Source of the DNA: Candidatus Methylomirabilis oxygeniifera
GTDB lineage: Bacteria > Methylomirabilota > Methylomirabilia > Methylomirabilales > Methylomirabilaceae
Assembly: GCA_000091165.1 (NCBI GenBank)
Contig: FP565575.1
Location: forward strand, 2,720,855-2,752,854
Direction of reading: 5' to 3'
DNA length: 32,000 nucleotides
The notes below the pieces were generated by a model. The model worked only from the letters and a program-made list of their open reading frames with translations. It made no database searches and was not told where the DNA came from. Both the position numbers and the translations under genes were made by a program. How positions within the stretch are numbered: position 1 is the first letter of the stretch; every line of letters starts with the position of its first letter. Positions 1 to 32,000 of the stretch are shown here, piece by piece.

Positions 1-1
1 C

Positions 2-898
2 GGCCTGCGCCTGGATCGCTACCTCTCCACCGCGACAGGGCTTCCACGATCGCAGATCCAGCGCCTCATCAAAGCCGGCCGGGTGCTGGTCGATGGTCGC
101 TGCCCGAAGGCGAGCGCCATAGCCCATCCCGGCCAGCAGATCAGCCTCTCGATCCCTCCGCCTCAGCCGTCCACCCTCACGCCCGAACCGATTCCCCTCG
201 ATATCCTGTACGAAGATACCGACATGCTGGTTCTGAATAAGCCGGCGGGGCTGGTCGTGCACCCCGCCCCGGGACATCATTCCGGGACGCTGGTCCACGC
301 CATTCTGTATCACTGCCCGGATTTACCCGGAATCGGCGAGGAGCGACGACCGGGGATCGTTCATCGGCTCGACAAAGAGACATCCGGGGTGATGGTCGTG
401 GCCAAGACCGACACGGCCATGGCCTCGCTCGCTACACAATTCAAGGGGCGACGGGTGCAGAAGACCTACATCGCGCTGGTGCATGGCGAAGTCAAACAGC
501 CTCAGGGCCAAATCGCGGCCGACATCGGCCGTCATGAACGTGACCGGAAACGAATGGCGGTGCGCACACGCAAAGGCCGGGAGGCGGTGACCAACTACCG
601 GGTGATCAAGCGGCTGGGCGGCCTGACGCTGCTCGAGCTCCAGCCGCAGACCGGCCGGACCCACCAGATTAGGGTCCACCTGTCGGCCATCGGTCACCCA
701 GTGGTTGGCGACAAGGTGTATGGGGGGCGAAGGGAAAAGAAGTGTCGAGTGTTGAGTGTTGAGTGTCGAGTGAAGACGGAGCGGCACCTGCTGCATGCCT
801 GGAAACTCGGCCTGTTCCATCCGAGGACCGATGTGTGGATGGAGTTCGAAGCCCCACTGCCGCCGGACTTCACAAGCCGGCTTCACGTAGAATCCTAG
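2..898 (+). CDS. rluD: RluD/RluA-family rRNA pseudouridine synthase (5' end outside window)
   Basis: Frame is open from base 2 (GLRLDRYL...RSQIQRLIKAGRVLVDG, S4-like N-terminus). Motifs KPAGLVVHP, catalytic HRLDKETSGVMVVAKT and GRTHQIRVH are present. Stop at 896-898. Confidence 0.9.
   Translation, partial: GLRLDRYLSTATGLPRSQIQRLIKAGRVLVDGRCPKASAIAHPGQQISLSIPPPQPSTLTPEPIPLDILYEDTDMLVLNKPAGLVVHPAPGHHSGTLVHAILYHCPDLPGIGEERRPGIVHRLDKETSGVMVVAKTDTAMASLATQFKGRRVQKTYIALVHGEVKQPQGQIAADIGRHERDRKRMAVRTRKGREAVTNYRVIKRLGGLTLLELQPQTGRTHQIRVHLSAIGHPVVGDKVYGGRREKKCRVLSVECRVKTERHLLHAWKLGLFHPRTDVWMEFEAPLPPDFTSRLHVES
741..775. repeat. Imperfect heptanucleotide tandem array (AGTGTCG AGTGTTG AGTGTTG AGTGTCG AGTGAAG) inside rluD
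   Basis: Five consecutive 7-mers read directly from the sequence. They are translated as KCRVLSVECRVK in the variable loop between the VYGG and HLLHAW motifs. Confidence 0.7.
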
Positions 899-1182
899 GT
901 AGACACCAGCCTGTTCAGAGCCTCTCCCGGTTCACCATGTATCGAAAAAGCATGCGAGCAGCTCGAATACACGCAGTATCTGGCAGTAGTCTGTAATACC
1001 AACGCCAATAGTAATCAGTATACTATCCGATCGATTTCCATGCGCGATTGTGTCGCTATTACCGGCATCTCTGACTACTTTCTCATAAAATGTACTATAT
1101 TATAGTCATATGGCATGGCCATAATTGCTGTCACATTGCGAGTACCACGTATCCGAACCGAATCGGCCAATAGTTCGGGATC

Positions 1183-3861
1183 ATGAAGAAGGAACATCCG
1201 TCACCTTTACCTGTCGATCGGGACGTCCACCGTCCCCAATCGGCCCCGGCGACCTCTTTGCGCGCTCTGCTCGTTGAAAACGACCAGGTCGACGCCGAAC
1301 TGCTGGTGCGTGCGCTCACGCATGGCGGCTTTCACGTCACGTCCGTGCGTGTCGACACTGCGGAGCAGATGCGCGCGGAGCTGGCGCGCGCCGACTGGGA
1401 TGTCATTGTCTCCGACGACGCGCTGCCGACCTTCGACGGCATGACGGCATTGAAGCTCCTGCGATCAACCGGGAAAACGATTCCGTTCATCCTCATGTCC
1501 GGCACCGTGTCCGACGAGACCGCGATTGAGGCTGTCAGAGCGGGCGCGCGTGATTATATTCGCAAAGATCAGCCGGCACGCCTGGTTGCGGCGGTCCGGC
1601 GCGAACTTGACGCTGCCCGCATTCAGCGCGCTCAGCCCCAGTCCGGCGCGCCGCCTATGTGGCGCCGCATCGGGATTGCGCCTCGCCTGGTGTCCGGTTT
1701 TCTTGTGGCAACGCTCTTGTTCGCCGTGTTAGGTATCTGGTCCGCAGTCGTGTATACGCGGGCGGTTGAGCAGATCGTGATAGCCGGCGCGGAGCAGAGC
1801 GCGCGCTACTTGATCGTGAGCGTTGCCGAACTGGATGAAAAGAGCGGTACGCCTGACCTGTTTTCCAACCGGTCGGCCTACCTGCAAGAGTTGGTGGAGA
1901 AACTGGCGCGGGTGCAGAAGCGGGACATTGGGGTCGTAGACTCACGCAAGCGAGTTGTTGCGGATGTGATCACAAAAGATATCGGGGTGACGTATACGCA
2001 CGATGAGGGCAATGAAGTGGCGCTGACCATCCAGGATGGTCGGGCGCGCACGTTCGTTGAGAGAAGCGCGGACTATCCTGCCGGCATCCGCCGGATGGTC
2101 GTTCCGATCCAGGCCGGTGATGGGAAGATCGTGGGCGCGCTGCTGTTGGATTACACCGTGTCCTACGAAAACGCAATATGGCATGCTGCAGTGCAGGCGC
2201 GCCGGATCTTCATTACCGGTCTCCTGGTGTTGGCTGTCGCAGTAGGCATCGGTTGGATAACATCGTGGTCGATCACGAGGCCGCTCCATCAACTGCGCGC
2301 TGCCGCACACAGACTGGGACGACAGGAGTTGGACACGCCAATCTCGATGGAATGCCCCGGTGAAATCGGCGACCTGGCCGCCGCGTTCGAACAGATGCGC
2401 GTTAATCTGGTCGCCGCGCTGGACGCGCGGGCCAATCTGGAACAGACGCTTGCCGGAAGCAATCGATCCCTGCGTAGGCTGGTCAACAGAGCGCCTATCG
2501 CGGGTATGGTGCTCGACTTCGACGGCGTCGTGCGGATGTGGAGTCTCGACGCCGAACGGTTATATGGTTGGGCTGATCGGGAAGTGTTGAACCGTCCCGC
2601 GCCAGGGATTCCACCCGACAAGCGCGATGAATTTGCTGTGTTGTGCAAGCGGCTTGCCGCCGGCGAGGTCGTCACCGGGCATGAGACCACGCGACTGACT
2701 AAAGACGGCGCGCTGCTGGACGTTGCGCTGTCGCTTGCACCCTGGAGCGATTCGCGAGGCAATGTGACGGGCTTTATCTCGATTGCCATCGACAATACCG
2801 ACCGCAAGCGCGCGGAGATTGCGCTCCGCGACGCACACGCTGAAATCACCGCCTCGGTACGCGAACTGGAACGTCGTACGGCGGAACTGCATCTGCTGCG
2901 CGAAATGACCGACCTGATCCAAGGCAGCGTCAGCATCGAGGCGGCGCATGAGATCACGCAATGCTATCTGCCGCGACTGTTCCCTTACGGCACGGGCGCG
3001 CTCTATGTGCGTTCGCCCTCGCGTGACCTCCTGGAACAGACGTCGGCATGGGGCGATCGGGCGGCTCACCTGGGCCCCACCTTCACGTCTGGAGACTGTT
3101 GGGCGCTGCGGCGCGGGCAACCCCATTACGTGCACGCCAGTCGCGAGCCGTTGTGCCGTCATACGTTTGCCGCCGATGGGGGAGAGTGGATATGCTGCCC
3201 CCTACTGGCATACGGCGAGGTGCTGGGCATCCTACACGTCTACCGCCCGGAGCGCGATACCACGAGCAGCTCGGAGCAGGCCTTCCTGACTTTGGCCGAG
3301 ACCGTTACCAGCAGCCTCAGCCTCTCCCTCGGAAACCTGCGCCTGCGTGAGACCCTGCGCCAGCAATCGATCCGCGATTCGTTAACCGGTCTGTTCAATC
3401 GCCGCTATCTGGACGAGACCCTGCCGCGCGAAATCCTGCGCGCCGCACGCACCGGTTCGACGCTGGGCGTGATGATGTTGGATATCGACCATTTCAAGCG
3501 GCTCAACGATACCCACGGGCACGACGCCGGCGACGCAGTCCTCTCTGCGCTTGGCAGATTCCTGCAGCATCACGTACGCGGCGACGATATTGCGTGTCGA
3601 TATGGCGGCGAAGAGTTCACGCTGATTCTGCCCGGCGCGTCCCTGGACGCCGTATGCGATCGTGCGGAGCAGTTACGTATCGGCGTGCAATCGCTCGTAG
3701 TCCGCTTTAACAATACACAACTGGACACGATCACGCTCTCGCTTGGCGTCGCCATGTGGCCGCAGCATGGCGAGACGGAAGACCTGTTGCTACCAGCGGC
3801 GGACGCGGCCCTGTATCGCGCGAAACAGGGAGGCAGAAATCGCGTTGAGATCGCCGTATGA
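1183..3861 (+). CDS. Response-regulator receiver / TM-sensor / HAMP / PAS / GAF / GGDEF diguanylate cyclase
   Basis: 892-aa ORF. N-terminal REC (VIVSDDALPTFDG...RKD), two hydrophobic segments flanking a ~170-aa loop, and a HAMP-like region after the second TM. A PAS-like block (GMVLDFDGVVRMWS...) and a GAF-like block follow. C-terminal GGDEF domain has an intact RYGGEEF and an RGDD (RxxD I-site) at PleD-like spacing. Confidence 0.9.
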   Translation: MKKEHPSPLPVDRDVHRPQSAPATSLRALLVENDQVDAELLVRALTHGGFHVTSVRVDTAEQMRAELARADWDVIVSDDALPTFDGMTALKLLRSTGKTIPFILMSGTVSDETAIEAVRAGARDYIRKDQPARLVAAVRRELDAARIQRAQPQSGAPPMWRRIGIAPRLVSGFLVATLLFAVLGIWSAVVYTRAVEQIVIAGAEQSARYLIVSVAELDEKSGTPDLFSNRSAYLQELVEKLARVQKRDIGVVDSRKRVVADVITKDIGVTYTHDEGNEVALTIQDGRARTFVERSADYPAGIRRMVVPIQAGDGKIVGALLLDYTVSYENAIWHAAVQARRIFITGLLVLAVAVGIGWITSWSITRPLHQLRAAAHRLGRQELDTPISMECPGEIGDLAAAFEQMRVNLVAALDARANLEQTLAGSNRSLRRLVNRAPIAGMVLDFDGVVRMWSLDAERLYGWADREVLNRPAPGIPPDKRDEFAVLCKRLAAGEVVTGHETTRLTKDGALLDVALSLAPWSDSRGNVTGFISIAIDNTDRKRAEIALRDAHAEITASVRELERRTAELHLLREMTDLIQGSVSIEAAHEITQCYLPRLFPYGTGALYVRSPSRDLLEQTSAWGDRAAHLGPTFTSGDCWALRRGQPHYVHASREPLCRHTFAADGGEWICCPLLAYGEVLGILHVYRPERDTTSSSEQAFLTLAETVTSSLSLSLGNLRLRETLRQQSIRDSLTGLFNRRYLDETLPREILRAARTGSTLGVMMLDIDHFKRLNDTHGHDAGDAVLSALGRFLQHHVRGDDIACRYGGEEFTLILPGASLDAVCDRAEQLRIGVQSLVVRFNNTQLDTITLSLGVAMWPQHGETEDLLLPAADAALYRAKQGGRNRVEIAV

Positions 3862-3906
3862 CGGCGGGACGACAGCCCAGGCCCGTACCCGCACACCCCG
3901 CACCGT

Positions 3907-4713
3907 TTACAATTTCTCCACCGTCACGATCCTGGTAGAGCCGCACCGCAGGAACCTCCCCAAGGCCAAGTCGAGCGCCATCACGCGGCGGAAGAGGGCA
4001 TCGAAATGAGGGGCTTCCTGCCTTCGGCGAAAGAGCAGCGACGGGGGGAACAACATGGTCAGGATGTTCATACTCCGGACCTCCACCAGCCTGAGGCCGT
4101 GTGCCTGCAGGAGACGTGTCAACTCCGGCCAGGTGAAGGTCTTAAACTGCATCTCTTTCCACTCCCGCAGGTGTCCGCCCCGAGTTGTCATGGCTCGCCA
4201 CAGCTCCTTCGGCAGGTAGAGCAGGTCGGGACACCACTTTGAATCGATCTCGAACGAAATGAGCCCACGCGGGGCGCAGACCCGCACCATCTCTCGCAGT
4301 ACCACATCAACCGCCGTGAAGTTGTGACCGATGACGTCGCCATAGGCTACCATGGCCTGGACGCATCCATCTTCGAACGGCAGTCTCGTGATATCGCCGG
4401 TCACAAGACTGACGTTCGGCCGTCCATTGCACCGTTGCCGCGCCGCCTCGATCATCTGATCTGAGATGTCGATTCCGACCACCCGTCCGGCCCGCCGCGC
4501 CAGCAGGACCGTCTGTTTCCCCGTCCCGCACCCCAGGTCCAGCGCTATCCCGTCCGGCTTCTCGCAGATGATCCGTTCGACCGTTTCTCTGTAGACCTGA
4601 TAACATTCGGCGAAATAAAACTGGTCCTCAATCTGGTCGTACTCCGCCAGCATGGCGTTATAGACAGCCGCCACATGGGAGCCCACATCGGACCGGTTCG
4701 TCTGAGGGGTCAT
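3907..4713 (-). CDS. Class I SAM-dependent methyltransferase
   Basis: Motif I ALDLGCGTGKQT plus VVGIDISDQMIE. I place the start at the ATG at 4713 (MTPQTNRS...), 23 nt downstream of the ald stop. The longer track ORF to 5175 overlaps ald in another frame. Confidence 0.8.
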   Translation of the reverse strand: MTPQTNRSDVGSHVAAVYNAMLAEYDQIEDQFYFAECYQVYRETVERIICEKPDGIALDLGCGTGKQTVLLARRAGRVVGIDISDQMIEAARQRCNGRPNVSLVTGDITRLPFEDGCVQAMVAYGDVIGHNFTAVDVVLREMVRVCAPRGLISFEIDSKWCPDLLYLPKELWRAMTTRGGHLREWKEMQFKTFTWPELTRLLQAHGLRLVEVRSMNILTMLFPPSLLFRRRQEAPHFDALFRRVMALDLALGRFLRCGSTRIVTVEKL

Positions 4714-4736
4714 AGATGGATGGCGATCGCCGCGCG

Positions 4737-5855
4737 TTAAGCCTTTGCCGCTTCCAGGGGCGGCAGGTAGGCAAGGCCATGCGCGTCGGCCACAGCGGGA
4801 TGGGTAACGTGGTCGAGGGCAATATTCACACCCAACGACAGCTCCGGACACTCCAGGATGGCCCGGCGCCACCCGCTGTCGGCAAGCCGGAGGGCGTACG
4901 GAAGGGTAACGTTGGTGAGGGCAAAGGTCGAGGTTCTGGCGAAGGCGCCAGGCATGTTGGCGACACAGTAGTGCAGGATACCGTCCACGACATAGACGGG
5001 ATCGCTGTGAGAGGTGGAGTGGCTGGTCTCGATGCAGCCGCCTTGGTCGATGGCCACATCGACGATAATCGATCCCGGCTTCATGAGCGTAACCATCTCT
5101 CTGGTCACCAGCTTGGGGGCTCTGGCCCCGGAGACGTAGACGGCTCCGATCACAATATCGGCCCGCCTCACGCACTCTTCGATGCTCATCTGATTGGAAA
5201 TGAGGGTCGTCACATTCTCGGGAAGGATCTCGTCAAGGTAACGCATGCGGCCCTGGTCCACGTCCAGCAGATAGACCCAGGCGCCCATCCCGGCCGCCAC
5301 CTTCGCGGCGTTGGCCCCGACGGTTCCGCCTCCAAGGATCACTACAGTGGCGGGAGGCACTCCGGGCACTCCGCCGATCAGCACGCCACGGCCGCCATGC
5401 GGGGTCGCCAGATAGTGCGCCCCGATGTGGATCGCCATCCGACCGGCAATCTCGCTCATCGGTTCGAGCAGCGGTTTTCGACCGTCCGGCGTCTGCACGG
5501 TCTCATAGGCCACGGCCACCACCCGCCGCGCAAGGAGCCGTTTGGTGAGTTCGGGCGTGGGGGCCAGATGCAGGAAGGTAAACAGTATCTGTCCTTCCCG
5601 AAGCATCTCGCACTCGGCAGGCAGCGGCTCTTTCACCTTGTAGATCAGATCGGCTTGGGCGTAGATCGCTGTCGGATCGCCGATCAGCTCGGCGCCGGCC
5701 CTGGCGTAGGCCTCGTCCGGCAATCCCGAGCCGACTCCGGCCCCTTGCTGGATCAGCACCCGGTGCCCATGCGCCCGTAACGCCTGCACGCCGGCGGGTA
5801 TGATCGCGACCCGACTCTCAGCCTCTTTGATCTCTTTTGGAACCCCGATGATCAT
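4737..5855 (-). CDS. ald: Alanine dehydrogenase
   Basis: Canonical N-terminus MIIGVPKEIKEAESRVAI and a Rossmann motif VVILGGGTVGANAAKVAAGMGA. Full-length resemblance to AlaDH/PNT family. Start chosen at ATG 5855 rather than the track start at 5912. Confidence 0.92.
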   Translation of the reverse strand: MIIGVPKEIKEAESRVAIIPAGVQALRAHGHRVLIQQGAGVGSGLPDEAYARAGAELIGDPTAIYAQADLIYKVKEPLPAECEMLREGQILFTFLHLAPTPELTKRLLARRVVAVAYETVQTPDGRKPLLEPMSEIAGRMAIHIGAHYLATPHGGRGVLIGGVPGVPPATVVILGGGTVGANAAKVAAGMGAWVYLLDVDQGRMRYLDEILPENVTTLISNQMSIEECVRRADIVIGAVYVSGARAPKLVTREMVTLMKPGSIIVDVAIDQGGCIETSHSTSHSDPVYVVDGILHYCVANMPGAFARTSTFALTNVTLPYALRLADSGWRRAILECPELSLGVNIALDHVTHPAVADAHGLAYLPPLEAAKA

Positions 5856-5947
5856 CGTTACCCCATTAACAGTCAGTGATGTGCTATGTAGACAGTTACT
5901 AACTGTCCACAAATAATCACTTTACGGTATCGAAAAATCCCTCCTCA

Positions 5948-5994
5948 CCTCCCTTTGCCAAAGGGAGGATGTACCCCTCTTTGGAAAAGAGGGG
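5948..5994. repeat. Two adjacent GC-rich hairpins of the CCYCCTTT-loop-AAAGGRGG family
   Basis: cctcccttt-gcc-aaagggagg (5948-5968) and cccctctt-tggaa-aagagggg (5974-5994). They lie in the ald/HAD intergenic spacer with T-rich tracts about 10 nt beyond on either strand. Confidence 0.6.
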
Positions 5995-6104
5995 CGAGGG
6001 GAGATTTTCTTCATCGATGTCAATCCAGTTTTAATACGGTAAATACATCTCGCCCTTGACGATGTCAAGGATCGATCTCCCATACGCGATTGCGCCCTTT
6101 GTGG

Positions 6105-6791
6105 TCAGCTCAGGCACAGCTTTTCCAGAAGGTCCAGGTCAAGATGCTCCAGGCTCCGAACCACGAGTTCAGCGCCGGCGAAGTCCTGGCCGCGTGTATA
6201 CTCATTATAGACCACAACGCAAGGTAACCCGGCTGCATTGGCTGCCTTGAACCCCCTCTCGGAATCCTCGATGACCAGGATCTCCGATGCATCGTATCCG
6301 AGCATTGCAGCACACCGGGCATAGAGGGCCGCGTTCTTGTCACCGGCCTGTTGGCCGAAAATCGGGTCGAAGGCATCGAGCGCCTCAGGAATCTGCGCTC
6401 TCAGGAGCGCGAGGATCTGATCTTCGTGGGTCACCGATACGATCGCCAGTCGAATACCGCGATCAGTCGCCTCGCGGATGATCCGGGCCACACCGGGAAG
6501 AAGTGGCAGCGCCTCAACCCGCTTCAAGTACAGCTCCTTCTTCAGCGCAAACAGCTCCGGCACAATCCGGTCGATATCGGCCTCGGAGAGCGAGGTCCGG
6601 GTCGAAAGCGCCAACCGCATCCGGCGGGCATTGCCGGGGATCTTCAGCAACTCTTTGAACTCCTCCCAGCTCCAGCGGACATCGAACCCCATCTGCGCGA
6701 ACGCCTCGTTACAGGCTACCAGATGCCCGTTCCTCTCCGTCTCCGCCAGTGTCCCATCCACGTCAAAAATAATCGCCTTCAGTTTCCCCAT
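6105..6791 (-). CDS. HAD-IA family phosphatase (CbbY-like)
   Basis: HAD motif I IIFDVDGTLAETE, motif II region IVSVT, and a C-terminal VIEDSERGFKAANAAG motif. Confidence 0.85.
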   Translation of the reverse strand: MGKLKAIIFDVDGTLAETERNGHLVACNEAFAQMGFDVRWSWEEFKELLKIPGNARRMRLALSTRTSLSEADIDRIVPELFALKKELYLKRVEALPLLPGVARIIREATDRGIRLAIVSVTHEDQILALLRAQIPEALDAFDPIFGQQAGDKNAALYARCAAMLGYDASEILVIEDSERGFKAANAAGLPCVVVYNEYTRGQDFAGAELVVRSLEHLDLDLLEKLCLS

Positions 6792-6804
6792 CTCTCATAC
6801 CTAA

Positions 6805-6859
6805 GCGTTCGTTGCGCGCGGCGTTCATTACGTCGATAGCGTTCATTTATGTGGCATTC
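6805..6859. repeat. Four spaced direct repeats GCGTTC(G/A)T / GCATTCAT upstream of the HAD gene
   Basis: Copies start at 6805, 6821, 6839 and 6854 (spacing 16, 18, 15 nt), immediately upstream of the minus-strand HAD start at 6791. Confidence 0.45.
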
Positions 6860-6925
6860 ATGGATACAGCCGTAGGTCGGGTTAGCGCAGCACAACCCGA
6901 CAACTTCGGCCGAATCCTTCGTGCT

Positions 6926-6960
6926 CCCCCTTTGATAAAGGGGGATTGAAGGGGGTTTTT
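6926..6960 (+). terminator. Terminator-like hairpin, same CCCCCTTT/AAAGGGGG family, followed by GGGGG-TTTTT
   Basis: cccccttt-gat-aaaggggg (6926-6944), then attgaa-ggggg-ttttt. No annotated plus-strand gene lies upstream, so its function is unclear. Confidence 0.4.
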
Positions 6961-7066
6961 GTACGCTGTGGTGCGGTCATGCTGCATGAGGTGTTGCTCA
7001 GAAAATGTCTATCCAATCTGTTGCGTCCAGAGACCCGGAGGGCCATGACCTGTCGGCGATAATACC

Positions 7067-7094
7067 TTGACACCCCACTTCTATCAAATAGAAT
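7067..7094 (+). promoter_or_regulatory. Near-consensus sigma70-type promoter
   Basis: TTGACA (7067-7072), 16-nt spacer, TAGAAT (7089-7094). It sits about 200 nt upstream of the deaminase ATG at 7301. Confidence 0.5.
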
Positions 7095-7300
7095 GTTCCC
7101 ATGCGTAGAAGAAGTCGGAAGGATTCAGCCACTGTGCCGTACCAGCGGTCCCCATCGGCGTATGAAGCGTCGCTTGTGTCGAAGACCAATATCATCGTTC
7201 CTGTGGAGCCTAACGACCCTACGCTGCTCCACCGGGATTTGTTCCAGCGCTCACCAATTATGCGCCCGACCTGAAAAATTGTCAGCAAGAGGGAGATTCC

Positions 7301-7765
7301 ATGGCAGATGAGCGCGAGACTCATCAGAGATTCATTCGGGCAGCCTTTGAGCAGGCTCGGAAATCATACAATGAGGGTGGACTTCCGATTGGCGCCGTCA
7401 TGGTAGAGAACAGCACAGTTATCGCTGTTGGTCATAACCGTCGCGTTCAAGACGGCGATCCAACCGCGCACGGGGAGATGGACTGCCTTCGGCAGGCTGG
7501 TCGGCGCCCTCGCTATGACGGCATTACGCTTTATACGACGCTGAGTCCTTGCATGATGTGCTCAGGCACCGTGCTCCAGTTTGGGATCAAGCGAGTGGTC
7601 ATTGGCGAAAAGCAAAACTTCCCAGGCAATGTCGAATTGTTGCGCAATCACGGTGTTGATGTGATTGTTCTTGATGATCCTGAGTGTATTTCGCTGATGC
7701 AGCGATTCATGCGCGAACGTCCGGATCTGTGGGACGAGGATATTGCGGGGCGAACAAACGTTTGA
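7301..7765 (+). CDS. Yeast-type (Fcy1-like) cytosine deaminase, CMP/dCMP zinc-binding family
   Basis: Zinc ligand motifs HGEMDCL and TLSPCMMCSG. Length (154 aa) and blocks GGLPIGAV, GHNRRVQ, VVIGE and ERPDLWDEDI are collinear with S. cerevisiae Fcy1 as I recall it. Confidence 0.88.
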   Translation: MADERETHQRFIRAAFEQARKSYNEGGLPIGAVMVENSTVIAVGHNRRVQDGDPTAHGEMDCLRQAGRRPRYDGITLYTTLSPCMMCSGTVLQFGIKRVVIGEKQNFPGNVELLRNHGVDVIVLDDPECISLMQRFMRERPDLWDEDIAGRTNV

Positions 7766-7796
7766 GGTATACTCAGCAAGAGGCGGAACGAATCAA

Positions 7797-7874
7797 GGCG
7801 GCCAGTTTTGGGGTTGTCCGAATTATCCGCGCTGTCGCGGACTCGTGAACTACGACGCCCATGGTGCAAAGTAG
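7797..7874 (+). pseudogene. C-terminal remnant of a topoisomerase-type Zn-ribbon (zf-C4_Topoisom-like) protein
   Basis: Reads ...QFWGCPNYPRCRGLVNYDAHGAK*, with no start codon or first Cys pair upstream. Confidence 0.3.
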
Positions 7875-8066
7875 GCATACGTCGGGTTCGCACCACAAGG
7901 ACCTTCCACTCGACGCACCAAATACGTGCGCGGATGAAGCAGAGGACATTGGCAAGTCGACTCGAAGAGGGGTTTGTGATACGCTTTTTTCGGGAGGTTG
8001 AGATGACGAAGTTGCTTCAACGAGCATTCGAGAAGGTAGTAACTTCCTAAGTCTGAGGAGGATGCC

Positions 8067-8267
8067 ATGACAACTGTCGAGTCGATTGAGCGCGCTATCG
8101 AGCAGCTTTCCCCCGACGAACTCGTCAAGTTGCGACGCTGGTTCTTGGAGTACGATGCCACCGCTTGGGATGCTCAGATCGAGGCAGATGCTGCTGCCGG
8201 AAAATTCGATGCGTTAGCTAAAGAGGCTTTAGCTGAGTATCACAGCGGTAAGGCGCGCGAGATTTGA
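8067..8267 (+). CDS. Type II antitoxin (small acidic helical protein)
   Basis: 66 aa with a GAGGAGG Shine-Dalgarno 6 nt upstream. Its stop overlaps the start of the downstream toxin gene. The sequence LSPDELVKLRRWFLEYDATAWDAQIEADAAAGKFDAL is typical of partners of RelE/ParE-superfamily toxins. Confidence 0.7.
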   Translation: MTTVESIERAIEQLSPDELVKLRRWFLEYDATAWDAQIEADAAAGKFDALAKEALAEYHSGKAREI

Positions 8268-8524
8268 GGCATTTCACGGCGAGTCAATTCTGGCGCTGTT
8301 TCGATGCTCTGCCAACCGCCATCCAGGATCTCGCCCGACGCAACTACGCTCTTCTCAAGCAGAATCCGACGCATCCATCCCTACAATTCAAATCCGTGTG
8401 CGGCGGACGCTTCCGTAGCGTTCGAATCGGTAATCATTACCGTGCCCTTGGGCTGCCAGTCCCAGAGGGAGTGCAGTGGTTCTGGGTCGGCCCGCACGCC
8501 GAGTACGACAAGTTCTTTAGCTAA
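8264..8524 (+). CDS. RelE/ParE-superfamily type II toxin
   Basis: 86 aa with a TTG start overlapping the antitoxin TGA. Conserved blocks HPSLQFKSV, FRSVRIGNHYRALG and WFWVGPHAEYDK. Confidence 0.75.
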   Translation: MRHFTASQFWRCFDALPTAIQDLARRNYALLKQNPTHPSLQFKSVCGGRFRSVRIGNHYRALGLPVPEGVQWFWVGPHAEYDKFFS

Positions 8525-8682
8525 CACTCGGCTGGATCGGTGGAATGGCGCGACAGCCGAGCGACAAGGACAAGCCATAAGGCCGTCTTTGGTGCGCCGG
8601 GACGAAGGATCGGAAAAATCGGAAGGGTTGGTTCTTGCGCGTATCGGTCTGCTGCGGGGGTGTTGGAATCTGAAACGACAGT

Positions 8683-8799
8683 TTATCCCAGCCAGATGAG
8701 CAGCTTGACAATGTACTTCATTGCGATCATGGACGCTAGAAACATGACCGCCCCTAAAACTAAATTCACATTGATGTTTCGGTGCTTTTCCGGCTCCAT
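8683..8799 (-). CDS. Possible 38-aa single-TM peptide (MEPEKHRNINVNLVLGAVMFLASMIAMKYIVKLLIWLG)
   Basis: Not in the ORF track because it is too short. ATG at 8799 preceded by GAGGAAGAGG, 46 nt downstream of the glutaredoxin-like stop. Charged N-terminus plus one hydrophobic helix. AT-rich codons are atypical for this window. Confidence 0.3.
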   Translation of the reverse strand: MEPEKHRNINVNLVLGAVMFLASMIAMKYIVKLLIWLG

Positions 8800-8845
8800 A
8801 CCTCTTCCTCACTGAGACCGACGACCGTCGGCGCCTCTAGACTGC

Positions 8846-9061
8846 TCAGGTTCCGCCAAATCCGACGGTGACTTTGCCCTTCTCGACAATAACCGGGACA
8901 TCACGTGAGCCTTTCGATAACTCCAACATCTGTGCGAGCGCCTTCGGGTCCTGCTTGACATTGAGGTAGGTGAACGGGACCTTCCGCCTGGCATAGTCCT
9001 CACGGGCTGCCGAGGTATAGGGTCAGGTATCCTTCCCGTAGATGACGACCGGTTCGTCCAT
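8846..9061 (-). CDS. Glutaredoxin-like (thioredoxin-fold) protein with in-frame UGA at the redox-motif position; probable selenoprotein
   Basis: ATG 9061 preceded by GGAGGAGG. Hand translation gives MDEPVVIYGKDT-[TGA 9023-9025]-PYTSAAREDYARRKVPFTYLNVKQDPKALAQMLELSKGSRDVPVIVEKGKVTVGFGGT, with stop TGA at 8846-8848. The TGA is exactly where Grx/NrdH-like proteins carry the first Cys of CPYC/CPYT. Confidence 0.7.
8992..9019 (-). promoter_or_regulatory. Candidate bacterial SECIS hairpin
   Basis: The mRNA UAUA-CCUCG...GUGAGG-AC-UAUG begins 4 nt after the UGA. Lower stem UAUA/UAUG, 2-nt bulge, upper stem CCUC/GAGG, with the apical region about 16 nt from the UGA. Folded by eye only. Confidence 0.45.
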
Positions 9062-9102
9062 CTGCCTCCTCCAATCTTTCGGGTCCGTCTGATTCCAGCG
9101 CG

Positions 9103-9447
9103 TCAGACCCGCGTCGTAAATCGTTCGGCCTCTGTGGTCAACCGCTCGTAGGCAAGCTTGATGTCGCGGATCTGCGGGTACAGCTCCTGGATCTTCTCGT
9201 GGGGGAGCGGGATGATCCGGCTCAGTTCAGTCAGCCGCTCCCCAACCAGCTTGGCCCGTCGAAGGATATCGAGCTTTTTATCGGCCGGCGGGCTCAGCGC
9301 TGCCCCCTCCAGGAGTACAAGCATCCCGTCCTCATCTTGAGCCCGGCACAGCTCGTCCAACTGCTGCGCCTGGGTCTCATTGAGACCGCTTTCCCGCAGG
9401 GCATTCAACGCCTTCATCCGGTCGATTCGATAGCGGATGTCGAGCAT
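9103..9447 (-). CDS. Hypothetical helical protein (114 aa)
   Basis: Clean ORF directly upstream of, and co-oriented with, the glutaredoxin-like gene. I recognise no family motif. Confidence 0.6.
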   Translation of the reverse strand: MLDIRYRIDRMKALNALRESGLNETQAQQLDELCRAQDEDGMLVLLEGAALSPPADKKLDILRRAKLVGERLTELSRIIPLPHEKIQELYPQIRDIKLAYERLTTEAERFTTRV

Positions 9448-9701
9448 TCTCTCTCCTTACGCGCGCGCCGTGGATGTATCAGGCGCAATCCGGCACTATC
9501 TCACACCTCTGCGCCAAAGCCGAATGCAGGGGGTCGGGTGTGAGTCTATCATCTGACTCTATGGCCACTCTATATCAGCAGAATTTCGACGTCTTGTCAA
9601 CGGTCATGTGGTCTTTTCATCCCGCGTGGTCGCTATCCGGCCATGATATGATGTGTTATCATAATGTACTACGGGATAGCGAAGGAGGAATCGGACCCGA
9701 C

Positions 9702-10367
9702 ATGAAATTCCCATTTGCCCTTGACCGCCTGGCTGCGCAAGATATTCGAATGATTTTTCGCGTCGTCGCAGAGTTCGTCGACGGGTTGGAGGCGCTCGCC
9801 GCGATTCCGCCGGCTGTCTCTGTCTTCGGATCGACGCATATCGGACGAGATGATCCCGCCTACATGATGGCCGAACAGATCGGCCGCTTGTTGGCCAAGC
9901 ACGGGTATGCCGTCATCACGGGCGGGGGTCCTGGAGCCATGGAGGCGGCGAATAAAGGCGCCTACGAGGCGGGTGGTGTATCGGTCGGCCTCAACATTGA
10001 GCTTCCTCAGCAGCAGGCACCGAACCCATACCTGACCAACCTTGTAAATTTCCAGCACTTCTTCGTCCGGAAGGTCATGTTCGTGAAGCACTCCATCGCG
10101 TTCGTCATCCTGCCGGGCGGCTTTGGCACCCTGGATGAGCTGTTTGAGTCGATTACACTGATCCAGACCAGGAAGATCAAGCCGTTTCCGGTCATCCTGA
10201 CAGACGACGATTACTGGCGCGGTTTACAGGAGTGGCTCCGTGATACTGTTATGAGCGAGGGGAAGATCTCGCCGGACGACCTCGCGCTACTCAAGGTGGC
10301 TCATAGCCCTGAAGAGGTCATCCAGGTCATCAAGAACTCCTCAACCTCCAATTCTCTGACCCTCTGA
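9702..10367 (+). CDS. LOG family (TIGR00730) nucleotide phosphoribohydrolase
   Basis: GGGPGAMEAANKGA and PGGFGTLDELFE motifs. Start placed at ATG 9702 with a GAAGGAGGA RBS upstream; the track's extension to 9474 has no homology signal. Confidence 0.88.
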   Translation: MKFPFALDRLAAQDIRMIFRVVAEFVDGLEALAAIPPAVSVFGSTHIGRDDPAYMMAEQIGRLLAKHGYAVITGGGPGAMEAANKGAYEAGGVSVGLNIELPQQQAPNPYLTNLVNFQHFFVRKVMFVKHSIAFVILPGGFGTLDELFESITLIQTRKIKPFPVILTDDDYWRGLQEWLRDTVMSEGKISPDDLALLKVAHSPEEVIQVIKNSSTSNSLTL

Positions 10368-10394
10368 AATCTTCCGTCCAGTACGGTCAGCCCA

Positions 10395-11054
10395 TTGGCC
10401 ACCAACCGGCAGATCACTGAAGTCCTGCAGCAGGTCCGACATGCGATCAGCGTGTGGGAGCCCGCCGTCGTGGGCAAGATCGCCGAGGACTCCCGCGATC
10501 CGTTTCGGGTCCTGATCTCTTGTATCCTGAGCCAGCAGACCAAGGATCAGATTACGGGTGAAGCCTCGGAGCGGCTGTATCGACTTGCCGATCGACCCGA
10601 CACGATACTCGCGCTGAGTGAGCTACAGATCGCCAGAGCCATCTACCCGGTCAGTTTCTATAAGACGAAGGCTCGAACCATCCGCAAGGTCTGCCAGGAT
10701 CTGCTCACTCGTTTCGATGGGCGCGTCCCCGATACAATCGAGGCCCTTCTTAGCCTCACCGGCGTCGGCCGGAAGACCGCCAACCTTGTCGTAACAGTCG
10801 GTTACAGAAAGCCGGGGATCTGCGTTGATACGCATGTCCATCGGATCTCGAATCGCTGGGGTTACGTCAGCACCAGGACCCCCGAGCAGACCGAGATGGC
10901 CCTCCGATTGAAGCTGCCGAAGCGGCATTGGATCTATTACAATGACCTGTTGGTCCCGTTCGGTCAGAACCTCTGCCGACCGATCTCTCCCTTTTGTAGT
11001 CGCTGCCCCATCGAGCGCTGGTGCGCCAAGGTCGGCGTGGCGATGCATCGCTGA
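10395..11054 (+). CDS. nth: Endonuclease III (HhH-GPD with 4Fe-4S cluster loop)
   Basis: LISCILSQQTKD, HhH LTGVGRKTANLV, VDTHVHRISNR, and a C-terminal CxxxxxxCxxCxxxxxC (CRPISPFCSRCPIERWC). The TTG start is uncertain. Confidence 0.9.
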   Translation: MATNRQITEVLQQVRHAISVWEPAVVGKIAEDSRDPFRVLISCILSQQTKDQITGEASERLYRLADRPDTILALSELQIARAIYPVSFYKTKARTIRKVCQDLLTRFDGRVPDTIEALLSLTGVGRKTANLVVTVGYRKPGICVDTHVHRISNRWGYVSTRTPEQTEMALRLKLPKRHWIYYNDLLVPFGQNLCRPISPFCSRCPIERWCAKVGVAMHR

Positions 11055-11056
11055 GG

Positions 11057-11479
11057 TTACACATCAAAGACGACTCGCGCGTGCCAGCGATCGTCGACTT
11101 TGTGACATTCGAGCAGATGGTAGGTGGCGGCCTTCACCACGCCCTTGAACCGGTGCCGCTCCGGGTCTGTCGGTTCTCCCACCAGCTCGCCGCTCACACG
11201 CTCGCCTTCGACCGTCGTTACTCGTACGTTCGAGGGGGCCCACCCTTCCGCTTCACATCGGTACAACAGTTCATTCAACCAGGCCACCAGCAGGGACGGA
11301 AGGTCTCTCCCTCGCGCTTCAATCGGAAGGATGCCGGTGGAGCGTACTGTTCCGGAGTCGACCATCAGTACAAACATCCCTCTGGCGGTGTTGGCAAAGA
11401 GCTCCTCCGGAGTTCCGCCCCACGCCATAATCCCGACATCCGCCGTCGTCTCGAATAGCTCAAATCCAGGATCGCTCAT
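11057..11479 (-). CDS. Archease
   Basis: N-terminal FELFETTADVGI signature, central LLVAWLNELLY, and C-terminal KAATYHLLE. ATG 11479 is preferred over the TTG at 11491. Confidence 0.85.
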   Translation of the reverse strand: MSDPGFELFETTADVGIMAWGGTPEELFANTARGMFVLMVDSGTVRSTGILPIEARGRDLPSLLVAWLNELLYRCEAEGWAPSNVRVTTVEGERVSGELVGEPTDPERHRFKGVVKAATYHLLECHKVDDRWHARVVFDV

Positions 11480-11495
11480 CGCGCAGTTCAAGACA

Positions 11496-11525
11496 GGGTA
11501 TAGGGTTTAGGGTGTAGGGTAGGGG
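11496..11525. repeat. Heptamer array GGGTATA GGGTTTA GGGTGTA GGGTAGG GG (G-quadruplex-type motif on the plus strand)
   Basis: Read directly from the sequence. Five G3+ runs are separated by 2-4 nt, in the spacer between the macB-like stop and the archease start. Confidence 0.7.
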
Positions 11526-11557
11526 ATGGAGCAGGACCCATACGCCTTGCACCGCAT

Positions 11558-12790
11558 TCATTCATATCGTAGCGCCTCAATCGGGTCCAAAAAGGCGGCC
11601 TTGCGGGCCGGGTAGTAGCCGAAACCGATCCCTACCAACGCCGAGAACACAAAGGCCGTCAGGACGGCGCCTCCGCTGATCAGGGTCGGCCACATTGCAA
11701 CGTAGGAGATTAGGATCGAGAGCGAGAGACCAAGCCCGATCCCGATCAGACCGCCGATGAGCGATAAGGTAACTGCCTCAACGAGGAACTGTGTCAGGAT
11801 GTCGCGCGTCCTGGCGCCCACCGCCAATCGCAATCCGATCTCTCGCGTCCGCTCCGTCACGGACACCAGCATGATGTTCATAATGCCGATTCCGCCCACG
11901 ACCAGCGAGACGGAGGCGATGGCGCCCAGCAGGATCGACATCACGCGAGCCGATTGCTCCTGAGCGCCAAACACCTCCACGAGATTCCGTACGGTGAAGT
12001 CATCATCTTCATCCGGTTGCAGGCGATGTCGCTGTCGGAGGAGGGCCACCACCTGTTCTTGGGCCTCCTGCATCATCGTTGGGCCGCGAGCCTGCACCAC
12101 GATCGCCCCCACCGCCCTGGCGTTCGCGTGACTCACTCCGAGCACCTTCCGCTTGGCCGTCGAGATAGGAATTAGGATGACATCATCCTGATCCTGTCCC
12201 CAGGCCGATTGACCCTTTGGAGCCAGGGTCCCAAGGATGGTAAACGGCACTCGCTTGATCCTGATAATCTGTCCGACGGGGTCGTTGCCGCCGAACAGAT
12301 TATCCACGACCGTATTGCCGACAAGCGCCACCTTCGTCGCTCCGTCGACATCCTGCCAGGTGAACGGCCGACCATTGAGGATCTGAAAGTCGCGGATCTC
12401 GATGTATTCCGGCGTCACCCCCTGGATCACCGTAGACCAGTTGTCGTTACCAAGGACGACCTGTCCGGTTCCACGGATACTGGCGGCCGTCAACGCCACC
12501 GCTGGGCACTCGGCGGCAATCGCCTTGGCATCATCTTCCGACAGTGTCATGATTGACCCGGCGCCAACACGCATCCCGCTACTGGTTGTACTACCGGACA
12601 GGACGAGGATCACATTGCTGCCGATACTTCGGATCTGCTCCTGAATGAAGGCAGTGGCCCCGGAGCCTACCGCCACCATGGCGATCACAGCCGCCACGCC
12701 GATGATGATCCCCAGCATCGTGAGGGCCGATCGAAGCCGATTGACCCTGAGCGCTCTCAAGGCGATCCTGACATTGACTAAGAGATTCAT
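11558..12790 (-). CDS. MacB-type ABC transporter permease (MacB periplasmic domain + FtsX)
   Basis: 410 aa with an N-terminal TM, a large periplasmic domain and three C-terminal TMs. It ends ...YYPARKAAFLDPIEALRYE, typical of MacB/LolCE permeases. Confidence 0.92.
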   Translation of the reverse strand: MNLLVNVRIALRALRVNRLRSALTMLGIIIGVAAVIAMVAVGSGATAFIQEQIRSIGSNVILVLSGSTTSSGMRVGAGSIMTLSEDDAKAIAAECPAVALTAASIRGTGQVVLGNDNWSTVIQGVTPEYIEIRDFQILNGRPFTWQDVDGATKVALVGNTVVDNLFGGNDPVGQIIRIKRVPFTILGTLAPKGQSAWGQDQDDVILIPISTAKRKVLGVSHANARAVGAIVVQARGPTMMQEAQEQVVALLRQRHRLQPDEDDDFTVRNLVEVFGAQEQSARVMSILLGAIASVSLVVGGIGIMNIMLVSVTERTREIGLRLAVGARTRDILTQFLVEAVTLSLIGGLIGIGLGLSLSILISYVAMWPTLISGGAVLTAFVFSALVGIGFGYYPARKAAFLDPIEALRYE

Positions 12791-12799
12791 AGACCGGCT

Positions 12800-13543
12800 C
12801 TACCCCGCTTCGTCCGGCAGGCGCTGCTGCAACTCATGGAGCGCGACTCTTGGCTGCTCCACCGCCTCATCCCGCAGTAGTCGGCCGTCTCTGAAAAAGA
12901 GTATGCGACCGGCGTAGGCCGCGATGTCCGGCTCATGGGTCACCAGAACAATGGTGATCCCCGCCTCCTTATTCAGCCGCTGGAATATCGCCATAATCTC
13001 TGAACTGGTTCTCGAATCGAGGTTGCCGGTGGGCTCATCCGCCAGGATGATCTGTGGCTCATTGACAAGGGCCCGCGCAATGGCTACCCGCTGCTGCTGC
13101 CCTCCGGAAAGCTGGTTTGGATGATGCTCTGTCCTATTCTCAAGACCAACCGCCTGGAGGGCGTCAAGCGCTCTGGCGCGCCGCTCGCGGGCCGCAGCGC
13201 CATTATACAGGAGCGGAAGTTCCACGTTCGCTAAGGCGCTGGTCCTGGCCAGGAGGTTGAAAGTCTGAAAGACAAAGCCGATCTTCTTATTCCGGAGAGC
13301 GGCCAGCTCATCTCGATTAAGCCGACCCACGCTGACGCCGTCAAACCGGTAGCTGCCGGACGTCGGTTTGTCCAGGCAACCCAGGATGTGCATTAAGGTC
13401 GATTTGCCGGACCCGGAGGAGCCCATGATCGCCACAAACTCCCCTCGTTCAATCAGGAACGAGACGCCCCTCAGCGCCTGGACAGTCACATCGCCCAGAC
13501 GGTAGTCCTTTATCAAGCTGTCGATCTCAATCAGCGCTGCCAC
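12800..13543 (-). CDS. ABC transporter ATP-binding protein (MacB/LolD type)
   Basis: Walker [10 protein letters not shown], signature [15 protein letters not shown], Walker [13 protein letters not shown], and H-loop VTHE. GTG start with a GGGGAGGG RBS. Confidence 0.93.
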
Positions 13544-13552
13544 GACCCTCCC

Positions 13553-15001
13553 CTAGAACCTCGGACCCCGCTGGCCGAACGGCGGAGCCGACCCACCCGC
13601 AGCTTGACCATTTTTCGATGCGGTCCCCACAATGACTTCGTGTCCTCCATCAAGGTTGCCTTCGATGATCTCGGTGAAACGCTCATCGGCAAGACCCAGC
13701 CTGACGGTGACCGGCTGAGGTTGCTTATCCTTACCAAGAATCCAGATGGTCTGATCCCGTCCGGTGTTCTGAGTATCGCGGATATCATGCGCCCCCTGAC
13801 CTGTCGGCCGCCCCTGTGGGCTTCGGGCGGATACATTGCCTCCTTGATTCGGCAGTTCCTTCAGATCCGGGGGCCGAAACCGCAGGGCCGCATTGGGGAT
13901 CTTCAGGACATTCTCGCGCCTGTCCACCAGGATCCTGACATTCGCCGTCATGCCCGGGAACAGTTTGAAGTCCGGATTGGCGACCCCAATCACGGCATTG
14001 TAGGTGATCACGTTCTGGACGTTCATTGGGGCCTGCCGGATCTGGACGACCTTTCCCTTAAAGATCTCACCCGGGAAAGCGTCGACAGTGAAGGTTGTGT
14101 CCTGTCCGACTCGAATCCGTCCAACGTCGGCCTCATCCACGTTCGTGTCCACCTGCATCTTGGTCAGGTCCTGTGCGATCAGGAACAGGGTCGGGGCGGA
14201 GAAGCTGGCGGCTACCGTCTGCCCGACATCCACATTCCGTGAGACCACGGTCCCGTCCACCGGTGCTCGAATATAGGTATGATCGAGATCGACCTGCGCC
14301 TGCTTCAGGGCCGCCTCGTTCTGCTTGACCTGCGCGTCCGCTGCGGCGATCTGGGCCATGGTCACTTCGTGCTGGGCCTGCGCGGCGCGAAGGGAATATC
14401 CCGCAGCCTGGTCCTGGGCCTTCGCGGCATCGAGGGCTGCGATGTTGGAATCGTAGGTCGCCTGCGCCGAATCCCGCTCCTCTGCCGAGATGCCGCCTTC
14501 TTTGAAGAGGTTGATCCGGCTCCTTAGTTTGATTTGGGCATCCAGGACGGCGACCTTCGCTTTTGCCGCATTCGCCTTTGCGACTTCCAGTGAAGCCTTG
14601 GCGTTGGCAATGTCGGCCTCGGTTTTCTGGAGCATCGCCCGAGCGTTGAGGACGGCAGCTCGGGCGTTGTCCAAGTTGCCCTTCGCCTGGTTCACCTTGG
14701 CCTCAAAGATCTCCGGATCGATCCTGGCCACCAGTTGCCCTTTCTTGACCTTCGTATTAAAGTCGGCGTGGAGTTCCTTGATGTTCCCGGAGACCTGACT
14801 GCCGACCTGAACGGTGACGACAGCGTTAGGATTGCCGGTTGCGGAGATCGTTGCCTCAATGTCACCCCGCCCAACCGTCGCCGTCCGGTACTCAACCCGG
14901 CTCTGCCCACGCAGGTATGCCCAGCCGCCCAGACCGGACAGCGCGATCAGGCCGACGATGACCAACACCACCTTCGCTTTTGGCATCTTCATCGATATCA
15001 C
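13553..15001 (-). CDS. MacA/HlyD-family periplasmic adaptor (membrane fusion protein)
   Basis: N-terminal TM, lipoyl/barrel motifs (VQVGSQVSGNIKEL, GQLVARIDP) and a long Ala/Gln-rich coiled-coil hairpin. GTG start overlaps the TolC stop (GTGA). Confidence 0.9.
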   Translation of the reverse strand: MISMKMPKAKVVLVIVGLIALSGLGGWAYLRGQSRVEYRTATVGRGDIEATISATGNPNAVVTVQVGSQVSGNIKELHADFNTKVKKGQLVARIDPEIFEAKVNQAKGNLDNARAAVLNARAMLQKTEADIANAKASLEVAKANAAKAKVAVLDAQIKLRSRINLFKEGGISAEERDSAQATYDSNIAALDAAKAQDQAAGYSLRAAQAQHEVTMAQIAAADAQVKQNEAALKQAQVDLDHTYIRAPVDGTVVSRNVDVGQTVAASFSAPTLFLIAQDLTKMQVDTNVDEADVGRIRVGQDTTFTVDAFPGEIFKGKVVQIRQAPMNVQNVITYNAVIGVANPDFKLFPGMTANVRILVDRRENVLKIPNAALRFRPPDLKELPNQGGNVSARSPQGRPTGQGAHDIRDTQNTGRDQTIWILGKDKQPQPVTVRLGLADERFTEIIEGNLDGGHEVIVGTASKNGQAAGGSAPPFGQRGPRF

Positions 15002-16608
15002 AGTTCGAGATGATTTGTTTCCAGGATCGTGCCCTTCTGAAGCTCGAGATTGGCCAGATCCTGGTTGTAGGTGGTAATCGCCTGGATCTCGCTGGCCTGG
15101 GCCGCCGCGAGGTCTCGCTGAAACGACAGGACGTTGAAGGTCGTGGTGACGCCGGCCTCGAGCCGCTTCTGTTCGACCCGCAGTTGCTCCTCAGCCAGCG
15201 TCCGAGCCGCTCTGGTGGCCTCCACGCGGCGGACATCGGCCTCCACGCGGCGGACCGCCTCTCGAACCTGAGAGATGATCTGGCGCTTGAGATTCAGCAG
15301 GCTCGTCCCGGCCTGAGCGTGGCTGAGCTTTGCCTGATTCAACGCCGACCTGGCGGAGCGGTTGCCTAACGGGTACGTCAGGACCAGGGCTGCCGACCAC
15401 TGCGTAAAGTCGCCTGAGGTCAACCGATCCAGATCGCCGCCTGCGCTGCCGTTGAGGCCGTTGAGTCCGACATTGCCCTGCAATTGGAGGCTGGGCAGCA
15501 ACTGGTTCCGCTTGATCCGCAGATCGAGATCGGTGTTTTGTAACGTCAGCTTGGCCGCGGCGTACTCCGGCCGCTTTTCGAGCGCCTCCTGAATGCTGGC
15601 ATCCGTATTTATCCGAATCTCTTCAAATGGCAGCCGATCGGTCGGAAGAATCGTTCTGGCCCAGATTCGCTCCCCATCGGGGAAGTTGATGATGAGCGTC
15701 AGTTGATCTTCGGCGTCCTTGACGGCCTTCTCGGCCAGGATCACGTCCTGGACCCTGGCTGCGGCCTGGGCCTCCGCCTGCGTCACCTCAACCGGCGCTG
15801 CAACACCGGCCCGCACCCGTGCCTTGTTGAGGTCCTCCAGTTCCCTGGCCAGGCGCAGCGAGCGCCTCTGGACCTCCAGATTGTCAATGGCAAAGACGAG
15901 ATTCCAGTAGGCGTTGTGAACGTTGGTAATGACCTGATTGGCCTGTTGACGGAGTTGCGTGACCGAGATCGCCTGATCGTTCCTGGCGATCTTGATCGGC
16001 GCAGTATTCACATCCATTCCGAAGTTCTTGAGAAGATCCTGGGTAATGCTGAGGGTCAGGAAACTCTTGTAGTACGGGTTAAGGGTTGCAAATTGCGAGT
16101 TGGTCTTAAATCGGTTGTTAGTCATGCTCAATGTATAACTGGCGCCGAACGGTAGCTTTTGAACGAGGGAGGTATTGACATCTCGGTTCTCTGTTGTGTT
16201 GACCGTTGCTCCTGCGAGCTGTGTTGCCGTCGGTGAGACGGTTCTGTTCGCGTCAAGCGTGAGAGAGAAGGTCGGATCAAAGACCGCCTTCGCGATACTG
16301 ATGCTCTCGGATTTCACCCTTGGGTTGTAGGCGGCGATAGCAATATCAAGGTTATTCTTCAGCGCCAGCACAACCGCTTCGCGGAGCGCGAGGCGAAGCT
16401 CGCCTACGTCGCCTGATTCATCGGTAGTCGATTGATCCTGGGGCGCCGCGGAACCGACCGATTGCGCCAGATCGCTAGAGAGTTCGACGCGACTCTGCGC
16501 TAGAGGGGGTAATAGATCGTCCTCCGCGTTCGCTATAACCGCATGCAGCACAGCCAGACAGATCACCGACATCGCCCATACACATACCTTGCGCTGTAGC
16601 GCCGTCAT
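14998..16608 (-). CDS. tolC: TolC-family outer membrane efflux protein
   Basis: 536 aa with a signal peptide and two OEP-type repeats (LREAVVLALKNNLDIAIA..., LQEALEKRPEYAAAKL...). Strong AAGGAGGGAG RBS. Confidence 0.9.
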   Translation of the reverse strand: MTALQRKVCVWAMSVICLAVLHAVIANAEDDLLPPLAQSRVELSSDLAQSVGSAAPQDQSTTDESGDVGELRLALREAVVLALKNNLDIAIAAYNPRVKSESISIAKAVFDPTFSLTLDANRTVSPTATQLAGATVNTTENRDVNTSLVQKLPFGASYTLSMTNNRFKTNSQFATLNPYYKSFLTLSITQDLLKNFGMDVNTAPIKIARNDQAISVTQLRQQANQVITNVHNAYWNLVFAIDNLEVQRRSLRLARELEDLNKARVRAGVAAPVEVTQAEAQAAARVQDVILAEKAVKDAEDQLTLIINFPDGERIWARTILPTDRLPFEEIRINTDASIQEALEKRPEYAAAKLTLQNTDLDLRIKRNQLLPSLQLQGNVGLNGLNGSAGGDLDRLTSGDFTQWSAALVLTYPLGNRSARSALNQAKLSHAQAGTSLLNLKRQIISQVREAVRRVEADVRRVEATRAARTLAEEQLRVEQKRLEAGVTTTFNVLSFQRDLAAAQASEIQAITTYNQDLANLELQKGTILETNHLEL

Positions 16609-16627
16609 GCTCCCTCCTTTGAAAACA

Positions 16628-16702
16628 GGGTATATGGGGTTTTGGGTTTGTGGTATCTACCCCACACCCTATACCCTGATCTTTGACCCTCTACCCTATC
16701 CT
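16628..16702. repeat. Inverted pair of degenerate GGGTNNN heptamer arrays in the intra-operon spacer
   Basis: The G-rich half GGGTATATGGGGTTTTGGGTTTGTGGTA faces the C-rich half TACCCCACACCCTATACCCTGATCTTTGACCCTCTACCCTAT. Outer arms GGGTATA/TATACCC are perfectly complementary. In the minus-strand mRNA a UGUUUUC tract follows, then the tolC RBS. Confidence 0.65.
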
Positions 16703-17129
16703 ATGGCTTACGTTCTGACGCCTTCGATTGAGAGGCGGCGGATTCCTCCAGTCGACGCTCCTCGTCCCACCGCTTGAGGAACGCCTCGAAGCGGGGCTGC
16801 TGATCGGCATTCAGGATCGAACGGATCCGCTGGCGCGCCCGCTGCCTCACTTCTTCGAACTGCGGCTGAAGACGTCTGCGCAGGGTCAGAAACTCCTCAC
16901 GTGTCTCATCCAGCGCCGTATTCAATGTGCCAGTCTGTTCCGGTTGGAGTTGCACCGCCTCCGTCAACTCTCTGATATAGCGCTCCCGGTTGAACTTCCC
17001 GGTCCAAATAGCCTGGCGCGGGGGATCGACTCGGTGCAGGTAGGCCGATAAGCTCAGGGCGCCGGCCGCGACACCCAAGAGAAAGACAACGAGAAAGGCG
17101 AGCCCAACCTTCGCGCGTGTCGCCATCAT
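16701..17129 (-). CDS. Membrane-anchored Spy/CpxP/ZraP-like periplasmic protein ('periplasmic heavy-metal sensor' type)
   Basis: Start at ATG 17129 (MMATRAKVGLAFLVVFLLGVAAG, signal anchor) with a GAGG RBS. A helical domain carries LQPEQ and LNADQQ (LTXXQ-like) motifs. Position after an ECF sigma/anti-sigma pair fits this call. Confidence 0.7.
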   Translation of the reverse strand: MMATRAKVGLAFLVVFLLGVAAGALSLSAYLHRVDPPRQAIWTGKFNRERYIRELTEAVQLQPEQTGTLNTALDETREEFLTLRRRLQPQFEEVRQRARQRIRSILNADQQPRFEAFLKRWDEERRLEESAASQSKASERKP

Positions 17130-17133
17130 CTGA

Positions 17134-17685
17134 TTACCTCGAACCCCCGTCTTTGCACGTTGCGCCTCGCGCGTCGCACCCCGGATCGGCGTCCGAGGCA
17201 GGCCTCGCACTTTGTGTCAGCACAAACGCCAGCATCTGGTCCCGGCTGGGCTCCCCGACCACTCCCGGTAGGTTCACTTCCTCAAGAGAAAAGGCATAGA
17301 CATCCGTTCCGCTCCGCACCTGAACCGGGAGCGACGAGTGCGACCCGCTTATGGAGAGCGTCACCCCGGCGAGCAGCAGGACCCCCATAGCCAGGGCCGG
17401 GATTAATCGCCTCGCCAATCCCAAGGCATCGAGCAGGTTGATATCGGGTTGGCCGGGCTCCGTATCCGCCAGTCGCGCTCGTAACCGTGGATAGAAGGCG
17501 GGTCCGGGTCCGCGGACCTCTTCGCGCACGCTCTGGAGCAATGCCGACGACAGTCTGACGACCTTCATCGCCTCACTGCACCGGCGGCAGATCTTCAGAT
17601 GAAGCGCAAGCGCGCTATCATCCGCAAAGACAGCACCTTCGCGCCCTTCCCGTTTCAGCAATTGCATGACGTCCCGGCAAGTCAT
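17134..17685 (-). CDS. Anti-sigma factor (zf-HC2 type, single TM)
   Basis: N-terminal HLKICRRC (HxxxCxxC) motif and a central TM LIPALAMGVLLLAGVTLSI. Start overlaps the sigma stop (ATGA). Confidence 0.75.
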   Translation of the reverse strand: MTCRDVMQLLKREGREGAVFADDSALALHLKICRRCSEAMKVVRLSSALLQSVREEVRGPGPAFYPRLRARLADTEPGQPDINLLDALGLARRLIPALAMGVLLLAGVTLSISGSHSSLPVQVRSGTDVYAFSLEEVNLPGVVGEPSRDQMLAFVLTQSARPASDADPGCDARGATCKDGGSR

Positions 17686-18344
17686 TCGCCCCTCCCTTCA
17701 TGATGCGCCGTCTCCTCTTCCTGGCGGATCAAGCGCTGAATGCAAATCTGCATCGCCCGGCGTGCCCGCCACAGGCGGACCTTCGCGGCCGCTCGAGAGC
17801 AGCCGATGGCGTCGGCAATCTCCGCAATCTCAAGCCCGTGAACTTCGCGTAATGTGATGACCAATCGCTCCTTTGGCGTAAGACCGGCCAGTATCCGTTC
17901 CGCGAGATCTCTGGCGGCCACCTGATCTCCACTCCCGGTTCCAGTCGACGGACACCCTTTCTCAGCCAGGACGTGCATCACATCACGCTCGGACTCGCCC
18001 AGGTCGGTAAAGGTGACCTCGGAGCGTCGACGGATTTTTCGGAGGTGATCGTAGCAGGTGTTGACAGTGATCCGGCGAAGCCATGGCGCGAATGGGGCCC
18101 CAGGTCGAAACCGCCCGATAGCCACGTACGCCTTCAGGAAGATGTCCTGAGCCAGGTCTTCCACGTCCTGCTTGCGCCGGAGGAAGCTGCCGATAACGGC
18201 GAACACGTGCTGTTCATGTAACCTGAGCAGGGCCTCGAAGGCCTGCCGGTCGCCTTCCTGCGCCTGTCGGATGAGATCGGCTTCCCGTTCGGAAGCCTCT
18301 CGCCATCTCGCCGCAGGTTCCTGATCTTTCCTCTTATCCATCAT
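17682..18344 (-). CDS. ECF-type RNA polymerase sigma factor (sigma-70 regions 2 and 4)
   Basis: Region 2 DVEDLAQDIFLKAYVAIGRF...WLRRITVNTCYDHLR. Region 4 HTH LEIAEIADAIGCSRAAAKVRLWRARRAM. Confidence 0.92.
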   Translation of the reverse strand: MMDKRKDQEPAARWREASEREADLIRQAQEGDRQAFEALLRLHEQHVFAVIGSFLRRKQDVEDLAQDIFLKAYVAIGRFRPGAPFAPWLRRITVNTCYDHLRKIRRRSEVTFTDLGESERDVMHVLAEKGCPSTGTGSGDQVAARDLAERILAGLTPKERLVITLREVHGLEIAEIADAIGCSRAAAKVRLWRARRAMQICIQRLIRQEEETAHHEGRGE

Positions 18345-18358
18345 AAATACGTATGGTG

Positions 18359-18384
18359 AGACCGTTGGGTTACGTGTATGTTCC
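18359..18384 (-). promoter_or_regulatory. Candidate ECF-type autoregulated promoter (GGAAC-N15-CGGTCT)
   Basis: Minus-strand reading is GGAACatacacgtaacccaaCGGTCT, ending 14 nt before the sigma ATG. No Shine-Dalgarno is visible, so the transcript would be nearly leaderless. Confidence 0.25.
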
Positions 18385-18729
18385 TATTGCTCATTGTCGC
18401 ACGCATTGAGCGGGAAACGGATGAGAAAGGGGACCGGTTGGTCCGGGTTGTACCTACACATTGCAGTTAAAAAGCATCGTTTTGCCTGCAAGCCTTTACT
18501 ATCGTAGGGTTAGCTCACTAACCACTGACACAAAGGAGAGATAAAACGATGCAGGCTCAGATTACGCCATGGGTCAGCTCAAAGGCAATCGGAATCACCC
18601 GTACCGGCCCACCCGTGACAGCCTTAGGGTTTGGCGTTCTTGGTCGCCTCCGCCCAGCGGATTGGCTTGGCTCCGAATCTCGCGGGGGCACTGCCGTTTG
18701 TTCTCGCGTTCCAGCCCTTCGCCTCTGGC

Positions 18730-19023
18730 CTAGAAGTGAGCGAGTTGCAGTTTCAGGGGAGGCGGTGGGCGTGCGCGCTCCTCGCGGACCCGCACTCGTG
18801 CCTTCTTCAGGTCGAGGTTGCCCGACACGGCACGATCGATCAGATCGGAAAGTTCTGGATCATTTAATGCGGTTCACCATGCAGCCATCGTCTGAGCATT
18901 CATCTCCCCGGCAATCAGTCCGCTTTTTAGTTTGCTGTGCCATGTCGGGGATAATGATGTCTCAGGCCTGACATAGTCCGGCCCCACGGTTGTACATCCG
19001 ACAAGGACAAGGGGCGCGAACAC
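18730..19023 (-). pseudogene. 5' remnant of a NodT/OprM-family outer-membrane-factor lipoprotein gene
   Basis: Hand translation gives ..FAPLVLVGC(lipobox)TTVGPDYVRPETSLSPTWH...AAW*TALNDPELSDLIDRAVSGNLDLKKARVRVREERAR. There is an in-frame TGA at 18874-18876 where the conserved second Trp of the WW motif is expected. The signal-peptide start is missing and similarity ends after about 95 codons. Confidence 0.7.
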
Positions 19024-19110
19024 CGCAAGAAACTATGAAATTGTTCCGCCGGAAATGGGACCCATTCTTATAAGAACGGGATAGCAAGTGAATGTGGCGC
19101 AAATAAGGAA

Positions 19111-19139
19111 GCAGGGGCCGGTTTGAAACCGGCCCCTGC
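19111..19139 (-). terminator. Intrinsic terminator-like perfect hairpin downstream of the EF-hand gene
   Basis: gcaggggccgg-tttgaaa-ccggcccctgc, an 11-bp GC-rich perfect stem. On the minus strand it is followed by TTCCTTATTT. It lies about 70 nt after the stop at 19212. Confidence 0.65.
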
Positions 19140-19211
19140 CAGAAATCCGCAGCGCTTTTGTTGTGATTAGCCGTATAGTCAGCGACACCTATCTGTCAGA
19201 TGCCGCCGCTA

Positions 19212-19958
19212 TCAAGCCTGTAAGTTTACCAGAAAATATGTATCTCCACTGCCTGTCTTATCGCCTAAGGTCTCAAGCAGTGTCGATATATAGTCTTTGA
19301 TGTGGCTTGTTGTATCTGTGGACGAGCTACCGTCGGATGACTGGTTGCTCAGCAAATCAAGCAGAGATGACAACCGGTCCGAACCTATATTCATTCCATA
19401 GGTGGACATGGCATTTTGCATGCCAGCCGGCGGCGCGGGTGCGTTATCCTTCATGAAGCTGTTCAACTCATCCGCGCTTAATGAGCCGTCGCCATCCGTA
19501 TCGTATACGGAAAAAACTTTGTCTCCATCTATGGAGTCGCCTTTTCTTTCCCTAATATTTTCGGCGAAGACTCCAAATTCCGACTTACTAATGCCGCCGT
19601 CGGTATCGGTGTCAATCTTACTGAACAGTCCCTCAAGCCGGCCCTGCATTCCCCGACCTTCCATCGGCCCATTCATTGGAGGCGGCGCGGGTGCGTTATC
19701 CTTCATGAAGCTGTTCAACTCATCCGCACTTAATGCGCCGTCGCCATTTGCATCGTACTTGGAATAAACGTCTTCAACGTTCGGTGAACTTCCGCTCATC
19801 TCCGACATTTTCTTCGCAAGGTCCGAGAATTCGGTCTTGTCGACCCCGCCGCTGCCGTCGCTGTCGATCCTGCTGAACATCCTTTCCTTGAACTGCTGCA
19901 TCGACTGGACGTTCATTTGGTTGCCGAAACTGAACGAACTACTGATACTGCTTATCAT
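19212..19958 (-). CDS. Four-EF-hand calcium-binding protein with internal duplication
   Basis: Loops DSDGSGGVDKTE, DANGDGALSADE, DTDTDGGISKSE and DTDGDGSLSADE. GGAAGGGAGG RBS. Ser-rich N-terminus without an obvious signal peptide. The local DNA is AT-rich. Confidence 0.85.
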   Translation of the reverse strand: MISSISSSFSFGNQMNVQSMQQFKERMFSRIDSDGSGGVDKTEFSDLAKKMSEMSGSSPNVEDVYSKYDANGDGALSADELNSFMKDNAPAPPPMNGPMEGRGMQGRLEGLFSKIDTDTDGGISKSEFGVFAENIRERKGDSIDGDKVFSVYDTDGDGSLSADELNSFMKDNAPAPPAGMQNAMSTYGMNIGSDRLSSLLDLLSNQSSDGSSSTDTTSHIKDYISTLLETLGDKTGSGDTYFLVNLQA

Positions 19959-20091
19959 GCGTTACCTCCCTTCCAGAGCTTTTTGCTCGAAGCGCTGCGG
20001 ACGCTGGATGTAAAAGCAATCGAATTGCCACTTTCATGGATGGGAAGGAAAAATGTGTATGCCCCCAAACCGGATAAGTTACGTCTGATAA

Positions 20092-20292
20092 CTACTCTTT
20101 CTGCTTTTCCGTACGCCTCTTGTCTTCAAGTAGGCTCGCCGCCTGTTTCAGTAATGCGGATTTCCAGTTTTTAATCTGGTTGGGATGAAGGTTGTATTGC
20201 GCCGCCAGCTCGGTCAAGCTTTTATTCCCGTAAATTAATTCCGTTACGACCTTTGCCTTAAACGACCCGTCGTATGTTTTACGGTTTTTCAT
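20092..20292 (-). mobile_element. IS3-family transposase OrfA (HTH, COG2963-like) fragment; no orfB
   Basis: MKNRKTYDGSFKAKVVTELIYGNKSLTELAAQYNLHPNQIKNWKSALL matches the OrfA N-terminal HTH pattern. It is only 66 aa, and no frameshift site or DDE orfB follows; the EF-hand gene leader follows instead. Confidence 0.75.
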
Positions 20293-20591
20293 TGAAGCAT
20301 GTTCCTATATAAAATCCGGCAATTGATTGAATGTCATGTCGTAACTTAAATCACCAATAAAAACACTTGCTTTGAGGTCATTCCAGTTTATTTTCTTGCA
20401 GAAGACTTCTTCATTCCAGGCCGAAACTTTCTTGTGCCGAGGAAAATTTTTCCCGCTTTATGTTGATTTAGGGTGGCTGGTGAATATGGCCGAATTGTAA
20501 AAGAATTGAAATCGGCGGTCCCTCCTGACGCCCGTAGCCGAGCGTTGGTGCGGGTTCCCGGCTGCCGTATGAAGGTAACTGCAATACGGGC

Positions 20592-21800
20592 TTATTCATA
20601 TCTCAGTGCCTGGATAGGATCCAGACGTGCGGCCTGGCGAGCGGGAAAGAAACCGAAGACGATGCCGACCGTCGCGGAGAAGACGAACGCCACAACGACG
20701 ATGCCCGGGTTGAAAATGAACGGCACGTCAAGCGCAATAGCGCCGGCGCCGGCCGTCGCCAGCCCGAGCCCAATGCCGACCAGGCCGCCCAAGGACGAGA
20801 GCACCACCGCCTCTACCAGAAACTGCATCAGCACTTCCCGCTCCAGGGCCCCGATGGCCAGCCGAATGCCGATCTCCCGCGTCCGCTCGGTCACCGACAC
20901 CAACATGATGTTCATGATGCCGATCCCGCCCACCAGCAGACTGACCGTTGCGACCGCTCCCAGCAGCGCCGTGAGGACCTGGGTGGTTCCGGCCAGGGTG
21001 CTGACGAGCTGTTGCATGTTGAGCACGTGAAAGTCATCGTCCTTGCCCGGTGTAATCCGGCGGCGTTCCCGCAGCAGCCGCTCGATGTCCCGCTGAACCT
21101 TTTCCGTGGACACCCCATCTCGTGCGGAGACTGAGATCGCGCCGACATCCGTGTTCCCCGCGATGCGCCGCTGCAGCATGCGCAAGGGTACAAGAATCAT
21201 GTCGTCCTGATCTATGCCGAAACTCATCCGCCCCTTCTTGGCGAGGACGCCGATCACCTGGCAGGACAGCTTCTGCAGGCGAATTGTCGCACCCACCGGG
21301 TCCTGACCGCCGAAGAGCTCCCTCCGCACCGTCGCCCCGAGGATGCACTGGGCGCTGCCTGCTCGGAGGTCCTCATCGGTGAACTGGCGGCCGCCGGCCA
21401 GCGGCCAGTTCCGTGTCTGGAGGTAGGTGTTGACGCTGCCGGTGATGGTGGTGGACCAGTTCGCGCTCCCCGAAATCGCCTGCATCGTCCGGGTGGCGAC
21501 GGGAGCCACAGCCAGGAGCCCCGAGACCTCCCTGGCGATGACCTCGGCATCCTCGATCTTGAACATGGCGGCACTCTCGCGCGCGCCGCCTGGGCGCGGC
21601 CCCTGTCCAGGCATCACCTCAACGAGGTTGGTGCCGAGGGTCGCCACATCGGCCGTCACCTTCGTAGTCGCGCCGGCCCCGATGGTCACCATCGTGATGA
21701 CAGAAGCGACACCGATGACGATGCCAAGGATAGTCAGCGAAGAACGCAGGATGTTGCGGCGGATCGCCCTGAGCGCCAAGAGAACAATACTCCAGAACAT
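20592..21800 (-). CDS. MacB-type ABC transporter permease (paralog 2)
   Basis: 402 aa with the same architecture and C-terminus (...FFPARQAARLDPIQALRYE) as 11558-12790. Confidence 0.92.
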   Translation of the reverse strand: MFWSIVLLALRAIRRNILRSSLTILGIVIGVASVITMVTIGAGATTKVTADVATLGTNLVEVMPGQGPRPGGARESAAMFKIEDAEVIAREVSGLLAVAPVATRTMQAISGSANWSTTITGSVNTYLQTRNWPLAGGRQFTDEDLRAGSAQCILGATVRRELFGGQDPVGATIRLQKLSCQVIGVLAKKGRMSFGIDQDDMILVPLRMLQRRIAGNTDVGAISVSARDGVSTEKVQRDIERLLRERRRITPGKDDDFHVLNMQQLVSTLAGTTQVLTALLGAVATVSLLVGGIGIMNIMLVSVTERTREIGIRLAIGALEREVLMQFLVEAVVLSSLGGLVGIGLGLATAGAGAIALDVPFIFNPGIVVVAFVFSATVGIVFGFFPARQAARLDPIQALRYE

Positions 21801-22489
21801 CAGACCGCTCCCTCTTTTCGGCCGTCCGGTTCGATCCGGCCGTCCCGGAAGTGGATGACTCGCCCTGCGAAGGCGGCCATGTCCGCTTCATGGGTCACCA
21901 GGATGATGGTGATGCCGCGCTCTTCATTGAGCGTGCTGAGCAGCGTCATGATCTCCTGGCTCATGGCGGAATCCAGGTTGCCTGTCGGTTCGTCGGCGAA
22001 CAAGACTGCCGGATCGGTCACGATGGCTCGGGCAATAGCCACCCGCTGCTGCTGCCCCCCGGAGAGTTCAGCAGGTGTGTGCGATTCCCAGCCACCCAGC
22101 CCGACGGCCTCCAGTGCCTCCCTGGCGCGTCTCCGACGCTCCCCGGACGGTACGTTGCGATAGAGTAAGGGCAGCTCCACGTTCTCGAGTGCGGATGTCC
22201 GGCTCAACAGGTTGTAGCCCTGGAATACGAAGCCGAGATAGTGGCGGCGAAGAAGCGCGCGCTGGTTCCTCGTCAGGGTGCCAACATCGAGCGCTTGGAA
22301 CTGATAGACGCCGGATGTCGGTGTATCGAGGCATCCCAGGATATTCATGCACGTGGACTTCCCCGATCCGCTTGGTCCCATCACGGCGACAAACTCCCCC
22401 TGAGTAATCAGGAGATCAATCCCGCGTAACGCGTGCACGGCAGCGTGGCCCGTGCCGTACACTTTGGCCACGGCCGTCAACTCAATCAT
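21800..22489 (-). CDS. ABC transporter ATP-binding protein (paralog 2)
   Basis: Start at ATG 22489 (MIELTAVAKVYG), overlapping the MacA stop (ATGA). Walker [25 protein letters not shown], Walker [12 protein letters not shown]. The track's extension to 22624 lies inside macA. Confidence 0.92.
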   Translation of the reverse strand: MIELTAVAKVYGTGHAAVHALRGIDLLITQGEFVAVMGPSGSGKSTCMNILGCLDTPTSGVYQFQALDVGTLTRNQRALLRRHYLGFVFQGYNLLSRTSALENVELPLLYRNVPSGERRRRAREALEAVGLGGWESHTPAELSGGQQQRVAIARAIVTDPAVLFADEPTGNLDSAMSQEIMTLLSTLNEERGITIILVTHEADMAAFAGRVIHFRDGRIEPDGRKEGAV

Positions 22490-23811
22490 CGGTCGGCACT
22501 CATCGCATCGACCGCGAGCGGCATTCCCGGCTCGATCTCCCCACCCGTGATCTCCGTCATAATCCCGTCGGTCACGCCGGTGGTAACCGGGATGGCGACA
22601 AGCTGTCCATCGCGGAGCATCCACACCTGCGGCCGCTTGGAGTCGCCTGTCGCGTCCCCGCGCGTCTTGGGAGGCATGGGCGGTGGGCCCGGGAGGATCT
22701 TTCGCAGGAGCCCGCCGCCGCTGGTCGGCGCCTGCTGCTGTCCTGCCTGGGGCGAAAAGCGGAGCGCCGCATTTGGGACCAGCACGGCGTTCTCAACCTT
22801 CTGAACGGTGATGACCGCCGTCGCCGTCATCCCCGGCCGGAGGGATAGGTCCGAGTTGTCCAACGTCAACACGGTCTCGTACGTCACGACACCGCTCACC
22901 GTCTTGGCGCCGTAGCGGACCTGGGTGATCCGCGCCAGAAAGGTCCGGTCCGGAAAGGCGTCAACGGTGAAGGTGGCCGGCTGGCCTGCTCTGACACGCC
23001 CCACGTCGGCCTCATCCACGTCGACGTGGAGTTCCATTTTTGCCAAGTTTTCCGCCAGTGTAAAGAGCACCGGAGCCTGGAGTGTGGCGGCCACCGTTTG
23101 TCCCACGTCCACATTGCGGGACACCACGGTGCCGGCTACGGGAGCGCGAATGGACGTGTGGTCCAGATCTACTTGGGCCTGGGCCACGGCCGCCCGCTTC
23201 TGATCCACCTGGGCCCGAGCCGCCTCGAACTGGGCCTGGGCGGCGCGACGCGACGCCACCGTCGCGTCGTGGGTGGTCTGGGCCGTGTCCCGCTCCTCCC
23301 GGGAGATCCCGCCCTCTTGAAACAACTGTACCCGCGAGTCCCGCTTCACGCGGGCGTCACGCACCTGCACGTCGGCGTTGACCACGTCGGCCTCGGCCCG
23401 AGCCACGGCGGCCTGGGCGGCCTGAAGGTCCGCCTGGACCTGGGCCAGCTTGGTCTCGAAGAGGTCCGGATCGATGCGGGCGATAAGCTGGCCCTTCTTC
23501 ACGGGGGAGTTAAAGTCGGCCTTCAACTCCCTGATGATCCCTGAGACCTGGCTGCCCACCTGCACCGTAGTCACAGCGTTGAGGGTCCCGGTCGCCTTCA
23601 CGGTGACGGTCAGCGATCCCCGGCGCACCTCTTGGGTCTGGTATTGTGGCGCCTGGGTAGCGCGAGTGGCCTGCCAGGCTGCTATGGCATACATCACGGC
23701 GATCCCGAGAAGCAGCGCAACGAGAATCTGGATCAGGCGGTATCGCCACCTCGACGATCGCGGTCTGCCCACTACCCGAACGATATCCGGCTCTGGCTTC
23801 GCTTTGTCCAT
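22486..23811 (-). CDS. MacA/HlyD-family periplasmic adaptor (paralog 2)
   Basis: N-terminal TM, VQVGSQVSGIIREL, GQLIARIDP, a coiled-coil hairpin and a beta-barrel region. It parallels 13553-15001. Confidence 0.9.
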   Translation of the reverse strand: MDKAKPEPDIVRVVGRPRSSRWRYRLIQILVALLLGIAVMYAIAAWQATRATQAPQYQTQEVRRGSLTVTVKATGTLNAVTTVQVGSQVSGIIRELKADFNSPVKKGQLIARIDPDLFETKLAQVQADLQAAQAAVARAEADVVNADVQVRDARVKRDSRVQLFQEGGISREERDTAQTTHDATVASRRAAQAQFEAARAQVDQKRAAVAQAQVDLDHTSIRAPVAGTVVSRNVDVGQTVAATLQAPVLFTLAENLAKMELHVDVDEADVGRVRAGQPATFTVDAFPDRTFLARITQVRYGAKTVSGVVTYETVLTLDNSDLSLRPGMTATAVITVQKVENAVLVPNAALRFSPQAGQQQAPTSGGGLLRKILPGPPPMPPKTRGDATGDSKRPQVWMLRDGQLVAIPVTTGVTDGIMTEITGGEIEPGMPLAVDAMSADR

Positions 23812-23854
23812 GGACTTACGCCCTCTTTGGGCGTGCTCGGAACCCTCTTCGCCG

Positions 23855-24115
23855 TTACTTCTGCGGCACGGCTACCAACTGACCTTGTAATTCCCGACAC
23901 GTCCCGGTGATCGTGTCCCCTCGGGGAGTCTGGAACTGCACCGTATCCCCCGAGCTCTTCCCTTCACACGCCCGGATCGCCTCGGGTGGCAGCCCCGCGC
24001 CGCGTCCGCCCCATGGAGGTTGTCCGAACACCCGCCCAGCGGTCGTGCTCATGACAAGAAACCCCAGGACTGCCACTGCCTTCTTCACCATGACACCGCG
24101 CCTGTTCGCTCGCAT
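23855..24115 (-). CDS. Small secreted protein, two Cys (hypothetical)
   Basis: ATG 24115 with an AAGGAG RBS 6 nt upstream. Signal peptide MRANRRGVMVKKAVAVLGFLVMSTTAGRVFG; the mature part is about 55 aa (..ACEGKSSGDTVQFQTPRGDTITGTCRE..). Confidence 0.55.
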   Translation of the reverse strand: MRANRRGVMVKKAVAVLGFLVMSTTAGRVFGQPPWGGRGAGLPPEAIRACEGKSSGDTVQFQTPRGDTITGTCRELQGQLVAVPQK

Positions 24116-24165
24116 ATCCTGCTCCTTTCTGTTGTAAAGTTGACCGCCCTTACTACCCATGTTCT

Positions 24166-24627
24166 CTACTTGACCACCACCTGCCCTTTTAGTAATGCCA
24201 CCCCAGCCGATGAAGACATCAGCATGCGGTACGTGTACGTGCCTGGAGAGTCGAAGCGAAAAGCGCCCATAGCCCCCGGTACGATCGGATCGGAGGTACA
24301 GCTTCCGCTGGAGGGCGTCGCAGACTCCTTGGGCGTGCCACAGGCCTTTCCCGACGGAATGTTTTCATCGAAGACAACGCGAGCCAGTGATTCCGGGACG
24401 GCATTCACCCAGAGAACCGTCTCGCCCGGACTGATCTCGATCGTCCGGGGGATAACATCGAGGTCGACTCGCCCGGAAGACATTTGTGTAACCAGGACCG
24501 TGACGACCTTGACGATTCCGATTGGTTGCATATCCGCCGGGATGCTCAAATCCTGTAGTGACCCATTGGCAGGCCACGCCGCCATGACGACCATAAGAAG
24601 CGATACGAAGACAAGGGGAATGCGCAT
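24166..24627 (-). CDS. Secreted cupredoxin-like beta-sandwich protein lacking canonical Cu ligands (tentative)
   Basis: Signal peptide MRIPLVFVSLLMVVMAAWPANG. GETVLWVN ... FDSPGTYTYRM ... GQVVV follows the plastocyanin/amicyanin strand pattern, but the C-x-H-x-M ligand loop is replaced by RMLMSSS. Confidence 0.5.
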   Translation of the reverse strand: MRIPLVFVSLLMVVMAAWPANGSLQDLSIPADMQPIGIVKVVTVLVTQMSSGRVDLDVIPRTIEISPGETVLWVNAVPESLARVVFDENIPSGKACGTPKESATPSSGSCTSDPIVPGAMGAFRFDSPGTYTYRMLMSSSAGVALLKGQVVVK

Positions 24628-24743
24628 TTCTCTTCACCACCTTTCACCATCTCCGGCTGATCTTTCTCGTAGTACCACTCGCGACTCCACTATATATGTA
24701 CAGTCGCGCGTCTAAAGTGTGTATTAAGACTCAGTCAAGGCAT

Positions 24744-24758
24744 GTAAAGATTTGTGAA
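24744..24758 (+). promoter_or_regulatory. CpxR-type tandem pentamer box GTAAA-N5-GTGAA
   Basis: gtaaa gattt gtgaa read directly from the sequence, in the divergent intergenic region between the efflux locus and the OmpR-family regulator gene. Confidence 0.4.
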
Positions 24759-24805
24759 GGCTCGCTGCAGATGCTCGGTCTGAATCCTGTACAGCAGAAT
24801 GCCGC

Positions 24806-24820
24806 TTAACCTTTCTTAAC
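24806..24820 (-). promoter_or_regulatory. Second tandem pentamer box GTTAA-N5-GTTAA (minus-strand reading)
   Basis: Plus strand reads cttaac-cttt-cttaac (10-bp period). It ends 22 nt upstream of a perfect TATAAT (24843-24848), which precedes the regulator ATG at 24885. Confidence 0.4.
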
Positions 24821-24884
24821 ATTCACTCCCTCTGCCTTGAGATATAATAGAGTTCGGACGCCCTAAGAACATCAGGAGTTGCAG

Positions 24885-25619
24885 ATGCACCGCATCCTTG
24901 TGATTGATGACGATGTCGAACTGTGCGAGCTATTGACGGATTATCTGACCCCGGAAGGGATTCAGGTCGAGGCCGTCCACGATGGCGGACAGGGCGCCGA
25001 GCGGGCGCTCTCTGGCGAGCATGCGCTGGTGGTGCTGGACGTCATGCTGCCGGGGATCAGCGGCTTCGAGGTACTCCGGCGGATCAGGGCAGGATCGAGT
25101 GTCCCCGTGTTGATGTTGACCGCCCGTGGCGATGACGTGGACCGGATCGTGGGGCTGGAGATGGGCGCCGACGATTATCTCTCCAAACCCTTCAACCCGC
25201 GAGAGCTGGTGGCGCGGATTCGTGCCATTCAACGTCGGGCTCAACCCAGTGTAGAGCGGGAGACCGGAACGGGAAAGGCCGTAGAACGTGTGGTTGTCGG
25301 GGATGTCGAAGTGGACCCTGGTGCGCACATCGTACTCCAACGCGGCCATCCGGTAGACTTGACGTCGGTCGAATTTACAATGTTGGAGGTCTTGCTGCGC
25401 GCGTCGGGCCAAGTGGTCAGCCGCGAGGACTTGGCCAAACAGGCGCTGGGACGGAGGCTTTCCCCGTACGACCGGAGCATCGATGTACACATCAGCAGCC
25501 TGCGCAGGAAACTGGGGCACCAACTCGGCGACACGGAACGGATCAAGACGGTGCGCGGAATGGGCTACCTCTATATCCGTCCCCCAAGCTCCACACAAGA
25601 AGAGCCGCCCAGGGGCTAA
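24885..25619 (+). CDS. OmpR/CpxR-family response regulator
   Basis: REC domain (ILVIDDD, LVVLDVMLPGISG, SKPF) plus a winged-helix output (LTSVEFTMLEVL, VHISSLRRKL, IKTVRGMGY). ATG 24885 follows an AGGAG RBS. Confidence 0.92.
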   Translation: MHRILVIDDDVELCELLTDYLTPEGIQVEAVHDGGQGAERALSGEHALVVLDVMLPGISGFEVLRRIRAGSSVPVLMLTARGDDVDRIVGLEMGADDYLSKPFNPRELVARIRAIQRRAQPSVERETGTGKAVERVVVGDVEVDPGAHIVLQRGHPVDLTSVEFTMLEVLLRASGQVVSREDLAKQALGRRLSPYDRSIDVHISSLRRKLGHQLGDTERIKTVRGMGYLYIRPPSSTQEEPPRG

Positions 25620-25630
25620 AGCGGAGAACG

Positions 25631-27076
25631 ATGCGCAGCCTGTTTGTAAAGGTATTTCTCTGGTTCTGGTTGGCCACCACCCTGTCCGGCGTGGCGCTGT
25701 TCCTCATCGGCCTTGCTACTCACACCGGACCGCGGGCCGAGCATCGTCGGCGCCTGACCGAACAGTGGCGGCATATGGGAGGGCAGACCCTGGCCCTCTA
25801 TGGCGAGGCGGCCGCTGTGCTGCTGAAGCGCGAGGGGCAGGCCGCGCTCGAAGACTACACGCAACGCGTTGAGCGTGCGACCGGTATCCGCGTGATACTG
25901 TTCCTTCATGGACATGAAATCGTACTTGGTCGGGAGGCTTCCGCGGACGCCAGGCGCCTGGCGGAGCGGGCCATGGAAAGCGGCAGGACCGAAATCGATG
26001 AGGTTGGCGAGAGACCCGTACTTGCCACGCGGATCCTCGGATCACAGGGAGAAGTATACGTTGTTACAGGCATCGTCACCAGCCCGCACCCGCCAGGGGT
26101 GGGCCCCCCTCCGCCCATGTCTGGGCCGCAGACTGGACTTCTTGCCGAATTCCCACGTTTTCTCCGAGGATTCAGCATGCCTGCGCTGGTAAGTTTTTTC
26201 GTTGGGGGGCTGGTATGTCTCGGACTCGCCTGGCATCTGACAGCCCCCGTCCGTCGGCTTCGCGCGACGGTACAACGGTTTGCCGGCGGTGAGTTGACGG
26301 CCCGCGTTGGGGCGGGACGGGGCGGGGACGAAATTGCTGCCCTGGGCCGAGATTTCGATGTCATGGCCGAACGAATCGAGGGGCTGATGACGGCGCAACG
26401 GCAACTGCTGCGCGACATTTCACATGAACTGCGGTCCCCACTGACCCGGCTAAACGTCGCCCTCGATCTGGTCCGGCAGCGGTCCGGTCCGGAGGTCAAA
26501 GGGATGCTGGGCAGGATCGAACGGGAGGCCGTACGGCTCAACGACTTGATCGGCCAACTCCTTACACTGACCAAGATTTCGACGGGCGGGGACCTGATGC
26601 CGCGAGAACCAGTCTCGCTCACATACCTTGTGCAGGAGATTGCCGCTGATGCCGACTTCGAGGCCCACATACAACATCGCAGCGTGCGCGTCGTCACAGA
26701 GGACGAGCTGATCATTCAGGGGGTCGAAGAGATACTCCGGCGAGGCATCGAGAACGTGGTGCGAAATGCGGTCCGCTATACCGCCGAACAGACTCAGGTG
26801 GACATCACGGTCAGTCGGCGGTCCGGCCGCTCTGGTGATGAGGTGGTTATTCGGGTCCGAGATCATGGTCCGGGCGTTCCTCAGAGCGCGCTGTCTCAGC
26901 TATTTCTCCCGTTCTACCGGGTGGCCGATGCCCGTGACCGGCAGTCTGGCGGGACGGGCATCGGCCTGGCCATCACCGAACGAGCGGTTCATTTGCACAA
27001 CGGCACCGTCACCGCCGCCAACGCTCAAGATGGCGGGCTCATCGTGGATATTGTGCTTCCGATTGCCACTCCCTAA
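25631..27076 (+). CDS. CpxA-like sensor histidine kinase (TM-periplasmic-TM-HAMP-HisKA-HATPase_c)
   Basis: Two TMs, HAMP (PVRRLRATVQRFAGGEL), H-box ISHELRSPLTRL, N-box VVRNAVRYT, and G-boxes RDHGPGV and GTGIGLAI. Confidence 0.92.
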   Translation: MRSLFVKVFLWFWLATTLSGVALFLIGLATHTGPRAEHRRRLTEQWRHMGGQTLALYGEAAAVLLKREGQAALEDYTQRVERATGIRVILFLHGHEIVLGREASADARRLAERAMESGRTEIDEVGERPVLATRILGSQGEVYVVTGIVTSPHPPGVGPPPPMSGPQTGLLAEFPRFLRGFSMPALVSFFVGGLVCLGLAWHLTAPVRRLRATVQRFAGGELTARVGAGRGGDEIAALGRDFDVMAERIEGLMTAQRQLLRDISHELRSPLTRLNVALDLVRQRSGPEVKGMLGRIEREAVRLNDLIGQLLTLTKISTGGDLMPREPVSLTYLVQEIAADADFEAHIQHRSVRVVTEDELIIQGVEEILRRGIENVVRNAVRYTAEQTQVDITVSRRSGRSGDEVVIRVRDHGPGVPQSALSQLFLPFYRVADARDRQSGGTGIGLAITERAVHLHNGTVTAANAQDGGLIVDIVLPIATP

Positions 27077-27178
27077 CGCCCGGTAAAATCCGACGGCAGA
27101 GGCTAATATATGAATTCACGCAATATTCGGGCTGAATAGCTGATCGCTGCCTCGGTGTCTGGAGATGGCCTCAGGCTA

Positions 27179-28636
27179 TCAGATACGCTGGGCGAGGCCC
27201 TCCCGTTCAATACGGTGCAGTCGATAGGAGATGTTGGTTTCACCGCAGGACCTGCTGGAGGGCAAGAGCTTGCCGGGGTTGCACCGTGAAGAGCTGTCGA
27301 ATGCCGCACGAACCCTCCGCATTGCCTCAAGGTCGTCGGGGCTGTACATGAGGGGAATGAAGTCGATCTTCTCCATCCCGATCCCATGCTCCCCCGTGAT
27401 GCTGCCGCCGACCGAGAGACAGAGCCTCATGATCTCCGCCCCGGCTGCAAAGGCCCTCTGCAACTCCCCTTCCCTGCGAGAGTCGAAACAGATCAGGGGA
27501 TGGAGGTTCCCGTCACCCGCGTGGAATACATTCGCAATCACGCAGGCATGGCGCTCCGCGATCGCCTCGACCTCCCTGAGCACCCGCGGAAGTGTAGTCC
27601 TCGGGACGACGCCATCCTGCAGGTAAAATTCGTGGGTGATCCGGCCCACGGCCGCAACCGCGCCCTTCCGTCCCCTCCAGAGCAAAGCCCGCTCCTGTTC
27701 ATCCATGGCGATCCGCAGGTCCAGGGCGCCGCACCGGTTACAAATCTGCGTAATCTGCTTCGTCTGGGCCTCGATCTCTGCGGCCGGCCCATCCAGTTCT
27801 ATCAGCAGCACCGCGCCGGCGCCTTCAGGGTAACCGATATGCAACCACTCTTCAAGCGCCCTGATGATGTGTCGATCCATCATCTCCAGGGCGGCAGGGA
27901 TGATGCCGGCAGCAATGATCTCCGATACCACCTCGCTCGCCGCGTCGATGGTGCGGAAGGAGGCCAGCAGGGTCTTCACGGCCTCGGCCTGGCGGAGGAG
28001 GCGAACGGTCACCTTCGTGGCGATCCCCAAGGTCCCTTCAGAGCCGGCGAACAGGCCGGTTAGGTCGTAGCCTGGGCAGTCCAGCGTCTTGCCGCCGACC
28101 TGGACAATCTCCCCCGATGCCAGGACCACCTCGAGCCCGAGGATATGCGTTGTCGTAGTCCCGTACTTCAGGCAGTGGGGTCCTCCGGCGTTCTCGGCCA
28201 CATTGCCGCCGATACTGGAGGCGGCCTGGCTAGCCGGGTCCGGGGCAAAATAGTGGCTGTGATCCTGAACCGCCTGGGTCAGGGCGAGGTTCACCAGGCC
28301 CGGCTCTACGATAGCCCGCTGATTCGGGATATCAATCTCCAATATCCGATTCATGCGATTCAGTCCGATGATCACCCCGCCGGAAACGGCAATAGCGCCG
28401 CCAGACAGCCCGGTTCCCGCTCCACGCGGCAGAAAGGGAAGCTGCTCCCTGCCACAAAGCTTTACAACCGCGACGACCTGCTCTGTATTATCCGGAAGGA
28501 CCACAACATCGGGCATGGCCTTCTCCAGATAGGTCATCCCGTCACACTCGTATACGGTCAACTCATCCGGATCGGAGATCACCCACTCCGGGCCTACAAT
28601 AGCCGCCAGCTCTTTGACGATCCTTGGTTTCTCCAT
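27179..28636 (-). CDS. glcD: FAD-linked oxidase, glycolate oxidase subunit GlcD-like
   Basis: PCMH-type FAD-binding domain (PRGAGTGLSGGA, GGNVAENAGG) and a C-terminal FAD-oxidase domain (GSITGEHGIG). Confidence 0.9.
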   Translation of the reverse strand: MEKPRIVKELAAIVGPEWVISDPDELTVYECDGMTYLEKAMPDVVVLPDNTEQVVAVVKLCGREQLPFLPRGAGTGLSGGAIAVSGGVIIGLNRMNRILEIDIPNQRAIVEPGLVNLALTQAVQDHSHYFAPDPASQAASSIGGNVAENAGGPHCLKYGTTTTHILGLEVVLASGEIVQVGGKTLDCPGYDLTGLFAGSEGTLGIATKVTVRLLRQAEAVKTLLASFRTIDAASEVVSEIIAAGIIPAALEMMDRHIIRALEEWLHIGYPEGAGAVLLIELDGPAAEIEAQTKQITQICNRCGALDLRIAMDEQERALLWRGRKGAVAAVGRITHEFYLQDGVVPRTTLPRVLREVEAIAERHACVIANVFHAGDGNLHPLICFDSRREGELQRAFAAGAEIMRLCLSVGGSITGEHGIGMEKIDFIPLMYSPDDLEAMRRVRAAFDSSSRCNPGKLLPSSRSCGETNISYRLHRIEREGLAQRI

Positions 28637-28656
28637 GCTTGCCTATACCCTATCTT

Positions 28657-30018
28657 TCAGATTCCGCCCACGAAGCGACCAGGGCTGAGACACCCGAAGG
28701 GGTCAAACTGTTGCTTTAATTCGCGCATCAGAGGCAGGGCGTCGCCGACGGGACCCCATACATCGACGGCGGCCTTAATCGCCGACGGCGCCGACAGGAT
28801 GACCAGACTTCCACCATGACGTACCACCCAATGCCGAAGTTCGTCGATCCCCTTCGCGATAGAGATCGGATCCGGCTCCGTGACGCCCGGTGCGCCCCTC
28901 CAGTACAGCCGGACGATCCCGCAGCCGGCTTCAGAGATGGCGGCCGACTCCAGGCCGAGATGCCGGGCCAGCGTTTCGGCATGGTAGATCGTATCAACAA
29001 CGTGCGTCGGCAGCACGCCGGCCTTCAGCATCGCCCACGGCCGACCATCGGTGCTTGCTGAGGAAAAATTGCAGATGGCGCTCCACAGGCTGTCTTGCGC
29101 GCTCCCCTCTACGAGAAATTCTGTCACGGCGCCCTCCTGGCGACAAAGCTTTCCGATGGCCGCGATCTGGGTGTCCACCGCCTCAGGCACACTCCCCACC
29201 GACACAGCCACCGCGACGGTCCCCTCCGGAAACGCACAGCCGGCCTGTCTGCCGACCGGTTGCGCCGCAACGGACGAGAGAAGCTCGATCCTGGTGCAGA
29301 CGATGGTCGAGTGGAGGATCTGAGCCAGCGCGCAGGCGGCCGATTCGCCCGTCGGGAACAATGCGATCCAGGTGTGCTCTACGGCCGGCAATGGGTAGAG
29401 TCTGAAGGTCGCCTCAAGAATAATTCCAAGCGTTCCCAGCGAGCCGACGTAGAGTTTGTTTATATCGTACCCGCTGACGTTCTTCACCACCTTCGTGCCG
29501 CCCTTCGTGATGGTGCCGTCCGCGTGAACGATGCGAATCCCGATGACCAGGTCGCGAGCGGTTCCATACCGCTGTCGCCATGGGCCGCTCGCATTGGTGG
29601 CAAGGATGCCCCCGATTGTTGCTCGCTCGTAGCCGGTAGGATCAAAGGGTAGAAACTGGCCGCTGGGGCGAAGAGATGCCTGAACGTCACGAAGCCGCAT
29701 CCCAGCCTGAACGGTCGCCGTCAGGTCGCCCGGTTCGTGATCGATGATCCGCGCGAGCCGCTTCAGCCCAACAACCAGATCGATCCTTGCAGGGATACCT
29801 CCAAGACCGATCTGTGTTCCACTCCCCCACGGAACGACCGAAAGTCGCTCGGACGACGCATACTTCATAACCTCTGCGAGTTCCTGCGCGTCTCCGGGAA
29901 AGGTAATCGCCTTTGGAGCCTGATCATCTACGGCATACGCAACGCAGGATGCCGTCGCCAGGACATGGTCTGCCCCGACGATTTCGGCCAGCCGCTCTGC
30001 CAGGCGTTCAGAAGTCAC
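28657..30018 (-). CDS. FAD-binding oxidoreductase, GlcE-like second subunit
   Basis: PCMH FAD-binding domain (PWGSGTQIGLGG, GGILATNASGPWRQRYG, KNVSGYDINKLYVGSLGTLG), directly upstream of the glcD-like gene. Confidence 0.85.
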   Translation of the reverse strand: MTSERLAERLAEIVGADHVLATASCVAYAVDDQAPKAITFPGDAQELAEVMKYASSERLSVVPWGSGTQIGLGGIPARIDLVVGLKRLARIIDHEPGDLTATVQAGMRLRDVQASLRPSGQFLPFDPTGYERATIGGILATNASGPWRQRYGTARDLVIGIRIVHADGTITKGGTKVVKNVSGYDINKLYVGSLGTLGIILEATFRLYPLPAVEHTWIALFPTGESAACALAQILHSTIVCTRIELLSSVAAQPVGRQAGCAFPEGTVAVAVSVGSVPEAVDTQIAAIGKLCRQEGAVTEFLVEGSAQDSLWSAICNFSSASTDGRPWAMLKAGVLPTHVVDTIYHAETLARHLGLESAAISEAGCGIVRLYWRGAPGVTEPDPISIAKGIDELRHWVVRHGGSLVILSAPSAIKAAVDVWGPVGDALPLMRELKQQFDPFGCLSPGRFVGGI

Positions 30019-30020
30019 GC

Positions 30021-31388
30021 TTATAGGGCGCCTTCGTCCCGCATCAGGCGAAGTGCGGCCTTGAAGGCCAGGATGGTTTTCTCGATGTCCTTATCCGAGT
30101 GGGCTGCCGAGATCCACCCATGAAAGAGGGGGAAATCGACGCCGTGCAGGATCAGTGCGCACCGCAGCCGGTGATATGCCTCCTGGTTGGGATGGTCCAT
30201 GAGGAGGTGATGGTCGGGTGGAGAGTCGGGTCGGTGGAAGACAAGGCCATGACGGTGAGGCTCAAGGAAGAGGTTCACGATTGAAGATTCACCGTAGACA
30301 CACACATCTACTCCGAGCGTCGTAATGACCTCGGTAAGCCCGTTGCGCAAGATCTCTCCGGCACGATCGGTTCCGATCTGGATCTGGCCGTCGGCGAGAA
30401 GCCGGAGTGTCGCCAGACCGGCCGCCGCTGAGAGCGGATTCGCGTTAAAGGTCCCGGCATGCCACACCCGCTCTTCCCGATTCCAGGTCGGATCGTCCCT
30501 GAACGCCAACTGGTCCATGATCGAGGCGCTGCCGACTACGGCCCCGCCAGGCAGCCCCCCGGCCAGGATCTTGGCCAGCGTGGTCAGGTCTGCATAAATC
30601 CCATACCGCTGCTGGGCGCCGCCAGGGGCCAGGCGGAACCCGGTAATCACCTCGTCGAAGATCAGGACGATGCCTTGGGCTCGGGTGAATTCCCGGAGTC
30701 GTCTCAGGAAGTCGTGATTCGTGGGGATCGTACCGCAACTGCCGCCTTCCGGCTCCAGGATAACGCCGGCAACATCGTCCCTGCCCGAAACCAGCGCGAT
30801 GAACGCATCCCAGTCGTTCGGTGGGCAGATGAGAATCTCGTCAAGGGCGCCCTGCGGTACACCGGCGGAAACAGGCCGGTCAAAGGGCGGACGGATTGCG
30901 ACCGCCGCATAGTCGTGCCATCCATGAAAGTGGCCCTCGAACTTTACGATCTTACCCCGGCCTGTTGCAGCCCTGGCCAGCCGAATCGCCAGAAGCGTCG
31001 CCTCAGTCCCCGAGCCGACAAAGCGGACGCGTTCGGCACGGGGATTGAGTTTCAGCACCTGCTCGGCCCACTGCACCTCCAATTCGTGGCAGGCGCCGTA
31101 GTGGGTTCCGCGGTCAAGCTGGTTCGCAATGGCGCCTCGAACAGCCGGGTGCCCATGGCCAAGGATGAGCGCTCCGTGTCCTATCCAGTAGTCGATCAAC
31201 TCATGGCCATCGACATCCCACTTCCTGGAGCCGTGCGCCCGATCCACGTAGATGGGGAAGGGATGGAGATGCCGGATGTCGTGAGTCAGGCCGCCGGCAA
31301 TTGCCGCCCTGGCTTGCCGGAACAGAGACTCCGAGCGAGGATGGGCTCGGCGAAACTGCTCATAGATCGACGTCTCGGCCTTCTTCAA
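30021..31388 (-). CDS. Class III PLP aminotransferase (glutamate-1-semialdehyde aminomutase-like)
   Basis: VGSGTEATLLAIRLARA, IFDEVITGFR and LAKILAGGLPGGA (PLP-Lys region). 455 aa. Confidence 0.9.
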   Translation of the reverse strand: MKKAETSIYEQFRRAHPRSESLFRQARAAIAGGLTHDIRHLHPFPIYVDRAHGSRKWDVDGHELIDYWIGHGALILGHGHPAVRGAIANQLDRGTHYGACHELEVQWAEQVLKLNPRAERVRFVGSGTEATLLAIRLARAATGRGKIVKFEGHFHGWHDYAAVAIRPPFDRPVSAGVPQGALDEILICPPNDWDAFIALVSGRDDVAGVILEPEGGSCGTIPTNHDFLRRLREFTRAQGIVLIFDEVITGFRLAPGGAQQRYGIYADLTTLAKILAGGLPGGAVVGSASIMDQLAFRDDPTWNREERVWHAGTFNANPLSAAAGLATLRLLADGQIQIGTDRAGEILRNGLTEVITTLGVDVCVYGESSIVNLFLEPHRHGLVFHRPDSPPDHHLLMDHPNQEAYHRLRCALILHGVDFPLFHGWISAAHSDKDIEKTILAFKAALRLMRDEGAL

Positions 31389-31421
31389 TCTTTTACCTGC
31401 TTCACCACAGCCTGTATGGCA

Positions 31422-31456
31422 GTTTCAAGTTTTGAGTTTCAAGTATCGAGTCCGAA
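31422..31456. repeat. Heptamer array GTTTCAA GTTTTGA GTTTCAA GTATCGA GTCCGAA
   Basis: Five consecutive 7-mers read directly from the sequence, 34 nt upstream of the aminotransferase start. Confidence 0.65.
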
Positions 31457-31557
31457 AAAGATTTCTCGATTCCCGGAACATGAAACCCGAAACGCGACTC
31501 GGAAAACGTATCATGCCATCCGCTCTCTGTCAACGCGGCCGGACCTGCTGCGATCGT

Positions 31558-31591
31558 CCATATGGCCTGCGGCCGCACGAAGGCCGTATGG
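31558..31591. other. 10-bp stem hairpin (ccatatggcc / ggccgtatgg) enclosing the palindrome tgcggccgca
   Basis: Read directly from the sequence; one G-U equivalent in the stem. Function unknown. Confidence 0.4.
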
Positions 31592-31706
31592 GCATTATTC
31601 CTGAGTGTTTTTCACAACTAAGTTATAGTGATAATCATTACTATCGCGTATTACACACAGATACCGTTAACTACAAAATGATTATTTTCACAAGCCCAGA
31701 AATGAC

Positions 31707-31735
31707 TTGACAGTCGGGGTGGGGTGGGCTAAAAG
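31707..31735 (+). promoter_or_regulatory. Candidate sigma70 promoter TTGACA-N17-TAAAAG
   Basis: Perfect -35, a 17-nt G-rich spacer and a weak -10. It points toward the DnaA-box cluster and the window end. Confidence 0.35.
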
Positions 31736-31783
31736 AGACATCTCTTCAGCAACACAATGCCGATAATTGCGCATGAGACGCCG

Positions 31784-31991
31784 TTTTCCACAGTCAACCT
31801 TTCTTATGAACCTGTCAATTATCGGGGGCAACGGCCCCCTTTATAAGGCGGGACAGCCATTTACGCCTTATCCACACCTGTGGATAAATCTGTGGATAAG
31901 AGAAACCGCATCTGATACGGATTTCCAGGGAATCGTGAAGAGATTATTCAATGTATTCAACATGTTAGACAAGGAGGCTTCCTGTGGATAA
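31784..31991. other. DnaA-box cluster: candidate oriC / dnaA promoter region
   Basis: Perfect 9-mers: TTATCCACA (31868-31876) and TGTGGATAA (31879-31887, 31891-31899, 31983-31991). One 1-mismatch box TTTTCCACA (31784-31792). An AT-rich tract at about 31610-31700 lies next to it. Confidence 0.7.
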
Positions 31992-32000
31992 CAATGGTCA

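Follow-up and report, generated by a model that had tools for sequence, protein, structure and literature searches.

The minus strand of the window analysed here, a stretch of 32,000 nucleotides from the genome of Candidatus Methylomirabilis oxyfera, carries what is, on comparative sequence evidence, a genuine selenoprotein gene with two recoded TGA codons (positions 8837-9061). The gene is very probably the Ca. M. oxyfera ortholog of UXX-star selenoprotein family 1, a family with two selenocysteine (Sec) residues, and as such it is already known, for its family is curated in NCBIfam, has a two-Sec entry in the literature (PMC13188914) and occurs here in a recorded Sec-using organism. An earlier note on this stretch, made from the sequence alone, had proposed that a glutaredoxin-like gene is decoded here with Sec, U standing in the place of the redox Cys, and this reading is upheld in its essence by the TGA/Cys column of the homologs, by dN/dS and by a selenoprotein model that scores above its cutoff. 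In its detail the reading was incomplete, and it lacked novelty; it had not recognised that a second Sec codon is present, where the frame truly stops, exactly where the first SECIS-like element lies, or that the family was already curated.

The selenoprotein gene and its locus

The features of the locus are collected in Table 1. Direct reading bears out the minus-strand frame described in the earlier note, with its strong ribosome-binding site and ATG at 9061, as well as the in-frame TGA at 9023-9025 that gives T-U-P-Y-T; the ORF track offers at this site only an out-of-frame ORF of 64 aa, seen at 8809-9003, as had also been remarked. When TGA is read as a stop, the minus-strand frame from the ATG at 9061-9059 translates as MDEPVVIYGKDT, a stop, PYTSAAREDYARRKVPFTYLNVKQDPKALAQMLELSKGSRDVPVIVEKGKVTVGFGGT and a second stop. 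This frame had been taken to comprise 71 codons and to end at 8846, but the TGA at 8846-8848 is conserved in all 154 homologs and is followed by GCA GTC TAG. Because this second TGA is conserved, and because the match to the whole family profile (1-70/70) needs the last three residues, we place the gene at 8837-9061 with two TGAs that would be recoded. The minus-strand translation then predicts a protein of 74 aa, MDEPVVIYGKDT-U-PYTSAAREDYARRKVPFTYLNVKQDPKALAQMLELSKGSRDVPVIVEKGKVTVGFGGT-U-AV, with ...GFGGT-U-A-V at its C-terminal end.

Table 1. Features of the selenoprotein locus, in window coordinates.
Feature	Position	Strand	Remarks
Complete CDS, predicted UXX-star family 1 selenoprotein	8837-9061	minus	74 codons + TAG stop at 8837-8839
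Start codon ATG	9059-9061	minus	direct reading
Shine-Dalgarno GGAGGAGG	9065-9072	minus	3 nt 5' of the ATG; direct reading
First predicted Sec codon, UGA1 (residue 13)	9023-9025	minus	U of the motif U-P-Y-T; takes the place of the nucleophilic Cys in the glutaredoxin fold
Second predicted Sec codon, UGA2 (residue 72)	8846-8848	minus	followed by GCA (Ala), GTC (Val), TAG
Putative SECIS-like hairpin for UGA1	8987-9015	minus	within the CDS; +11 to +39 from the U; MFE -10.7 kcal/mol
Putative SECIS hairpin for UGA2	8814-8837	minus	3' UTR; core 6-bp helix at 8817-8832
Hypothetical gene of 114 aa, upstream	9103-9447	minus	ends 41 nt before the selenoprotein start
Predicted single-pass membrane peptide of 38 aa, downstream	8683-8799	minus	ORF
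Shine-Dalgarno GAGGAAGAGG of the 38-aa peptide	8801-8810	minus	4 nt past the foot of the UGA2 hairpin

The locus has the same sequence, base for base, in 10 independent assemblies, which rules out sequencing error as the source of the TGAs. More widely, the ENA record 'Methylomirabilis_oxyfera_contig_6' and NCBI GCA_009026205.1 both agree with the window at every one of 19,447 bases, and both encode identical neighbouring proteins. In GCA_009026205.1 a 71-aa gene has already been called at this site, with UGA1 read through and the stop set at UGA2.

As judged from substitution rates within the genus, purifying selection acts on the codons 3' of UGA1: dN/dS amounts to 0.06-0.20 for codons 14-71, which lie between both UGAs, and to 0.07-0.21 for the whole gene when it is compared with 10 orthologs. 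A decaying pseudogene, in which a former Cys-glutaredoxin had acquired a nonsense mutation, would be in keeping with a gene that standard six-frame ORF calling misses and with the unremarkable z-score of the UGA1 hairpin, yet its probability is close to nil when set against the low dN/dS 3' of the first TGA, the same TGA in 113 homologs that span at least eight phylum-level groups, the identity of the gene in 10 assemblies and the strong ribosome-binding site. Neither frameshifts nor extra stops were seen; the earlier note had named such lesions in close relatives as signs of a decaying pseudogene, and the comparative data speak against that reading.

TGA terminates 15 of the 27 confidently identified genes of the window, with family matches that run end to end, and hence the standard code holds in this genome. 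A genome-wide or local code change, by which UGA would stand for a standard amino acid (Trp, Gly or Cys), could invoke two database homologs (P0011 and P0019) that have been called with TGA as Trp. It is nonetheless exceedingly improbable in view of these terminating TGAs, of the aligned residue, which is Cys (the classic Sec/Cys pair) and never Trp or Gly, of the SECIS-type hairpins 3' of both codons, and of the record of the organism as a Sec user (Peng et al. 2016, PMC5029168). The same study, in which the Sec trait was defined by searches for SelD, SelA and SelB, credits Ca. M. oxyfera with 6 known selenoproteins (Table S2 therein).

Within the window, Rfam at gathering thresholds gave no match and ARAGORN found neither tRNA nor tRNA-Sec. 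Neither a tRNA nor any of selA, selB, selC and selD was found in the window or in the ~7 kb beyond its right-hand end, a region that holds dnaA and other housekeeping genes, and a scan of positions 8500-9700 for consensus promoters and terminators gave no match.

Family assignment

Profile searches were run with U replaced by C in the 74-aa product. The NCBIfam equivalog model NF041114 (UXX-star selenoprotein family 1) is matched over its full length, 1-70/70, with 124.7 bits against a cutoff of 72; the score is 116.8 bits, with a match that ends at position 67, when the last three residues are removed, and 111.4 bits when X is set at both Sec positions. The product also scores above the cutoffs of the parent model, NF041212 (Uxx-star glutaredoxin-like (seleno)protein; 107 bits, cutoff 66), and of the Pfam Glutaredoxin model (PF00462; 44.5 bits, cutoff 22.9). 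Weaker matches, all below cutoff, were obtained with NF041211 (65.8 versus 100 bits), NF047338 (58.9 versus 97) and NF045501 (69.1 versus 325).

In a 2026 review (PMC13188914) the family NF041114 is entered under 'UxxT, 2 Sec', and its other name, 'Distant Grx-like protein 1', is credited there to Zhang & Gladyshev 2008. All tested features are alike in the family and in the gene described here (profile, U-x-x-T, U-x-x-stop, a length of ~70-74 aa and the glutaredoxin fold), and no difference was found; the tail is U-A-V in this case, the commoner family tail being U-G-V. A glutaredoxin-like scaffold and a C-terminal U-x-x-stop are also shared with UXX-star families 2 and 3 and with the HUGP/GUXX-star fusion. 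Family 2 is described as having one Sec, within GxGU, and no UxxT is given for its N-terminus (PMC13188914).

With classical glutaredoxins, NrdH and YruB the gene has in common the PF00462 fold, the nucleophile position and the cis-Pro strand VPVI, but classical glutaredoxins bear C-x-x-C where this gene bears U-x-x-T. Identity as a classical YruB (44.3 bits against a cutoff of 88.55), Grx3 (42.5 against 90) or NrdH (27.5 against 85.75) was rejected. The nearest solved structure is Grx1 of Clostridium oremlandii (PDB 7c10/7c12). The alignment with 7c10 (E = 2e-6) stops at residue 67 of the 84 of that protein, with 5 residues of the query remaining, and the last ~17 residues of 7c10, presumably its C-terminal helix, are absent from the selenoprotein, which has the Sec-bearing tail instead.

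Conservation of the two Sec codons

A scan of genomes yielded 80 loci, 77 of them with complete genes, from Methylomirabilota, Acidobacteriota, Planctomycetota, Thermodesulfobacteriota, Myxococcota (Anaeromyxobacter), Binatia and others, and a scan of metagenomes added 77 further genes, for a total of 154 homologous genes, 148 of them unique. The alignment of U with the catalytic Cys of homologs, a check proposed in the earlier note, is confirmed in this collection, with TGA in 113 and TGC or TGT in 41 of the 154 genes at the first position. The two sets contribute 74 TGA and 3 TGC/TGT among 77 genes (genomes) and 39 TGA and 38 Cys codons among 77 (metagenomes). The fourth residue of the motif is Thr in 148/148 unique genes.

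The second position, on the other hand, is never Cys: it is TGA in 154/154 genes (77/77 in either set) and is always followed by exactly two codons, conserved as [G/A/E]-[V/I], and a stop. Across the aligned genes, the predicted N-terminal Sec is thus interchangeable with Cys and the predicted C-terminal Sec is not. No correlation was found between the residue after Sec72 and the presence of Sec or Cys at position 13.

These data bear directly on the possibility that UGA1 alone encodes Sec and that the TGA at 8846-8848 is a true stop, for a protein of 71 aa. This is exactly the product called in GCA_009026205.1, and public databases hold many relatives of 68-72 aa that end in ...GFGG[T/S]. Sec insertion, moreover, is never fully efficient, and in the cell a share of the chains probably terminates at UGA2. 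We nevertheless consider a single-Sec protein very unlikely. Ordinary stops vary, and the terminal stop of this very gene is TGA in 32, TAG in 29 and TAA in 16 of the 77 genome-set genes, whereas UGA2 is invariant and is always trailed by two conserved codons; NF041114 includes the three extra residues, which raise the score from 116.8 to 124.7 bits; and a SECIS-type hairpin lies at the right distance in 126 of 146 unique genes. The truncated database entries are explained by gene callers that stop at TGA: 26 of the 28 database proteins examined have CPYT and end in ...G-[T/S] at the second TGA, and the other two are P0011 and P0019, with W at both positions. Taken together, the comparative and dN/dS data make each of four alternatives very unlikely: a pseudogene, TGAs that arose as sequencing errors, an altered genetic code, and termination at 8846.

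SECIS elements

The outer 3 bp of the putative SECIS element for UGA2 begin with the final base of the TAG, and its GGUC tetraloop, at 8823-8826, occupies positions +23 to +26 from the U; a G-containing apical loop at ~16-37 nt from the UGA, which is the criterion for a SECIS, was thus found. The tetraloop is comparable in position with the apical loop of the Escherichia coli fdhF SECIS, in which G23 and U24, counted from the U of UGA, are contacted by SelB, but the UGA2 element, unlike that of fdhF, lies wholly 3' of the stop, in untranslated RNA. To survey the element, sequences were folded one by one with dinucleotide-shuffle and offset controls, and a locus was counted when a stem of 5 bp or more closed a loop that contained GU or GG at +18 to +30. 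Of the 76 genome loci, 67 qualify; the expectation from the shuffles is 4.5, and the control offsets give 0-7. The unique genes that carry the hairpin comprise Sec-forms and Cys-forms alike.

The stem sequences vary between taxa, and a seed of 21 GGUC-loop hairpins displays compensatory changes in 7/7 pairs. The covariation score of this seed, an optimistic figure because the seed was chosen for pairing, is 0.725; shuffles reach 0.21 and slid partners no more than 0.15. When a covariance model built from the seed was run over 450 kb, its 23 best matches all fell at the UGA2 site, and its match in the window (8815-8834) scores 24.1 bits. The only comparable off-target match (L074:427-446), located within a GGDEF ORF and with no UGA, was set aside as a chance hit. 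RNAalifold gave no consensus for the MAFFT alignment of the region 3' of UGA2, because MAFFT cannot align stems that diverge to this degree.

The element of UGA1 is harder to prove, embedded as it is in conserved coding sequence. The stem-loop that the earlier note had placed at 8992-9019 was rejected as the best structure, for it reaches only -3.7 kcal/mol, against -10.7 for the hairpin at 8987-9015, and its covariation is no better than that of slid-partner controls; the RNA folding that the note had suggested 3' of UGA1 thus does reveal a hairpin, at a different position from the one foreseen. The minimum free energy hairpin has an interrupted stem and an apical loop, G23-U24-G-A, at 9000-9003, and its energy z-score is -0.5. 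Its fixed-column covariation is weak, the upper mini-stem being 93% paired, and no column-conserved structure was found 3' of UGA1, where RNAalifold gave no consensus on the MAFFT alignment. The want of convincing fixed-column covariation is explained by the lower stem, which shifts register between lineages. In this shifting, interrupted stem the element is unlike that of E. coli fdhF; the two are alike in G23-U24, which we take to be the position of the SelB-contacting apical-loop bases in fdhF and which is here under synonymous-site constraint.

This constraint is apparent in codon choice. For the Arg codon that supplies positions 22-24, 62 of 78 genes use CGU, as compared with 21 of 340 other Arg codons of the same genes and 15% of the Arg codons in the long ORFs of the loci. 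Among the 148 unique genes, the Sec-forms have CGU in 84/111 cases and CGC in 0/111, versus 12/37 and 19/37, respectively, in the Cys-forms (nominal Fisher p of 6e-6, with kinship ignored). Synonymous constraint bears on G23-U24 and C21 in the Sec-forms and is relaxed in the Cys-forms, and the CGU/GCC bias is linked to the presence of UGA1. Since the CGU bias is held in the Sec-forms and lost in the Cys-forms, the constraint on G23-U24 travels with the UGA, and this synonymous evidence is what chiefly speaks for the putative UGA1 element.

Proposed mechanism

The gene product would be a truncated glutaredoxin-fold protein of 74 residues with two recoded UGAs. UGA1, served by the interrupted hairpin within the CDS, would put Sec at the nucleophilic position of U-x-x-T, a motif that would hold no resolving Cys, given the invariant Thr at its fourth position; UGA2, served by the canonical GGUC-loop SECIS past the TAG, would put Sec three residues from the C-terminus. 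In ordinary glutaredoxins the GG turn borders the active-site groove and the chain continues past it into a last helix, but here the chain would end a few residues after the turn. Because the GG turn borders the groove, the tail can presumably reach residue 13. A flexible G-[T/S]-U-x-x tail could then fold back onto the active site, and Sec72 would pair with Sec13 as a selenenylselenide, or with the Cys13 of relatives as a selenenylsulfide. From these considerations a Sec13-Sec72 redox couple appears likely.

The nearest mechanistic analogy for residue 72 is provided by mammalian thioredoxin reductase, the Gly-Cys-Sec-Gly tail of which bears a mobile near-C-terminal Sec and swings to a buried redox centre. 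Thioredoxin reductase differs, however, in its unrelated flavoprotein fold, in its eukaryotic 3' UTR SECIS machinery and in the partner of its Sec, which is the adjacent Cys in that enzyme and would be a distant N-terminal Sec in the protein described here.

Alternatively, both residues might form a two-selenolate site for a metal or metalloid. That the selenols of this same family 1 protein act mainly as metal or metalloid ligands (Hg, As, Cu) or as a selenium carrier, and not as a redox couple, is possible but on the whole doubtful. The C-terminal Sec that is never Cys suggests a chemistry unavailable to sulfur, and the Sec residues of the family have been considered as potential metal ligands, or else as contacts for unknown substrates (PMC13188914). 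Nonetheless, the neighbours of the gene are housekeeping genes, with no recurrent metal-resistance genes among them, and the protein shares with thiol-disulfide oxidoreductases its fold, its cis-Pro motif (VPVIV) and the place of its nucleophile.

For the family at large, the combination of an exchangeable N-terminal and an obligate C-terminal Sec offers a clean, testable hint at mechanism. Given that none of the 148 unique genes has Cys in place of the C-terminal Sec, the tail selenol might perform an essential chemistry beyond the reach of sulfur, such as a very low-potential Se-Se or Se-S relay, or the carriage of selenium or a metalloid; otherwise, UGA2 might make translation of the 38-aa downstream peptide selenium-gated. 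We hold this pair of conjectures to be improbable. In the latter, SelB binding or the passage of ribosomes through UGA2 could gate translation of the peptide in Methylomirabilis, a coupling that is conceivable because 4 nt separate the hairpin from the Shine-Dalgarno sequence of the peptide.

Neighbouring genes and annotation

The three-gene minus-strand unit put forward in the earlier note stands as far as the common strand is concerned, but the arrangement is restricted to Methylomirabilis. The upstream 114-aa ORF, which has no Pfam match and no family assignment, adjoins the selenoprotein gene in 10-11 of the 77 loci, all of them from Methylomirabilis, and its dN/dS is 0.21-0.41. The 38-aa peptide is conserved (..LLASMFAMKYV.KLLIWLG) in the 6 closest relatives only (6/77 loci). 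By their conservation, both are judged to be real genes. Over the 77 loci, the neighbours are unrelated housekeeping genes (thioesterase, MFS transporter, NDK, deformylase, MutY/Nth-type glycosylase, ABC/MacB), and no functional clue was found in gene neighbourhoods across phyla; the largest neighbourhood cluster was discarded as an artefact of antisense ORFs in high-GC DNA.

The gene is invisible to ordinary ORF calling, and this has consequences for annotation. The correct product would be 74 aa with two U, and not the 71 aa of GCA_009026205.1. Among relatives, all 26 standard-code Cys-forms from public protein sets end at the C-terminal UGA and so lose their only Sec. These 26 proteins bear either no name or the names 'glutaredoxin' or 'glutaredoxin 3'.

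Genomic context of the UXX-star gene

Across the 77 complete UXX-star loci of the genome scan, the annotated neighbour that recurs most often is a HhH-GPD DNA glycosylase of the Nth or MutY type, which lies in the neighbourhood of the selenoprotein gene in 14 loci, 8 of them outside Methylomirabilis. Closer to the gene and on its own strand lie two small reading frames. The Shine-Dalgarno of the first, a predicted 38-aa membrane peptide, is GAGGAAGAGG; because it starts only 4 nt past the SECIS hairpin of the C-terminal UGA, translation of the peptide might possibly be coupled to selenocysteine decoding. The second, a 114-aa hypothetical protein, is under purifying selection (dN/dS 0.21-0.41); it returned no match in a Pfam search and is confined to Methylomirabilis, apart from one weak, non-adjacent match in another scanned locus (L027).

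Convergent with the selenoprotein unit run two small overlapping ORFs that probably constitute a type II toxin-antitoxin pair, the 86-aa product matching PF24732 at 27.4 bits (cutoff 24.4). On a larger scale, dnaA is located just to the right, which places the window beside the likely chromosomal replication origin region. Of the two MacA/MacB-type efflux gene sets that the window also carries, one is accompanied by a TolC-like outer-membrane gene and has an ECF sigma factor close by; the other adjoins a CpxRA-like two-component pair.

Features surrounding the UXX-star gene (window positions unless a locus is given)
Feature	Position	Strand	Remarks
66-aa ORF	8067-8267	+	overlaps 86-aa ORF
86-aa ORF, ParE-like toxin	8264-8524	+	PF24732
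38-aa peptide (predicted single-pass membrane) with Shine-Dalgarno	8683-8810	-	kept in 6 closest Methylomirabilis relatives
114-aa hypothetical protein	9103-9447	-	
HhH-GPD glycosylase	10395-11054	+	neighbour of UXX-star gene
MacA/MacB-type ABC efflux sets (two)	11558-16608; 20592-23811	-	
EF-hand calcium-binding protein	19212-19958		
dnaA	L091:5268-6620		L091 extends past the right-hand end; about 2-3 kb past position 32000
HhH-GPD glycosylase	L054:2439-3848		another UXX-star locus

Database annotation and SECIS model matches

All 26 standard-code relatives with Cys at position 1 examined in public protein sets (68-112 aa) are truncated at the C-terminal UGA and thus lack their only selenocysteine. 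Their entries are unlabelled or named 'glutaredoxin' or 'glutaredoxin 3', P0022 alone being assigned to UXX-star family 1. Two relatives called with TGA as Trp (P0011 and P0019) show W at both selenocysteine positions.

The SECIS2 covariance model, built from GGUC-loop hairpins 3' of the C-terminal UGA, gave a single off-target match of comparable score (22.5 bits; L074:427-446, minus strand, in another scanned locus). Because it falls within an ORF encoding a GGDEF domain and no UGA precedes it, it is a chance GC-rich palindrome.
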